The notes under the pieces: model-generated
Told to the model about the DNA's origin: nothing
Databases searched by the model: none
The model's input: only the letters and a program-made list of their open reading frames with translations
Translations under genes and position numbers: made by a program
In this document: piece by piece, positions 1 through 64,000 of the stretch
How the letters are laid out: the number at the start of each line of letters is the position of its first letter
How positions within the stretch are numbered: position 1 is the first letter of the stretch
Assembly: GCA_963730935.1 (NCBI GenBank)
Contig: CAVSTP010000004.1
Span: forward strand, 1,472,001 to 1,536,000
Reading direction: 5' to 3'
From: an uncultured Nitrospiraceae bacterium
GTDB lineage: Bacteria > Nitrospirota > Nitrospiria > Nitrospirales > Nitrospiraceae
DNA: 64,000 nucleotides

Positions 1-21
1 GGTTGCCATCTGCTGTTGGAA

Positions 22-501
22 CTAGCCGGATGTCTCAGCGTCCAGTCGCTCGAGACCCTCTCGGGCTTGAGCCACATAATAGCGATAGCGGGGTTGAGGA
101 AAGTTTGTGACGATCATCTGAAACATCTCACGTGCAAAGGACCGCCGTCCTCTTTCCCGCGCGATCTGACCGGCACGAAGGGCACAGGCCGCAGCCATCG
201 CCGATGGATCCGCCGAAAGGCGGACGCTCGGTCCCATGGACGCCGGCTCCTCACTCTCAGGGGATATCGGATTTCCGGCGGAGTCCGTCATGTTCCCGGC
301 GAGGCTCAATCGTTGTGCATCGACACGCATCGCATCAAGGTCTTCGCTTTGTGAGCAGTGGGTGTAGATGCCCCACACATCCATAAAGCGGCCATTGTCA
401 GCGAGCAATGGTGTTGAGGATTGGCTGCTCGTGCCGCATCCGCTGATTGCCAGCGGCAAGATCAGTACGAGGATGAACCACCAGCGATGCCTTTGACGCA
501 T
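22..501 (-). CDS. Hypothetical lipoprotein
   Basis: ATG 501 gives MRQRHRWWFILVLILPLAISGC (signal peptide + lipobox); helical C-terminus. Confidence 0.7.
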   Translation of the reverse strand: MRQRHRWWFILVLILPLAISGCGTSSQSSTPLLADNGRFMDVWGIYTHCSQSEDLDAMRVDAQRLSLAGNMTDSAGNPISPESEEPASMGPSVRLSADPSAMAAACALRAGQIARERGRRSFAREMFQMIVTNFPQPRYRYYVAQAREGLERLDAETSG

Positions 502-599
502 AAGACGCACTCTTTCCTTCTTTCCTGTTGTTCGTAACAAATACTTACACTGGGCGCAATGAGTATATGCAGTGCCCCCCAGTTGTGACTGCCACCCCG

Positions 600-624
600 G
601 CGTCAAGAAAAGACTCCCGACCCC
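600..624. repeat. Short REP-like repeat GCGTCAAGAAAAGACTCCCGACCCC
   Basis: 25-bp identical copy at 13524-13548; both intergenic. Confidence 0.75.
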
Positions 625-689
625 CTTCCCATGCCTCAGACGGCAGGATCGGGAGAACAGCAGAACGTCGTCAGGTGTCTGGAAACTGA

Positions 690-1082
690 TCAGAACGGGA
701 TGCGGAGACCCATCTGGAATTCACTCGGGGTGACACCCTGCCCAAACAAACTTCGAAGACCAGGATCAGTTTGACTGGAAGGGCTGCTATTCAACGACCG
801 GTCTACATCTGAGGAATAGCCGTGACCAAAACCTGCACCGATATAGGGCATGATCCTGGTCCCTTTAACCGAGTAGTCTCCGCTGATGGAGGGAATGTCC
901 CGGAAAGCTTTCGAGGCCGTCAATGATTCGAGAGAGAGGGCAGCTTCCTGGCCAACCATCTGGTTCTTTAAAGAGGCCGGATCGACTTTGTCGATAGTCC
1001 CCTCACCTGCCGCTCCCAGATTGGGGAGTGACAATAGAGCCAGAAAACACGTCACCGATATGATCGCAGCAGGGTGCCTCAT
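690..1082 (-). CDS. Hypothetical exported protein, outer-membrane beta-strand-like C-terminus
   Basis: Signal peptide MRHPAAIISVTCFLALLSLP; PYIGAGFG motif; ends FQMGLRIPF (terminal Phe). Confidence 0.6.
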   Translation of the reverse strand: MRHPAAIISVTCFLALLSLPNLGAAGEGTIDKVDPASLKNQMVGQEAALSLESLTASKAFRDIPSISGDYSVKGTRIMPYIGAGFGHGYSSDVDRSLNSSPSSQTDPGLRSLFGQGVTPSEFQMGLRIPF

Positions 1083-1168
1083 CTGCCAGGGTCCCTTCCC
1101 ATGATTTTCAACATATAAAACACAATACCCAAGAGTCAAGCTCCGCGACGCCAATACCCATCATTCTG

Positions 1169-1348
1169 TCACGGCTTCTTTCGATATACGTTGAGCCCAA
1201 CCTTTTCCGCCCGATCCGGAATCGTCACATTTCCCTCCGTCGAGGCGATGATGATGGTCTTCCCCGATGCAGAGGGTCCAAACTCCTTCGAGAGATCCAC
1301 CCTGATTGTCAGCATCGTTCCCTCGACAGTCATCTCAACGTTCTTCAT
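1169..1348 (-). CDS. Small conserved hypothetical protein (59 aa)
   Basis: RBS GGAGGAG before ATG; MKNVEMTVEGTMLTIRVDLSKEFGPSASGKTIIIASTEGN is a widespread small-protein pattern. Confidence 0.8.
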   Translation of the reverse strand: MKNVEMTVEGTMLTIRVDLSKEFGPSASGKTIIIASTEGNVTIPDRAEKVGLNVYRKKP

Positions 1349-1495
1349 GATGGTCTCCTCCCCACCGGTTCGACTCGGTGAACCCCCACAGCACATAGGT
1401 CTGCGTTGAATAGAAACGGCTGAGGCAGATTACATCGGCTCGCTTATTATTGATAGCAGCCGTTACGGTCCATTCCAACGCGCGTCGGGAAGAAG

Positions 1496-1517
1496 AAAAG
1501 GGGACAGGCTACTTTTC
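1496..1517. repeat. REP-like repeat AAAGGGGACAGGCTAC
   Basis: Same motif or its reverse complement at 5293-5328, 7471-7492, 34535-34598. Confidence 0.7.
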
Positions 1518-1573
1518 AGCAAAAGCCTGTGGAAGGCGTATGAGGCGAGCGGAAAGGAAGTGTTTGGCGATCG

Positions 1574-1894
1574 TCACCATTGCCGATTGGTCCAATTAAT
1601 TTCCAGCTCTCGTTGCTTGAGTTCACCGTACAGACGCTCGAGGTCCCGGCCTTGCGGAGTACTGTCCAGCACAGCGGCGAGCGATTCTTGGCTGAGATGG
1701 CTCGAGGCCAGAGCGGCTGCAACCTTCTGGGCCTGTTCAGGAGTCGCTGTCTCGATCACGGCCAACTCGCCGTCACCGGATCGCACAAAGGCAATGGTGG
1801 CGGGGGGATGCTCTTTCACGAACGTTCTCAGTCGCTGCTCAAGCGCTAACGACAGCGGCGTCTCATGAGGGATATAGATTTTCGAGCCCACCAT
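1574..1894 (-). CDS. Hypothetical protein, degenerate RRM-like fold
   Basis: MVGSKIYI...LAVIETATPEQAQKVAAAL parallels the bacterial RRM pattern MGSKIYVG...FGFVEMST.EEAQ.AI.AL. Confidence 0.5.
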   Translation of the reverse strand: MVGSKIYIPHETPLSLALEQRLRTFVKEHPPATIAFVRSGDGELAVIETATPEQAQKVAAALASSHLSQESLAAVLDSTPQGRDLERLYGELKQRELEINWTNRQW

Positions 1895-1907
1895 ATTTGG
1901 AAAGCCT

Positions 1908-2177
1908 TCAATCCAGGGGTTTCACGTTGTTGAGCAGATCAAGCGCGCTGAACTCGATCAGGTCTTTCTCCTCCCTCGTCAGCATGCCGTTGTGCGCCAA
2001 CCGCTGATGCAGGGCTTCGCACGCGCTGATGAAATCCATCGTTTCCTGAGACAACATCAGGCGGCTCTTTCTGAGCTTGTCTGTCGAGCATGGGATCGAT
2101 TCCATGCGCGCCCACGACCTAACTGAAGTGTCGTGGACCCGTCTCCGGCCGCGGCTATGGGAATAATTTGATGACAT
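1908..2177 (-). CDS. Hypothetical protein
   Basis: RBS GGGAGA before ATG 2177; helical C-terminal half; co-oriented with the next ORF. Confidence 0.5.
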   Translation of the reverse strand: MSSNYSHSRGRRRVHDTSVRSWARMESIPCSTDKLRKSRLMLSQETMDFISACEALHQRLAHNGMLTREEKDLIEFSALDLLNNVKPLD

Positions 2178-2384
2178 GCGTTTCTCCCGTACAGACGCTT
2201 CTAACGTTCATAGGCGGTAGCGCTCAACGACACTTCATCTCACAGCCCATGCCTCTCGGCCAGGCAGACTGCTCATTGAAACCATACCACCCGCCGCGGG
2301 CGATTGTCGCAGTAAAAGGATCGTTCTAATGTTTCAGCGTAATAGTTGACGACCCTCCCGGCTCTGCTAGACTTTTCCCACACC

Positions 2385-3555
2385 ATGTATCAGACGCTGA
2401 TTGCAGCGTGCCTTCTCCTGGCTGTCACGGAGGCCGCCCACGCGGGCCCGCGACAAGACATCTTTCGCCACGCCAAAGCGGCGACCGTGCTCATCGTCGG
2501 GACCGACGAGGCCACTCATAGCCTCTCCCTGGGAAGCGGATTTTTCGTGGATGCCGGCGGCCTCGTGGTCACCAATGCCCATGTGATCGAGGAGAGTTCC
2601 CGTCTCTACGTCTATGTCCTCGATCGAGAAATTTATGACGCCCCGGAGGTCGTAGCCGTGGACGCTGATGCGGATCTGGCCGTCCTCCGCATCCCGCACA
2701 CCCCGTCCGATTCGCTCACTCTCGCAGCGGACCCGACGCCCGAAGGGACCGAAGTCATCGCCGTCGGCTATCCCCGGATCACGGATATTCTCAACATGGG
2801 CTTCGCACTGCATGCCACGAGCATCCCGGGGACGGTCAGCGGCCTCGTGCAGGGACCATCAAGGACGAATGGACGAGCCACAGAGTTTCTTCAAACCACC
2901 GGTCTGCTCAATTTCGGGAACAGCGGAGGTCCGCTCGTGCGGAGCGACTCCGGCGAGGTGGCGGCCATGGTGGTCACCACCGTCCCCTACTTGGAGCGGG
3001 CGAAAGATGCGCAGGGCGTTGCGATCGGAAGCGTCATGATGAAATCGGGTATCAGTTATTCAATCCCGGCCTCGACGATCCGGCAATGGCTGGCCGCGAA
3101 ACATCTGTCGACATCCCCGCCTCAACCGGTCTTGGTCCAACCGCCGCTCACCGACGCCGTTAACCCCAAAGCCGACCGTGCCTTCGCGACCGGGCATCTG
3201 CTGCAAACCATGGCGATGATGCTTCATCGAGGATGCCGATCTCTTGAAGCTGGCCGTCCGCCACTATAATGTGGCCGCCGAGCTCCGGCCGGAGGCTTCG
3301 TGGATCTTCCGGAAACTCGGGTCGGCGCATGCATCGCTCGAGCAATGGGATCAGGCAGTACAAGCCTACCGCAAGGCGTTGGCTCTGGCCCCCGATGATC
3401 CGGAACTCCGCGCCGATGCGGCCGTCGCCCAGCAGCGATCGGGCCGGGCCGAGGAAGCGGCGACGTTGTCGCAAGCCACGCTCAAAGACACTCGCCTCAA
3501 ATCCGCCGTCTCTGCTGAGATGGCCGGAAAACTCAACGCTGAAACTGCAAAATAA
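2385..3555 (+). CDS. Trypsin-like (S1C) serine protease with C-terminal TPR domain, frameshifted at about 3228
   Basis: GSGFFV, TNAHV, DLAVL, GNSGGPL triad motifs; removing one C at 3228 joins ...MMLH-EDADLLKLAVRHY... to the TPR ORF 3244-3555. Confidence 0.8.
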
Positions 3556-3576
3556 ATGGGAGTGAGTAAAACGGGA

Positions 3577-3602
3577 TTGAGCCGGCTCCTAGGCCGGCTC
3601 AA
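3577..3602. terminator. Hairpin between convergent genes
   Basis: TTGAGCCGGC-tcctag-GCCGGCTCAA perfect 10-bp stem. Confidence 0.55.
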
Positions 3603-3616
3603 GCCGTGTAAACCTT

Positions 3617-3937
3617 CTACTTCGGCGCTCCAGCAGCTGCCTCGGCAGGTTTAATGGACAACGCGTGGCCCTTTTCCGACGCCTGGGCCTCGATCTTATC
3701 GCCGGCCTTCAGCGCACCTTCCACCTTAGTGGTTTTATCGACATGCAAGCGGATTTCTTTGCCTGAAGCATCCTTCACCACATAAAACTCTCCGTCAATC
3801 TTCAGCAGGTCGCCTTTGATCGCCTGCGCGCCAGGTGCCGCCTTATCGCCCGACGCTGCCATGGGCTCAGCTGCGTACGTCAGGGATGTCATCCCAAGGA
3901 TCGCTGCGAAACCGAGCAAACCGAGAAGCTTCTTCAT
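3617..3937 (-). CDS. Exported small beta-rich (OB-fold-like) protein
   Basis: RBS AGGAGG; signal peptide MKKLLGLLGFAAILGMTSLTYA; IKGDLLKIDGEFYVVKDASGKEIRLHVD. Confidence 0.8.
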   Translation of the reverse strand: MKKLLGLLGFAAILGMTSLTYAAEPMAASGDKAAPGAQAIKGDLLKIDGEFYVVKDASGKEIRLHVDKTTKVEGALKAGDKIEAQASEKGHALSIKPAEAAAGAPK

Positions 3938-4144
3938 GGGAACACCTCCTTGAGAATAATTGTGTAGGGACAAGTAGTACATCTACTGTAGGCGCTCCTA
4001 TGCACCTGAGCAACCGGTATTTCATAGGCCCTAGGCGTTATTTGGCTCGGACAACATTGAGCAATATTGACCAGACATCCTCTTGCCTCCACCGGAGAAT
4101 GGACTGCACTCTCCAGTTCCGCGTACATCCCTGCGAGGCATCTG

Positions 4145-4300
4145 ATGGCAGCTCCTTACACTCCAGTCATGCAATCGCGTATAGCGACGATCACAGCAGA
4201 CCACATCTGGACCCGGCACTGTCCGGCGTGCAGAAAGTGGCTGCAAAAAACCTCGCCTTTGGCTTCCTGGATCTGCGCCTGCGGATGGCGATGTCCGTGA
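4145..4300 (+). CDS. Possible small zinc-ribbon protein
   Basis: CPAC...CACGW motif; followed by a GC-rich segment and T8 run (about 4301-4328); start uncertain. Confidence 0.35.
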   Translation: MAAPYTPVMQSRIATITADHIWTRHCPACRKWLQKTSPLASWICACGWRCP

Positions 4301-4514
4301 GGCTTGCCCGGGCCTAGGCCTTTTTTTTCGCAATCAGATCGTTCTTCACGGATTTCACACCCGGAACTTGCCAGGCGGACCACGATATTTGGGCACTCGT
4401 CGGGAGGTCGGCCACTTCGCTGCTCAATGAGACCACACCTGCGAAGGGCCAAGAAGCGTAAGAGATAGAAATTTGTTTCGTGCATACGGGCGAGAAGATT
4501 CTGCAAGGACCAAC

Positions 4515-4820
4515 ATGAAAGCAGACACATATAGATCGCTGCAGCGTAGTTGGGTGTTAGCACGCAAGAGACGGGCCGTGGATAAGAAAGGTCTGGCAGT
4601 CGCCCTCACATTTCTCGTCGCCATGTTCGTCGGGGTCCGGGAATGCGGCGACACAACGATAGAACAGGTCAGCAGCGCCTTGCAGGAGCAGCCGGATCTC
4701 TCGACTGAAATCGAGATCCGTTCGGCAGGCAGGATGGCTCGCGAAGCGGAGTTTTCAGGGCCAGTTCAAGCGATGACAGCGGTCAGGCGAGACCTGGACG
4801 ACCCGAGGCTGCCGCGGTGA
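4515..4820 (+). CDS. Hypothetical membrane-anchored protein
   Basis: AAGGA RBS before ATG 4515; one hydrophobic segment. Confidence 0.4.
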   Translation: MKADTYRSLQRSWVLARKRRAVDKKGLAVALTFLVAMFVGVRECGDTTIEQVSSALQEQPDLSTEIEIRSAGRMAREAEFSGPVQAMTAVRRDLDDPRLPR

Positions 4821-4922
4821 CACGACGCGGGGTCTTCCTAGTTACTGAGTAGGGACAACCGCGTACAGGCTGTAACCTCGCTAGAAGTGGATTGGGGCAA
4901 ACCATTTACCGGAGGTGCCGAC

Positions 4923-5276
4923 ATGCTCAGGAATGCAATCTGGGTTATCGTCTTCGGACTCATTCTTGGTGGTTGTGCAAGCGACCCAAAGATAGAAACG
5001 ATGCAGTCTTCTGGTGGCACTACATCCACCGTGTCGAGCCCGACGATGTCCGCTCCGGCAGCCACCGAATCGACTTCCACAAGCCCGAAAATGTCCACTG
5101 CGCCGGCCACCGAACCCAAGTCCATGAACCAGGCGAAATCAGAGACCCGTATCGCGGCAGGAGTTGAAGAAGAGACGTTGGACACGTGTCTGGGCCGCAT
5201 TCCCAAGGATGCCACGGCGGGCCAGAAGATGATGGCTGAGCATACGTGCCGTCGGGATTTTTCGGGTCGCCGTTAA
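4923..5276 (+). CDS. Lipoprotein with Ser/Thr-rich linker and C-terminal Cys pair
   Basis: GGAGG RBS; lipobox ILGGC; TLDTCLGRIPKDATAGQKMMAEHTCRRD. Confidence 0.75.
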   Translation: MLRNAIWVIVFGLILGGCASDPKIETMQSSGGTTSTVSSPTMSAPAATESTSTSPKMSTAPATEPKSMNQAKSETRIAAGVEEETLDTCLGRIPKDATAGQKMMAEHTCRRDFSGRR

Positions 5277-5292
5277 AGGTTCCTCGTGCACT

Positions 5293-5328
5293 AAAAAAGG
5301 GGACACGCAAATCAGCCTGTCCCCTTTT
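5293..5328. terminator. REP-derived hairpin flanked by A and T tracts
   Basis: AAAAGGGGACA...TGTCCCCTTTT directly after the lipoprotein stop. Confidence 0.55.
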
Positions 5329-5456
5329 CCCTCTGAATCAGCCCTCCGTTGTGTACTCCAACCTTTCCCTCACTAGGTGATCTCCTCGTCTCCGTCAACG
5401 GGCGATCCGTTTACCATTGAGCGGGGCCTCTCACACCTCTCAAGGAGGAAAGAGCT

Positions 5457-6431
5457 ATGACACAGACAATGCCGTCTACCATGCGGGCCGCCGCCATAGA
5501 CCGGTTCGGCGGTCCTGAGCTGATCGTGTTGCACAAGCTGCCCGTGCCCGAAGTCGAGCCCGACGAGGTGCTGATCCGAATCGAATCGGCTGGCGTGGCC
5601 GAGTGGGACCCGCTCGAGCGTGAAGGCGGATTCGTCAAGATGCTTGGCATGACGCCGACCTTCCCGTATGTGCTCGGCACCGATGGAGCCGGTACCGTCG
5701 CCGCAGTCGGCAAGCAGGTCACGGGATTCAAGGAAGGAGACAGGGTCTACGGCGCCTCTCTCGCAAATCCCAAAGGCGGGTTCTATGCCGAGTACGCCTC
5801 CGTGAAGGGTGAGTATGTGTCGCGCATTCCCGACAAGCTGTCGATCGAACAGGCGGGCGTGATGCTCTCCGACGCCGTCACAGGCCTGCGGGGTCTGGAC
5901 GACGTCCTCAAATTGAAGCGCGGAGAGTCGGTGATGATCTTCGGCGCCAGCGGCGGCATCGGGCATATGGCCGTGCAACTGGCCAAACGGATGGGTGCGC
6001 GCGTCTTCGCAGTCGCATCCGGCGACGACGGAGTGTCTCTGGCAAAGCGATTGGGCGCCGACGCCGTCGTGGACGGGCACCGGGATGACGTGGCCGCCGC
6101 CACTCGAAGGTTTTCCGCTGACGGCGTGGATGCCGCACTCGTCCTGGCCGGTGGCGAGGCCGCCGATCAGGCGCTCACGGCCGTGCGCGACGGCGGACGC
6201 GTCGCCCATCCCAACGGCGTAGAACCCGAACCCAAAGCGCGGCCCGGTCTGAAGGTTAGTGCCTATGACGGCCAACCGGACCGCCAGATCATCGACAAGC
6301 TCAACCGGCTCATCGAGGCGGGTCCATTCGAGGTCCACATCGCCCACATGTTCCCGCTCGAGCAAGCGGCTGATGCGCACCGGGCGCTCGAGGCGCACCA
6401 TCTCGGCAAGCTGGCACTGCGACCGCGTTGA
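5457..6431 (+). CDS. NADP-dependent oxidoreductase (MDR / quinone oxidoreductase family)
   Basis: MRAAAIDRFGGPE, LGTDGAGTV, GASGGIGHMAVQLAK, HHLGKLAL. Confidence 0.92.
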   Translation: MTQTMPSTMRAAAIDRFGGPELIVLHKLPVPEVEPDEVLIRIESAGVAEWDPLEREGGFVKMLGMTPTFPYVLGTDGAGTVAAVGKQVTGFKEGDRVYGASLANPKGGFYAEYASVKGEYVSRIPDKLSIEQAGVMLSDAVTGLRGLDDVLKLKRGESVMIFGASGGIGHMAVQLAKRMGARVFAVASGDDGVSLAKRLGADAVVDGHRDDVAAATRRFSADGVDAALVLAGGEAADQALTAVRDGGRVAHPNGVEPEPKARPGLKVSAYDGQPDRQIIDKLNRLIEAGPFEVHIAHMFPLEQAADAHRALEAHHLGKLALRPR

Positions 6432-6479
6432 GGATGACGTGAAGGACCATTATCTTAGATGTGAGATCTGAGAGCCTGG

Positions 6480-6907
6480 CTGCTGCGGTCGGCATTCTCA
6501 CCCGCCCAACCCTGGGCAATCCTTTTCACCCACCGACCCACCGATTGCTTTGCAATCGTTTACCCGGGACGCGCCTTTTCCCAGGCGGCGATGGCGAGAC
6601 GCACTGTTCGAGGTTCGTTCAGACGCAGTCTGGAACGAACCAAGTTGCGGAGCCAAGCAGCGATAGCACCATGCGGTTTCACTCATCGCTGAGCAATGGC
6701 GACCCTCCGCCTGTATCCCTTCTGGTGTGCGCGTTGGGCGAGCAAAGGAAGCTGCCTAGCCTACCCATTCACTATTTTGCGGAGCCAAGCAGTGGGAGCG
6801 CACTGCGTTTTAGCCCTCGCCTGAGCAGGAATGGCCTATCCACCCTCTACCACCAAATTGCGGAGCCAAGCGGCGGTCTGCCATGCAGCTTCACCCATCG
6901 CTGAAGC
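6480..6907. repeat. Composite mosaic repeat locus
   Basis: 6495-6667 is a near-identical inverse of about 23965-24139; three GCGGAGCCAAGC modules; 6721-6770 matches 56391-56439. Confidence 0.9.
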
Positions 6908-6925
6908 GTGGACAACCACCCTCCC

Positions 6926-7366
6926 CTAACGCTCATTCACATAGTAGCTCGGCAAGAGGGATCCCAACCCCTCTTTGATCTGACCGACGAGGTTGCTGAT
7001 CTGATACGCTTCCTCTCCGAGCGCTTGGACATCTTCCGCGGTCTTCGTCCCGTTCGTCTTTGGTTGACAGACGGCGTCAGTGAGAACGTAGTACTGATGG
7101 TTCACTTTAGAGAACAGCGTCGTCAGCTGCTCGTCGATTTTTGGCTGCAGGGTTCTGCGGTTGTCGATATCGAGGTCACGGATAATCCATAACGACAATC
7201 CAATCAGCGCGAGACCTCCCAGTCCTAAGAAGGCGTCAGTCCATCGGATCTCTCGACGCCACAAAATGATCATCACCACGACGATGAGCACTATGAAACC
7301 CAGACCCATGCCAAACAACATGCCATAAGATTCTGCAAGCCTCCAAAGAACGTCGGTTGTGGTCAT
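6926..7366 (-). CDS. Hypothetical membrane protein (2 TM + helical domain)
   Basis: RBS GAGGAG; two hydrophobic segments; truncated paralog at 12152-12294. Confidence 0.7.
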   Translation of the reverse strand: MTTTDVLWRLAESYGMLFGMGLGFIVLIVVVMIILWRREIRWTDAFLGLGGLALIGLSLWIIRDLDIDNRRTLQPKIDEQLTTLFSKVNHQYYVLTDAVCQPKTNGTKTAEDVQALGEEAYQISNLVGQIKEGLGSLLPSYYVNER

Positions 7367-7620
7367 GGTGAGTCTCCTCATGGCAGGTGATGGCCACTCA
7401 GCCTATTCGCATCTGAAAAAGAAAAATGGCCCAGTTATCTCGGCCTTTGATAGCACAGGCAGGTTTGACGAAAAAGTAGCCTGTCCCTCTTTGCCTCTCC
7501 AAACGGGCGGTGGAAATCGGCATCACAAGGGTGATGACTCCTGCTTGGCCTCCGGGTACTATTGACCCGGCCTGAAGGGGGACGGCGTCACGGCGGAGCC
7601 ATTCCCCTCGAGGAGATCCT

Positions 7621-9769
7621 GTGATCCCCAATTGGCGGATCGGAACCAAGCTGCTCGTCCTCACCGTCCCGCTCATCGCGGTAGCGACACTGCTGGCGAC
7701 ATGGACGCTGCACACGCGCAATGCAGAGCGCCTGCAGGAAATGCTCAAGCACCGCGCCCACAGCATTGCGGCTCAAGTCATGGCCGATCGGCAGTACTAC
7801 GGCGCTGTGGTCGTGCCCCGCGTGGGTGACCTGAAAGGCTCGCTCGGACCCGACTATCGTGACGTTCACGGGCGCTTTCCATTACCCGCGACCTTCGTGC
7901 GCGAGGTGTCCGAACAGCTCGCCCGTTCGGGAGACGGGTACATCACACGGCTGATCAGCCCCTGGCCGATCAACAAAGAAATGGGACCAAAAGATTCGTT
8001 CGAGACCGACGGATTCGCGGCGCTGGCCCATAGTCCCGGCGACCCGTTCGTGAGGACCGATACGGTGGAAGGCCGAGCGGTCATGCGGGTCCTGATGGCC
8101 GATGTTGCCACGTCGACCTCCTGCGTCAGCTGTCACAACGCCCATCCGCAGAGTCCCAAACATGATTTTCACCTCTACGATGTGATGGGCGGCCTGGAAG
8201 TCATCATCCCGATGGACCAGTATCTCGAGGAAACCCGGCAGGACATGGCAATGACGCTAGGCAGTGGACTAGTCCTGTGCTTCCTGGTGTTAGGCATCGT
8301 GTCCGTCGGCGCGCGGTGGACCGTGACCCGTCCGTTGGCTCACATCGCGGAGCGGATGGCGCAGTTCATGAGGCAGCAGCCGGATGAGCAGGTCTCGGGG
8401 CAAACACCGGCATTACCCAGCGGGGATGAAGCGGCCTACCTGACGCAATCGTTCTCCAAGATGGCGAGCGTCATTCGCTCGCAGCAGACCGCCTTGCAGG
8501 AAGCCAATGCCTCCTTGGAGCAACGCGTGCAGGAGCGAACGGCCGAGCTGCGCCGCACGATGGCCGAGAAAGAGCGCATCGGGAGCGAACTTCGAATCGC
8601 CAGCGAGATCCAGAAATCAATTCTGCCTCGCACGTTCCCGCCGTTCCCAGACCGCGAGGACTTCGAGATTTATGCGACGACGATCCCGGCGCTGGAAATG
8701 GGCGGAGATTTTTACGACTTCTTCTTGATCGATGACAAACGGCTCGGCGTCGTCATCGCCGATGTCTCGGGCAAAGGCGTCCCGGCGGCCATCTTCATGG
8801 CCGTCAGCCGCTCGCTCCTCAAAGCCACGGCGTTGGCGTCCGTCTCTCCGAGCGAATGTTTGGAACACGTCAATCGGCTGCTCTGCCCCGACAATGATTC
8901 CGCGATGTTCGTGACCGTCTTCTACGGCATCCTGCATACCGACACCGGGGAGTTGGAATTCAGCAACGGCGGCCATAACGTCCCCTATGTCATCGGCGGC
9001 GAGCGCATCGTCCCCGTCGGAACACCGGCGGCCATGGCACTTGGCGTCCTGAGACGATGCGCGGTATCACACCAGCCGCATGTCGCTCAACGCCGGCGAG
9101 ACGCTCCTGCTCTATACCGACGGGGTGACGGAAGCGATGGACGCCCAGGGCCACCTCTTCTCGACGCCGCGGTTCGAACAGACGCTTCAACGGCTGGCCG
9201 ACCAGCGGCCCGTGCACCTCCTCACGAAGCTGGTTGAGGACGTGCAAGCGTTCTCCAGCGGGGCCTTGCAGGCGGACGATATCACGCTGCTGGCGCTGCA
9301 ATATCGGCAGCCGGCCCTTCTGGAACTCACACTGGCCAATCGCTCCTCTGAACTGCAACGGCTGGCCTCGGAGTTGGAGCGGTTCGCACAGAACCATCGG
9401 ATTCCGGAGCCGGACGTGCACGCCGTGTCGTTGTCCCTCGACGAAGTCATCACGAACACCATCGCCTACGGCTACGACGATCAGGGAGCGCATGACATCC
9501 GGGTGCGTCTGACGCTGGCGAACGGTCGGCTGTCTGCCGAAGTCGAGGACGATGGACGGCCATTCAATCCGCTCACGGCTCCCAAACCGGATCTCACGAG
9601 CGGCGTCGAAGATCGGCCGGTGGGAGGACTCGGCATCCACCTGGTGCGATCGCTGATGGAGCAGGTCGACTATCATCGCGAATCCGGCAAGAATCACCTC
9701 ATCATGAGCAAGCGGCTGAGCGCGGTCGCGCAAGCCGAGACAAAGGCGGGACATCATGGAGATTTCTGA
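7621..9769 (+). CDS. Heme-c (DUF3365-like) sensor - HAMP - SpoIIE/RsbU phosphatase - RsbW-type HATPase fusion, frameshifted at about 9052
   Basis: CVSCH; GGDFYDF, DVSGKG, YTDGVTEA, DDITLL; DEVITN, EDDGRPFNP, GGLGIHLVR; removing one base at 9052 joins the two ORFs. Confidence 0.88.
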
Positions 9770-10094
9770 GCGGAAAGTGGGCGAGGTTTGTGTCGTAGGG
9801 ATTAACGGAAGGCTGGACTCGGGCACCTCGGACAGCCTCGCGCAACGGCTGCACCATCTGATCGATGGCGGGGAACGACGCCTGGTGATCGATGGAGAAA
9901 AGCTCGACTACATCAGCAGCACTGGGCTCCGGGTGCTGCTCGTCGCCGCCAAACGCCTCAAGGCCGTCGATGGCAGGATTGTCCTCTCGTCGCTCAAGCC
10001 GCATATTCTCGAGGTCTTCGAGATCGCCGGCTTCACGTCTATCTTCCCGATCTACGGCACCGCCGATCAGGCCGCAGCACAGATCTCGGCGTAA
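9756..10094 (+). CDS. STAS-domain anti-sigma factor antagonist
   Basis: GRLD, LDYISSTGLRVLL phosphoacceptor motif. Confidence 0.92.
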   Translation: MEISERKVGEVCVVGINGRLDSGTSDSLAQRLHHLIDGGERRLVIDGEKLDYISSTGLRVLLVAAKRLKAVDGRIVLSSLKPHILEVFEIAGFTSIFPIYGTADQAAAQISA

Positions 10095-10107
10095 GTTTGG
10101 AGTTGGA

Positions 10108-10432
10108 AGTGGATGGCCGCCTGTTGCTCCGCGATGGTAAAACCGCACAGCCTATCGCTCCTTGGCTCCGCAAACTTGGTCCGTCCTAGACTACGTCCGG
10201 ACGGACCTTCGAACACTGCGTCTCGCCATCGCCTGCGGCGACCGCAGCCATAGGCCGTGCACCCATCGCAAGTCGCATGAGGCCACCATCCACCTCCATG
10301 AGCGGACGAGTAAGAACCGGGCGCCCAGATCGACGCCATCCGAAAACATGCAGGCCATGCATCACAATCACAAATCTTCAAGAGACGAGCATCCGCCTTA
10401 GGAGGGAAAAACGAGCAAGCTCGGAAGGAGCA
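10108..10432. repeat. Mosaic repeat locus
   Basis: CTTGGCTCCGCAAACTTGGTCCGT-hairpin-CTTCGAACACTGCGTCTCGCCATCGCC and ACGAGCAAGCTCGGAAGG modules. Confidence 0.85.
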
Positions 10433-10469
10433 TTTGATATGTGAAATTCGAGATCGCGTTTCGCGCGTA

Positions 10470-10498
10470 TTGACATCCTTTCAAGTCCTCAATATCGT
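10470..10498 (+). promoter_or_regulatory. Sigma70-type promoter
   Basis: TTGACA-N17-TATCGT upstream of the Na/Pi cotransporter. Confidence 0.55.
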
Positions 10499-10518
10499 CT
10501 CGATGGTTTAAGACTGGA

Positions 10519-12140
10519 GTGAGACACGTGAGTCACCTGTTTGAGATAACTGCCACAATGTTGGCCGGCCTGGGATTGTTCTTTGTCGGCCTGAAGGAGG
10601 TCTCTCGTCAGCTCACCGCCATGGGAGGCTCTCGGCTCCGTGAGATGGTCACCCAGGCAAGCGCCAACTCCGCTGCCGGAGTCGTGTGGGGAATCGTTTC
10701 AGGCTTCTTCACGCAGAGCGGACGGACCACGTCCTATGTGGTGGCGAGCCTCGTTCACACCGGTGTGCTGCCCGTACGCCGCGCGATGCCGGTAGTCCTC
10801 TGGGCCAACACCGGCTGTTCCTTCATCACGGTGGCGGCATTCCTTCCTACCGAATCACTGATCCTCTTGCTGGTCGGCTCGGCGGGGCTGTGTTACGCAT
10901 ACGAGATTCCTTCTCGATGGCGCAACGTGTCGGGCGCACTGTTCTCGCTCGCGCTCATACTTTTAGGGCTCCTCCTGATCAAAAAGGGCTCCTCTGAACT
11001 TCTCACAATCTCCTGGGCTGCGACACTGTTCGAACTCATCGGCGATTCCGGGCTCCTTGCATTTGTCACAGGCGCGCTCCTCACACTGCTTGCCCAGTCG
11101 CACATCGCGATTATCCTCCTCGCGATCGCCATGGCCCAACCTGGCGTCTACGAATCAGAGCATATTTTCATGCAGGTGTACGGCACCTATGCCGGCTCCG
11201 CCGTCCTGACGTATGTGCTTGGGGTGAGCTTCAAGGGCGTCGCACGGCAGGTCGTGATTGCGCAGGCGTTGTATGGCCTCCTGGGAGCGGCGCTCTTCGT
11301 CGGACTGTTCTATACCGAGGAACTGACCGGCATTCCCTTGGTACAGGCGGCAGCCACTCGGGTGTCCGGACAGATCGCCGTCCAGACGGCGTTCGTGGCC
11401 ATCCTGTTCAGTGTGGTCACCTCTGTACTCCTGACGCTAGTGGCGAAGCCGTATCAAGCGTTCATCGCACGCTTCTGGCCATCCACCGAAGAGGATATGC
11501 TCGCGCACACCCGATACATCAATGAGGATGCCCTGAACCAGCCGGAAACAGCCCTCCTCCTCGCCGAAAAGGAGCACCTGCGGCTCGCCAAGCGGTTTCC
11601 GCTGTACCTCGACGCGCTCCGGAGCGACCGATTGGTCAGCGGACAGCCGGACCCATCGCGTCTACCACGCGGCGTTTCTTGGTATCGGCGAGCGCCTCAC
11701 AAACTTTCTGCGCGACGCCTTGCAACGCACCGATTCTGTAGAACTCGCCGAAAGACTGTTGAACCTCCGTAACCGTCAGGAACTGCTTAAAGGCATCGAA
11801 GAGGACCTGCTGCAACAGTACGAAGCGTTGCGCGCCCGGCCGGGTGGCGCCAAGGCCGCTCAACTGTGCGGAGCGATCGTCGAGGTCCTGGATACCATGT
11901 TGCAGACGATGCTTGAGGCAGCCGAAACCGGCGATCACGACGAGCTGGCACTACTCGGCGCCATGACGTCGGACCGGGGCGAGATGATGGAGCGGATTCG
12001 CAAGAAATATCTCGCAACCGAGGAAGAAGTGACGACGGAAGATCGGGCGCTGATTCTCGATGTCACCCATGGATTTCGAGCGAATCGTGTGGTCCCTTGG
12101 GCGGTATGGCGAGCTGCTCGCACGTAGCGCGACACGTTGA
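10519..12140 (+). CDS. Na/Pi cotransporter family protein with PhoU-like tail, two frameshifts (about 11659 and 12074)
   Basis: GLGLFFVG, FTQS, WANTG, LAQSH repeats; removing one base at each site gives ...VYHAAFLGIGERL... and ...FERIVWSLGRYGELL..., stop at 12140. Confidence 0.85.
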
Positions 12141-12151
12141 ACGGGCCTCTT

Positions 12152-12294
12152 CTCCCCTAAGAAGGCTTGGCTCCATCGGATCTCCCGATGCCACAGAACG
12201 ATCATCACCACCGCCAAACGATGGAACCCAGACCCATCCCGAGCAACATGCCATAGAATTCTGCCAGCCTCCATAGAACGCCAGCTGTGCTCAT
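12152..12294 (-). pseudogene. Truncated, frameshifted paralog of 6926-7366
   Basis: MSTAGVLWRLAEFYGMLLGMGLG...VVMIVLWHREIRWSQAFLG vs MTTTDVLWRLAESYGMLFGMGLG...VVMIILWRREIRWTDAFLG. Confidence 0.85.
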
Positions 12295-12364
12295 GAATAA
12301 GTCTCCTTCTGGCAGGCGGCAATTCATCCGGAGAGGATCTTCAATGAACGTTCACGGCGGATAC

Positions 12365-12610
12365 TTACCTGGATTGGTCTTGCTTGGATAAAGGATTGCG
12401 TACCGAGGCAGGGTACTGTCCACCATAATCGCACCGCGTTTCATACGCCGTGTCTTTCTTTATTTCATACGTCGCGCACGGCCGCCCATTTTCGTCTTGA
12501 GAATACCCGATCGCTTGCCGCTGTTTTTCGAAGAACTCACACCCGGACAACAAGGCGAGAACGCCGACGTATAAGAGCAGCCAACGGGGGCCATAAGATG
12601 TTAGTCCCAC
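12365..12610 (-). CDS. Small lipoprotein
   Basis: LLLYVGVLALLSGC lipobox; two further Cys. Confidence 0.6.
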   Translation of the reverse strand: MGLTSYGPRWLLLYVGVLALLSGCEFFEKQRQAIGYSQDENGRPCATYEIKKDTAYETRCDYGGQYPASVRNPLSKQDQSR

Positions 12611-12631
12611 GATCTAATCAAGCTATGATGA

Positions 12632-13108
12632 CTATGCCTGTAAGTCTTTATCCCGCTTTAGCGGGGCTAATCCGACCGCATTGACAAAGTCCTTATACCA
12701 TTCGCTGGAGTATACATAGGTGTGAATTAAACCTTCGAATAAATAGCTAACCTCAACATACGCAATCATCCCAATGTATTGCGTGAAGGCTTCGATTTTA
12801 GCGGTATGAGTACGCCGCACTTGAGACGAGGCCTGAAAGACCTCATCGTAAGTGAGCGTCGATCGATGTAAATACATTGTCTTTGTGTCAAAGGACTTAG
12901 CAATTGATAGGAAGCTTTCCCAACGCGGGTCTTCGTCACGATCCCAGGCAGCTTTTGGAAAGCCTTTGTCCTCAATAGTGCCGTAAAAAATCGTAAAATG
13001 ATGCGTCTTGCAGTACGACTCTATCTCCTCAAAAACATCATAAGTCGTGTCCCCTCGCTTGCGTTTCGTCTCCGTCGTCAACCCGCCATGGTTTGATTCT
13101 GGGTTCAT
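12632..13108 (-). CDS. Hypothetical protein (AT-richer than surroundings)
   Basis: GGAGG RBS; 158-aa globular ORF; preceded by a WYL-type promoter. Confidence 0.7.
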   Translation of the reverse strand: MNPESNHGGLTTETKRKRGDTTYDVFEEIESYCKTHHFTIFYGTIEDKGFPKAAWDRDEDPRWESFLSIAKSFDTKTMYLHRSTLTYDEVFQASSQVRRTHTAKIEAFTQYIGMIAYVEVSYLFEGLIHTYVYSSEWYKDFVNAVGLAPLKRDKDLQA

Positions 13109-13141
13109 ATACCCTCCACAACCCTAACATTTGCCGTCGGC

Positions 13142-13175
13142 ATCGTAGCAGGAGAGTGTGACAAATAAGGTCACA
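13142..13175 (-). promoter_or_regulatory. Putative WYL operator-promoter, copy 3
   Basis: Minus strand TGTGACCTTATTTGTCAC-ACTCTCCTGC-TACGAT. Confidence 0.75.
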
Positions 13176-13523
13176 TCCTTAAAGTATTTGTGGATCGCGC
13201 AGAAAAATCCAATATTGTAGTGTTTCGCACGGAAAGCAGAATATCCGCATTTGCCTACTGGCAATCTATCTTCCCATCCCTACCCTCACAAGCTTAGGAG
13301 CGATCTTCAAATCGTCCAAACCTCAGGCCGAAGGTTCCTGACACCTCTTCCCACCCACCTTTCCCACCTTCAGACCCAGAACGAGTGCCTGTGTGACCGA
13401 ATGTGAATGGGCTCAAGCGAAATTGAAAGCCCATAGTTGTCACCGGCACCGATGGGATGGGTATTGGCGTCAGATTCTTTCGGCCGCTCAATCAGTTCTA
13501 AAGGGTTGTCCAGGCGATCTTAA

Positions 13524-13548
13524 GCGTCAAGAAAAGACTCCCGACCCC
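13524..13548. repeat. REP-like repeat identical to 600-624
   Basis: Exact 25-bp match. Confidence 0.75.
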
Positions 13549-13600
13549 GATGATGCCCACTTATCGTAGCAGTTACAGGCAAGTCAACTTTGCTGGTGCC

Positions 13601-15148
13601 TCAGCAATTGTCATCAAGTCCAACATGTCGGAGGATATCCTCCTTCGCAGCTTGGTAACTAGTATGGCCGTCAAGGAGGTGACATACATTGACATTCTCA
13701 ACGCCTTGGACATGAATGGGGTGAAGTCCAGCTATGTCCTTGAATTCTAGTTCTGCAGTCCGGTACATGTAACCTAGGACCCAGTCCTTGGGGCAATACG
13801 CGTTGACGAGGCGACCTGCCACTATATTTCGGACTTGTTCCCACCGAGCCGCATCAGCCGAAAAGGCGCCTCCCATTAGAAGCACATGGTCAATTAGTCC
13901 TTTGGAGGGATCTCCGCTTTTTGCCAGATGCTCGAGTGCGTGAAATATCAGTCTAGCACCGAGTGAGAAGCCAATTAATGTGATCGGTCGCTTACCATGC
14001 TGCGCTGTTGCTAGGTGTTCAGCCAAAATTTTTGCTGCCTTCTCGGAACGATCACGTGCAACGGACCATGGACTGTCAATAATATTCGCCAAGCTCAAAA
14101 TTGCGGTAGGCCACGCGAACCTTCGTGCGGCTATGCGACAAGCATGACGAGCAAAGACATGAACTCCCATCAGGCCAGCACTCTGAAAGCCAAACATGCA
14201 CAGTGCTTTCCCGAGATCGAAAAGGTGCTGCGACTCCCAAATTAAGGCGTGGTGCTCACCATGTCCTGTAACCGTAGGAAGGTGACTCCAGGTTTCGACG
14301 GGATTGCTGCGTTCTGAGAAAAATCCAGACACAGCCAGAAAACAGTGCATCCCTTGACCATTGAGGTGCGCGTAACGGTACTCATCAACTTTGCCTACGC
14401 GGGAGGCTACCTTCTTGCCTACTAAGCCTCCGCCAGTGAGTCCAAGTGCCGCCGCTACTGTGGCAGTCCCTCCGGCCATCCCAGCTCCCCCGGCGGCTAC
14501 TGCGCCGCCGCCAAGTGTTGCTAAGCCCGCGCTCGTCGCTGCGGCGCCACTCAGTCCCAAGAAAAAGGTGCCGATTGCTCCACCAATTGCAGGCGCCGCG
14601 ATTGGTGTTAGTAGTACGGCACCGACTGCAGCGGCCGTGGCACCAGCGACAATTTTCCATCGTCGCTCCCGTTTTTGTTCATCGGATTCATTCTGCGTAT
14701 AAGTGGCAGGGGTTGTGCGTAGCTCTCGCGCCAGCTGGTCTTCAAGAGCTGTGATTTGGTTCCAAGGAATGCCGAACATCATCGCTACATACCGGAAGCC
14801 TTCCCGTTCGCGCGCATCATACTTGCCATCTGCCACGGTGGCGGTCAGCAGGTAAGAGAGAACTGTTGACCGGACCTTCTTACTTCTGACGGCCTTCCCG
14901 AACTTCGCTGGATCGGGTTGTTCTGCAACGAGTTGTAAGAGTTTGCCCTGGCTTGCCTTCGATAGCTTGAGATGTTCATACATGCGCCTGAGAAGACTCT
15001 GATCCATGAGCCCTGCCCTAGCGGACAGAGTGGTGAGTAGTGCCGCAACGTTGAAGCGGTCCTTGTCGGAAACATGTTGAAAGAGCAGTTTGTCTTTAGT
15101 GGCGTCTTCTTTTTTCACCTTGAAGCGAAGTCGGCGATCCGATTGCAT
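13601..15148 (-). CDS. TerB-like + DUF726/TMCO4-family alpha/beta hydrolase (putative lipase)
   Basis: ADGKYDARERE TerB-like motif; Gly/Ala-rich hydrophobic hairpin; LIGFSLGAR (GxSxG), LMGG, RLVNAYCPKDWVL, GHTSY; start uncertain (frame open to 15304). Confidence 0.8.
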   Translation of the reverse strand: MQSDRRLRFKVKKEDATKDKLLFQHVSDKDRFNVAALLTTLSARAGLMDQSLLRRMYEHLKLSKASQGKLLQLVAEQPDPAKFGKAVRSKKVRSTVLSYLLTATVADGKYDAREREGFRYVAMMFGIPWNQITALEDQLARELRTTPATYTQNESDEQKRERRWKIVAGATAAAVGAVLLTPIAAPAIGGAIGTFFLGLSGAAATSAGLATLGGGAVAAGGAGMAGGTATVAAALGLTGGGLVGKKVASRVGKVDEYRYAHLNGQGMHCFLAVSGFFSERSNPVETWSHLPTVTGHGEHHALIWESQHLFDLGKALCMFGFQSAGLMGVHVFARHACRIAARRFAWPTAILSLANIIDSPWSVARDRSEKAAKILAEHLATAQHGKRPITLIGFSLGARLIFHALEHLAKSGDPSKGLIDHVLLMGGAFSADAARWEQVRNIVAGRLVNAYCPKDWVLGYMYRTAELEFKDIAGLHPIHVQGVENVNVCHLLDGHTSYQAAKEDILRHVGLDDNC

Positions 15149-15452
15149 CGTTCCGGCTTTCCCTTTTAGATTTCTACCGGTAGCATTCTTCTTCGCCTTT
15201 GCCCGCGGTTCTCGTTGACGTCTTTGACTTCGCGAAGAACCTTTTTGGATCGGCCTGCGAGATTTAGACCGTCCAGATGTATGTCTCGCCAACGACTTGC
15301 GCAATTAGGTCTTCCGCCTTCTCATAACAACGTCCGCCTGTCTGAAACTGTCTGGAATCTTTTATAATGGAAGCGCTAGCTGGAACGCCATGAGCCAAAG
15401 TGGCCGCAGCTTCACGAGCTTTTCGGTCGTCTCTAAATGATTATTCTGGAAC

Positions 15453-15806
15453 TTATCCCGTCGCTCTTTTCACCATCGGAGAGCACGCTAACCATATGTC
15501 TGCAATTGCTCGAACAATGGATTTTTCTCCCACGGTTGGACACGTGTCATATGGAAACGAGCAGCCTATCTGAAATTCCAAATTTGACCGTCGATGAGTG
15601 AGAGCCTCGTACGCCGCCTTGACCCACTCCGCTTGTCGCTTTGTTGGGCCGCGATATCGGCTTGAAGCAGGGAGAGCCGTTCGAGCATCAAACACTAACT
15701 GGCAATCCGGCACACCGTGCGAACGTCGACTCGAAAAGTGTCGCTGAAGCACGATAATTTGTGGAGCGTATCCTTTTACTCTTTTCAGTGCTCGAATGTT
15801 TCGCAT
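15453..15806 (-). pseudogene. Probable C-terminal remnant of a hypothetical protein
   Basis: Protein-like 117-aa ORF with an in-frame stop 4 codons upstream of the ATG; looks 5'-truncated. Confidence 0.4.
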
Positions 15807-15943
15807 GATTTCGTTTTACCTCTGTACAATCTGCCGGCTTAGGCGACTTGCACCGTTCCGATATGGCGATGCCCAGTCAGCGTTGGCTCAAACGCATACC
15901 GATTTTCGCTGGACAAAGCAATCTTTCAGAAGCTCTTGAGACG

Positions 15944-15977
15944 AGTGTACTCTTCGCGTGTGACAGAACAGGTCACA
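15944..15977 (-). promoter_or_regulatory. Putative WYL operator-promoter, copy 2
   Basis: Minus strand TGTGACCTGTTCTGTCAC-ACGCGAAGAG-TACACT. Confidence 0.75.
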
Positions 15978-16145
15978 GGCTGGAAAGGGAAAGTGTGTGC
16001 GGGGTTTCCGGTTAGTTAGAGAAGCCGCACGAAGAGGAAACTTAATTATCTGTCACATCCAGGGTCACGAGTCGAGCTGAGTCAGAGCGACGGCGGCGCA
16101 GGCTCCGGAGGGTATTCACAGCCGGCTATATAAGCTCGCTCTCCC

Positions 16146-17213
16146 CTACCCCGACTGTTGAATGGCGGAGAGGAGCCATTTGCCCTGCTGGTGCCGCATG
16201 AAGGTCCAGAGTTCCGTCGTGTCGGTGGGGCTCTGGTCGCTCCCCTCGATGAGATACCCCGGCTGTCCCGGCTGCTTGCTGGTGGACACCGTGTAGTCCC
16301 GCGCCGTCCATTGGAGTTTGGCCGTGGCGTAGTCCGTCCCCTCTTCCGTCCAAGATTCCTCGAGATCGGCTCTCGTGAGGACCACGTCTTCGACGTGATT
16401 TTCGACTTCCTGACTCGCCTGCTCGGCGAGGGCGGTGCTGAAGTAGGCCAGCATTTCAGGCGTGACGAACCGCCGCAAGGCGGCGAGGTCCTGCTTGCTC
16501 CAGGCGGTTTGAATGTCGATCAAGAGTTGCTGGAAGGCCGCCTTATCCCCCGCCGTGACCTCGCTCTCGACGGTCGCGGTCCGGAAAGGCGCGGCCGAAG
16601 AAGATGCAAAAGAAGATCCAATGGAAGAGGCGTCCAACAGGGACCGGGGCGCGTCCGTCCCCCGGTTCATCCCGGCGAACGCGGGCACGGGCTTGCGCCG
16701 GCGGGAAAAGTAATAGAGCACCCCGCCCGCCACGACCATAAGAAGGAGCATATCCACCGTGTTGAATCCGCTCGCATGGCTCGCCGCGCCGGCCTCCCCG
16801 TCCTCGCTGGTCTTGGCGGTACTGTCGGTGGCGCCGAAGAGCATATGGCCGATCCACGAGCCGGCGAGGCCGGCTGCGATGCCGGTCAATATGGGATGCC
16901 GCTGGATAAGAGACGGATTACTCTGGGCCGTCGGGGCCGGACTGGCTGTTGTTGGTGGCGGCGTGGCCGCCGGCGTCTTGGGCGCGGTCGATTGCTCGAT
17001 CGGCTTCCCGGAGTTTTGATCGTAGGTGCGTGACCCGCGGCTGCCCATGCTGCCCGATCCGCCGCCGCGGGAGCCGCCCGAAAACCCGCCTCCGCCCCCT
17101 CGCGCCTTGGCAAAGGAGACGGTCGGCACGCCGATGAGCGCACAGACGATGCAGGAGGCGATCAGTTTCTTGGTAATCACGAGCGATGTCCTTTCGGTTG
17201 CGGTCGTCGACAC
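16146..17213 (-). CDS. Tim44-like domain membrane protein
   Basis: Signal peptide; GGS-MGSRGSRTY; TM segments; IQTAWSKQDLAALRRFVTPEM...ELWTFMR...WLLSAIQQ. Confidence 0.9.
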   Translation of the reverse strand: MSTTATERTSLVITKKLIASCIVCALIGVPTVSFAKARGGGGGFSGGSRGGGSGSMGSRGSRTYDQNSGKPIEQSTAPKTPAATPPPTTASPAPTAQSNPSLIQRHPILTGIAAGLAGSWIGHMLFGATDSTAKTSEDGEAGAASHASGFNTVDMLLLMVVAGGVLYYFSRRRKPVPAFAGMNRGTDAPRSLLDASSIGSSFASSSAAPFRTATVESEVTAGDKAAFQQLLIDIQTAWSKQDLAALRRFVTPEMLAYFSTALAEQASQEVENHVEDVVLTRADLEESWTEEGTDYATAKLQWTARDYTVSTSKQPGQPGYLIEGSDQSPTDTTELWTFMRHQQGKWLLSAIQQSG

Positions 17214-17555
17214 GGCAACTGTCCTCCATCATCCTAACAGGTATGGGCGAGAGAAACCGAAGATTCGAAGGCCGTTCGACTCGCGCCGGCCGGGTCACTT
17301 CCAGGTCGAATTCATCCGATGCTTCCCACGCCGGCGGCCAACCAGCGCAATCGCAGGCAGGCCCTGATCGCCGCCCTCTTGGTGGCCTGGGCTGCCTGCT
17401 TGTTGGGCTAGACCTTTGCATCCTTCTAGACCCTGCTCGCGCTCAGTCCCTACAGTTATTGGCCGGTGCCCCGCCGGGAAGCGCTATGAAGACTGTTGCC
17501 GGTCGAAGTCCGGCGCCACGGCCGGGCGCGGAGCTTAAGCGGCGCTTCGATTGCG

Positions 17556-17762
17556 TCAGTAGGGCCGCCGGTTGTATTTGCGGTCGAACTCCTGCTGATC
17601 CAGCTGCTTTCTCATATGCTCAACGTCCAACTGCTGCTGCCGCTCGCGGAAGTAGTCGAACTTCTGCTGTTGCGGCGACCGATTCAGAGAGTCCTTGGCG
17701 ATCGCGGTGACGGCGCTATCGAAGCAGATTCCGAGCAAGATACCGATTAAAAACCCTCGCAT
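17556..17762 (-). CDS. Small exported protein
   Basis: AGGAGG RBS; MRGFLIGILLGICF signal; Gln-rich helix. Confidence 0.7.
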   Translation of the reverse strand: MRGFLIGILLGICFDSAVTAIAKDSLNRSPQQQKFDYFRERQQQLDVEHMRKQLDQQEFDRKYNRRPY

Positions 17763-17975
17763 GGTGGCCTCCTGCCTGGGCATGTTCTCATGGCGATCAT
17801 CGGCCCTGAATGTTCCACCCTTTGCCGTATGGATTGTTCGGCTTGCGTCACTTGTGGTGGAGCGACGGCTGGAGGGGTGGCGCTTTGTGGAGTATTGGCC
17901 ACCTCTGCCGGCGTGTCCCCACTACCACTCGCACAACCTGAGACTAGCAATAGCAGCCCATAGCATCATTCGCAT
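17747..17975 (-). pseudogene. Possible small lipoprotein with frameshifted signal peptide
   Basis: MRMMLW in one frame continues as GLLLLVSGCASG in another. Confidence 0.3.
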
Positions 17976-18010
17976 ACATCACCCCACTCCTATGATTTAA
18001 CATTGGCATC

Positions 18011-18445
18011 TTACCGACCCCCTTCAATCCTCCATCCCTTCCCATACGGATTATTCGGGAATCGGGTTTGAACGGACTCCCGGCGCCGAATTGGTTATTG
18101 AGCGAGTCCGGCGAAAACGGCGATCCATAGCGGCCAAACTGGTTCGACGTCGAGTCCGCGATCGTAGGGATTGGCGCTCAGCTTGCCGCGGTAGTTGCCC
18201 TGCTGGTCGTACAGCCTCGGCGCGTCCGTCGCAAACGGGTTGGTCGCCGATGTATTGCTGAACGGACTGCCGTATGGACTGAAGGAGTTGTTGATGCCGT
18301 TGGGCGCGAAGGGGCTCCCCTTCCCGAACGGATTGCTGCTGGATTCGAAATCGAACGGATTGGCGCTGAGGTTGCCGAGGTCTTCGGCTTCGGCGTGGAC
18401 CGGAGCCATCAACAGAGCTGTCAGTAGGATCGATGCAGCGTTCAT
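18011..18445 (-). CDS. Exported SNP(F/Y)G-repeat protein, two frameshifts (about 18160 and 18056)
   Basis: LSANPFD.ESSSNPFG.GSPF repeats; frame switching gives DSTSNQFGRYGSPFSPDSLNNQFG and PNNPYGKGWRIEGGR*; ATGA overlap with the vWA stop. Confidence 0.75.
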
Positions 18446-19122
18446 GGTCGTCCCCCTTTCCCCTCCGCCTCGTTGCTCCCACTGTCCAATAGTGGCTTTT
18501 GAAGCGGGCGGAACGCTGTCTCTGAATGCCTCATCCCCCTCCGATAGCTCGCATTCATGTTGGATAGTTCATTGAACGTTTGGCCTATGTCGCTCTTCGA
18601 GAACGCCACTCGGCATTCCGACGCGATGCCTAAATCCTCGCCCGCCACCCAAACGTCGTGATCCGCTCCGAGATAGACGAACCGCCAGCCCTCCTTCTCG
18701 CATTCCTTGATAAGCGCAAAGATCTGTTTCCTGGTGTAGTCCTTCGAGGCATTCTCCAGACCGTCGGTCAGGATCACGCAGAGCTTCTTGAAGCCCTCCG
18801 GGGACTCCTGCCTGGCGGCGGTCAGCGTTTGGCCGATTGCGTCGTAGAGCGGCGTCGTGTCCTGCGGACGGTAGGTTTCGACGTCTAGCTCGGGGACCGT
18901 GGAGACTGGCACGCCGCGATAATGGACTTCTGTCCTGTGCGAGTTGAACAGGGTGAGCGTGAACCAGGTCGCAGCTGGCTCGTCCTTGAGCGACTTCACG
19001 TACTGATTGAAGCCCGTGATCGCCGCGCGTTTGCACGATTGCATTGAGCCGCTTTCATCGAGAATGAGCGTGACGTAGAGCGGTTGAGGTGCATTCTCTG
19101 AGATTCCGTCGTGTGCTTTCAT
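18442..19122 (-). CDS. von Willebrand factor A (vWA) domain protein
   Basis: MIDAS ILDESGSM, TPLYDAIG, ILTDGLENASKDY, FVYLGAD. Confidence 0.9.
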   Translation of the reverse strand: MKAHDGISENAPQPLYVTLILDESGSMQSCKRAAITGFNQYVKSLKDEPAATWFTLTLFNSHRTEVHYRGVPVSTVPELDVETYRPQDTTPLYDAIGQTLTAARQESPEGFKKLCVILTDGLENASKDYTRKQIFALIKECEKEGWRFVYLGADHDVWVAGEDLGIASECRVAFSKSDIGQTFNELSNMNASYRRGMRHSETAFRPLQKPLLDSGSNEAEGKGGRP

Positions 19123-19155
19123 GCTCGCCTCCTGGTTGAGTGTTTGAATGGAGGC

Positions 19156-19189
19156 ATTTTATAGAAGCGGTGTGACACGTGAGGTCACG
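19156..19189 (-). promoter_or_regulatory. Putative WYL operator-promoter, copy 1
   Basis: Minus strand CGTGACCTCACGTGTCAC-ACCGCTTCTA-TAAAAT, immediately downstream of the WYL gene. Confidence 0.78.
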
Positions 19190-19203
19190 CTCAGAGGAAA
19201 AAA

Positions 19204-20276
19204 TTACGAGAGCTGAGCCGAAAGAGAGGGAGGAGCAGGAATGTCAGGAAAGACGCTTGGTTGCGGGGGATCCGTTCGGAAGCCGGCTCCGGCAGCTGCA
19301 TGAAAAATGCGGCGGGATTCGGTCTCCACGGCGGCCCTCAGACTAGTCAGGCCGAACGACACCGAACGCCGCTGCCGAAGCTTAAGACCCAGCCGACGAG
19401 CTCGCGGCTGTCGGCAACGGTCAGGGTCATAAGCATCCCGCCATTCTTCAAGGACGTGAGCTTCTGAGTGGGATGCCAGAGGCGGTCTTTCGCCCAGGCC
19501 GCGGTGGCCTTGTCGAACCGCAGGGCCACGTCGATTGGCCTCCCGCGCATGACGGTCAACGAGTCCCGCACGAACGCCTCCAGGTCGAAGCCAAGCGGCA
19601 TCTGGTAGGGGTGGTCGGTGAGTGTCACCGCGCGCATGCGCTCGACGGCAAACATGCGGGGTTCCTTTCGCTGGTGGCAATAACCGACCAGATAGAGCCC
19701 GCCCGAGGCATACCAGAGCCGGTAGGGATCGACTTCTCGGCGCGTCGTGCGTAGGCGCGACGCGGAATAGTAGCGCATCTGCACCGTTCGCTTCTTCGCG
19801 ATGGCCTGCGTGAGGCGGTCGATGGTTTCCCGATGCAGACGATAGGTCTTGTGCGGGCCTAAGCCAACGGCAAAGACGTTCTGCATCTGTTGCACGTAAT
19901 CGAGGGAATGCGGCGGCAGGAGCCGTGAAGCTTTGGCCATCGCCGATTCCAGTGCCGCCTGGATTTCGGTGCCGGCCAGCGGCTTGAGCAGCGATCGGCT
20001 GATCACGAGCGCCATCAACTCGGTCGGCGAAAACCCCAGCGCAGGCGCCTGACGGACGCCATCCATGAGACGCCAACGTACGCGGCCGTCGATGCGTTCG
20101 TTGATTAGCGGAAAGCCTGCCGATTCGAGCGCTTCCAAATCCCGCCGCACCGTCCGACCGTGCCGGGGATAATCGGCAGGCAACCGGCTGACGATTTCAT
20201 CGAGCGTGACGCCTCGCGGCGACTCCAGCAGTCGAAGCAAATGCCATTGGCGGGTAACCTGATCGTTCCGAGGCAT
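19204..20276 (-). CDS. HTH-WYL-WCX transcriptional regulator (YafY/PafBC-like); C-terminus frameshifted (about 19361 and 19345)
   Basis: RTVRRDLEALESAGFP winged HTH; RREVDPYRL, LYLVGYC, RMFAVERM; WHPTQ, WVLSFGSGV; removing two bases gives VRVVRPDSLRAAV. Confidence 0.92.
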
Positions 20277-20694
20277 AAGTGCTGAGACACTTACGCCCCC
20301 CGATGACCAAATGCAATCATTCGGAAGGAGGGGCGGAAGGAAGCGAACAGGTAATCGACGCTCCCAAGGCAAGCGGTGAATCGACGACGGGCAAGCTGTT
20401 GCCGAGACGCCTTGAAACTGGCTCGTAGGCGAGGCTCTATGCCCATAAAATAGGCAATGAGGTGCGGAGTTGCCACCTGAGAGGGTAAAAAGGCGCTTTT
20501 TTAATCATCCGCTCGTAGGCCGCCAACTGACCCTTTTAAGCCTTCCGGTCGCGTGCGACTACTACCTCTAATTTGCCGCCAGGGTCGCCACCAGTCGGCA
20601 ATCGCGCTTGTTTCCCTTATTCTCAGGTGCCTCTTGTTTACCCTTGCTCAGGCGCTTTATTGTGTACATGCAGGGGCCGCAGGGAAGAGTCGCG

Positions 20695-21225
20695 ATGAAC
20701 CGGATTCAGGTCAGCTTCCTCATTCTGCTCTACGGGACCCTCGCGTCCTGTGCGCACGCGCCGACGCCCCCGCCGGCACAGACGCCGCCGCCAGGCCACG
20801 CGTCGATCGGCGACTTTATGGATTACGTCTTGGAGCCGCTCGCCTTGCGGGTCGCGGATGAGAAGATCAGCGAAGCCAGTGCCGGCCTCAAACTGGCGCG
20901 GACGCCGAAAGGCGCCGTGCAGAGCGTCGCCAGCCTACTGCAGGATGTTCCGTGGGTCGGACCGCTGCTCAACTTTTCGACGGTGTCCCAGAAGGCCCGC
21001 CTTGAAGAGGATTTAGCGTGGCTCGAGACGCGGCGCATCCCGTTAAAACGAGAGTTATTGGATGTGTTCGTGTCGCGGACGGCTCACGCGGACGACACGT
21101 TCACGGTCTGCATTGACCGCGTCGAGCGCCGGTATCAAGCGCTGGATATCAACCGCTTCACCCGCCTACCTGACGGCCCCGGTCCCTGCGAACCGTTGCA
21201 GTTCAGTAGCCTGAAGAAAGCTTGA
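20695..21225 (+). CDS. Hypothetical lipoprotein
   Basis: MNRIQVSFLILLYGTLASC lipobox. Confidence 0.65.
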   Translation: MNRIQVSFLILLYGTLASCAHAPTPPPAQTPPPGHASIGDFMDYVLEPLALRVADEKISEASAGLKLARTPKGAVQSVASLLQDVPWVGPLLNFSTVSQKARLEEDLAWLETRRIPLKRELLDVFVSRTAHADDTFTVCIDRVERRYQALDINRFTRLPDGPGPCEPLQFSSLKKA

Positions 21226-21299
21226 GCCTCACAATTTTCGGGTCTCGTCAGCGAAACGCGAAGGTATCCCTCTCCGTTCTTAGCTTTGCGCCTGAAGTG

Positions 21300-21700
21300 C
21301 CGGCCCGTCGATGGCGAGCACCCAAATGGTCCCTCCAAGCTCGCTCGTTTCACTCCTTTAGTGTTCCAGTCATGCTCATCGATGCTATCAATGCATCTCG
21401 CGTTTGTTTATACCTCTGACAAAGAGTTGTCAGTTGCGGGTGGCGTCGACCTGGGCGCCTATCTCACCCGCCCACCCAACCGCGCCAAGACGCGGTTTTC
21501 ACCAAGCGGCCGCAGCGTTCCCGAGAATCTCGCTCTAGCTCGTCATTCTTTTCAGGGGTGGCCCGCTTAGCCTCAAACGTGCGCGCGTGAAGGAGCACCG
21601 CCTAGCTGAACATACGATTGGTCTGGTGTGCCGCCTTCCGCGAGCACAAGGAGGCTAACGGGCCGCCCTGCCTCTTTACCCTACACCGGGCGGGGTGCCA
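21300..21700. repeat. Divergent mosaic repeat locus
   Basis: CCCTCCAAGCTCGCTCGTTT, CTCACCCGCCC...CGCGCCAAGACGCG, ATACGATTGGTCTGGTGTG modules. Confidence 0.75.
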
Positions 21701-21735
21701 AGCCGGACGGGCTGGTTGGCGACAGGACCCGCAAA

Positions 21736-23843
21736 TTAGCTTTTCGCCTGAAGTGCAGGTCCATCGATCGAGAGCGTGATATGGAACGCCGTCCCCTCCC
21801 CTTCCTTGCTTTCCACCGCAATCGTCCCTCCATGCGCATCCACGACATCTTTCACAATCTTCGTGCCGAGTCCCGTGCCCCCGACCTTTCGGCTGATCGC
21901 CTTGTACGAGAAGAGACTGTCGCGGACTTCCGGTGACATGCCCTTTCCCGTGTCAATCACCGACAGCACCACGTGCTTGCCCGATTCGTCCAGGCGGCCC
22001 CGAACCGTGACCGATCCACCCGCCGGAACCTCCGGGATCGCATTGTTGACCAGGTTATAGATGCATTAAACAGCCGGCTTTCATCAGCCCGGATGACCGG
22101 CAGCGTGTCGAGTCCCTCTTCGCGGAGCGCCACCTTACCTTCATCGGCCAGGATGCGAAGGGTCTGGTACACGTTCGACACGACGTCGGCCAGGCGGCAG
22201 GGCGCAAACTGCGGAGGCCGCGTCAGGCCTTTGACCGAATCGGCGATCTCTTTGACCCGGTCGTTGATGCGCCGCGAGTTTTGCTTGATCATTTCGGTTA
22301 GTTCATGGGTTCTCTCGCGCGCGGGCTTGGCGGCTGTCACTATTGACTCAGGCAATTTTGAAAAACCTTCGCTCAGTTCCTCTTCGAGCAACTCGGCGCC
22401 GCCCGTAATGGGCATGAGCAAATTCTTGAGGTCGTGCCCGATGTCTCCCAAGACCCGCGCCACTTCGCCGAGCCGTTGCTCCTCAACAAGGCGGGCTTCG
22501 GTTTGCCGGAGCTCTTCTTCCGTCCGCTTGCGATCGACGAACAGGCCGACTTTGATCCCGATATCCGCGACCATATCGAGCACATCCTGATCCGGCTCGC
22601 GGCTCTGCCGGCTGAAAAATTCCATGACGCCATACAGCTGCTCGCCTTTGCACACGGGAAAGGCAATCCCTCCCCGGAGGCCGACTGTCGTGGCAATCTC
22701 CGTGCGGCGGAACGTCGGATCGGCACAGACATCCGGGATCCAGATCGGCTTGCCGGTGGCCCAGACGCGGCCGATGAGTCCTTCCCCCCGTTGAAAGGTC
22801 CGGTCCCGGCTGTCGTCGACGAACCCGCCGGCTTCCACGTGCGGCGCATGCCACAGGGCGACAAAGCGGAGGGCTTGTATCTGTTCATCCCTACTCCAGA
22901 ACATACCCAGCTCCCACTCGAGGCTCTCCCCGAGGGCACGCAAGACTGCCTGAGCCGCATCTTTCAGGGTCGCCGACTCGGCCAGGGCCCTGGTCACCGC
23001 GTATTCCGAGGCCAGACGCCGTCCCGACCGCTTGATCACGGCCAGCGCTGCCCGTGTGTCGCCCACCATCCGCACGTAACCACGGCTCACATAGATCAAC
23101 GCGAGCACGTACGCGATGAGTCGAACGAGATGCCACACCCACCAGGCACTGTCCCAGGGTGCGGAAAACAGGAACATCACTTCGGCCAATCCGAAGAGCA
23201 ATCCCAGCGTCGCGAGCAGCTGATGTTCCGCCCTGCCGGTCCGGCCGGCCTCGAGCCAAAACCCCGCCGCACCGGCAAGGAACAAGACGGCTGCGAATCC
23301 ATTGACCGCGAGCGCAACGGGCGCAAATTGCTCCTGCGTTGTGAATCGTGGCAGTTGATAGGGAGCGACGACGACGAACAATCCGAAGGCCATCGTCCCG
23401 CATGTGACCAGGTAAGGAATGAGGTCCCTGGTCCGCCTCCCGAGCATCCCCGGCGGATGCCACACGAACGAGAAGGCCACGCCGCCCAGTAGACTCGCCG
23501 CGCTGCGCAAGAGCACGAAGCCCTGGTCCGAAGAGGAGACGGCGTGGAACCCTTCCAGGATCCCCATGCCCAGCAGCCCGCTCGCCAGCCCCTGGAGCCT
23601 CTCATCTTCCCACTCCGCTTTCCGTGCGAGTAACACGAGGCCCATCAGGACTGCCGCCAACCCGCCCAGGGCTTCCACCGTCGAATGAAGAGGTACGTGA
23701 ATCGAGATCTGGTGCGGCCAGAGGAAGTGAACGAGCAGACCGGAGAGCAGCGCGGCGGCGACCATACCGATCGGAATGAGAGCTCGAGCCATAGCACGCC
23801 CCGCGACAGGATAGGCGAGGACATTACGATGGGGGGGAACCAA
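21736..23843 (-). CDS. Membrane sensor histidine kinase (multi-TM - GAF - HisKA - HATPase), frameshifted at about 22062
   Basis: About 7 TM helices; GEGLIGRVWATGKP GAF; GHDLKN H-box; NLVNNA, DTGKGM, GTGLG in the second frame. Confidence 0.88.
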
Positions 23844-23919
23844 GGGTCAAGCGGAGGGGCTAGCGAAGACGGTGTCTCCCTGCTCCGAGCTTCGGCTCGA
23901 CCACACTACGCTAAGGTGA

Positions 23920-24368
23920 AGGCGAATGATCGCCTCTGCTCAGCGATGGGTGAGACCGCAGGGCGCTATCACTGCTTGGCTCCGCAACTTGTTCCGTCCT
24001 TGACTTCGTCAGAACGGAACTTCGAACAGTGCGTCTCGCCATCGCCACCTGGGAAAAGGGCGCGTCCCGGGTAAACGATTGCAAAGCAATCGGTGGGTCG
24101 GTGGGTGAAAAGGATTGCCCAGGGTTGGGCGGGTGAGAATGGCGATCGCAGCGACAGGCCCTGCACCCATCGCAAGTCGCCGGAGTCGACCAATTCCCCT
24201 TCTCGGGAAGGGAATGAGCAAGCTTGGAACGACCATTCGAGCCTGCAGCAAGTCGCGGCTAAGACACCGTCTCCGCCATCGTTTGAGAAGAATAAGGCAG
24301 TCCTCATAAGCCGAGGCAAGGGACTATCCACCTCGTGAGCAGAGGAAACAAGCGAGCTTGGAAGGATT
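23920..24368. repeat. Mosaic repeat locus
   Basis: Inverse copy of 6495-6667 plus two GCAAGCTTGGAA/GCGAGCTTGGAAGG modules. Confidence 0.9.
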
Positions 24369-24370
24369 GT

Positions 24371-24832
24371 TTATAAGGTGTGCCGCTTCAATTGCTTGAC
24401 GAGGTAGAGGACGATGACCAGGTTGACGACGAGGAGGATGATCCTCGGCAACGTCACCCGCTCGATGAGCTCATAGACTTCGATCGGCACGAGCGCGCTG
24501 GTCGAGACCACCGTCAGATAGGCCGCCCACGATACTTCCAGCCACAAGCCGATTCCTTCCGCCAGCAACAGCACGGCATAGCCGAGGCTGAGCAATCCCG
24601 CCATTAGCACGCTATGAGGCTTGAGCGCATCGACCTTAAGCACCAGCGCATGCATCAGGCGGGTGTCGGCATTGATGTGGAGGAACTCAAGAAGCCGCGA
24701 AAACAAGCTCGCAATGTCGGCGTGCATCAATTCGAGCAGCCCGAACCCGACGAGCAGCAACAGTCCTCCCTTAAACAGCTTGAACACCGCGATGGCGGCC
24801 ATCCCGGTATGGTGCCGGCTCGCACGTTCCAT
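24371..24832 (-). CDS. DUF2127-family membrane protein
   Basis: AIAVFKLFKG, EGIGLW, WAAYLTVVST..LVPIEVYE, NLVIVLYL. Confidence 0.85.
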   Translation of the reverse strand: MERASRHHTGMAAIAVFKLFKGGLLLLVGFGLLELMHADIASLFSRLLEFLHINADTRLMHALVLKVDALKPHSVLMAGLLSLGYAVLLLAEGIGLWLEVSWAAYLTVVSTSALVPIEVYELIERVTLPRIILLVVNLVIVLYLVKQLKRHTL

Positions 24833-25044
24833 GACGGGATCTCTATCATAAATGCTGGCCCCATCGCGCGATTCAACAGCCAAGGTCCAATTAAGTTGGC
24901 GCCGAACTGTCGGCACGCTGCCGATATGACGACGGGATCCCTTCGTCACCCGGGTCTCCCCCCGCCATAAAAATCAGGTGGTTTTCACCAATAACGCGTT
25001 TGCTTTTACCGACTTAGGTTACCGGTCGAGGAGCGTCAGTCGCT

Positions 25045-25059
25045 TGGCACGCTCTCTGC
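25045..25059 (+). promoter_or_regulatory. Sigma54-type promoter
   Basis: TGGCAC-GCTCT-CTGC, GG-N10-GC spacing. Confidence 0.5.
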
Positions 25060-25129
25060 GATAGTCCAGAGACAACTGGGTGAAGCAGAAGGATAAGGGG
25101 TTCAAGGTCCGAGAAGAGGAGCTGTCATC

Positions 25130-25219
25130 ATGGCGTCTTGGTTAACAATCATTTTCGCTTACGTCATCATCGTCGTGGGAATTTTCAACATCGTTGTGTC
25201 TGACTACCTTCTGTTTTGA
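25130..25219 (+). CDS. 29-aa single-TM small protein (not in ORF track)
   Basis: GAGGAG RBS; MASWLTIIFAYVIIVVGIFNIVVSDYLLF*. Confidence 0.6.
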   Translation: MASWLTIIFAYVIIVVGIFNIVVSDYLLF

Positions 25220-25302
25220 CAATCAGGAGTGGCATTGCAGCCTAAGTCTCGTGTGCGATTTAGGGATCTGAGACAATTTCATGCACTGAGGAGGGAGACC
25301 AG

Positions 25303-25506
25303 ATGAGACAAATGATTTTGACTTTCTTCATGGTGATCGCCGTCGGAGCTTTCGCAATCGCCGAAGGTCGGGGTCCGAATGCCCAGACGCATCAGCAGAA
25401 GGAGACGCGCCAGCAGAATGAGGGTTGTCAGCTAATTCCCAATGGGGACCTGAACAAACAAAAGACCGAGCGAGATAGTTCAACTATGAAAGGATTGGTG
25501 TTTTGA
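25303..25506 (+). CDS. Small exported protein
   Basis: GAGGAGGGAG RBS; signal peptide. Confidence 0.65.
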   Translation: MRQMILTFFMVIAVGAFAIAEGRGPNAQTHQQKETRQQNEGCQLIPNGDLNKQKTERDSSTMKGLVF

Positions 25507-25680
25507 GATGGATAGGCCTTGCTGCTCAGGCGATGAGTGGAACCGCAGCGCGGTGTCACTGCTTGGCTCCAGGCAGCGGCGGGCCGTGCGCGGTTTCATG
25601 ACTCGCTGAAGCAGTGGTTATACGTCCAGCTGTTTACCTTCCGTGAGCACAAGAGACCACGGGGCGACCGCACTATCTTG

Positions 25681-26160
25681 CTATTTGAAATACCGTTCCA
25701 GCACTTGCGATTCCACGTCAGTGCGCTTCTGCTCGATCTTTCGCCTGTTGCTTCTCAATTCCTCTATGGTTTTCATGTATTGCGCCCGTCGCTCCGACCA
25801 TTGGTCCCCGATGGCGGCCCTGTCCTGCGGAGCCGCCTGGGCCTGCTGAATGGAGTCCAGCGAGGACACGAGATTATCGCGTTGGAGCATCCATTGGTGA
25901 AGGTGAAGTTCCCAACTTGCGAGATCTAACCCCTGCAGCTCTTGCACTCGCGGATCGGAGTCGATCGGCATCTGTTTGAGGTCGGCGATGTGGTGCTGGA
26001 GTTCTTCGATATTCCCGTTCAGCTCGATCACTCCCTGGTGCAGCATGGTGATGACCGTATCAGGCTTTGGTCCGCGTGTTTCTTTCACGACGGCCCCGCC
26101 GTCGCAGGCAGTGGCGGTCAACAAGACCAGACTAACGATCATTGCGTGGTGAGTCTTCAT
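25681..26160 (-). CDS. Coiled-coil lipoprotein
   Basis: GGAGG RBS; VLLTATAC lipobox. Confidence 0.75.
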   Translation of the reverse strand: MKTHHAMIVSLVLLTATACDGGAVVKETRGPKPDTVITMLHQGVIELNGNIEELQHHIADLKQMPIDSDPRVQELQGLDLASWELHLHQWMLQRDNLVSSLDSIQQAQAAPQDRAAIGDQWSERRAQYMKTIEELRSNRRKIEQKRTDVESQVLERYFK

Positions 26161-26199
26161 CCTCCCCTCCTCTGAACTGACTGCCATCTGCGATCCACG

Positions 26200-26694
26200 T
26201 CAACTGTAGTGAATTGCCGTGCCTTTTAAGGTCGTGATGTGCACCGAGTACTGCACCGGGACTGCTCGTTGATAGCCCCACGAGGGTCCCCATGGTCCGT
26301 AGCGATAGCCCCACGGTCCCCAATAGCCATACGGGCCGGGACCATAATAAGACGGCGCATAGTATCCCCATGGGCTATAGGCGGGCTGATACGCCACGCG
26401 TTGCTCAACGTGTGTGATCGGCGTCGAGAACACGACCGCATCGGCTCCAAGCTCAGCTGCCTTCTTGAGAAGATGTCGTTGGAGCTTGTTGAGATTGTCC
26501 GATGACGATGTTTCGCTCAGTTCGGCGATCTTGTCATATTGGTGGCCGGGAAACTGACTGAGGATGGCGACGTCCTCCATCTCGCGAGCAGGAAACGTCT
26601 CGGAGGTCAGCCGAAGGACTTGGACCTGAGAGCATCCGGCGCTCCACCCGAGAAGCAGACCCATGGCGACGACCAACATGCGAGGACTCATCAT
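26200..26694 (-). CDS. Lipoprotein with YbjQ-like core and Tyr/Gly/Pro/Trp-rich insert
   Basis: WSAGC lipobox; KKAAELGADAVV; YGPWGP repeats; LKGTAIHY. Confidence 0.75.
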   Translation of the reverse strand: MMSPRMLVVAMGLLLGWSAGCSQVQVLRLTSETFPAREMEDVAILSQFPGHQYDKIAELSETSSSDNLNKLQRHLLKKAAELGADAVVFSTPITHVEQRVAYQPAYSPWGYYAPSYYGPGPYGYWGPWGYRYGPWGPSWGYQRAVPVQYSVHITTLKGTAIHYS

Positions 26695-26769
26695 GACATC
26701 CTAACCTGTCCTCCGCCGCGAAGTCTGTAGGTGCCCGACGCGGGGCGCATAGTGCGATGATGAAAGAGA

Positions 26770-27065
26770 CACCTCGCTCGCTCGTTTCTCTCCGCAGGGC
26801 GAGAGCTGATTGATCTCCCACGGCTCGCTTCGACGAGCCATATAATGCTCCCTCCAAGCTCGCTCGCATTTCCTTCCCACAGCGAGGTGGATGGTGGGCT
26901 AACGCGCCCTGTGATGCTCCTTCCAAGCTTGCTCGTTTCTCTCTTCAGGGCGAGGGCTGATTGATCTCCCACTGCGCGCTTGGACGAGCACCGACTTTCT
27001 CACAATACGATTGATCTGGCGTGCGCGTTCGGCGAGCAAGGGAGATCAACAGCCCTAACGCCCCT
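26770..27065. repeat. Mosaic repeat locus with internal direct repeat of about 65 bp
   Basis: GCTCGTTTCTCT..CAGGGCGAG.GCTGATTGATCTCCC..C.GC.CGCTT.GACGAGC twice; ATACGATTG.TCTGG module. Confidence 0.85.
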
Positions 27066-27121
27066 CGTTCTACTGGGGACAAACCCAGCCGGTATTTTTT
27101 CCGCAGAGAATATAATGAGGG

Positions 27122-27829
27122 ATGAGCGGAAGCTTGTCGATGACGGGTATCGCCCTAGTCACGGGAGCCAATAAAGGCATCGGTCTGGAGGTCGTTCGAC
27201 AGTTGGCGACGCTCGGATGGCGCGTGTTTCTGACCGGACGCTCGCTGGCCTCGGTGCGGAAAGCGGCCTCCCCGCTTGGCCCCTCGGTCATCCCGGCCCC
27301 CCTCGACATCACCAGCAAGATCAGCGTCGAAGCCGCTTTTCATGTCGCCTCGCAGGCTGTGGATCATCTCGACGTCCTGATCAACAATGCCGGGATTCTG
27401 GACCACGACGAAGGGTCAATTTTCGAATTGCAGGCCGAGCGGCTCCGGCGAATGTTCGAAACGAATACGATTGGAGCGCTGCTCGTGAGCCAAACGTTCT
27501 TGCCGCTGCTTCGCAAGAGTCAGTCCGGCCGGATCATCAACGTTTCGACCGGAGCCGCTCAACTTTCCGACATGGGCACCTGGGCGCCGGCCTACAGCAT
27601 TTCCAAGACGGCGCTCAACGGCGTGACCGGCCAATTCGCGGCCGCACTGGCAGACTCGAACATCGCGGTCAACTCCGTCTGCCCCGGCTGGGTCAAGACC
27701 GACATGGGAGGACGCGACGCGACGCGTTCGGTCGAACAAGGCGCAGACACGATCGTGTGGCTCGCGACCGAGGCGCCGCAGTCCATGACCGGCTTGTTCA
27801 TCAGCGACCGCAAACCCATCCCCTGGTAG
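27122..27829 (+). CDS. SDR family oxidoreductase (carbonyl reductase-like)
   Basis: TGANKGIG, NNAG, YSISK, CPGWVKTDMGG. Confidence 0.93.
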   Translation: MSGSLSMTGIALVTGANKGIGLEVVRQLATLGWRVFLTGRSLASVRKAASPLGPSVIPAPLDITSKISVEAAFHVASQAVDHLDVLINNAGILDHDEGSIFELQAERLRRMFETNTIGALLVSQTFLPLLRKSQSGRIINVSTGAAQLSDMGTWAPAYSISKTALNGVTGQFAAALADSNIAVNSVCPGWVKTDMGGRDATRSVEQGADTIVWLATEAPQSMTGLFISDRKPIPW

Positions 27830-28105
27830 TGTGGGAGGTGGACGGGCGCCCCTGGTCAGCGATGGATAAGACCGCATGGCCCTGTCGCTGCTTGGCTCCG
27901 CAAACTTGGTCCGTACCGGGCTTCGCCCGCACGGACCTTCGAACACTGCGTCTCGCCATCGCCGCCGGGGAAAAGGGCGCGTCCCGGCGCGCCCGGGGTT
28001 GGGCGGGTGAGAATGGCGATCGCAGTGACAGCGCGCTGCTCCCCTCGCAAGTCGCAGGAGGCGACCGTCCCCCTCCTGTTGAAATGAAGCGAGCGAGCTT
28101 GGACC
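27830..28105. repeat. Mosaic repeat locus
   Basis: Same module order as 23965-24150 but lacking the GATTGC-AAA-GCAATC insert. Confidence 0.88.
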
Positions 28106-28147
28106 AGATTAAGCCGAAGCGCGGTCTCAGCGGAGTAGAAGGGCCGT

Positions 28148-29065
28148 ATGAATGTCGTCGTGATCGGAGGGACAGGATTCATTGGACGAGCCTTATGTAT
28201 GTTCTTGTCTCAAAAGAGCCATCGGGTGACGGTCCTCACGAGACAGGGCCGAAGCGCTTCACGGCTGTTTGGCTCTTCAGTCACGACGGTTGAGTGGAAT
28301 GGTCATGATCCAGGCGTCTGGGAGGAGAGTCTTGAAGGCACTGATGCGGTGATAAACCTGGCAGGGGCGCCGATTGCCGATGCACGCTGGACCGATGCGC
28401 GGAAACGACTCCTAACCGATAGCCGAGTGCACCTCACGCGACGTCTGGTTGAGGCGATATCGCATCGGGCTGCAAAACCGACCGTCCTCATCAGTGCCTC
28501 CGGCATCGGATACTACGGCGCAAGCGATGATCGCGTGTTAAACGAAGCGGCACCCCCGGGTCAGGGATTTCTTGCCGACCTCTGTATCGCATGGGAAGAG
28601 GAAGCGCGACGGGCGGCGGAGTTCGGCACTCGCGTCGTGGTGTTACGCTCCGGAATGGTACTCGAACGAGACGGCGGCGCGTTGCCGAAGATGCTTCTCC
28701 CATTTCGTTTGTATGTGGGCGGCCCGATCATGCCGGGGACACAGTGGGTATCGTGGATTCATAGGAGGGATCACCTCGGACTGATCGAGTGGGCATTGAC
28801 GACGCCGACTGTCTCGGGCCCCATTAACGCGGTCGCGCCAGAGCCGGAGAAGATGCAGGCGTTTTGCGCGATACTCGGACGTGTGCTTCGTCGGCCTTCC
28901 TGGATTCCAGTACCCGAAACGGTTTTATCCCTCGCACTCGGTGAGTTGGGCACGGTCATGACGACCGGTCAACGAGTGAGCCCTCAGAAGGCGCTCGCGG
29001 GTGGATACGTCTTTCAGTATCCGGCGCTCGAGACGGCCTTACAAGCCGTCCTCAAAAGGGCATAA
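28148..29065 (+). CDS. TIGR01777-family NAD-dependent epimerase/oxidoreductase
   Basis: GGTGFIG, INLAGAPIADARWT, SASGIGYYG, QWVSWIH. Confidence 0.93.
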   Translation: MNVVVIGGTGFIGRALCMFLSQKSHRVTVLTRQGRSASRLFGSSVTTVEWNGHDPGVWEESLEGTDAVINLAGAPIADARWTDARKRLLTDSRVHLTRRLVEAISHRAAKPTVLISASGIGYYGASDDRVLNEAAPPGQGFLADLCIAWEEEARRAAEFGTRVVVLRSGMVLERDGGALPKMLLPFRLYVGGPIMPGTQWVSWIHRRDHLGLIEWALTTPTVSGPINAVAPEPEKMQAFCAILGRVLRRPSWIPVPETVLSLALGELGTVMTTGQRVSPQKALAGGYVFQYPALETALQAVLKRA

Positions 29066-29099
29066 AAGCACTTCTCCTGCTCATTTCCCAGCAAGGGCG

Positions 29100-29375
29100 G
29101 CTAAAAAAGATGTGGATAACCACTTTATATTTGAAGCTGAACGGCGTGGGCTACGTAGATTGCCTCAAGGCGAACTATGGTCACACTCGCGCTGATTTAC
29201 TAATTGTATTCTTCACTGGCTGGGAAAATCCGTCACACCATATATAGTAGTGAGAAGATGCAGGGCTTCTATGCCTAACAAATAGGCAATCTGGTACCCA
29301 CTTGCTACCGGACAGCTTAAAAAAGATGTAAAAAGTTTGTTGTGCACAGATTTATCCACAGAAGGTGTGGACCCA
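29100..29375. promoter_or_regulatory. AT-rich DnaA-box cluster (candidate oriC or DnaA-titration site) with NrdR-box-like motif
   Basis: TGTGGATAA 29111-29119, TTATCCACA 29352-29360, TTGTGCACA 29340-29348; ACACCATATATAGTAG 29235-29250. Confidence 0.5.
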
Positions 29376-29434
29376 CAAATCACTATCGTTCGCGGGTCGC
29401 CATGAGAGGTCCGTGAGGGAACGAGAAGGCATCC

Positions 29435-30553
29435 CTATTTCGTTTTTCGATATGCAATCCGATAAATCACTCCCGCCTCATCATCCGACACTAACATCGA
29501 CCCATCGGGCATCTGCAGAATGTCCACCGGCCGTCCCCACGCCTGCTCGTCTTGCTGCCACCCTTCTGCGAACACCGAGTATCGCAACTTCCCGTCTTTC
29601 TGCGGCGTAGCCATCGTAATGCGATACCCGATTTTCTTGCTGCGATTCCACGAGCCATGCTCGGCAATAAAGATGCGCCCTCGATATTCGGGCGGAAACA
29701 TCGATCCCGTGTAGAACTTCATCCCCAAAGAGGCCACGTGCGGTCCTAATTCAAGGGCGGGGGCACGAAACTCGCTGCAGGGATGTTCTTTCCCGAGTTC
29801 CGGATCGCTAATGTCATTCCCATGGCAGTATGGATAGCCGAAGTGTAATCCGTCCTTGGGCGCATGGTTCAGCTCATCCGGCGGTTGATCGTCTCCCAGC
29901 CAATCCCGGCCGTTGTCCGTAAACCAGAGCTGCTTGGTTGATGGATCCCAGTCGAAACCCACCGAGTTGCGAATGCCGCGCGCGACGACTTCATAGCCTG
30001 AACCATCGGGGTTCATGCGGGCAATATGGCCATGCCGCTCGTAGTCGACTTCGCAAATGTTGCACGGCACCCCGACCGCCACATACAGTTTGCCATCGGG
30101 ACCGAACGCCAGATATTTCCAGCCGTGGTGGTGGTCTTTCGGGAGTTTATCCGTGATGACGATGGGAGCCGGCGGATCGCTCAGATGTTGTTCGATGTCG
30201 TCAAACCGTAGAATCCGATCCACGGCCGAGACATAGAGAGATCCGTTTCGATAGGCCACCCCGACCGGCATGTCCAAACCTTTGGCCAGCATGTAGACAC
30301 GGTCTGCCCGATGATCGCCATTCTCGTCCACCACGGCGTACACGCGGCCTTCTTTCCTAGTGCCGACAAAGAGCGTGCCCTTTTCTCCGCGCGCCATGCC
30401 TCTCGGGTTTTTGACATCGTTCGCATAGAGCGTAATCGAAAACCCGGGCGGTAACTTGACGCTGTCCAGCGCGAGCGAGTCAGCGCGCAGGCACTGCGCA
30501 TAGAGAACCATCGCGAAGATGGCGGTGATGAGGGCACAGAGACGCATCGTCAT
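29435..30553 (-). CDS. PQQ-dependent sugar / L-sorbosone dehydrogenase family protein
   Basis: Signal peptide; HHGWKYLAFGPDGKLYV, GIRNSVGFDW, DNGRD, PPDELN, AEHGSWNR, GRPVD. Confidence 0.9.
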   Translation of the reverse strand: MTMRLCALITAIFAMVLYAQCLRADSLALDSVKLPPGFSITLYANDVKNPRGMARGEKGTLFVGTRKEGRVYAVVDENGDHRADRVYMLAKGLDMPVGVAYRNGSLYVSAVDRILRFDDIEQHLSDPPAPIVITDKLPKDHHHGWKYLAFGPDGKLYVAVGVPCNICEVDYERHGHIARMNPDGSGYEVVARGIRNSVGFDWDPSTKQLWFTDNGRDWLGDDQPPDELNHAPKDGLHFGYPYCHGNDISDPELGKEHPCSEFRAPALELGPHVASLGMKFYTGSMFPPEYRGRIFIAEHGSWNRSKKIGYRITMATPQKDGKLRYSVFAEGWQQDEQAWGRPVDILQMPDGSMLVSDDEAGVIYRIAYRKTK

Positions 30554-30568
30554 AGGCTGTCCTTCACT

Positions 30569-31654
30569 TCATGGCACCATATGAAGCGCTCTCTTCCGCA
30601 GCGGCGGTCGCGCGGAGGTCTGTTCCGCCAAGCCGCGGGCCGTGTGAATCAGATGGTGATCCGGGGACCAGCGGCAGACTGGATCCACGGCCTCGAGATG
30701 ACCGGTCAGATGGAACGCCTGACACCGGCATCCGCCAAAGTCGATGGCGCGGTAGACACAGCTGCGGCAGGTGCCGTCCATCCACGCCTCCCCTCGAAAC
30801 CGATTGAAGCCTTCAGACTGTTCCCAGATGTCCAGCAACGGTCTCGTCCCGGCGTGCTCGAACGTGAGCCCCGGCAGCGTGTGGGCCAGATGGCAGGGAA
30901 GGACCAACCCATCCGGACTCACGACGAGATGACGCCGGCCCCACCCGTCCATGCAGGCGCGTGGAACGTCTGCATAGTAATCGGGCGTCACAAAAAGAAT
31001 TTCCATCCTGCCTCGGAGTCTTTCTCGTGCCGCGTGGGCGATCAGCCTCGCCTGTTCGAGCTGTTCTTGGGTCGGCAGCAGGGCGTGCCGGTTCATGAGG
31101 GCCCAGCCTAAATACTGGGTGTTCGCGAGTTCAAGCCTGTCGGCGTGCAAGCCTTCGGCCAGGGCAATGATGTCACGGATCTGTTCGATATTCTGGCGAT
31201 GCAACACGATATTCAACGTCAAGGGGATGCGAAGCACATGCGTCCATCGAGCGACCGCCAGCTTCTTTTTGTGGACCACCAGACCGGCGATTCGATCCGC
31301 GAGCCCCTGCTCTGTCGACTGAAGTGACAATTGAACCGCGTCCAGTCCATTGGCGCGAAGTCGCGTGAGCCGGCGGCGGCTGAGCGGGACGCCGCTGGTG
31401 ATGAGATTGGTATACAAGCCGAGGCGGTGCGCGTGTGCGATGAGTAACTCCAGATCGCTTCGCAACAGCGGTTCTCCGCCGGTCAAATTGACCTGCATGA
31501 CCCCTATCGAGTCCGCTTCAGCGAACAGACGGCACCACTGTTCCGTGTCCAACGCTGGCCGGTCGTCATACGAGATGGGGTTTGAGCAATAGGCGCAATG
31601 AAGCGGACAGCGATAGGTCAGCTCCGCAGTCAGCGTGTAGGGGCGTTCGGCCAT
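30569..31654 (-). CDS. pqqE: Radical SAM/SPASM peptide cyclase PqqE
   Basis: AELTYRCPLHCAYCSNP; TGGEP; CMDGWG; DFGGCRCQA. Confidence 0.95.
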   Translation of the reverse strand: MAERPYTLTAELTYRCPLHCAYCSNPISYDDRPALDTEQWCRLFAEADSIGVMQVNLTGGEPLLRSDLELLIAHAHRLGLYTNLITSGVPLSRRRLTRLRANGLDAVQLSLQSTEQGLADRIAGLVVHKKKLAVARWTHVLRIPLTLNIVLHRQNIEQIRDIIALAEGLHADRLELANTQYLGWALMNRHALLPTQEQLEQARLIAHAARERLRGRMEILFVTPDYYADVPRACMDGWGRRHLVVSPDGLVLPCHLAHTLPGLTFEHAGTRPLLDIWEQSEGFNRFRGEAWMDGTCRSCVYRAIDFGGCRCQAFHLTGHLEAVDPVCRWSPDHHLIHTARGLAEQTSARPPLRKRALHMVP

Positions 31655-31660
31655 GAGAGG

Positions 31661-31939
31661 TCATTCCAAGGTCAGGAGGCCGCGGCGGGAGAGGTCACGG
31701 ATCAAGCAGTGCACGTCCTCTTCGATCATATGACGGCGCATGTCGGGGTATTGCCTGGAGAGCGCGTTCACAATGTTTGAAAGGGTCTGATCTCCGCGAC
31801 AGCGTTTAAGGATTTCGCTCGCGGATCGGTTCAACAAGAGACCGCGTTCCGGCCAGAGGAGGAAAAACGCGTCTCGCTGGCGGTCGTAGCGGAGACGGGC
31901 TTTAGGAGTCAGCGTGGGACGGCTCGTATCGTTCATCAT
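31661..31939 (-). CDS. pqqD: PqqD peptide chaperone
   Basis: RLRYDRQR...[21 protein letters not shown]; operon position. Confidence 0.9.
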
Positions 31940-32636
31940 GAACCCGGCTTCCGCAGTGGGGGCACACATAGGCTGCGTACAGACAGTCCAGGATGTGCCA
32001 GAGGATCTCCGTCTTGCGCACTAACGCCGCGACGCAGCGGTCTTGTTCTTCGGCGCTGACGGCCCGGGCGATGACAAAGGCCAGGGCTTCCCGACTGTCG
32101 TAAGACGCCTGTAACAGCCGAGAACGAAAATAGCCGAGACCGGCAGGATCCACCCAGGGATAATGTTGTTCCCAGGCGGTAATGCGCGTCGACAAGAGCG
32201 CCGGCGCAAACAATTCGGTCAGCGAAGCGGCCACCGCTTCGACCAATGTCGCATCTCTCACGAGCGTCACATAGGCATCGCACGCAAAGCGCACGCCGGG
32301 CAACACGAGAGACGGCATATCCGACAGGGTGCTGTCCGATATTCCAACCGCGTGTGCGAGCCGCCGCCAGAGGGTCAAGCCGCCTATTACCCATTCATCG
32401 CCATCCTGATCATGGAGTCTTTGTGCCCACACACGACGGAACTCGGGGTCCTCTGACTTCGCGAGGATCAGGGCATCTTTGATGGGAATACGGGTTTGAT
32501 AGTAATAGCGGTTCAACACCCATTGCTGGAGTTGGTGGGGTGTCAGTTTCCCCTCATGCATCAGCACATGGAACGGATGCTCGTGGTGATAGCGTTGCAA
32601 TCCTTGATGCCGTAAGCGTTCTTCAAACGCGGTCAT
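31902..32636 (-). CDS. pqqC: Pyrroloquinoline-quinone synthase PqqC (3' end uncertain)
   Basis: [42 protein letters not shown]. Confidence 0.93.
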
Positions 32637-33550
32637 AACACGAGCTCCATTCCATCGTACGCGACCTCCACCCCCGCTTGTTCTGTTTGGCACCGCTCAG
32701 GTGAATCGTCCCGTAAAATAGGATTCGTATTGTTGATGTGGATCACAATCCGACGTGAGCGGGACTTCTCGAGCACTGACAGGCTGCCGTTGGACCCGGC
32801 TAATGGCCAATGGGCCATATCACGCGCCTTCTTTTTGCCTATGCCGAGAGCGACCAATTCGTCGTCCGACCAAAACGTGCCATCGAACAAGAGACAATCG
32901 GCGGTCTCCATGATTCGTTCAACTTCTGGATTGCTCGCACCGACGCAGGGGGCATAGCCGAGGCATGGTCCACCCGTCGTCTCGCTCATGAGCAGCGCGA
33001 TATTGTCTCCAAGCTGTGGCCCAACCTGGTCTTCCAAATAGAGCGGGACTTTTCCAGGAACGGGGATCGGGGTGACGACCAGTTGGCTTGATCGGTGGTC
33101 AGCGGTGAGCAGCGTGTGGTTTCCGTACAGTTTTAATTCATGCCAAGTCACCTGTCCCGAAGTCTGGTTCAGCGCACGATAGAAGCGGTTCTCAGCTGTG
33201 ACGGCTTGGCGTACTGGCTCAGTCGCATAGATCTGCAAGGGCTGGGATTCCCGAAGAGACAGTAGGCCAAGGCACTGGTCCAGATCGCCATTGGTCAAAA
33301 TGATGCCGGCGATGGGAGAGTCGCGCAGGGCCCGAGGATGCAAAGGAGGGAAGCCCGCCAATTGTGCGCTGATCTCCGGCGTGGCATGAATCAGAAACCA
33401 GTTGCCGTCGCTATCGCACAACGCAATGCACGCCTGTCTTCGCGGAGCGACGGCGATGGTGCCCGCGCGCAGGCCGGCGCAGTTCGGGCAGCCGCAGTTC
33501 CATTGCGGAAATCCACCGCCGGCTGCCGAGCCCAAGACATGAATTCGCAC
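32633..33550 (-). CDS. pqqB: PqqB (MBL-fold hydroxylase)
   Basis: [41 protein letters not shown]. Confidence 0.95.
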
Positions 33551-33556
33551 GCTGAG

Positions 33557-33706
33557 TCATGCCTCATTCGGAAGGGATAGAGGATCATCACCCGGCCGGA
33601 TGGCGTCTTCAGGCCTCGGAGCTCGCTCCTCGAAGTCGTCCTGATAGCCTCCGATTTCGGCGCTCATGTTGATCTCGGTATAGGCGGGTGTAGTCCAGGG
33701 AACCAT
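33557..33706 (-). CDS. pqqA: PQQ precursor peptide PqqA with C-terminal extension (49 aa)
   Basis: GAGGAAGG RBS; MVPWTTPAYTEINMSAEIGGY has WxxP and ExxxY; immediately upstream of pqqB. Confidence 0.85.
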   Translation of the reverse strand: MVPWTTPAYTEINMSAEIGGYQDDFEERAPRPEDAIRPGDDPLSLPNEA

Positions 33707-33799
33707 AAAAACCTTCCTCGCTATCTCAGTGGGGTCGTACTGGGAGGTATCGTACGGCCACGTGATACCTAATGAAACCCAGCGAATCCCTAGGTGGGT

Positions 33800-34600
33800 T
33801 TCGGCTGGATAGGCCTTCCTGCTCACGCGAGGGGTAAAACCACAGTGCGGCGTCACTACTTGGCTCCGCAACTTGGTCCGTTCCAGACTGCGTCTGAACG
33901 AACCTTCGCACAGTGCGTCTCGCCATCGCCAAAAGGCGATCGCAGTGACAGCGCGCTGCCCCCCTCGCAAGTCGCAGGCAAGGCACTATCCACCTCGTGG
34001 GCAGAGGAAACAAGCGAGCTTGGAAGGGTCGCCGCGGGTCCTGTCGTCGATCCCAGCTCGTGCTCGCACCCCGCCCGGTGTAGGGATGCGCGAGCAAGCG
34101 ATCGCCGCCACCCGCAACGAGCAGTGAAGGGGTCAAAGGGCATGGTATCTAACTGCGGGCACCTCGTGACAAGCCGCGTCCCGGGTGAACGATTGCAAAG
34201 CAATCGGTGGGTTGGTGGGTGAAAACAACGAGGCTGGGTGGGCGGGTGAGAAACGGCCGCCCAGACCGACGCCACCCGAGATCGCGATAGCGCCCACAAC
34301 TCACCGCCGGTCGCGTGAAGACTCGACCGTGCACCTTTATGGGAAAGGGGCACGAGCCGCTTGGGAACAGGGTGAGTGCCGGGTAAACGATTGCAAAGCA
34401 ATCGGTGGGTCGGTGAGTGAAAAAGGACTGCCCAGGATTGGGCCGGTGAGACTGGCGCGCAGTAGGAGATCAATCCAGTCCGCCCCACAGGGAGAACGAG
34501 CGAGCTTGGAAGGAGTATTGTCATCGCCGAGAAAGAAAGGGGACAGGCTACATTTCCCGTCGGCTTCGTCGCCCAGAGAGAGTAGCCTGTCCGTTTTCTC
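33800..34600. repeat. Largest composite mosaic repeat locus plus a GGGGACAGGCTAC inverted pair
   Basis: All module types present; CGATTGCAAAGCAATCG module twice (34175-34225, 34379-34423). Confidence 0.9.
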
Positions 34601-34616
34601 GAGCTCGCTCTTGCTC

Positions 34617-34937
34617 TTACGGTGCTGTCATCGTAAAGGGCTCTGTTCTCTCCGACGGCCTTGTCGCAACGGGCGGCGGTATCACGATTGGACCCGTTCC
34701 CTTCACTTCTGCTCCATATTCATCTTCTGAAAGTTCACTCACCTCCGCAGAGTGTAAAATGACGGTGCTTCTCGTCCTGTCATCCTTAAACTTGACCCCT
34801 CCGCTCCTCTCGTCGATGTCTGTGGTGTAGTAGGTCTTGCCGGAGCCGGGATCCGTCACACGATAGTAATGGGAACACCCGACCACCATCAGGCTCAACA
34901 CGCATATTAGTAGGACTCTGCTCATATGTGTGTTCAT
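34617..34937 (-). CDS. Small lipoprotein (YgdR/DUF903-like)
   Basis: GAGGA RBS; LMVVGCSHYYRVTDPGSGKTYYT. Confidence 0.75.
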   Translation of the reverse strand: MNTHMSRVLLICVLSLMVVGCSHYYRVTDPGSGKTYYTTDIDERSGGVKFKDDRTRSTVILHSAEVSELSEDEYGAEVKGTGPIVIPPPVATRPSERTEPFTMTAP

Positions 34938-34989
34938 ACATCCGTCCTCTCTTAACGATAGCTCGCCATCGCCCTCTTCTCCTTCTACT

Positions 34990-35940
34990 TTATGAGAGGG
35001 GGATGCGGCTTTTGTTGCTGGCCAACCACGTCTCAAAAGTTTGAAGCGACGGGTTGAGGCCGCGGGCAATGGCAGGATTGCGCGGGCCGCAGAAGACCTC
35101 CTGGAAGTCGCGCTTGAACTGGAACATGTTGCCCAGATCTTCCGCGCCCGGAAATCCGAACTTCCGATAGGCCTCCGGAGACACATCGTTGTACCGCACC
35201 TCTTGCCCCAGGGCCTTCGTCAGCGCGGCAGCCATCTGTCCCCCCGTCAGATGCTCGCCGGCGATCCCGACCGTCTTCCCGATGAACTCTTTGCCCTTCT
35301 TGAAAATCGCGAGGGCGGACTTGCCGATATCGTCGACGGCGATTCCGGGGAGCTTCTTATCCCCCATGGGATAGGTCAGTGCGAGCTTGCCGTCTGGCCC
35401 TTTCTTGGGCCCCAGGCCGAAGAAAATCAGGTTCTCCCAGTAGAATGAGGTCAGCAGCAACGTCGTCGGCACGCCGAGCTCGGTAAACAGGTGATCCGCC
35501 TCTCCCTTGGCGTCGAAGTGCGCCACCTTGTACTTGCCCATCAGCGTCGGCATCCGGTTATCGCTGAGAGGCACCCACCGCCTGGTGTCCTCGAGCGTGG
35601 ACCAGATGACATGCTGGAGATTGGTCTGCTTCGCCGCCTGCGCCATGTTTTTCGCCTGGGCCAGTTCCTTCTCCGGCGAGAAGTGTTCCCAGAAGTTGGT
35701 GAGCAAAAACGCGCCATACGCACCGGCGAATGCCCGCTTTAGCGATTCGACGTCATCCAGATCGGCCGCGACCACCTCGGCGCCGAGCTTCTTGAGCTCC
35801 TTGCCCTTGTCAGAATCCACCTTGCGCGTCAGCGCGCGCACCGCGAAACCGCTGCTTGGATCGTTCAGGATGGCACGCACCAACCCGCCGCCCTGCGCTC
35901 CGGTGGCACCAACGACGGCAATGATCTTTTTCTCACTCAT
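34990..35940 (-). CDS. NmrA/HSCARG family protein
   Basis: VVGATGAQGGGLVRA, TNFWEH, HFDAKGEA. Confidence 0.93.
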   Translation of the reverse strand: MSEKKIIAVVGATGAQGGGLVRAILNDPSSGFAVRALTRKVDSDKGKELKKLGAEVVAADLDDVESLKRAFAGAYGAFLLTNFWEHFSPEKELAQAKNMAQAAKQTNLQHVIWSTLEDTRRWVPLSDNRMPTLMGKYKVAHFDAKGEADHLFTELGVPTTLLLTSFYWENLIFFGLGPKKGPDGKLALTYPMGDKKLPGIAVDDIGKSALAIFKKGKEFIGKTVGIAGEHLTGGQMAAALTKALGQEVRYNDVSPEAYRKFGFPGAEDLGNMFQFKRDFQEVFCGPRNPAIARGLNPSLQTFETWLASNKSRIPLS

Positions 35941-36024
35941 GGCTGCTCCCTCCCCTCTTTCAGATTTGAACCCTCAAATCGCAAACTGCAAATTCAATAA
36001 AGCTCCTTCCAAGCTTGCTCGTAC

Positions 36025-36324
36025 TCAACGGTGAGCCAAGGGCGGCAGGCCGATGTGTGCATGGTCATGGGCTGCCTGCTGTCTGCTCGTGGACTCAGAC
36101 CATATGGCCTTTCTCCTCACGAAGTACCATATCGAGGAGAAAATGAGGCCGACATTTCCCACCACAAAGGCCCAAGATCCCACATACAGTGCCAAAATCA
36201 CGAAAGCGGCATCGAAGGATCCTAGCGTCTCCACGACCAGGATATTCAGCCCCCCACCCATGACCACCAGAGCAGTGGCTATTTCCATGGTTCGTAAGAT
36301 GTTCTTTTGTGTTTGAGTGTTCAT
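36025..36324 (-). CDS. Hypothetical membrane protein
   Basis: Two TM segments; AAAGGGGG RBS. Confidence 0.65.
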   Translation of the reverse strand: MNTQTQKNILRTMEIATALVVMGGGLNILVVETLGSFDAAFVILALYVGSWAFVVGNVGLIFSSIWYFVRRKAIWSESTSRQQAAHDHAHIGLPPLAHR

Positions 36325-36658
36325 GGGGGCCCCCTTTCTACCGGCGATCGGCCTTGAAACTCGTTGGCGTCCCGCCAACCTCTTCACCGTATAGAGAGCC
36401 ATCTGAGCATATCGCGTTCCACAGGAACCATCGGTAGGCCAGAGTCAGCGATGTCGTTGATTCTGGAGGGGGTTCGGCGATTTCGGTCGTTACGGTCGTT
36501 AGAAGTAGCAAAGGAAGAAATTAGCGGTGACGAAGAGAATCTGCCGATCTAACGGCGCGCTGCCGATAGGTCGGCGCCCTACAGAGCGAGGAAGGAAACG
36601 AGTTTCCGTGTCGAGCACTTGAGAGACTTAGGTAGAAGGCGCCGTCCACCTCCTGATA

Positions 36659-36883
36659 CTAGTCCCCCCTCCGCAGTTGCTCTAGGTAGGTAGCCGTCTC
36701 GCAATCCTTCAATCGCAACTCTCGATACGCCTGTAAGTTCGTAATCTGAATCTCAAGGATATGTAGTTGCGATCTCGCCAGCTGCAAGTCAAGGTCGGTA
36801 AGACCTTCACTATCTTTGTGCAACAGATGAAACAACTGCTGGCTGCGATGGAGAAAGTCGGTAAGAGCCTTTCGTGTATTCAT
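36659..36883 (-). CDS. Small helical hypothetical protein
   Basis: Amphipathic helical pattern similar to the C-terminal half of 1908-2177. Confidence 0.45.
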   Translation of the reverse strand: MNTRKALTDFLHRSQQLFHLLHKDSEGLTDLDLQLARSQLHILEIQITNLQAYRELRLKDCETATYLEQLRRGD

Positions 36884-37170
36884 AATGAGCGCTGAAAATA
36901 CTCGTGTTTGTAGCCTCACTGCACTCGGAAAACCCCTAAATAAGTGTTACGTCGAGATTAAGAAAGTGTGGAGGGATGCAGCTGACCACAGCGGCGAACA
37001 AGTCTATGTACAAGGGCGCCAGGAGAAGACAGACTGTCAGAACTGACAGGCGACCTTTGAAGTTCAACTGTGGGATTATCGTTTCTTCTGAATTGATCCG
37101 ACAAACCGATCAACCGCACGAACTCCACGCAGTTCATTCCACGTATCTGGGACGAAACAGAGGTGACAAG

Positions 37171-38256
37171 ATGAAGGCGACGCAATTGCTACACAATCTC
37201 GGTCAGAGTCTCTGGCTCGACAACATTACCCGTGATCTGCTGACCAGCGGCACCTTGAAATCCTACATCGACGACCTGTCGGTGACCGGGCTCACCTCGA
37301 ATCCCACGATCTTCGACCATGCCATTAAAAACAGCGCCGCCTATGACGCGGCAATCAGTGAAAAGCTGAGCAAGGGCAAATCGGGAGAGATACTGTTTTA
37401 CGAGTTGGCAATGGACGACATCACCCGTGCGGCGGATCTCTTCCGACCGATTTACGACCGGACTGACGGCGTGGATGGCTGGGTCTCGCTGGAGGTCTCG
37501 CCGTTGCTGGCGCACGACACCTCGAAGACACTTGAGGCGGCCAAAGACCTCCAGGGACGGGCCGGACGGCCAAACCTGTTTATCAAGATCCCCGGAACGA
37601 AAGAGGGCTTGCCTGCCATCGAGGAGGCGATCTTTGCCGGCATTCCGATCAACGTCACGCTCCTCTTCTCCCGCGAGCAGTATCTGGCGGCGGCAGACGC
37701 CTTTCTGCGCGGCATCGAGCGGCGCATCGAGAAGGGACTCAACCCCAGCGTCCCCTCCGTGGCCTCACTCTTCATCAGTCGGTGGGATGCGGCGGTGGCA
37801 GGAACAGTCCCGGCCCCGCTGCAGAACCATCTCGGAATCGCGATGGCCAAGCGGACCTACAAGGCCTACAGGGAGCTGCTGGGCTCGAGCCGGTGGCAGC
37901 GTTCATTTAACGACGGCGCACGTCCCCAACGCCTGCTCTGGGCCAGTACGGGAACGAAAGATCCCAAGGCGTCGGATGTCCTGTATATCAAGTCCCTGGC
38001 TGCGCCGTTTACGGTGAATACGATGCCGGAGAATACCTTGAAAGCGCTCGCCGACCATGGCCAACTGGACACCATCCTGCCGGCCGACGGAGGCGATGCC
38101 GAATGGATCCTCGCGGAATTCGCAAACCTGGGCATCGACGTCGATGCGCTGGCAACTCGGCTTCAGGATGAAGGGGCGAAGTCGTTCGTGAAATCATGGG
38201 AAGAGCTCATGTCAGTGATCTCGTCCAAGAGCGCCGTGCTCAAAAAGGCCGGCTAG
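37171..38256 (+). CDS. tal: Transaldolase
   Basis: GQSLWLDNI, GLTSNPTIF, NLFIKIPGT, RPQRLLWASTGTK. Confidence 0.96.
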   Translation: MKATQLLHNLGQSLWLDNITRDLLTSGTLKSYIDDLSVTGLTSNPTIFDHAIKNSAAYDAAISEKLSKGKSGEILFYELAMDDITRAADLFRPIYDRTDGVDGWVSLEVSPLLAHDTSKTLEAAKDLQGRAGRPNLFIKIPGTKEGLPAIEEAIFAGIPINVTLLFSREQYLAAADAFLRGIERRIEKGLNPSVPSVASLFISRWDAAVAGTVPAPLQNHLGIAMAKRTYKAYRELLGSSRWQRSFNDGARPQRLLWASTGTKDPKASDVLYIKSLAAPFTVNTMPENTLKALADHGQLDTILPADGGDAEWILAEFANLGIDVDALATRLQDEGAKSFVKSWEELMSVISSKSAVLKKAG

Positions 38257-38292
38257 ACAGTCCGGTAGACGCGTGACAACAAAGGAGAGCTT

Positions 38293-39309
38293 ATGCAAAT
38301 CGGCATGATCGGGCTTGGAAGGATGGGCGCAAACATGGTGCGGCGGCTGCTGAAGGGCGGTCAACAGTGCATGGTCTTTGACCGATCGTCCAAGGCCGTG
38401 GAGGAATTGGTTCAAGAGAAAGCCATCGGGGCCAGTTCGCTAGCGGACTTAGTAAAGAAGTTGGACAAACCGCGGGCGGTCTGGCTGATGGTCCCGGCAG
38501 CCGTCGTGGACCAGACGATCGCCGACCTCCTGCCCCATCTTGAAGCGGAAGACATCCTCATCGACGGTGGAAACTCCTATTACGTGGACGATATCCGGCG
38601 CGCGAAGGAACTCGCCGCGAAGCGCATCGCCTACGTGGACGTCGGGACAAGCGGTGGTGTGTGGGGGTTGGAACGTGGTTACTGCATGATGATCGGCGGT
38701 CCGACGCCAGTGGTGCAGCGGCTCGATCGGATCTTCTCGACGCTGGCACCCGGCGCGGGTGACGTGCCGCGCACGCCCGGTCGGGAGAAATTGGGCGGCA
38801 CCGCCGAACAAGGCTATCTGCACTGCGGGCCGGCCGGCGCGGGCCATTTTGTGAAGATGGTCCACAATGGGATTGAGTACGGTCTGATGGCGGCCTACGC
38901 CGAGGGGCTGGGCATCTTGCGCAACGCCAACATCGGCAAACAACAACATACGATCGATGCGGAGACCACGCCGCTGCGCAACCCGGAACATTATCAGTAT
39001 GATTTCAATCTGCGCGATATTGCCGAGGTCTGGCGCCGCGGCAGCGTGATTGCCTCGTGGCTGCTGGATTTGACAGCCACCGGACTCGTGAAAGATTCCG
39101 ATCTTTCCCAATTTTCCGGCCGTGTCTCCGACTCCGGCGAAGGCCGATGGACCGTCAAGGCGGCGATCGACGAGGCCGTGCCGATCCCCGTCCTCTCTGC
39201 CGCGTTGTATCAGCGGTTCGCTTCCCGTGGCGAAGCCGAGTACGAGGATCGGGTCCTGTCAGCCATGCGCTACGGGTTCGGCGGGCATGTGGAAGTGAAG
39301 GGGAAATGA
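38293..39309 (+). CDS. gnd: 6-phosphogluconate dehydrogenase (decarboxylating, short type)
   Basis: [33 protein letters not shown]. Confidence 0.96.
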
Positions 39310-39321
39310 CATGCGGGAAGG

Positions 39322-40707
39322 ATGTTGATGATGGACGATTCACACTCCGATGCGCTCGTCTTCTTCGGGGCCACGGGCGATCTGGCCTATAGGAAAATCT
39401 TTCCGTCCCTGCAGAGCCTGGTGAAACGGGGTCGCCTCGACGTGCCGGTCATCGGCGTCGCCAAAGCCGGCTGGACCCTGGAGCAGCTCCGCGCGCGGGC
39501 CCGCGAGAGTATCGAGAAGCACGGAGGCATCGATGCGGCGGCGTTCGAGAAGCTCAATAGATTGCTGCGGTATGTGGATGGCGACTACCGGGACCCCGCT
39601 ACCTTTGAGGCAATCCGCAAAGCGCTCAACGGGGCATCGCGGCCGACTCATTACTTGGCCATCCCGCCTGTGCTGTTCGAAACGGTCATCGACCAATTGG
39701 CGAAGGCGGGCGAGGCGCATGACGCGCGCGTGGTCGTCGAAAAGCCGTTCGGGACCGATCTTGACTCCGCCAAGGAGCTCAACGGCATTCTCTTGAAGAG
39801 CTTCGATGAAACCGCCATCTACCGCATCGATCATTACCTGGGCAAGCGCCCGGTGCACAACTTGCTCTTCTTCCGGTTCTCCAACACCTTCCTGGAGTCG
39901 TTTTGGAACCGCCACCTGGTGGAGAGCGTGCAGATCACCATGGCCGAGGACTTTGGGATCCAGGGCCGAGGCGCGTTCTATGACGGCACCGGCACGCTCC
40001 GCGACGTGGTCCAGAATCATCTCTTCCAGGTGCTGGCCTACCTGACCATGGAGCCTCCGGTCAAAACAGACAGCGAGTCGATCAGGGATGAAAAGGTCAA
40101 GATCCTCCGCGCGATTCCTCCCCTCGAGCCCGCGAACATCGTCCGCGGACAGTTTCGGGGTTATCGGCAGGAGAACGGCGTGGCCTCAGACTCGCAAATG
40201 GAAACGTTCGTCGCCCTACGCCTGCACATCAATTCGTGGCGCTGGCAAGGCGTCCCCTTCTACATCCGCGCCGGAAAAAATCTGCCGGTGACCTGCACGG
40301 AAATCATCGTCCGCTTGCGGCGGCCTCCGTCGGTGTTTGCGACATCCTCTTCTGCGCCGAATTATTTCCGTTTCAGGATCAGCCCGGAGGTGACCATCGC
40401 GTTCGGTACGACGGTCATGGACCGTGAGGAGAAGATGCTCGGACAAATGGTGGAAATGGTGGCGAGCCACTGGCCCGGCACTGAGGACACGGACGCGTAT
40501 GCCCGGGTCCTTGGAGACGCGATGGCCGGCGATGCCACGCTGTTTGCCCGGGAGGACTATGTGGAGGAAGCGTGGCGTATCGTCGATCCCGTCCTGAAGG
40601 CACAGACTCCAGTATACGAATACAATCCGAACACGTGGGGACCGAATGAGGTCAATCTGTTGGTGTCGCCGGCCGGAGGCTGGCAGGACCCTGTCATGAC
40701 CAGCTGA
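39322..40707 (+). CDS. zwf: Glucose-6-phosphate dehydrogenase
   Basis: FFGATGDLA, VEKPFG, YRIDHYLGK, RWQGVPFYIRAGK. Confidence 0.96.
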   Translation: MLMMDDSHSDALVFFGATGDLAYRKIFPSLQSLVKRGRLDVPVIGVAKAGWTLEQLRARARESIEKHGGIDAAAFEKLNRLLRYVDGDYRDPATFEAIRKALNGASRPTHYLAIPPVLFETVIDQLAKAGEAHDARVVVEKPFGTDLDSAKELNGILLKSFDETAIYRIDHYLGKRPVHNLLFFRFSNTFLESFWNRHLVESVQITMAEDFGIQGRGAFYDGTGTLRDVVQNHLFQVLAYLTMEPPVKTDSESIRDEKVKILRAIPPLEPANIVRGQFRGYRQENGVASDSQMETFVALRLHINSWRWQGVPFYIRAGKNLPVTCTEIIVRLRRPPSVFATSSSAPNYFRFRISPEVTIAFGTTVMDREEKMLGQMVEMVASHWPGTEDTDAYARVLGDAMAGDATLFAREDYVEEAWRIVDPVLKAQTPVYEYNPNTWGPNEVNLLVSPAGGWQDPVMTS

Positions 40708-40735
40708 TGTTGATCGAAGGTGGTCGTTCCTTCGT

Positions 40736-41413
40736 TCATCTTCGGGATGCCGGTCTTTGATGGTTTGCCCCCAAATTGATCTTCCGAAGGTCCTCTTCAA
40801 AAGCCATGAACACCTGTTCGAGGCCTTGATTCCAAGCCAGCGTGAGCCCCTCAGGAGAGGTATCGGTCATCTCCACCATTTGATGATAGTCGCGCTGAAA
40901 CAGAATGGCCGTCCGGGTCGGGTTATCTTCGATCAAGACCATGCGGATCCCGACGACCGCTTTCCGCCTGTCCTTTTGACGGTAGTCCCCGTAGAGGTCC
41001 GTCACCGTTCCCTCCAACCGATGGGTCGCGTCAATGTAGCTGGACGCCGCCACGACATGTTCGAAGAGCTGGGCATTGATGAGCCAGTTCTGCGCCTGTT
41101 GGGTCAGCATCGTGCTGGGCGGCACAAACCACTGATTGTAGAAATCGGATTCGTACCGTGTGTCGTCCGTCCGATAGACGAGCTCTTGCCCTTGAAAGGC
41201 AGGTGAGACCACAAATCGCCGCACTTCCAGGACGGTCCCGGCCACAGGCGCACCGGATTCGAGTTGCCTGGTCACGTCCAGCGCATAGTACTGTCTCTCT
41301 GGATTGCTCTTGGCTAAGTTGACACAGCTGCTCAGCACCAGGAGCGCCAGAAGCAGCACCCCGTTCACTGAGACGAAGAATCTGCGGGACCTACCGCCTT
41401 CCGGCTTTCGCAT
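40736..41413 (-). CDS. PqiC-like ABC-transport auxiliary lipoprotein
   Basis: VLSSC lipobox; YESDFYNQWFVPP; follows mlaD; start uncertain. Confidence 0.8.
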   Translation of the reverse strand: MRKPEGGRSRRFFVSVNGVLLLALLVLSSCVNLAKSNPERQYYALDVTRQLESGAPVAGTVLEVRRFVVSPAFQGQELVYRTDDTRYESDFYNQWFVPPSTMLTQQAQNWLINAQLFEHVVAASSYIDATHRLEGTVTDLYGDYRQKDRRKAVVGIRMVLIEDNPTRTAILFQRDYHQMVEMTDTSPEGLTLAWNQGLEQVFMAFEEDLRKINLGANHQRPASRR

Positions 41414-42377
41414 GTGATGGTGGCTCACCCAAGATCACTTGAGATGGATATCGCTTGGCATTCGTCATCAATTCTCTGAGGTCTGCTGACACGACGCGAA
41501 GATTCCCCAGGATTTCGTCGATGTCTTGGCTTTTGCCGGCGATGAGATGGTCCACCCGCCGGACCGTGCTATCCAGTCGCATCACGGCGCTGGGCAATTG
41601 CTTCGACGCGAGTGACAGTTCTGAGGCTGTTGCCGCCGCATCGGACAGAATCCTCTGGATGTTGGGGTTGCTCAGGAGACTCCGAGCTTGGTGGAGTGCA
41701 CCCTGCACCTCAGCCAAGGCCTGTCCGGCCTGGGCACTCAGCTGCTTCATATCTGTGTCATCCGCCACTCTGGTCATTGAGACGATCAGCCTGTCCAGAT
41801 CAGCCGTGACCTTATGGATCTGTGCCTGCTCCAAGTCTTTGGCAATCCTGTTCAAGGCTGCGCCGAGCACGGTGACGGTACTGCGTCCAGACGGCACATA
41901 GAGTGTTTTGGGCGTCCATGCGATCGGGAGAGGCGGATAGTCTTTTGGATCATAGTAATCGGCTTCCAGGAAGACCACGCCGGTCACACCTTGTGATGTC
42001 AGCCGAACCCTGAGCCCCTCCTCAACCCGCCGCACGAGCTCACCCCGCCTTTCATCTTCCGACCGGCCCGGAAACAGGTCTTTGATGCCAACCCGCACGA
42101 GAATATAGGTGCCGTATCGAAAGAGGTCTTCTTCGCTGAGCTCTTTGTAGTGATTTCTCACGAAACCAATGTGCTCGACGCTTCCGATCGTCACACCACG
42201 AAATCTGAGCGGCGCGCCGATGCTGAGTCCCTGCACTGATTCATCGAAATAGCTTTCAACCCAAATTTTCTCTTCGAAGAGCGAACCAACACCGAGGACA
42301 ATCACTACAACCACGGCAAGGAGGATGCCGCCGACCGTAAACACCCCGATCTTGAAGTAGTGAGCTTTGGCGCTCAT
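41391..42377 (-). CDS. mlaD: MlaD/MCE family protein
   Basis: YFDESVQGLSIGAPLRFRGVTIGSV; coiled tail. Confidence 0.9.
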   Translation of the reverse strand: MSAKAHYFKIGVFTVGGILLAVVVVIVLGVGSLFEEKIWVESYFDESVQGLSIGAPLRFRGVTIGSVEHIGFVRNHYKELSEEDLFRYGTYILVRVGIKDLFPGRSEDERRGELVRRVEEGLRVRLTSQGVTGVVFLEADYYDPKDYPPLPIAWTPKTLYVPSGRSTVTVLGAALNRIAKDLEQAQIHKVTADLDRLIVSMTRVADDTDMKQLSAQAGQALAEVQGALHQARSLLSNPNIQRILSDAAATASELSLASKQLPSAVMRLDSTVRRVDHLIAGKSQDIDEILGNLRVVSADLRELMTNAKRYPSQVILGEPPSHAKAGRR

Positions 42378-43186
42378 GTGTGTGTTCCTTTAACAGTTTC
42401 GCCCGTGGCCTTGCCTGTCCCTGTCGATGCTTGCCGGTTAAAGAATTGTGTCACCCACGGATTCGTCGAGCGTTCGCGCAGTTCCTGAGGCCTTCCCGTC
42501 GCCACAATCTTCTTCACTCGCTTGTCCAACATGATCACCCGATCGGCAATGGTGTAAATACTCGCCAACTCGTGCGTCACCACCACAAACGTCACCGCGA
42601 GATTGCGGGCAAGGCCGAGAATCAACTGGTCCAAGTCCGCCGAGGTGATCGGATCGAGGCCGGCGGATGGCTCGTCGAGAAAGAGAATCGCCGGTTCCAG
42701 CGCCATCGCGCGCGCGATCGCCGCCCGCTTTTGCATGCCTCCGCTGATCTCGGCGGGCATGTAGTCCGTGAAGCCTTCCAACCCCACCAATTTTAACTTC
42801 ATCAGAGCGATGAGATTCATCGCCTCAAGCGGAAGATCGGTGAACTCCTCTAACGGCAAACGGACATTTTCCAGGAGAGTCATGGACCCAAACAGCGCGC
42901 CCATTTGATACATGACGCCGATGTTCCTGAGGATCTTGGTGCGTTGTTCTCCCTCGGCCGTGACGATGTCCTCGTCCTGAATCAGGATGCGACCCGTGAC
43001 CGGCTGATGGAGGCCGATCATGTGTTTCAGCAAGGTGCTCTTCCCGGATCCAGACCCGCCCAGAATGACGAATACTTCTCCACGATAGACCTCAAAAGAG
43101 ATGTCGTCGATCACCACCGAGCCCTCGAACCCCCCGGTCATGTGCTGGACGCTGATGATGGGATCCTGTGTGGTCACGCTCGTCAC
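42374..43186 (-). CDS. mlaF: ABC ATPase, MlaF family
   Basis: GGSGSGKST, ISGGMQKR, DEPSAGLDP. Confidence 0.92.
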   Translation of the reverse strand: MTSVTTQDPIISVQHMTGGFEGSVVIDDISFEVYRGEVFVILGGSGSGKSTLLKHMIGLHQPVTGRILIQDEDIVTAEGEQRTKILRNIGVMYQMGALFGSMTLLENVRLPLEEFTDLPLEAMNLIALMKLKLVGLEGFTDYMPAEISGGMQKRAAIARAMALEPAILFLDEPSAGLDPITSADLDQLILGLARNLAVTFVVVTHELASIYTIADRVIMLDKRVKKIVATGRPQELRERSTNPWVTQFFNRQASTGTGKATGETVKGTHT

Positions 43187-44331
43187 ACTCCCAGCGCATA
43201 GAAGAGGACCGCAAACACACCATCGACGATCGCAATGAGCACGATGCCGCTCACGACGGCACTGGTGGTAGATTGGCCGACCCCGCTGGCATCCGACGCC
43301 GTCTGAAGGCCGCGCAGGCAGCCGATGCCGGCCACCACGATGCCGTAGACCAAGGACTTGACCAGCCCGCCGAGGAAGTCCCCTACGGTCACCGCTGAAA
43401 GGATCTGATTGATGTAGGTGATCAGCGGAAACCCCAGCGACAGCATCACCAGTGCCCCTCCAATCAACCCAAACAGATTCGCGAATACGCTCAGGATGGG
43501 GGTCATGCTCACCGCCGCCAGGACACGAGGCACCACGAGAAATCGAACCGGTTCAAGCCCCATCGTGACGAGGGCATCGATCTCTTCCCTGACCTTCATG
43601 GTGCCGAGCTCGGCGGCGAATGCCGACCCGGACCGGCCGGCCAGTACAATGGCGGTGATCAGGGGACCCATCTCTCGAAGCATCGAGACGCCAACGAGGT
43701 TTGCGACGAAGATCTCCGCCCCGAAGCGGCGCATCGGAATCGCCGACTGAAACGCCAGGATGAGTCCCAGCAGAAACCCAACCAACGCAATGATCGGGAG
43801 TGCGTCAACGCCAGCCCGTTCCGCACTGAGCCAGGCATCCGACCATCGAACCAGACGTGGATGCCGAGCGGCACGCAACAGCGCCGCCATGAGCTCACCG
43901 ACGAAGGTCAACAGCACCTGGACGTCTTGCCAGATTCCGATTGTAAAGTGGCCAACTTGTTCAACGAGCGAGAGCGGCTCGCGGTGTTTTCCTGTCGGCG
44001 CTTCTCGTGGGACGTCTCCATAGAGATCAAGCAGGCGGCGGAACTCCTCCTTGAGCCCACGAATCGTCACGTGCCCCCCGGTCCCGGCCTGGTGCTGCTG
44101 AAGTTTGACGAAGAAAGCGGCACCCGCGCCATCGCAGTAGCTCACGTCCGAGGCATCAATGACGACCTCGACCGGTCTCGACTGCTCGAGCACGTGCAGG
44201 GCCTGCCTCCACAACCGTCCGGTGGAATTTGTATCTATGTGTCCAGTGATGAGGAGGGTCAGGATGGCTCGATCGTGCGAGAGCCGAGTCTCAAGCGAGC
44301 CGGTCGGGTGAACAGTAGCGGCACCGTTCAT
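43183..44331 (-). CDS. mlaE: STAS-MlaE ABC permease
   Basis: N-terminal STAS; REMGPLITAIVLAGRSGSAFAAELGTM. Confidence 0.92.
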   Translation of the reverse strand: MNGAATVHPTGSLETRLSHDRAILTLLITGHIDTNSTGRLWRQALHVLEQSRPVEVVIDASDVSYCDGAGAAFFVKLQQHQAGTGGHVTIRGLKEEFRRLLDLYGDVPREAPTGKHREPLSLVEQVGHFTIGIWQDVQVLLTFVGELMAALLRAARHPRLVRWSDAWLSAERAGVDALPIIALVGFLLGLILAFQSAIPMRRFGAEIFVANLVGVSMLREMGPLITAIVLAGRSGSAFAAELGTMKVREEIDALVTMGLEPVRFLVVPRVLAAVSMTPILSVFANLFGLIGGALVMLSLGFPLITYINQILSAVTVGDFLGGLVKSLVYGIVVAGIGCLRGLQTASDASGVGQSTTSAVVSGIVLIAIVDGVFAVLFYALGV

Positions 44332-44385
44332 GACAGCAGACCTATTTATAGGACGAACGTTCTTTCCATTAATGCTGAAAACGCT

Positions 44386-44817
44386 CTATTTCATCTGCGT
44401 CATCTCAACATAATAATGATGGCCGTCATTGAGTGCGGCTTCGAGCACCAACACCGGGGTGCCGGCCTTATTATGAAGCGTTATGGTGCCGGTCCCTCTG
44501 CCACTGGTTCCCGAAACTTGGCCGTTGAGAATTGTGAGGGTGCCGGTCCCTAAGAATAAGCCGGATCCCGATCCCTCATCGCTGATAAAGTTAAAGTGTC
44601 CCCGCTCATTGATGACCATGAGGACTTGCGCATGGTCCCGCATATCCGGCATCCGTTTACTCAATCCTTCCCATTTGCCGGCCACCTGCGTAAACGTGGT
44701 AATGGGAACGATCTTCGATTCAGACCGGCTCTGCATAGTCCCGCAGCCGAAGATCACTGCCGCACACAATGCCAGCGTGAAGATCATCAGTCCTTTCATC
44801 ACATTCACCATTGTCAT
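44386..44817 (-). CDS. Hypothetical lipoprotein
   Basis: AVIFGC lipobox; VAGKWEG; in operon. Confidence 0.7.
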   Translation of the reverse strand: MTMVNVMKGLMIFTLALCAAVIFGCGTMQSRSESKIVPITTFTQVAGKWEGLSKRMPDMRDHAQVLMVINERGHFNFISDEGSGSGLFLGTGTLTILNGQVSGTSGRGTGTITLHNKAGTPVLVLEAALNDGHHYYVEMTQMK

Positions 44818-44818
44818 T

Positions 44819-46261
44819 CTATTGACCGCCAGTTGGGCCATTCATCGCTGTTTTCTCCGTGGCCGGCGTCGGCGACCATCCTCCCCCCAGGGCTTTATAG
44901 AGTTGGACCACCGACACGAGATGTAGGCGGCGCGTAGAGGCCAGCGAAAGTTCGGCGTCAAAAAGGTTTCGCTGCGCGATGAGCACATCCAGATAATTCG
45001 CGATCCCGCCAGTGTAGCGCAGATTCGCCAGATGCAATGCCGACTGCAGCGCCTTGACTTGCTTTTCCTGTGCCCTCACCTGTTCAACGGCGGTCGTCAC
45101 CGCCACCAACGCATCCTCCACTTCTCTGAAGGCAACAAGGATCGTCTGTTCGTATTGGGCAACGGCCTGGCCCGCTTGAGCCTGCGACGCCTCCTGTTGA
45201 AACCCTAAAATCTGCGCATTGAAGAGCGGACCGGCCACGCTGGCCCCTGCCACCCCGAAAAAGGTTTCGTTGGCCACCAGATGGTTCAACTGGGGACTGG
45301 CAATACCCAGAATGCCGGTGATGCTGAGCTTGGGAAATCGGTCGGCCTTGGCCTGTCCTATCCTTGCGGTCGCGGCGGCCAATTGTTGCTCTGCTTGGAT
45401 GACATCTGGACGGCGCTGCAACAGCTCTGAGGGAAGGCCGGCCGGCACGAGCGGCGGCATCATTTGTTCGGTCAGGGCGCGCCCCCTCGTGATTCGAGCG
45501 GGATTCCTCCCCAGTAAGACGCTGATTTCGTTTTCCTTCTGCACCATCTGCCGCTTCAACTCGGCGATGCGAGCCGCGGCATTCGCCTGTTCGGCTTCGA
45601 ACTGATCGACATCCAGTTGATTGATGTAGCCCACCCGGAACCGCGCCTTGGCAAGTTTCACGGACTCATCCCACGCTCCCAACGTCCGCGTAGCGATTTC
45701 GAGCTGCAGGTCGAACTGCCGGAGTTCGAAATAGGCTTGAGCCACTCCGCCCACGATCTGAAGGATAATCGCTCTGCGGTTCTCTTCCCGGGCGAGCAAG
45801 TCTCCCAGGGCGGCCTCATTGGAGCGGCGGATCCGTCCCCAGATATCGAGTTCCCAAGCGAGATTGCCCTGGACATAGTAGTTGAACGGGTTGGGGAATC
45901 CGGGGAAGGCGACATTTCTCGTGTTGCCGAAGCCCGGCGCGTTGACCACCGCATTCATCTGCGGAGCAAAATCGGTTTTGGCGATGAGCATCCGTGCGGC
46001 AAATTCGTCCACGGTCGCCACCGTCCGTTTGAGATCCTTGTTTTCCTCCAGTGCGACGCGGATCAGCCTTTGGAGTTCCTCATCACGATAGAGTTCCCAC
46101 CACGGAACGTTGGCCAGAGACTGCACATCTTTTTGTGCCTCGGCCATCCGGAAGGAGTCGGACACGGGGATGTCGGGGCGGGAGTAGTCCGGACCGACCT
46201 TGCAGGAGGCAAGTACCAACAGCAGTCCGAGCAAGAGTACGCGGTGGATGATGGAAGACAT
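44819..46261 (-). CDS. Efflux outer-membrane factor (NodT/OprM family)
   Basis: LASCKVGPDY, WELDIWGRIRR, LLQRRPDV, LYKALGGGW. Confidence 0.95.
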   Translation of the reverse strand: MSSIIHRVLLLGLLLVLASCKVGPDYSRPDIPVSDSFRMAEAQKDVQSLANVPWWELYRDEELQRLIRVALEENKDLKRTVATVDEFAARMLIAKTDFAPQMNAVVNAPGFGNTRNVAFPGFPNPFNYYVQGNLAWELDIWGRIRRSNEAALGDLLAREENRRAIILQIVGGVAQAYFELRQFDLQLEIATRTLGAWDESVKLAKARFRVGYINQLDVDQFEAEQANAAARIAELKRQMVQKENEISVLLGRNPARITRGRALTEQMMPPLVPAGLPSELLQRRPDVIQAEQQLAAATARIGQAKADRFPKLSITGILGIASPQLNHLVANETFFGVAGASVAGPLFNAQILGFQQEASQAQAGQAVAQYEQTILVAFREVEDALVAVTTAVEQVRAQEKQVKALQSALHLANLRYTGGIANYLDVLIAQRNLFDAELSLASTRRLHLVSVVQLYKALGGGWSPTPATEKTAMNGPTGGQ

Positions 46262-46300
46262 ATTCCTCACCTCCCGGTTAGCCCAGAGGGGAATACTCGG

Positions 46301-49300
46301 TCAGACGGTCTTCTCGGCGACAGGCCTCTCGCGGGGCACTACCGGCGGCTCGACCACCGCCGAACCGAGGACCCACTGGTTCATTTTTCCGATGAGCACA
46401 AAGAACAGGGGCACGAAAAAGATGGCGAGGAATGTCGCCGCCAGCATGCCGCCAAGCACCCCGGTGCCGATGGATCGCCGGCTGGCGGCGCCGGCACCAG
46501 TGGCGATCACGAGCGGCAGGACGCCAAGAATGAAGGCCATCGAGGTCATGATAATGGGACGGAAGCGCAGCCGGGCGGCCTCGACGGCCGACTCGATCAG
46601 CGGGCGGCCCTGGTGGTATTGCTGGCTGGCAAATTCGACGATCAGAATCGCATTCTTCGCCGACAGTCCGATCAGCGTGACGAGCCCGATCTGGAAGTAG
46701 ATGTCGTTATTCATGCCGCGCAGCCACACCGCCGACAAAGCGCCGAAGACTCCGAATGGCACCGCGAGAATCACGGCAAAGGGCACCGTCCAACTTTCGT
46801 ACTGCGCCGCGAGGACCAGAAATACCATCAGGAGACCAAACGCGAATGCGAGAACCGATTGGGTCCCCGCCTTTCGTTCCTGGAAAGAAATCCCGCTCCA
46901 GTCGATCCGATACCCCTGCGGCACCAATACCTCCTCTGCCACCCGCTGAAGCGCATCCAGGGTTTGTCCCGAACTGGAGCCCGGACTCGAGGCGCCGAGG
47001 ACCAGGGCCGTATTGAACCCATTGAAATGCGTCACCGGATCGGGGCCGCTCGTTGATTCGGTGCTCACCACGGTGTCGAGCGGAATCATGGCATGGCCTT
47101 GGCCCTGACTGTTCGTCGCCCGGACATAAATTTTCGAGATGTCCTGCGGCGCCGAGCGATATTGGGCTTCCGCTTCGGTTTGCACCCGATAGACCCGCCC
47201 AAATTTCACGAAGTCGTTGATATAGAAATTCCCGAAGTAGGCTTGCATCGTATCGAAGACTTCCGAGATCGGGATCCCGAGGGCTTTGGCACGGTCGCGG
47301 TTGATCGTGGCGTACAATCGAGGCGCGGTTACTCGAAAGCTGGTGCTGATGCCGCCGATCGCCGGGTCTTGCTTGGCCTTGGCCACGAACTCCTTGGTCA
47401 CGGCTGCGAATTTCTTGAAATCCCCTCCGCTCGGATCCTGGATCTGGACGGAGAACCCGCCCGTCGCGCCGAGGCCACGGATCGACGGAGGGTTGAAGGC
47501 CAATACGACTGCGTCGCGGAATTTCCCGAATTCCCGAAAGGCCCCAGCGATCAGCGCCTTCGCATGCAGTTGCGGGTCCTTCCGTTTATCCCATGGCATA
47601 AGCGGCACAAAGGTCGTCGCCATGTAGGTCCCACGGGTATTGAAGACGAAATTTTGACCGACCAGTGCATTTGTGCCGTATACGGCCGGATTCGAGAGAA
47701 AGAATCCTTCGACTTTGTCCATCACGGCGAGGGTCCGTTTCTTCGAGGCACCATCAGGAAGCTGAGCTACCACGATGATGTAGCCTTGGTCTTCGTCAGG
47801 CAAAAAGCCCGAGGGTGTGACGCGGAACAGCGCCAGCGCCACCAACGCGACAATGCCGAACAAGGCGAGCGAGAAGAGCGTGCGTGCGATGGTGTGACCG
47901 ACGGCGCCGGCATAGCGCGTTTGGCCCCACACGAAGAATCGATTGAAGTGTGCGAAAAATCCTTTCCTCGCGCTATGACGCGGTTTGAGGATTAAGGCGC
48001 ACAGCGCCGGACTCAGCGTCAACGCCACGAAGCCGGAGATCATGACGGAGATCGCGATGGTAATCGCGAATTGCTTATACAGCTGGCCGGTAATGCCGCC
48101 TAAGAATCCTACCGGGACAAAGACCGCGCAGAGGACCAGCACGATGGCAATCACCGGGCCGGTCACTTCCTCCATGGCCTTTTTCGCTGCTTCCTTGGGT
48201 GACAGGCCGTCTTCGATGTGACGCTCGACGTTCTCGACCACGACGATAGCGTCGTCCACCACGATGCCGATCGCCAGGATCATGCCGAACAGCGTCAGCG
48301 TATTAATGGAGAAGCCCAGCGCAGACATGCCGGCAAATGTCCCGATGAGTGAGACGGGCACTGCCACCGCCGGGATCAGCGTCGCACGCCAGGACTGTAA
48401 AAAAAGATACACGACGAGGATGACCAGGATCATCGCATCGCGCAAAGTCTTGACGACCTCTTCAATCGACACTTCGATAAATCGTGTCGTGTCATAGGGG
48501 ACGTCGTACGTCACGCCGGGTGGGAAGGTCTTCGCCAATTCATCCATCCGCTGGCGGACTTGTCTGATGGTGTCGAGGGCGTTAAACCCCGGCGCCAAAA
48601 ATGTGACGAGTAGGGCCGTGGGTTTTCCCTTGTACCGCCCATCCAGGTCGTACGATTGCGCGCCGAGTTCAATCCTGGCCACATCTTTCAAGCGGATCAT
48701 GGAACCGTTGGGCATGGCCCGAACGATCATCTCCTCGAAGTCCTTCACCTCCGTCAGACGGCCGCGCGTAATGATTGGAATCGTGAGCTCGTTCTGTTGC
48801 GGCGTGGGCTCTCGCCCGATCAAGCCTGCCGGAAAGTCCCGGTTCTGTTCCCGGACAACGCCGACAATGTCGCTGGGAGTGAGATTGAGTTGCGCCATGC
48901 GCACCGAGTCGAGAACCACCCGCATGCTGTAGTTCTGCTGCCCGAAGATATAGGCGTCGCCCACGCCCGGGATACGCTTGATGTCGTCGACGAGACGGAC
49001 CGTCGCGTAGTTCGCGAGAAAAAACGCATCGTACTTGGGATCGGTCGACTGGAGGATCAAGACGCCCAACAGATCGGTCGAAAGTTTCTTGACCGTGACC
49101 CCCTGACGAATGACTTCCGGCGGGAGTTGAGGCTCTGCCAGCTTCTCCCGGTTCTGGGCCTGGACCTGTGCGATGTCGATGTTGGTGCTGATCTCGAACG
49201 TCAGCCGGAGGGTCATGTGGCCGTCATTGGTGCTGGTCGAGTCGTAGTAGAGGAGGTTGTCGATGCCGGGAATCTGCAGCTCAATGACACGGGCGACGGA

Positions 49301-49480
49301 ATCGGCCACGGTCTCAGCGCTGGCACCGGGGTAATCGGCGTCGATCTGGACGACAGGAGGCGTTATCTGGGGAAACTGCGCGATGGGCAGGGTCACCATC
49401 GCCACGAGGCCGATCACCACAATCACGATCGAGAGGACCGAGGCAAAGATCGGCCGATCGATGAAAAACCGCGGGCTCAT
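46301..49480 (-). CDS. RND efflux permease (HAE1, AcrB-like)
   Basis: FFIDRPIFA, GIVVDDAIVVVEN, AKNAILIVEF, RFRPIIMTS. Confidence 0.97.
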   Translation of the reverse strand: MSPRFFIDRPIFASVLSIVIVVIGLVAMVTLPIAQFPQITPPVVQIDADYPGASAETVADSVARVIELQIPGIDNLLYYDSTSTNDGHMTLRLTFEISTNIDIAQVQAQNREKLAEPQLPPEVIRQGVTVKKLSTDLLGVLILQSTDPKYDAFFLANYATVRLVDDIKRIPGVGDAYIFGQQNYSMRVVLDSVRMAQLNLTPSDIVGVVREQNRDFPAGLIGREPTPQQNELTIPIITRGRLTEVKDFEEMIVRAMPNGSMIRLKDVARIELGAQSYDLDGRYKGKPTALLVTFLAPGFNALDTIRQVRQRMDELAKTFPPGVTYDVPYDTTRFIEVSIEEVVKTLRDAMILVILVVYLFLQSWRATLIPAVAVPVSLIGTFAGMSALGFSINTLTLFGMILAIGIVVDDAIVVVENVERHIEDGLSPKEAAKKAMEEVTGPVIAIVLVLCAVFVPVGFLGGITGQLYKQFAITIAISVMISGFVALTLSPALCALILKPRHSARKGFFAHFNRFFVWGQTRYAGAVGHTIARTLFSLALFGIVALVALALFRVTPSGFLPDEDQGYIIVVAQLPDGASKKRTLAVMDKVEGFFLSNPAVYGTNALVGQNFVFNTRGTYMATTFVPLMPWDKRKDPQLHAKALIAGAFREFGKFRDAVVLAFNPPSIRGLGATGGFSVQIQDPSGGDFKKFAAVTKEFVAKAKQDPAIGGISTSFRVTAPRLYATINRDRAKALGIPISEVFDTMQAYFGNFYINDFVKFGRVYRVQTEAEAQYRSAPQDISKIYVRATNSQGQGHAMIPLDTVVSTESTSGPDPVTHFNGFNTALVLGASSPGSSSGQTLDALQRVAEEVLVPQGYRIDWSGISFQERKAGTQSVLAFAFGLLMVFLVLAAQYESWTVPFAVILAVPFGVFGALSAVWLRGMNNDIYFQIGLVTLIGLSAKNAILIVEFASQQYHQGRPLIESAVEAARLRFRPIIMTSMAFILGVLPLVIATGAGAASRRSIGTGVLGGMLAATFLAIFFVPLFFVLIGKMNQWVLGSAVVEPPVVPRERPVAEKTV

Positions 49481-50679
49481 TTGGACGCTTCGGACGCTTC
49501 GTTTTTCTTTGGCCCTGAGGCTTGAGTCCCCGACGGTTCGACCTCAACCGGTACCGGCTTCACGGTCGAATCGGGGATGATGCGTTGCAGACTATCAACG
49601 ACCACCTGTTCCCCGGAGGCCAAACCTTCTTCCACGAGCCATTGGTTTCCTTGCCAGACGGTCGCCTTGACCTCTCGGATCTCCACTTTGTTGTCGGCAC
49701 TCACGACATACACGATCGGGCCTTTCGGCCCTTGCAGCACGGCTCGTTGTGGAATGAGCATCACGCTACTCCTCGAGACCCCATGAAAACGGACCGTCAC
49801 GAACTGACCGGGAATGATGATGCCGTCACGATTGGGGAACGTGACACGACCCGACCGTTCGCCGGTGTCGCTGCGCAGTCCCACATCGAGCAGATCCAGC
49901 GTGCCTTCCTCCGCATACTTGCTGCCATTGAGAAAAATGAGCGTGCCTGTCAGTTTGTAGATGCCGGGATGCTGGATCTTCTTGGCGGCAATATCCTCGC
50001 GCCGCTTGATCAAAAACGCCTCCGGGGCATTGACGACGACATACATCGGATCGATCTGATGGATGATCGTCAGCAAATCGGTCTGCGCGGAGACCAAACG
50101 GCCTTCATACACGCGTGTTCGCTCGACCAATCCCGTAATCGGCGCCACGATGACCGTGTTGTTAAGATCAAACTTGGCTTTGATCAAATCGCCTTTGGCG
50201 GTGTCCAGGGCGGCCTTGGCTGATAGTTCTTCCGCCACCGCATCGTCGTAGTCCTTTTGACTGACGGCGTGCTCTTCCAAGAGCGGCTTCACGCGCGCCA
50301 GGTTTTGCCTGGCCTGCACGAGGCGCGCCTCAGACTGGGACACTCGGCCCGTGGCACTGGCCGCCGCTGCGCGGAATGGCACCTCATCGATTCGATAGAG
50401 CCGATCGCCCTTCTTGATGTCTCTCCCCTCCTGGAAGTACCGCTCTTGGATGATGCCCGTCACCTGCGATCGAATTTCTACGATTCGCGACGCTTCGGCT
50501 TGACCGATGAACTCCGGCTCGTCGGGGACTGAAGTAGGTGTCACCGTCAGTACCCCGATTTCCGGCACCGGAGGGGCGGGTGACGACTGGACTTCTCCTT
50601 TACAGCCCGAGAGATACAGGGAGGCCCCGAAAATCAACGTCCACACGGCTAGAGATCGAATGGTGTGATTGGTGTTCAC
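49477..50679 (-). CDS. RND periplasmic adaptor (AcrA-like lipoprotein)
   Basis: GTG start, YLSGC lipobox; VEIRSQVTG, VAPITG. Confidence 0.92.
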   Translation of the reverse strand: MNTNHTIRSLAVWTLIFGASLYLSGCKGEVQSSPAPPVPEIGVLTVTPTSVPDEPEFIGQAEASRIVEIRSQVTGIIQERYFQEGRDIKKGDRLYRIDEVPFRAAAASATGRVSQSEARLVQARQNLARVKPLLEEHAVSQKDYDDAVAEELSAKAALDTAKGDLIKAKFDLNNTVIVAPITGLVERTRVYEGRLVSAQTDLLTIIHQIDPMYVVVNAPEAFLIKRREDIAAKKIQHPGIYKLTGTLIFLNGSKYAEEGTLDLLDVGLRSDTGERSGRVTFPNRDGIIIPGQFVTVRFHGVSRSSVMLIPQRAVLQGPKGPIVYVVSADNKVEIREVKATVWQGNQWLVEEGLASGEQVVVDSLQRIIPDSTVKPVPVEVEPSGTQASGPKKNEASEASK

Positions 50680-50887
50680 CTTCTGGCCTTGCAAGAGCGC
50701 AGACCGCTTGAATTCATTGAGCACACGCGCAGGACTTGTGCGAGGGGGCGGTGGTAAGGCCGGTGATGACGGGAAAGACCGATGGGGGAGGGTGACTGAC
50801 CCTTTGGCGTCTGCCATAGACGAGCCGCCTCCAGTCACGGGATGATCAGTATTACACAACGTACGATGCACTGCCCCTGTCAATTCT

Positions 50888-50935
50888 GACAGGTCATTAA
50901 CCACGCATCCGGACAGGTCATTAACCACGCATCCG
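50888..50935. repeat. Perfect 24-bp tandem duplication
   Basis: GACAGGTCATTAACCACGCATCCG x2. Confidence 0.95.
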
Positions 50936-51154
50936 CGAGAAGTTCTGCTGTCTCGCTGGCGACGAACTGTCGGCGCGCCGCCGAACGATCGGCAGATGAT
51001 GCTGCTGTTCGGCATGACAGGGTCGAAGGATGTTCATTGAAAGCCCGCGTTCTGTAATGGTTTTCCCGCTTTTCGAGTATCGGTTGATGGAGGAATGATC
51101 GTTGCCTTACTTTCTGCGTAGAACATCGAATCGCACAAGAGGAAGGAGGACGCC

Positions 51155-51322
51155 ATGAGATGGGAACTGTTTACATGGATTTTGGCAGGAGGGGTCTTTA
51201 GCATGCTCTGGTTTCTCTATCTTTCGATCGCACAGGACCACAAACACAGGACGGCGTTGGCCCAGTATTTTAGACGGCATCGGACCCATCGTCACCGTGA
51301 TGGCTCTATTGCAAACGCATGA
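51155..51322 (+). CDS. 55-aa membrane protein with His/Arg-rich tail (not in ORF track)
   Basis: GGAAGGAGGA RBS; MRWELFTWILAGGVFSMLWFLYLSIAQDHKHRTALAQYFRRHRTHRHRDGSIANA*. Confidence 0.6.
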   Translation: MRWELFTWILAGGVFSMLWFLYLSIAQDHKHRTALAQYFRRHRTHRHRDGSIANA

Positions 51323-51366
51323 TCGTTGGGAGGACAGTGTAAAGGCTCATCTGAGATGTAGAGCGT

Positions 51367-52797
51367 ATGAATCCAGGTGAATTACAAAAACTTCCGTTGT
51401 TCGCCGGGCTCTCGCCCGAAGAAAGTGCTTGCCTCGAACAGGGCGAAGAGATCGCCGTGGCCTCCGGCGAGATCATCGCGAGAGAAGGGGATCCCGCCAC
51501 CTATTTTTACGTGATTCTCGAAGGAGAGATCCGCGTCAGTAAGACCTATGGGAATCAAAAGGTCGTGATGGCCGTCCATACAGCCGGAAAGTTCTTCGGT
51601 GAGGTGCCGTTGCTGCTGGACATGCCCTATTTCGTCGATGGGCAAGCGCGGACGCCATGCCGGCTGTTGCGGTATTCCAAGGACCAGTTCTGGTCCCTGA
51701 TGAGCATGTGTCCGTCCGCCGCAAAGGAAATCTTGCGAACCATGGCGGCAAGGCTGCGGGGATTGGAGGGATTTTCTCAACGACGCGAAAAACTGGTCTC
51801 GCTCGGCACGATGGCGGCCGGCCTCGCCCATGAGCTGAACAATCCCGCTGCCGCGGCACGCCGCGCGGCCGATGAGTTGCTCACCGTCGCAGGGGGCCTA
51901 CCCCTTCTCGCCTGTCGTCTGAATAAACAACAGCTCTCGACCGCCCAATCCGACACGGTCGCGCAGATCCAGCGTGAGCTTGCTTCCAGACCTCGTCCGA
52001 TGCCCCTCGATCCGCTGACCCGAACCGATCGAGAAGAAGAGATGCTCGCGTGGCTTGAACAGCACCGGATCACCGATGCATGGAAACTCGCCAGCATCCT
52101 GGTGAATGCCGGTCTTGATCGAGGGTGGGTAGAGAGAATTGGCAAGCACTTTCCTCAGGAGGCGCTCGGCGATGTGCTGGGATGGATGACAGGTACCCTG
52201 TCGTTACAGGAGCTGACCCGACAGGTTGAACGGAGCACCGGCCGCATTGCGGAATTGGTCACCGCGGTGAAGTCCTATTCGTACGAGGGCCGCGCACCGG
52301 TACAGGAGATCGACATCCACGAAGGCCTCGAGAGCACGCTCACCATGCTGTCTCATAAACTCAAAGGGGTCACGCTGATCCGCGACTATGATCGGTCGCT
52401 CCCGCTGATTCCCGCCTACGGTACGGAGCTCAATCAGGTATGGACAAATCTTATCGATAATGCGATCGATGCCGTGAACGGACAGGGAGAGGTCCGAATC
52501 CGCACGCGGCGTGAGGATGACCAACTTGTCGTGGAGATCCACGATAACGGACCGGGCATCCCGGAAGACGTTCGCGCCCACCTCTTTGAGCCGTTTTTTA
52601 CCACCAAGGGGGTTGGAAAGGGGACGGGACTCGGGTTGATCATCAGCTATCGCATCGTGGGTGATCGCCACCACGGAGAGCTGGAGTTTGAATCGCAGCC
52701 CGGACACACCGTGTTCCTTGCCCACTTGCCGATGACGCGCAAAGCGCTGGAGCCGTCGGCCATGGCCAACGAACCGCCCGAAGAGACTGTCCTGTGA
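51367..52797 (+). CDS. cNMP-binding-domain sensor histidine kinase
   Basis: REGDPATYFYVILEG, FFGEVPLL; AHELNNP; NLIDNA, FFTTKGVGKGTGLGL. Confidence 0.93.
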   Translation: MNPGELQKLPLFAGLSPEESACLEQGEEIAVASGEIIAREGDPATYFYVILEGEIRVSKTYGNQKVVMAVHTAGKFFGEVPLLLDMPYFVDGQARTPCRLLRYSKDQFWSLMSMCPSAAKEILRTMAARLRGLEGFSQRREKLVSLGTMAAGLAHELNNPAAAARRAADELLTVAGGLPLLACRLNKQQLSTAQSDTVAQIQRELASRPRPMPLDPLTRTDREEEMLAWLEQHRITDAWKLASILVNAGLDRGWVERIGKHFPQEALGDVLGWMTGTLSLQELTRQVERSTGRIAELVTAVKSYSYEGRAPVQEIDIHEGLESTLTMLSHKLKGVTLIRDYDRSLPLIPAYGTELNQVWTNLIDNAIDAVNGQGEVRIRTRREDDQLVVEIHDNGPGIPEDVRAHLFEPFFTTKGVGKGTGLGLIISYRIVGDRHHGELEFESQPGHTVFLAHLPMTRKALEPSAMANEPPEETVL

Positions 52798-54452
52798 AAC
52801 CCTTTCTAGTCACAGTGGATGACGATCCGGAAGTGTCGCGCGCCGTCGAGCGGGATCTCCGTCGCAAATATGGAGGAGAGTACCGGATACTCAGGGCGGA
52901 GTCTGGGTCAGAGGCGCTCACCTCGCTGGAGCAGCTCAAGCTGCGGAATGATACGGTCGCCCTGTTCTTGGCGGACCAGCGGATGCCCCAGATGACCGGC
53001 GTGGAATTTTTAGAACGGGCCATTGGCCTCTATCCCGAAGCGAAACGAGCCTTACTGACGGCGTATGCCGATACGGATGCGGCCATCCGCGCCATTAACG
53101 ACGCGCAGGTTGACTACTATTTGTTGAAGCCCTGGCACCCGCCTGAAGAGCGCTTGTACCCGGTCATCGATGACCTCTTAGACGACTGGCATGGCTCCTT
53201 TAAGATGCCGTTTCACGGGATCCGAGTGCTGGGTCACCGCTGGTCGCCCCAGACGCATCAGATCAAAGAATTTCTCGGCCGAAACCAAGTGCCCTATCAA
53301 TGGCTCGACATTGAGAAAGATGCCGAGACGCGTTCCCTGCTCCAGTCTGCGCATGCCACTGAAGAGCAGCTGCCCGTGGTCGTGTTTCCAGACGGCACAT
53401 CCCTGATTCAACCGACCACGTCCCAAGTGGCAGAAAAAGTCGGCTTTCGCATGAAGGCCGAACAGCCGTTCTATGACCTCATCGTCATTGGCGCTGGACC
53501 AGCCGGCTTGGCCGCTGCTGTCTATGGGGGATCTGAAGGGCTCAAGACCGTGTTGATCGAACGTGAAGCACCGGGTGGACAGGCCGGTATGAGCTCCAGG
53601 ATTGAGAACTATCTGGGGTTTCCGGCTGGTCTCAGTGGCCAGGATCTTGCTCGACGTGCCTTGACGCAAGCGCAGCGATTCGGCGTCGAACTCTTGAATC
53701 CTCAGGAGGCCGTCAGTCTTCGCGTGGCGGGCCCCGCGCGCATCGTGACACTGTCAGATGGCAGTGAACTCAGCGGGAAAACGGTGCTCATTACCACGGG
53801 AGTGTCCTATCGGACGCTGAACGTCCCTGGAGTCCAGCCCTTGACCGGCGCGGGGGTCTACTATGGCGCCGGGATGGCCGAGGCTGTCGCGTGCAAGGGC
53901 GAGGATGTCATTGTTGTGGGCGGAGCCAATTCTGCCGGGCAGGCGGCCGTCTATTTTGCGCGGTACGCTCGGCAAGTGACGATGCTCGTTCGCGGCGACT
54001 CCCTCACGCAAACCATGTCGCATTATTTGATCGAGCGTCTCAAACAAACCTCGAATATCGTCGTCGAGACCAGTGTGGAAGTGGCAGAGGCCCACGGCAC
54101 GTCGCGACTGGAGTCGCTGGTGCTCCAAGACACCAAAACGAATCAGCGCCGGACAGTGAGGGCACAGTCGTTGTTTATTCTCATCGGCGCGTTGCCGCAC
54201 ACCGACTGGCTCGGTGAAACCGTCCTTCGGGATGAGCATGGGTTTCTCGTCTCCGGTCCCGATTTACTGCGGGACGGCTGTTTACCGTCAAGCTGGCCGC
54301 TCGCTCGAGCGCCGCACTTGTTCGAAACGAGCGTCCCGGGCGTCTTCGTGGCCGGCGATGCGCGCCATGGCTCGATCAAACGAGTGGCATCCGGCGTCGG
54401 TGAGGGCACGATTGCCGAAAAGATGATCGAACGCTATTTAGACGAGGTGTAG
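52794..54452 (+). CDS. Response-regulator receiver fused to a thioredoxin-reductase-like FAD oxidoreductase
   Basis: VDDD, ADQRMP, LKPW; GAGPAG, GGANSAGQ, TSVPGVFVAGD. Confidence 0.93.
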   Translation: MKPFLVTVDDDPEVSRAVERDLRRKYGGEYRILRAESGSEALTSLEQLKLRNDTVALFLADQRMPQMTGVEFLERAIGLYPEAKRALLTAYADTDAAIRAINDAQVDYYLLKPWHPPEERLYPVIDDLLDDWHGSFKMPFHGIRVLGHRWSPQTHQIKEFLGRNQVPYQWLDIEKDAETRSLLQSAHATEEQLPVVVFPDGTSLIQPTTSQVAEKVGFRMKAEQPFYDLIVIGAGPAGLAAAVYGGSEGLKTVLIEREAPGGQAGMSSRIENYLGFPAGLSGQDLARRALTQAQRFGVELLNPQEAVSLRVAGPARIVTLSDGSELSGKTVLITTGVSYRTLNVPGVQPLTGAGVYYGAGMAEAVACKGEDVIVVGGANSAGQAAVYFARYARQVTMLVRGDSLTQTMSHYLIERLKQTSNIVVETSVEVAEAHGTSRLESLVLQDTKTNQRRTVRAQSLFILIGALPHTDWLGETVLRDEHGFLVSGPDLLRDGCLPSSWPLARAPHLFETSVPGVFVAGDARHGSIKRVASGVGEGTIAEKMIERYLDEV

Positions 54453-54463
54453 AAGGAACGACG

Positions 54464-55003
54464 ATGGCCGAGCGACGTGGTCATCCCGAACTCGTGATTA
54501 CCGATCACGATCACGTGCAAGGAGCCCTTGCAGCTCCAGTCACGTTGGTGGAATACGGCGATTTTGAATGCCCCTACTCACGCGAGGCGGTCAAGACGAT
54601 TCAGGTCTTGCAGCGTGAGTTCGGCGCTGAGCTTCGATTTGTGTTCCGTCATTTTCCTCTCGCAGACAAACATCCACATGCCATACAGGCGTCGGAAGCG
54701 TCCGAAGCAGCCGCCGCACAGGGAGATTTTTGGACGATGTATATCATGTTGTTTGCTCACCAATGGGAACTTGATCACAGCAATCTGATGGACTATGCGG
54801 GGCGGCTTGAGCTGGATAAGGCGACTTTCGGCGAGGCGCTCAAGACGCACAAGTATTTCGATCGCGTCAGAGCCGATGTGGCCACAGGCCGTCAACATGG
54901 CGTGACCGGGACGCCGACGTTTTTTGTCAACGGCCACCGGCACGATGGCGATGATGACGTACGTGCATTAACGAGCGCAATTCGGAAAGTGCTCAGTGTG
55001 TAG
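54464..55003 (+). CDS. DsbA/thioredoxin-fold protein
   Basis: EYGDFECPYS, FRHFPL, GTPTFFVNG. Confidence 0.9.
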   Translation: MAERRGHPELVITDHDHVQGALAAPVTLVEYGDFECPYSREAVKTIQVLQREFGAELRFVFRHFPLADKHPHAIQASEASEAAAAQGDFWTMYIMLFAHQWELDHSNLMDYAGRLELDKATFGEALKTHKYFDRVRADVATGRQHGVTGTPTFFVNGHRHDGDDDVRALTSAIRKVLSV

Positions 55004-55023
55004 CCGCAAAGACGGATAATGGT

Positions 55024-55998
55024 ATGGAACAGGCGCTGGAGTTTCTTCTCCGTCACATCGAGCTGGTGTTATTCCTGACCGTCCTCGCGGAACAGATCGG
55101 CTTTCCCATTCCGGCGATTCCGGTACTGCTGGCAGCCGGAGCCGTTGCGGGCGATCAACAAGCGAGTCTGATCGTGCTCACCGCGCTCTCCGTCGCCGCA
55201 TGCCTGCTCGGTGACATGGTGTGGTTTGAACTAGGACGTCATCGGGGGCGACAAACACTCACCCTGTTGTGCCGGATTGCTCTGGAGCCAGACGCTTGTG
55301 TCAGACGCACGGAGAATTTCTTTTTGATCCATGGGGTCCGAGCGCTGATTCTCGCCAAGTTCATCCCCGGGTTGAGCACACTCGCACCGGCACTAGCTGG
55401 TCTCTTCAAAATCTCGATCGGACGATTCTTGCTGTTCAATGGCGCCGGCGCGCTGATTTGGAGCTTTTCCTTTCTGTTGCTCGGCTATGTGTTCAGCGAT
55501 CAGATCAGTTATGTGGCCGAACTGGCAATGCATTTCGGGAAGACGGCGACGGCGGTCATCGCCATGGGGCTGGTTGGATATGTGCTCTATAAATATGTGC
55601 ACAGGCAAAAACTTTTGAGAGAGCTTCGCGTGGCTCGGATCAGCCCGAGCGAGCTCAAGCAACTGATGGACGATGGCCATCAATCAGTTGTGGTCGATTT
55701 GCGCGGCACATTGGACCATGTCGCCGACCCTTATACGATCCCAGGCGCTCTGCGTATCTCCGCCGAAGAACTCGAGCAACGCCATCACGATATTCCCAGA
55801 GACCGTGACGTCATTTTGTTCTGTGCCTGTCCAAACGAGGCCACCGCGGCGCGGATGGCGTTGATGCTGAAACGGAGAGGGATTACCCGTGTCCGACCGC
55901 TTGCCGGCGGCATCGACGCGTGGCGTGAACTGGCCTATCCGCTAGAACTGGTGGTCTCAAAAGAAGCTGCCGTCGTGGCTGCCGAGCTACAGACGTGA
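55024..55998 (+). CDS. DedA (VTT) + rhodanese fusion
   Basis: EQIGFPIPAIP, AKFIPG; VDLRG, FCACPNEATAAR, LAGGIDAW. Confidence 0.9.
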   Translation: MEQALEFLLRHIELVLFLTVLAEQIGFPIPAIPVLLAAGAVAGDQQASLIVLTALSVAACLLGDMVWFELGRHRGRQTLTLLCRIALEPDACVRRTENFFLIHGVRALILAKFIPGLSTLAPALAGLFKISIGRFLLFNGAGALIWSFSFLLLGYVFSDQISYVAELAMHFGKTATAVIAMGLVGYVLYKYVHRQKLLRELRVARISPSELKQLMDDGHQSVVVDLRGTLDHVADPYTIPGALRISAEELEQRHHDIPRDRDVILFCACPNEATAARMALMLKRRGITRVRPLAGGIDAWRELAYPLELVVSKEAAVVAAELQT

Positions 55999-56049
55999 GA
56001 CATGAGGTCGCGGGGTGGCGTGCATGATCCGCTGTAGCGGTCCCGTCTA

Positions 56050-56530
56050 ATGGTCCTCCCAAGCTCGCTCGTTTCCGTAGGGTGAGATCAGCTTCGAAGA
56101 AAAGAAGGGATCGGCGCAGACCAAACCATTCTTACCTATTGAGGAAGGTGGTGGACTAGTTGCGACCTGCGAGGGATGCATGGCCTGTCGGTGCGGTCGC
56201 CATTCTCACCCGCCCAACCCTGGGCGCGCCAAGACGCGCCCTTTTCCCAGGCGGCGATGGCGAGACGCCTTGTTCGAAGGTCCGTTCCAATGATCCTTCC
56301 CAGCTTGCTTGTACGACTTTCCTCAGGGTGGGCTAGGTTGCTTCCAACTGCGCGCTTCGACGAGCACCGCCTATCTAAAAATACGATTGGTCTGGTGTGC
56401 GCGTTGGGCGAGCAAGGAAGCTGCCTAGCCTACCCATTCATTATTTGCGGAGCCAAGCAGCAACAGGCGCATGCGGTTTCCCCCGAACTGGGAGCAATAG
56501 GTCACCACCTTCCGATCCGCTTGGCTCCGT
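56050..56530. repeat. Mosaic repeat locus
   Basis: CTCACCCGCCCAACCCTGGGCGCGCCAAGACGCGCC, ATACGATTGGTCTGGTGTGCGCGTTGGGCGAGCAAG, GCGGAGCCAAGCAG. Confidence 0.88.
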
Positions 56531-56589
56531 TTATTTTGTTTTGCGCTCGCCCTCTGCACTGAGTAAGATGGACCTAACACGAGGGCGGC

Positions 56590-59271
56590 ATGAGCGACGA
56601 CGAAACTCCTCGACCCCAGTCCGATTCCGATCCCGAAGAAACCCGCGAGTGGCTGGATTCCCTTGAGTACGTGCTCAAGGCGAAGGGCGCCGACCGGGCC
56701 ACCTATCTCTTTGAGCGTCTCCGCGAGCGGCTCGGCGCCAGCGGCGCCCAGGTCTCCGCTCCATTCAATACGCCGTATATCAACACCATCCCGGCCGCCC
56801 AGGAGCCGCCCTACCCCGGGAATCTGGAAATCGAACGGCGCATCCGGAGCCTCATCCGCTGGAACGCGATGGCGATGGTGGTCAAGGCCAACAAGCAGCA
56901 CCCTGGCATCGGCGGCCATATTTCGACCTTCGCCTCGGCGGCCACCCTCTATGAAGTCGCATTCCACCACTTTCTTCACGGCAAGGACGCCCCGCAGGGC
57001 GGCGATCAGGTTTATTTCCAGGGCCATGGGGCGCCGGGGGTCTATGCGCGCGGGTACGTCGAAGGCCGCCTCCCTGAGGAAGCGCTGCATCACTTCCGCC
57101 GCGAAGTGAGCGGTGAACAAGGCCTATCCTCCTATCCCCACCCCTGGCTCCTCCCCGATTATTGGGAATTTCCCACCGTGTCGATGGGACTCGCCCCCAT
57201 CATGTCGATCTACCAGGCGCGTTTTAACCGCTATCTCCACGACCGCGGGCTCAAAGATACGAGCGCGCAGCGGGTGTGGGCCTTCGTCGGAGACGGCGAA
57301 ACCGACGAGCCGGAAAGTCTCGGCGCGATTACGCTGGCCTCCCGCGAGCGGCTGGACAATTTGATCTGGGTCGTGAACTGCAACCTCCAACGCCTCGATG
57401 GACCGGTCCGCGGGAACGGCAAAATCATTCAGGAGCTGGAAGCCATCTTCCGCGGGGCCGGTTGGAACGTGATCAAGGTGATCTGGGGCAGGCACTGGGA
57501 TCCGTTGCTGGCGCAGGACGACGAAGGCCTGCTGGTGAAGCGGATGGGCGAGGTGGTGGACGGCTGGTATCAGAAGTACACGGTGGAAGGCGGCGCGTTC
57601 GCGCGAACCCACTTCTTCGGCGCCGATCCGCGCCTGCTGAAGCTGGTTGAGACCTATTCGGACGAGCAGATCCACAAGATGCTGCGCGGGGGCCATGACC
57701 CGCGCAAAGTCTATGCGGCCTACAAAGCTGCAATAGAGCACAAGGGCCAGCCCACCGTGATCCTGGCAAAAACCATCAAAGGCTACGGCTTGGGAGAAGC
57801 GGGCGAAGGGCGCAACGTCACCCATCAGCAAAAAAAGATGAACGAGCACGAGCTGCGAGAGTTCCGCACGCGGTTCGGCGTTCCGGTGTCGGACGATCAG
57901 CTCGGCTCCACGCCGTTCTTCCGCCCTCCGACCGGCAGTCCGGAGGCTGCCTACCTCGTCGAGCGACGCAAAGCCATGGGCGGTCCGCTTCCGGAACGGC
58001 GGGTGAAGGTCGAGTCGCTCGAAACGCCGGCGCTCGAGGCGTTCAAGGAATTCATCGAGGGCTCGGGAGATCGCGCGGTCTCCACTACGATGGGATTCGC
58101 GCGCATGCTGGGACGCCTGCTCGCCATGAAAGATTTCGGGAAGCATCTCGTCCCGATCATCCCCGACGAAGCGCGGACGTTCGGCCTCGAGGCGCTCTTC
58201 CGCCAGTATGGGATTTATTCGCACATCGGCCAGCTCTATGAACCGGTCGACAAAAGTTCGCTGCTCTATTACTTCGAAGCGAAAAACGGCCAGATCCTGG
58301 AGGAAGGCATCACCGAAGCGGGCGCGCTGTCGTCGTTCATTGCCGCTGGATCGGCCTATGCGACGCACGCGCTCAACACGATCCCCTTCTACATTTTTTA
58401 CTCGATGTTCGGGTTTCAGCGCGTCGGCGATCTGATCTGGGCCGCCTCCGACATGCGAGCCCGCGGCTTTCTCTTGGGGGCGACGGCCGGGCGGACGACC
58501 TTGGAAGGCGAAGGCCTGCAGCACCAGGACGGGCACAGTCATCTGCTGGCGAGCGCCTTTCCCACCATAGTCGCCTACGATCCGGCCTTTATGTTCGAGC
58601 TTGCGGTCATTCTGCAGGACGGGCTGAAGCGCATGTATCAGGATCAAGAAGAGCTGTCCTATTACATCACGCTCTACAACGAGTCTTATCCAATGCCCCC
58701 GATGCCGGCGAATGCGGAAGAAGGGATCCGCGAAGGGATGTACCGCTTCCGGCCTGCGCCGGAAAAGGGCAAGCACCGCGCGCATCTCCTGGCGAGCGGC
58801 CCGCTCGTCAATGAGGCGCTCAAGGCGCAGGAGCTGCTGCTGCAGCGCTACGGCGTGGCGGCGGACGTGTGGAGCGTGACGAGTTACAAAACGCTGCGGG
58901 TCAAGACGCTCGAGGCCGAGCGCTGGAACCTGTGGCATCCGGATGAGCCGCCGCGCGTCAGCTATCTCCAGAAGATCGTGCAGCGGTTCGACGGCCCCTG
59001 CGTGGCGGTGAGCGATTATGTCCGGTTGGTCAGCCAGCAAATCAGTCCGTGGATACCGGGCGGCTTGCTGGCACTAGGAACCGATGGATTCGGCCGGAGC
59101 GATACACGCAAGGCGCTGCGCCGGTTCTTCGAAATCGATGCCGAGCATTTGGCCGTTGCGACGTTGTACGCGTTGCATCAGCAGGGCGCGAAGATCACGG
59201 CAAAGACCGTGCGGCAGGCTGCGCAGGATCTGGGCTTGGCGCCGGACGACATGGCGCCCTGGCAGCGATAG
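56590..59271 (+). CDS. aceE: Pyruvate dehydrogenase E1, homodimeric type
   Basis: DPEETREWLDS, GGHIST, GDGETDEPES, NLQRLDGPVRGN, GEGLQHQDGHS. Confidence 0.97.
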   Translation: MSDDETPRPQSDSDPEETREWLDSLEYVLKAKGADRATYLFERLRERLGASGAQVSAPFNTPYINTIPAAQEPPYPGNLEIERRIRSLIRWNAMAMVVKANKQHPGIGGHISTFASAATLYEVAFHHFLHGKDAPQGGDQVYFQGHGAPGVYARGYVEGRLPEEALHHFRREVSGEQGLSSYPHPWLLPDYWEFPTVSMGLAPIMSIYQARFNRYLHDRGLKDTSAQRVWAFVGDGETDEPESLGAITLASRERLDNLIWVVNCNLQRLDGPVRGNGKIIQELEAIFRGAGWNVIKVIWGRHWDPLLAQDDEGLLVKRMGEVVDGWYQKYTVEGGAFARTHFFGADPRLLKLVETYSDEQIHKMLRGGHDPRKVYAAYKAAIEHKGQPTVILAKTIKGYGLGEAGEGRNVTHQQKKMNEHELREFRTRFGVPVSDDQLGSTPFFRPPTGSPEAAYLVERRKAMGGPLPERRVKVESLETPALEAFKEFIEGSGDRAVSTTMGFARMLGRLLAMKDFGKHLVPIIPDEARTFGLEALFRQYGIYSHIGQLYEPVDKSSLLYYFEAKNGQILEEGITEAGALSSFIAAGSAYATHALNTIPFYIFYSMFGFQRVGDLIWAASDMRARGFLLGATAGRTTLEGEGLQHQDGHSHLLASAFPTIVAYDPAFMFELAVILQDGLKRMYQDQEELSYYITLYNESYPMPPMPANAEEGIREGMYRFRPAPEKGKHRAHLLASGPLVNEALKAQELLLQRYGVAADVWSVTSYKTLRVKTLEAERWNLWHPDEPPRVSYLQKIVQRFDGPCVAVSDYVRLVSQQISPWIPGGLLALGTDGFGRSDTRKALRRFFEIDAEHLAVATLYALHQQGAKITAKTVRQAAQDLGLAPDDMAPWQR

Positions 59272-59322
59272 CACGGCTGTTGATTAGGACCGCTCCGCGA
59301 ACTTCTCGAAGGATGAATAGCC

Positions 59323-60789
<1,467 letters not shown>

Positions 60790-60804
60790 CTGAGCAAGTC
60801 ATCT

Positions 60805-62220
60805 ATGGCGGATTCGCGCTACGACGTGGCGGTGATCGGCGGAGGGCCGGGCGGGTATGCCGCGGCCTTCCAGGCAGCGGATCTCGGCTTGCGCACCGCC
60901 TTGATCGATCAGGACGCGCAACTGGGCGGCGTCTGTCTCCTGCGCGGCTGTATTCCTTCGAAGGCCTTGCTGCATGCGGCCCGCCTGATCACCGACGCGG
61001 AAGATGCGCAGGGCTGGGGCATTCAATTTGAGAAGCCGAAAGTCGATCTCGAGGCGTTGCGCCGCCGGACGCAAGCGATCATTGGCAAGCTGACCAAAGG
61101 CGTTCAGACCCTGGCGGCCAGCCGCAAGGTGGACGTGATCAAAGCGCGCGCGACGTTTAAGAATGCTGCGACGCTCGCGCTGTCGGGTGACGGACCGCGT
61201 GAAATTTCATTCGCCCATGCGATCCTTGCCACCGGCTCGCGGCCGGCGATGCCTCCCTCGCTCAAGGTCGACGACCCTCGCGTGATGGATTCGACGAGCG
61301 CGCTGGACTTGCCGCAGATTCCTGGACGCCTGCTGGTCGTCGGCGGCGGCTACATCGGCCTGGAATTGGGCACCGTGTATCAGGCGCTCGGCTCCGAGGT
61401 GACGCTGGTCGAAGCCCTGCCGCATTTGCTCAACGGTGCGGACCCCGATCTCGTGCGACCGCTGCAACTGCGCATGCAGCGGCGGTTCAAGGCCATCAAA
61501 CTCACCACAAAAGTCGAAAAACTCGAGCCCCGCAAGGACGGCATCGCCGTGACCTGCACGGGGCCTGACGGCACTACCAAGGACGTGTTCGACCGCGTGC
61601 TCATCGCCGTCGGACGGAAGCCCAACACAGAGCAGTTGGGGCTGGAACAGACGAAGATTGGAGTATCCAAGCAGGGTTTCATCCAGGTCGATCGGCAGAT
61701 GCGGACGGCCGAACCGAGCATCTTCGCGATCGGTGATGTGGTTGGCGAGCCGATGCTCGCGCATAAAGCCTCGCATGAAGGCCTGATCGCCGCGCGAGTG
61801 ATCGCCGGTCAACAAGCGGCGTTCGATGCGACGATTCCAGCCGTCATCTTTACCGATCCTGAGATAGCTTGGTGCGGACTCACGGAAGAGGCGGCCAAAG
61901 CCTCCGGGCAAGCCGTGACGATCGTGCGGTTCCCGTGGGCAGCCTCAGGCCGCGCCACCACGTTGGGACGCAACGACGGCTTGACGAAATTGGTGCTGGA
62001 TGCGGAATCGGGCCGTGTGCTCGGTGTGGGGATCTGCGGTGCCGGCGCTGGCGAGCTGATCGCAGAAGGCGTGCTGGCGGTTGAACTGGGCGCAGTTGCC
62101 GAAGACGTCGCCGCGTCGATTCACCCCCACCCGACCTTGAGCGAGACGGTCATGGAAGCGGCCGAAGCGTTCCACGGCCAGCCTACCCATCTCTACCTCT
62201 CGAAGACCTCAAAGCGGTAA
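60805..62220 (+). CDS. lpdA: Dihydrolipoyl dehydrogenase E3
   Basis: GGGPGGY, GGVCLLRGCIPSK, HPHPTLSE. Confidence 0.97.
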   Translation: MADSRYDVAVIGGGPGGYAAAFQAADLGLRTALIDQDAQLGGVCLLRGCIPSKALLHAARLITDAEDAQGWGIQFEKPKVDLEALRRRTQAIIGKLTKGVQTLAASRKVDVIKARATFKNAATLALSGDGPREISFAHAILATGSRPAMPPSLKVDDPRVMDSTSALDLPQIPGRLLVVGGGYIGLELGTVYQALGSEVTLVEALPHLLNGADPDLVRPLQLRMQRRFKAIKLTTKVEKLEPRKDGIAVTCTGPDGTTKDVFDRVLIAVGRKPNTEQLGLEQTKIGVSKQGFIQVDRQMRTAEPSIFAIGDVVGEPMLAHKASHEGLIAARVIAGQQAAFDATIPAVIFTDPEIAWCGLTEEAAKASGQAVTIVRFPWAASGRATTLGRNDGLTKLVLDAESGRVLGVGICGAGAGELIAEGVLAVELGAVAEDVAASIHPHPTLSETVMEAAEAFHGQPTHLYLSKTSKR

Positions 62221-62224
62221 CGCC

Positions 62225-62395
62225 GTGCGTGCACTCCGCCTGCTGAATTTGACCCTGCCCTCTCTGGTGGAAAATCTCGCGCTGGACGACGCCTTGATAG
62301 AAGAACTCGATGAGTGCGGCGGCGATCCGGTCCTGCGCTTTCGGGAGAGAACCATACCCGCCGGGTTACGCCGAAACTACCATCTCTGTTGCTGA
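62225..62395 (+). pseudogene. Truncated lipoate-protein ligase (LplA-family) N-terminus
   Basis: VRALRLLNLTLPSLVENLALDDALIEELDECGGDPVLRFRE, then unrelated sequence and a stop. Confidence 0.7.
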
Positions 62396-62404
62396 GGAGG
62401 AATC

Positions 62405-62644
62405 ATGAAGAAGCTCGATTCCCGGAGCCGTGTGACGAAGAAACCAGCGGCTGCGTCAAAGGTGAGCGATAACACTGCCGATTTACGTCAGCAGTTGGAG
62501 GATTTGTCCGAGAAGATCGACCTCGTCCTGCCGGAAGTCACGGCTCGTGTCGCCGCGCTGGAGCATCTCCTCCGTGAAAAACAGCTCGTCACCAGGCAAG
62601 ATCTAGTTTCGGCGAGAAGCTTCGTCCGTCTGCAAGAAGAATAA
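62405..62644 (+). CDS. Small coiled-coil hypothetical protein
   Basis: GAGGAGG RBS; RVAALEHLLREKQLVTRQDL. Confidence 0.7.
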   Translation: MKKLDSRSRVTKKPAAASKVSDNTADLRQQLEDLSEKIDLVLPEVTARVAALEHLLREKQLVTRQDLVSARSFVRLQEE

Positions 62645-63018
62645 TGAGGCACAGGCGGTGTCTCCGTGCTCCCGAGCTTCGGCTCGACAATAGTCTCTCA
62701 TTTGTTCGACGCCGAAACTCGTTCCATTCATCGCTTCGCGTAAATGGAACAGCGGACATCGGCATCGCCAGCCCAGGGCTGGTCGCATCTGATCAACAAG
62801 TGTGGTGCCCGAGCCATCAGCAAAGTCGCAGGCAAGACACCACCTCTGCCTAGTCGGGAAAGAGGACAACGAGCAAGCTCGGAATGAACATTATGATTTT
62901 CTCCCCACGCATCTAAGTTTATGTTTACGTCTTCATCACGGATGTGTCTGGGTTCTCGCGAGATCTCGCACATATCGCCGGAGGATTTTACGGAATCCGC
63001 CGCTGCTGGTGATCATCG

Positions 63019-63720
63019 ATGAGTGACCAAGCGCAACCACAGGCACGACTGATGACCCGCCTCGAGCGCTGGGCGAAGTTGTCGTTGTTGCCGCCAGTCG
63101 GCGCCGCGCTGGTGTGGGGCATCGCGGCGACTATGCGCCTCGAGACGCGCGGCCAGGAAGAGGTCGACGCCGTCTATCGGAGCGGAGGCCACATTATCCT
63201 CGCGTTCTGGCATGCCCAACAACTCATGATCCCGTCGGGGTATCGCGGAACGGGAGCCCATGTTCTGATCAGTCAGCACGGGGATGGCGAGATCATTGCC
63301 CGCATCATTGCACGCTTCGGTCATGAGGCGGTTCGAGGCTCGAGCACCCGAGGCGGAGCTGGTGCTCTCCGCGCGCTGATCAAGCTAGGACGCGCCGGTA
63401 AGGATCTGGTCGTGACCCCCGATGGACCGAAAGGGCCACGACAGGTGGTAAAGCTGGGCATTGTGCAACTGGCGAAAGCCACCGGACTGCCGATTGTCCC
63501 CTTAGCCTTTGCCTGCTCGACCAAGAAACTCTTCTCGAGCTGGGATCACTTTATGGTCCCCTATCCCTTCTCAAGGGGTTTGTTTCTCTATGGGAAGCCG
63601 ATGTTCGTGTCGCGGGAATGCGACGATCTCGCGCTCGAAGCCGACCGCCTTGGGCTCGAGACGGAACTCAATCGGCTGACGGACGAGGCTGAACATGCGG
63701 TGACACATACACACGCGTGA
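63019..63720 (+). CDS. DUF374 lysophospholipid acyltransferase family protein
   Basis: AFWH, ISQHGDGE, RGSSTRGG, TPDGPKGP, SWDHFMVPYPFSR. Confidence 0.92.
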   Translation: MSDQAQPQARLMTRLERWAKLSLLPPVGAALVWGIAATMRLETRGQEEVDAVYRSGGHIILAFWHAQQLMIPSGYRGTGAHVLISQHGDGEIIARIIARFGHEAVRGSSTRGGAGALRALIKLGRAGKDLVVTPDGPKGPRQVVKLGIVQLAKATGLPIVPLAFACSTKKLFSSWDHFMVPYPFSRGLFLYGKPMFVSRECDDLALEADRLGLETELNRLTDEAEHAVTHTHA

Positions 63721-63876
63721 GACACCGTTCGTGATTACGTCTTTTCATATGTCCCATACACTTCCAAGCTTTAAGTTAAACAATCGAGCGAACTCCTGAT
63801 TGGTGCCGAAGCAGGGGAGCGACCATCCCCGTGCAGATCAACCTACTATTCCACAATTTCAACCCCTGACGCCCCG

Positions 63877-64000
63877 TTACGCCGCTACCCACCGCTTGTC
63901 GAAGTAATGGGCTTCCGGCGGCGTCGGCTGTACGACCGTGGCCTGGGGGCCTTTATCGCCCGGTTCGACGTTCAGGCTCACTTCCATGCCGTCCATTTGC
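63877..64000 (-). CDS. Partial CDS: cold-shock-domain C-terminus (possibly HPF/RaiA-CSD fusion)
   Basis: DGMEVSLNVEPGDKGPQATVV...*; runs off the window edge. Confidence 0.6.
   Translation of the reverse strand, partial: QMDGMEVSLNVEPGDKGPQATVVQPTPPEAHYFDKRWVAA

Follow-up and report, generated by a model that had tools for sequence, protein, structure and literature searches.

A palindromic promoter box and its likely WYL activator in an uncultured Nitrospiraceae bacterium and distant relatives

Introduction

What does the WYL regulator encoded in this stretch of Nitrospiraceae DNA control, and through which element? The window, by which we mean the whole 64,000-nucleotide stretch analysed, carries three copies of a palindromic box downstream of the regulator gene. 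An earlier reading of the sequence alone took these for operator-promoters of a WYL-controlled membrane response. We place the probability at roughly 80% that the box is bound by the WYL protein encoded next to it, and that this protein is a DriD-like homodimeric activator triggered by single-stranded DNA (ssDNA). Such an activator would recruit housekeeping RNA polymerase to promoters without a −35 element, and in Nitrospira its regulon would be local.

Three boxes with a fixed spacing to the −10 box

The three copies proposed at the outset match exactly: the 19-mer GTGACCT-N4-TGTCACAC occurs on the minus strand at 19170-19188, 15958-15976 and 13156-13174. Chance would supply 0.10 copies in the 64-kb window, and at least three copies were reached in none of 100 shuffles. 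No intact copy had been seen elsewhere in the window; this holds for the whole genome, as a scan of all 4,045,564 bases found no others. Also true of every copy is the claimed spacing of exactly 10 nt between TGTCAC and a TANNNT hexamer (TAAAAT at 19161-19156, TACACT at 15949-15944 and TACGAT at 13147-13142, minus strand). When gaps of 4-19 nt between GTGAC-N7-GTCAC and TANNNT were scanned, 10 nt gave three matches, 5 nt gave one, and the remainder gave none. A scoring matrix built from 51 sites, all of other organisms, placed the three boxes at the top of the genome with 32-35 bits, and the next site scored 20.9.

Box 1 with its −10 (19156..19188, minus strand) lies 33 nt 5′ of a vWA gene start and sits in the same place in orthologs. 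Box 3 (13142..13174, minus strand), the genome's top matrix score, is likewise 33 nt 5′ of an orphan gene, and this shared distance between −10 and ATG, pointed out earlier, reads directly from the sequence. Box 2 (15944..15976, minus strand) has no start codon near it; what follows is a leader and then a truncated gene. The supposed fourth copy is a degenerate box without a −10 (16051..16069, minus strand), 93 nt upstream of box 2. It does have one mismatch to the short form GTGACC-N5-TGTCAC, but it has three to the 19-mer, scores 3.4 bits and is absent from a 19-mer search allowing up to two mismatches. Among full sites of relatives, 14 of 43 have auxiliary sites 101-104 nt upstream, which this degenerate box resembles. 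A sigma-70 promoter scan picked up none of the three box promoters, and terminator prediction at the locus performed at chance level.

A full-length relative of DriD

The regulator (wHTH-WYL-WCX; 19347..20276, minus strand) is 309 aa as assembled, and its orthologs are 325-342 aa. Pfam WYL and WCX score above cut-off and HTH models below it. Insertions of one base each, near 19361 and near 19346, cost it the WCX end; these frameshifts are probably assembly errors. Poor assembly across the genome was considered and rejected, given one split ortholog in 83 and eight indels that form a local cluster, between 9 and 22 kb of the window. Small-share sequencing runs showed related strains only. The genome has one WYL gene of this type, and all three boxes lie within 6 kb of it.

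The best full-length structural relative is DriD (E 1e-33), with BrxR and CapW matching at E 2e-7 or weaker and over the WYL part only. DriD's two base-reading arginines, R37 and R41, are kept: R41/T42/R45 of the regulator, the counterparts of DriD R37/T38/R41, occur in 77 of 77 orthologs. At the position of DriD E40 the regulator has R44, again an arginine in all 77. The DriD ssDNA pocket comprises Y168, S172, R178, Y192, R204, W206, R207, Y240 and R288, and five of these are identical when the alignment is read by eye; Y169, S173, R180, Y195 and R207 of the regulator agree with DriD's ssDNA contacts. By the same reading, DriD's W206 is Phe, its R207 is Ala (as in 77 of 77 orthologs), Y240 is probably Met and R288 is probably kept. 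The R207 and apparent Y240 changes mean that the ligand may differ from DriD's.

Conserved and strain-specific cargo

All cargo genes lie on the minus strand. The first is conserved and encodes a stand-alone vWA protein of 226 aa (18442..19122; Pfam VWA). It matches phrog_7371, which has no assigned function, and a search for solved-structure relatives found none. An exported SNPFG/NPF-repeat protein follows (18020..18445); it matched no known family, is 143 aa in relatives and carries indels here (+1 at 18159, −1 at 18059). A 67-aa ORF (17747..17950) overlaps, in its 3′ part, what is left of the end of a second SNPFG gene. Next to it, a 68-aa protein with a hydrophobic N-terminus (17556..17762) recurs at 11 of the 57 ortholog loci; in some relatives a separate box precedes it, but not in this strain. 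The Tim44-like gene (16146..17213; Pfam Tim44), tentatively included in the regulon by the sequence-only reading, has no box of its own, lies downstream in 1 of 57 loci and in another locus (L031) sits upstream of the WYL gene. It is probably a neighbour outside the regulon.

Behind box 2, a leader (15800..15933) without an Rfam match is about 70% identical to post-box DNA in two relatives, where it precedes a different gene. A 117-aa remnant (15453..15806) without a Pfam family corresponds to the C-terminal portion of a family of hypothetical proteins of ~420 aa. It is followed by a TerB-like and DUF726 (TMCO4-like) alpha/beta-hydrolase (13601..15238), whose start may lie at 15148 or as far out as about 15238. 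PADLOC matches of the DUF726 protein (PDC-M09A) involve a glycine-rich stretch only and were not counted. Box 3 leads into a 158-aa orphan (12632..13108) from a small conserved family with 12 other relatives; its predicted structure has a pLDDT of 38, and an atlas search returned no match. Last is a small putative lipoprotein (12365..12610) with a lipobox-like LSGC read from the sequence and no family match.

A comparison of cargo behind ortholog loci, which the sequence-only reading had proposed, divides these genes. The vWA gene is downstream in 20 of 57 loci and the SNPFG/NPF-repeat or a sister repeat family in 34, but DUF726 and the 158-aa orphan in none; cassettes 2 and 3 are strain-specific. 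vWA together with small exported repeat proteins makes up the conserved cargo, often with CRISPR-Cas. Post-box genes in relatives encode vWA, exported repeat proteins, Cas6/Cas3/Cas7, nucleases, ATPases and, in planctomycetes, RecA, a mixture that leaves the idea of a single membrane response unsupported. The broader proposal fared better: the sequences support a probable local regulon under WYL control, in which activator-type promoters share a box that is reused while the cargo behind it changes. A genome-wide damage regulon in this strain was rejected: strong sites stop at three, and recA scores −17. The strain's own recA lacks a box although no LexA was found in its genome, so the box does not mark the general damage regulon here.

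The box travels with the regulator

The motif scan of genome and relatives suggested earlier bore out the association. Besides the three sites in this genome, the unit GTGACC-N5-TGTCAC-N10-TANNNT occurs in 11 of the 12 genomes whose ortholog reaches at least 63% identity (the twelfth ends 205 nt past the gene). Where the match was distant or a fragment, 4 of 8 genomes have the pattern, and where there was none, 7 of 41 do, two of these seven with the full consensus. This comparison gave 35 sites against 5 for a backwards control, in genomes that are kin and whose counts are not independent. Eighty metagenome loci were chosen by protein alone, and 43 of the 57 with at least 1 kb downstream have a box site. 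In these loci, TGAC-N7-GTCA occurs 108 times versus 1-15 for other spacers, and TANNNT at 10 nt 51 times versus 0-3 at other distances. Across all 41 exact sites, the best match to TTGACA is at most three of six. The palindrome GTGAC-N7-GTCAC spans the −35 region, keeps a fixed 10 nt from the −10 and travels with the WYL lineage.

Among 80 GTDB motif loci, 24 lie no more than 3 kb from a WYL homolog (13 divergent), against none in 443 kb of control loci; the other 56 lack one, and about 70 chance matches are estimated in that collection. Beyond Nitrospirota, the box occurs in Acidobacteriota, Planctomycetota and others, and box-linked WYL proteins were not recovered as a single clade in a tree with open deep nodes. 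Nitrospira regulons are local, with 1-4 sites per genome. A literature search, with figures and most supplements outside its reach, found no paper with this motif.

Planctomycetes and their probable phages

In planctomycetes, a recA box is present in 6 of 30 loci, exactly the genomes with a WYL ortholog, and an alkyltransferase-like gene also bears the box. Box arrays occur in probable planctomycete phages without a WYL gene; candidate phage promoters read GTGACCTAACGTGTCAC-N10-GATAAT. A viral N12 control (123+ matches) was confounded because GATAATAT supplies a second TANNNT, and other controls were used instead. For one phage genome (G062), cultured phage relatives reach about 25-33% identity at most and do not indicate a host. 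The genome G096 has 19 sites with one mismatch; many are without a −10 and may be chance.

A wider picture is tentative, and we rate it somewhat below even odds. A single WYL activator lineage and its box could span Nitrospirota, Acidobacteriota, Methylomirabilota, Planctomycetota and others, serving some of them as a movable alarm switch for defence cargo and one group of planctomycetes as a recA/addB regulon independent of LexA. The large phages of that group, lytic in type, would have early promoters built on the host box. As they encode no WYL protein, the host's ssDNA alarm activator would, if this is true, start transcription of their early genes, and the arrays could also draw the activator away from defence genes.

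Alternative explanations

The WYL protein might instead be a repressor on the box, in the style of BrxR and CapW, released on sensing ssDNA. Defence-type cargo, cas operons included, and a box that covers the −35 region would suit a repressor, but no −35 is present to repress, the 10-nt spacing is strict, and the BrxR/CapW match is weak and confined to the WYL domain. The geometry is that of two proven activators, DriD and PafBC, and repression is quite improbable. An activator whose signal is RNA, a cyclic nucleotide or another ligand is also unlikely. A c-di-GMP-sensing WYL protein has reportedly been published (PMC11880434), and the altered pocket and Nitrospira cargo that is not repair genes would fit such a ligand. 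Five ssDNA contacts nevertheless match DriD, boxes on planctomycete recA and the alkyltransferase-like gene suggest damage, and DdaA also has Arg replaced by Ala in its WYL pocket and still drives a damage response (PMC12392091).

Motif loci without a nearby WYL gene are many, the box-bearing phages have none and one of them encodes a sigma-region-4 protein; the box might thus belong to an alternative sigma factor, LexA or a CRP-like protein that the WYL gene merely adjoins. However, CRP sites have an N6 spacer, unlike the box, LexA was not found in the present genome, a planctomycete genome with LexA (G119) lacks both ortholog and recA box, and the box tracks the ortholog in two phyla. We consider this reading very improbable.

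Proposed mechanism and significance

Since the unit recurs with related regulators in several bacterial phyla and also in phage genomes, a damage-sensing activator probably docks on it. In the favoured reading, damage or infection would yield ssDNA, which a WYL homodimer would bind; the loaded protein would then bind the box, recruit housekeeping RNA polymerase and switch on local defence-type genes. vWA and the exported repeat protein would form the Nitrospira core, with CRISPR-Cas, Ssp and restriction enzymes arriving as defence cargo behind box or core. In this strain boxes 2 and 3 would serve recently acquired, partly decayed low-GC cargo, and some phages may exploit the box.

This would represent a new DNA-specificity class among WYL activators, with a candidate residue-base rule: Glu40-C in DriD, Arg-T here. 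The box may also be a sequence tag for genes of little-studied phyla that damage or phage probably induces, and thereby points to candidates for defence proteins not yet known: the small vWA protein, two families of exported repeat proteins and acidobacterial CxxC proteins. Should early promoters of phages rely on the host activator, a stress sensor whose normal role is to arm defence would turn into a phage transcription factor; our literature search for such promoters found no paper.

Comparison with known WYL systems

BrxR and CapW are likewise WYL regulators adjoining defence systems, but they are repressors, are not similar to the regulator over its full length and act on operators at complete promoters, whereas box promoters lack a −35. 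SiwR of M. smegmatis is a homodimeric activator of adjoining genes via an imperfect palindrome of 19 bp that lies between −35 and −10 (PMC10693628); homodimeric action on neighbours through 19 bp would be shared, but SiwR cargo is of the dinB family. DdaA of Moraxellaceae recognizes a related palindrome, CGWCA-N5-TGWCG, sited some 50 bp upstream of the start, and unites repair genes with CRISPR-Cas and restriction systems (PMC12392091). It shares the pocket Arg-to-Ala change, but the outer bases of the box differ and the box ends 10 nt before the −10. The text of that paper's supplement contains no Nitrospira, Planctomyc- or Acidobacteri-.

DriD of Caulobacter crescentus resembles the regulator distantly in sequence (E 9e-21), with an alignment spanning the full length, and shares a palindrome over the −35 position at a fixed distance from the −10, without a −35. 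Its promoter oligos, by our own reading of PMC13004042, contain TGTCGC-N10-CAATCT and TGGCGC-N10-CAAGGT. However, the DriD site is CGAC-N7-GTCG and the consensus here TGAC-N7-GTCA, and the base-reading set R37/E40/R41 is incomplete in the regulator: E40 reads C, and here the box has T at that base and the protein Arg. DriD also differs in phylum, and the Nitrospira cargo consists of vWA, exported-repeat and defence genes. Mycobacterial PafBC, with which the sequence-only reading had compared the boxes, has the promoter tGTCgg-N10-tA-N3-T (PMC8635444), and the TGTC..-N10-TA-N3-T geometry without a −35 is indeed equal. PafBC, however, is a heterodimer from tandem genes on one half-site with a regulon of about 150 genes, versus one WYL gene, a full palindrome and three sites here. 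Palindrome, single gene and best structural relative thus point to DriD, not PafBC, as the closer model.

Promoter boxes and their probable regulator

Three exact minus-strand copies of a 19-mer (0.10 expected by chance) lie at 19170-19188, 15958-15976 and 13156-13174 of the window (boxes 1, 2 and 3), the positions proposed in the sequence-only reading. It had seen no intact copy elsewhere in the window, and the whole 4.05-Mb genome indeed contains no further one. Each box is built as an inverted repeat, GTGAC-N7-GTCAC, and TANNNT follows TGTCAC after 10 nt at all three boxes, as also proposed; other spacings give 0 or 1. A -35 hexamer was sought at the three boxes and not found (best match at most 3/6). 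The proposed fourth copy, 93 nt upstream of box 2, does lack a -10 box but is weak as a copy (3.4 bits); similar auxiliary sites are common in relatives, lying 101-104 nt upstream in 14 of 43 full sites. Box 3 scores highest and has a leader of 33 nt, the usual length at vWA sites; it thus looks like a redeployed promoter. Short intergenic repeats at about 6495-6700, 10100-10290, 21430-21740 and 23900-24140, with many matches in related genomes, are probably miniature repeat elements.

The regulator gene (20276-19347, minus strand) encodes a wHTH-WYL-WCX protein, the genome's single representative of this type; named Nitrospira records contain close orthologs (e.g. locus L101). The regulator's WCX end is truncated by two single-base insertions, part of a cluster in which 8 single-base indels split 5 genes at 9052-22064; the split genes include some that we take to be phosphatase-like, transporter-like and histidine-kinase-like. 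No single-base indels turned up in the orthologs compared from 27 to 56 kb, and 1 of 83 genes elsewhere is split. Neither extra base of the regulator is present in a 347-nt contig that shows 9 differences. The cluster is probably a local assembly error; recent decay is the less probable explanation.

The box travels with the regulator

The predicted pairing of box and regulator holds in relatives. In a scan of 61 genomes, which are kin so that counts overstate independence, the pattern occurred in 11 of 12 with a close WYL ortholog, 4 of 8 with distant or fragment matches and 7 of 41 with no match, only 2 of these 7 having the full consensus. In 80 metagenome loci picked by the WYL protein alone, the N7 palindrome occurred 108 times, versus 1-15 for other spacers, and the 10-nt box-to-TANNNT spacing 51 times, versus 0-3. 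Of the 57 loci that extend at least 1 kb downstream (23 shorter loci were left out), 43 have a same-strand box, and C5, T6 and T11 were conserved though absent from the query pattern.

In GTDB, the strict pattern had at least 120 matches; the 80 listed with names were mostly Acidobacteriota, with Nitrospirota, NC10/Rokubacteria, Desulfobacterota, Chloroflexota, Bdellovibrionota and planctomycetes. Among the matches listed, a WYL homolog was found in 24 of 80 box loci with 3-kb flanks (13 divergent) and in none of 443 kb of control loci; part of the 56 loci without a homolog in those flanks will be chance matches. Five whole genomes carry 1-4 boxes each. The WYL protein tree resolves lineage subclades but not the deep nodes. 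The box precedes the WYL gene itself in Chloroflexota and a Bdellovibrionales genome (L119, L120, L145, L158, L170; L568), which suggests positive autoregulation.

Cargo behind the boxes

The sequence-only reading envisaged one damage- or phage-induced membrane response, a theme that is not supported; a defence or stress island fits better. Among 60 first genes behind boxes in the metagenome ortholog loci, 22 cluster with vWA, 16 with exported repeat proteins, 8 with Cas6 or Cas3 (Pfam confirmation for one member each) and 3 with a 68-aa protein; genes farther downstream encode an Ssp system in L041 and, in L035, a type I restriction subunit. The vWA protein behind box 1 matches a phage family of unknown function, and no family match was found for the exported SNPFG-repeat protein. 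The DNA that holds cassettes 2 and 3 has a GC content of 46-56%, below the 57% of the genome, and neither cassette occurs downstream of any of 57 WYL ortholog loci; Tim44 occurs downstream of one. After box 2 come a transplanted leader, a 117-residue C-terminal remnant of a ~420-aa family and then TerB-DUF726. The leader (15800-15933) has no match in Rfam; it is ~70% conserved in L033 and L038, there ahead of a different large gene. The genome's own recA lacks a box, and a search of this 99.9% complete genome found no LexA DNA-binding domain.

Of 115 first genes behind boxes among the GTDB matches, Pfam assigned a family to 26, including Cas6, two type I-G Cas7, ARPP-1, REase-ARP, SSB, Pup, DUF222 and WYL genes. 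The two largest unannotated groups comprised 38 acidobacterial CxxC proteins and 10 small proteins. Acidobacterial cargo (L075-L191, e.g. L090, L095, L098) comprises unannotated CxxC and 60-80-aa proteins, many beginning with QLALY- or QLDF-like words that resemble a sliding-clamp-binding motif. In a Frankiales genome (L114), a Pup gene directly behind the box echoes the PafBC-proteasome link.

Phages and planctomycetes

Viral contigs carry TGACCNAACGTGTCAC-N10-GATAAT in 87 stretches, versus 0 for N11, often in arrays ahead of small ORFs. Marine-type large phages (L284, L298, L309, L319 and L344, the last at G062:C1:5899-7643) have arrays of GTGACCTAACGTGTCAC-N10-[TG]ATAAT, likewise ahead of small ORFs. 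Five viral records, one of them 98% complete, yielded neither WYL nor WYL_2. The 98% complete record, a 162-kb phage, encodes replication genes, rII genes and two DUF1501 genes; a sigma-region-4 protein is encoded there too, so a phage-encoded factor could read the phage boxes. One DUF1501 has 60-62% identity to three planctomycete genomes, 39% to one verrucomicrobium and no match in one acidobacterium, which from this one phage makes a planctomycete host probable. In a phage genome, two DUF1501 genes lie in tandem (L528:14110-16610).

A relaxed pattern, with an AACG-rich centre, occurs in 27 of 151 Planctomycetia genomes (47 sites versus 9 for the control). Behind these boxes lie recA, Cas3, alkyltransferase-like, DUF5131 and csrA genes, WYL-only proteins and genes that we take to be addB-like, which have no match in Pfam. 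A matrix built from phage sites alone scores the recA promoter at 9-26 bits in 6 of the 30 planctomycete loci scanned, with other upstream regions at or below -10 bits and controls at or below -2 bits; the Nitrospira matrix separates them less well. These six genomes are exactly those with a WYL ortholog among the 30, a seventh lying outside the comparison (no recA locus included). LexA was present in 5 of 5 planctomycete genomes tested, one of them without WYL ortholog and box. One group (L645, L647-L651; L580, L619-L622) has the box ahead of both recA and the addB-like gene, with the WYL ortholog ~12 kb from this site in four genomes. Stand-alone WYL-domain proteins behind planctomycete boxes (L574, L593) are possible feedback sinks for ligand.

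Comparison with known WYL activators

The alignment of an intact ortholog with Caulobacter DriD spans the proteins from end to end, and in a profile search DriD is the top match (1e-33), ahead of PafBC and, at a long distance, BrxR/CapW. Of nine listed DriD ssDNA contacts, five are identical, with Ala in place of R207 and probably Met in place of Y240; given these replacements, ssDNA is a putative ligand of the WYL regulator. By the accessible part of PMC10853764, DriD R37 and R41 read two guanines per half-site and E40 the outer C. R41/T42/R44/R45 of the regulator align with DriD R37/T38/E40/R41; both arginines are invariant in 77 orthologs, the E40 position is Arg in all of them and the outer box base is T. 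In the available portion of PMC13004042, the DriD site lies over the -35 position at a constant distance, and we read its promoter oligos as TGTCGC-N10-CAATCT and TGGCGC-N10-CAAGGT; the PafBC motif is tGTCgg-N10-tA-N3-T in the text seen of PMC8635444. The N10 spacings make the box geometry that of two proven activators. No paper with the box motif strings was found in the non-subscription literature searched. The regulator is predicted to work in the same mode as DriD, but together with its box it fails DriD's defining site and residue tests, as well as the defining tests of PafBC and of DdaA, the latter as described in the accessible part of PMC12392091. Regulator and box are a new predicted DNA-specificity variant among DriD-like WYL activators.
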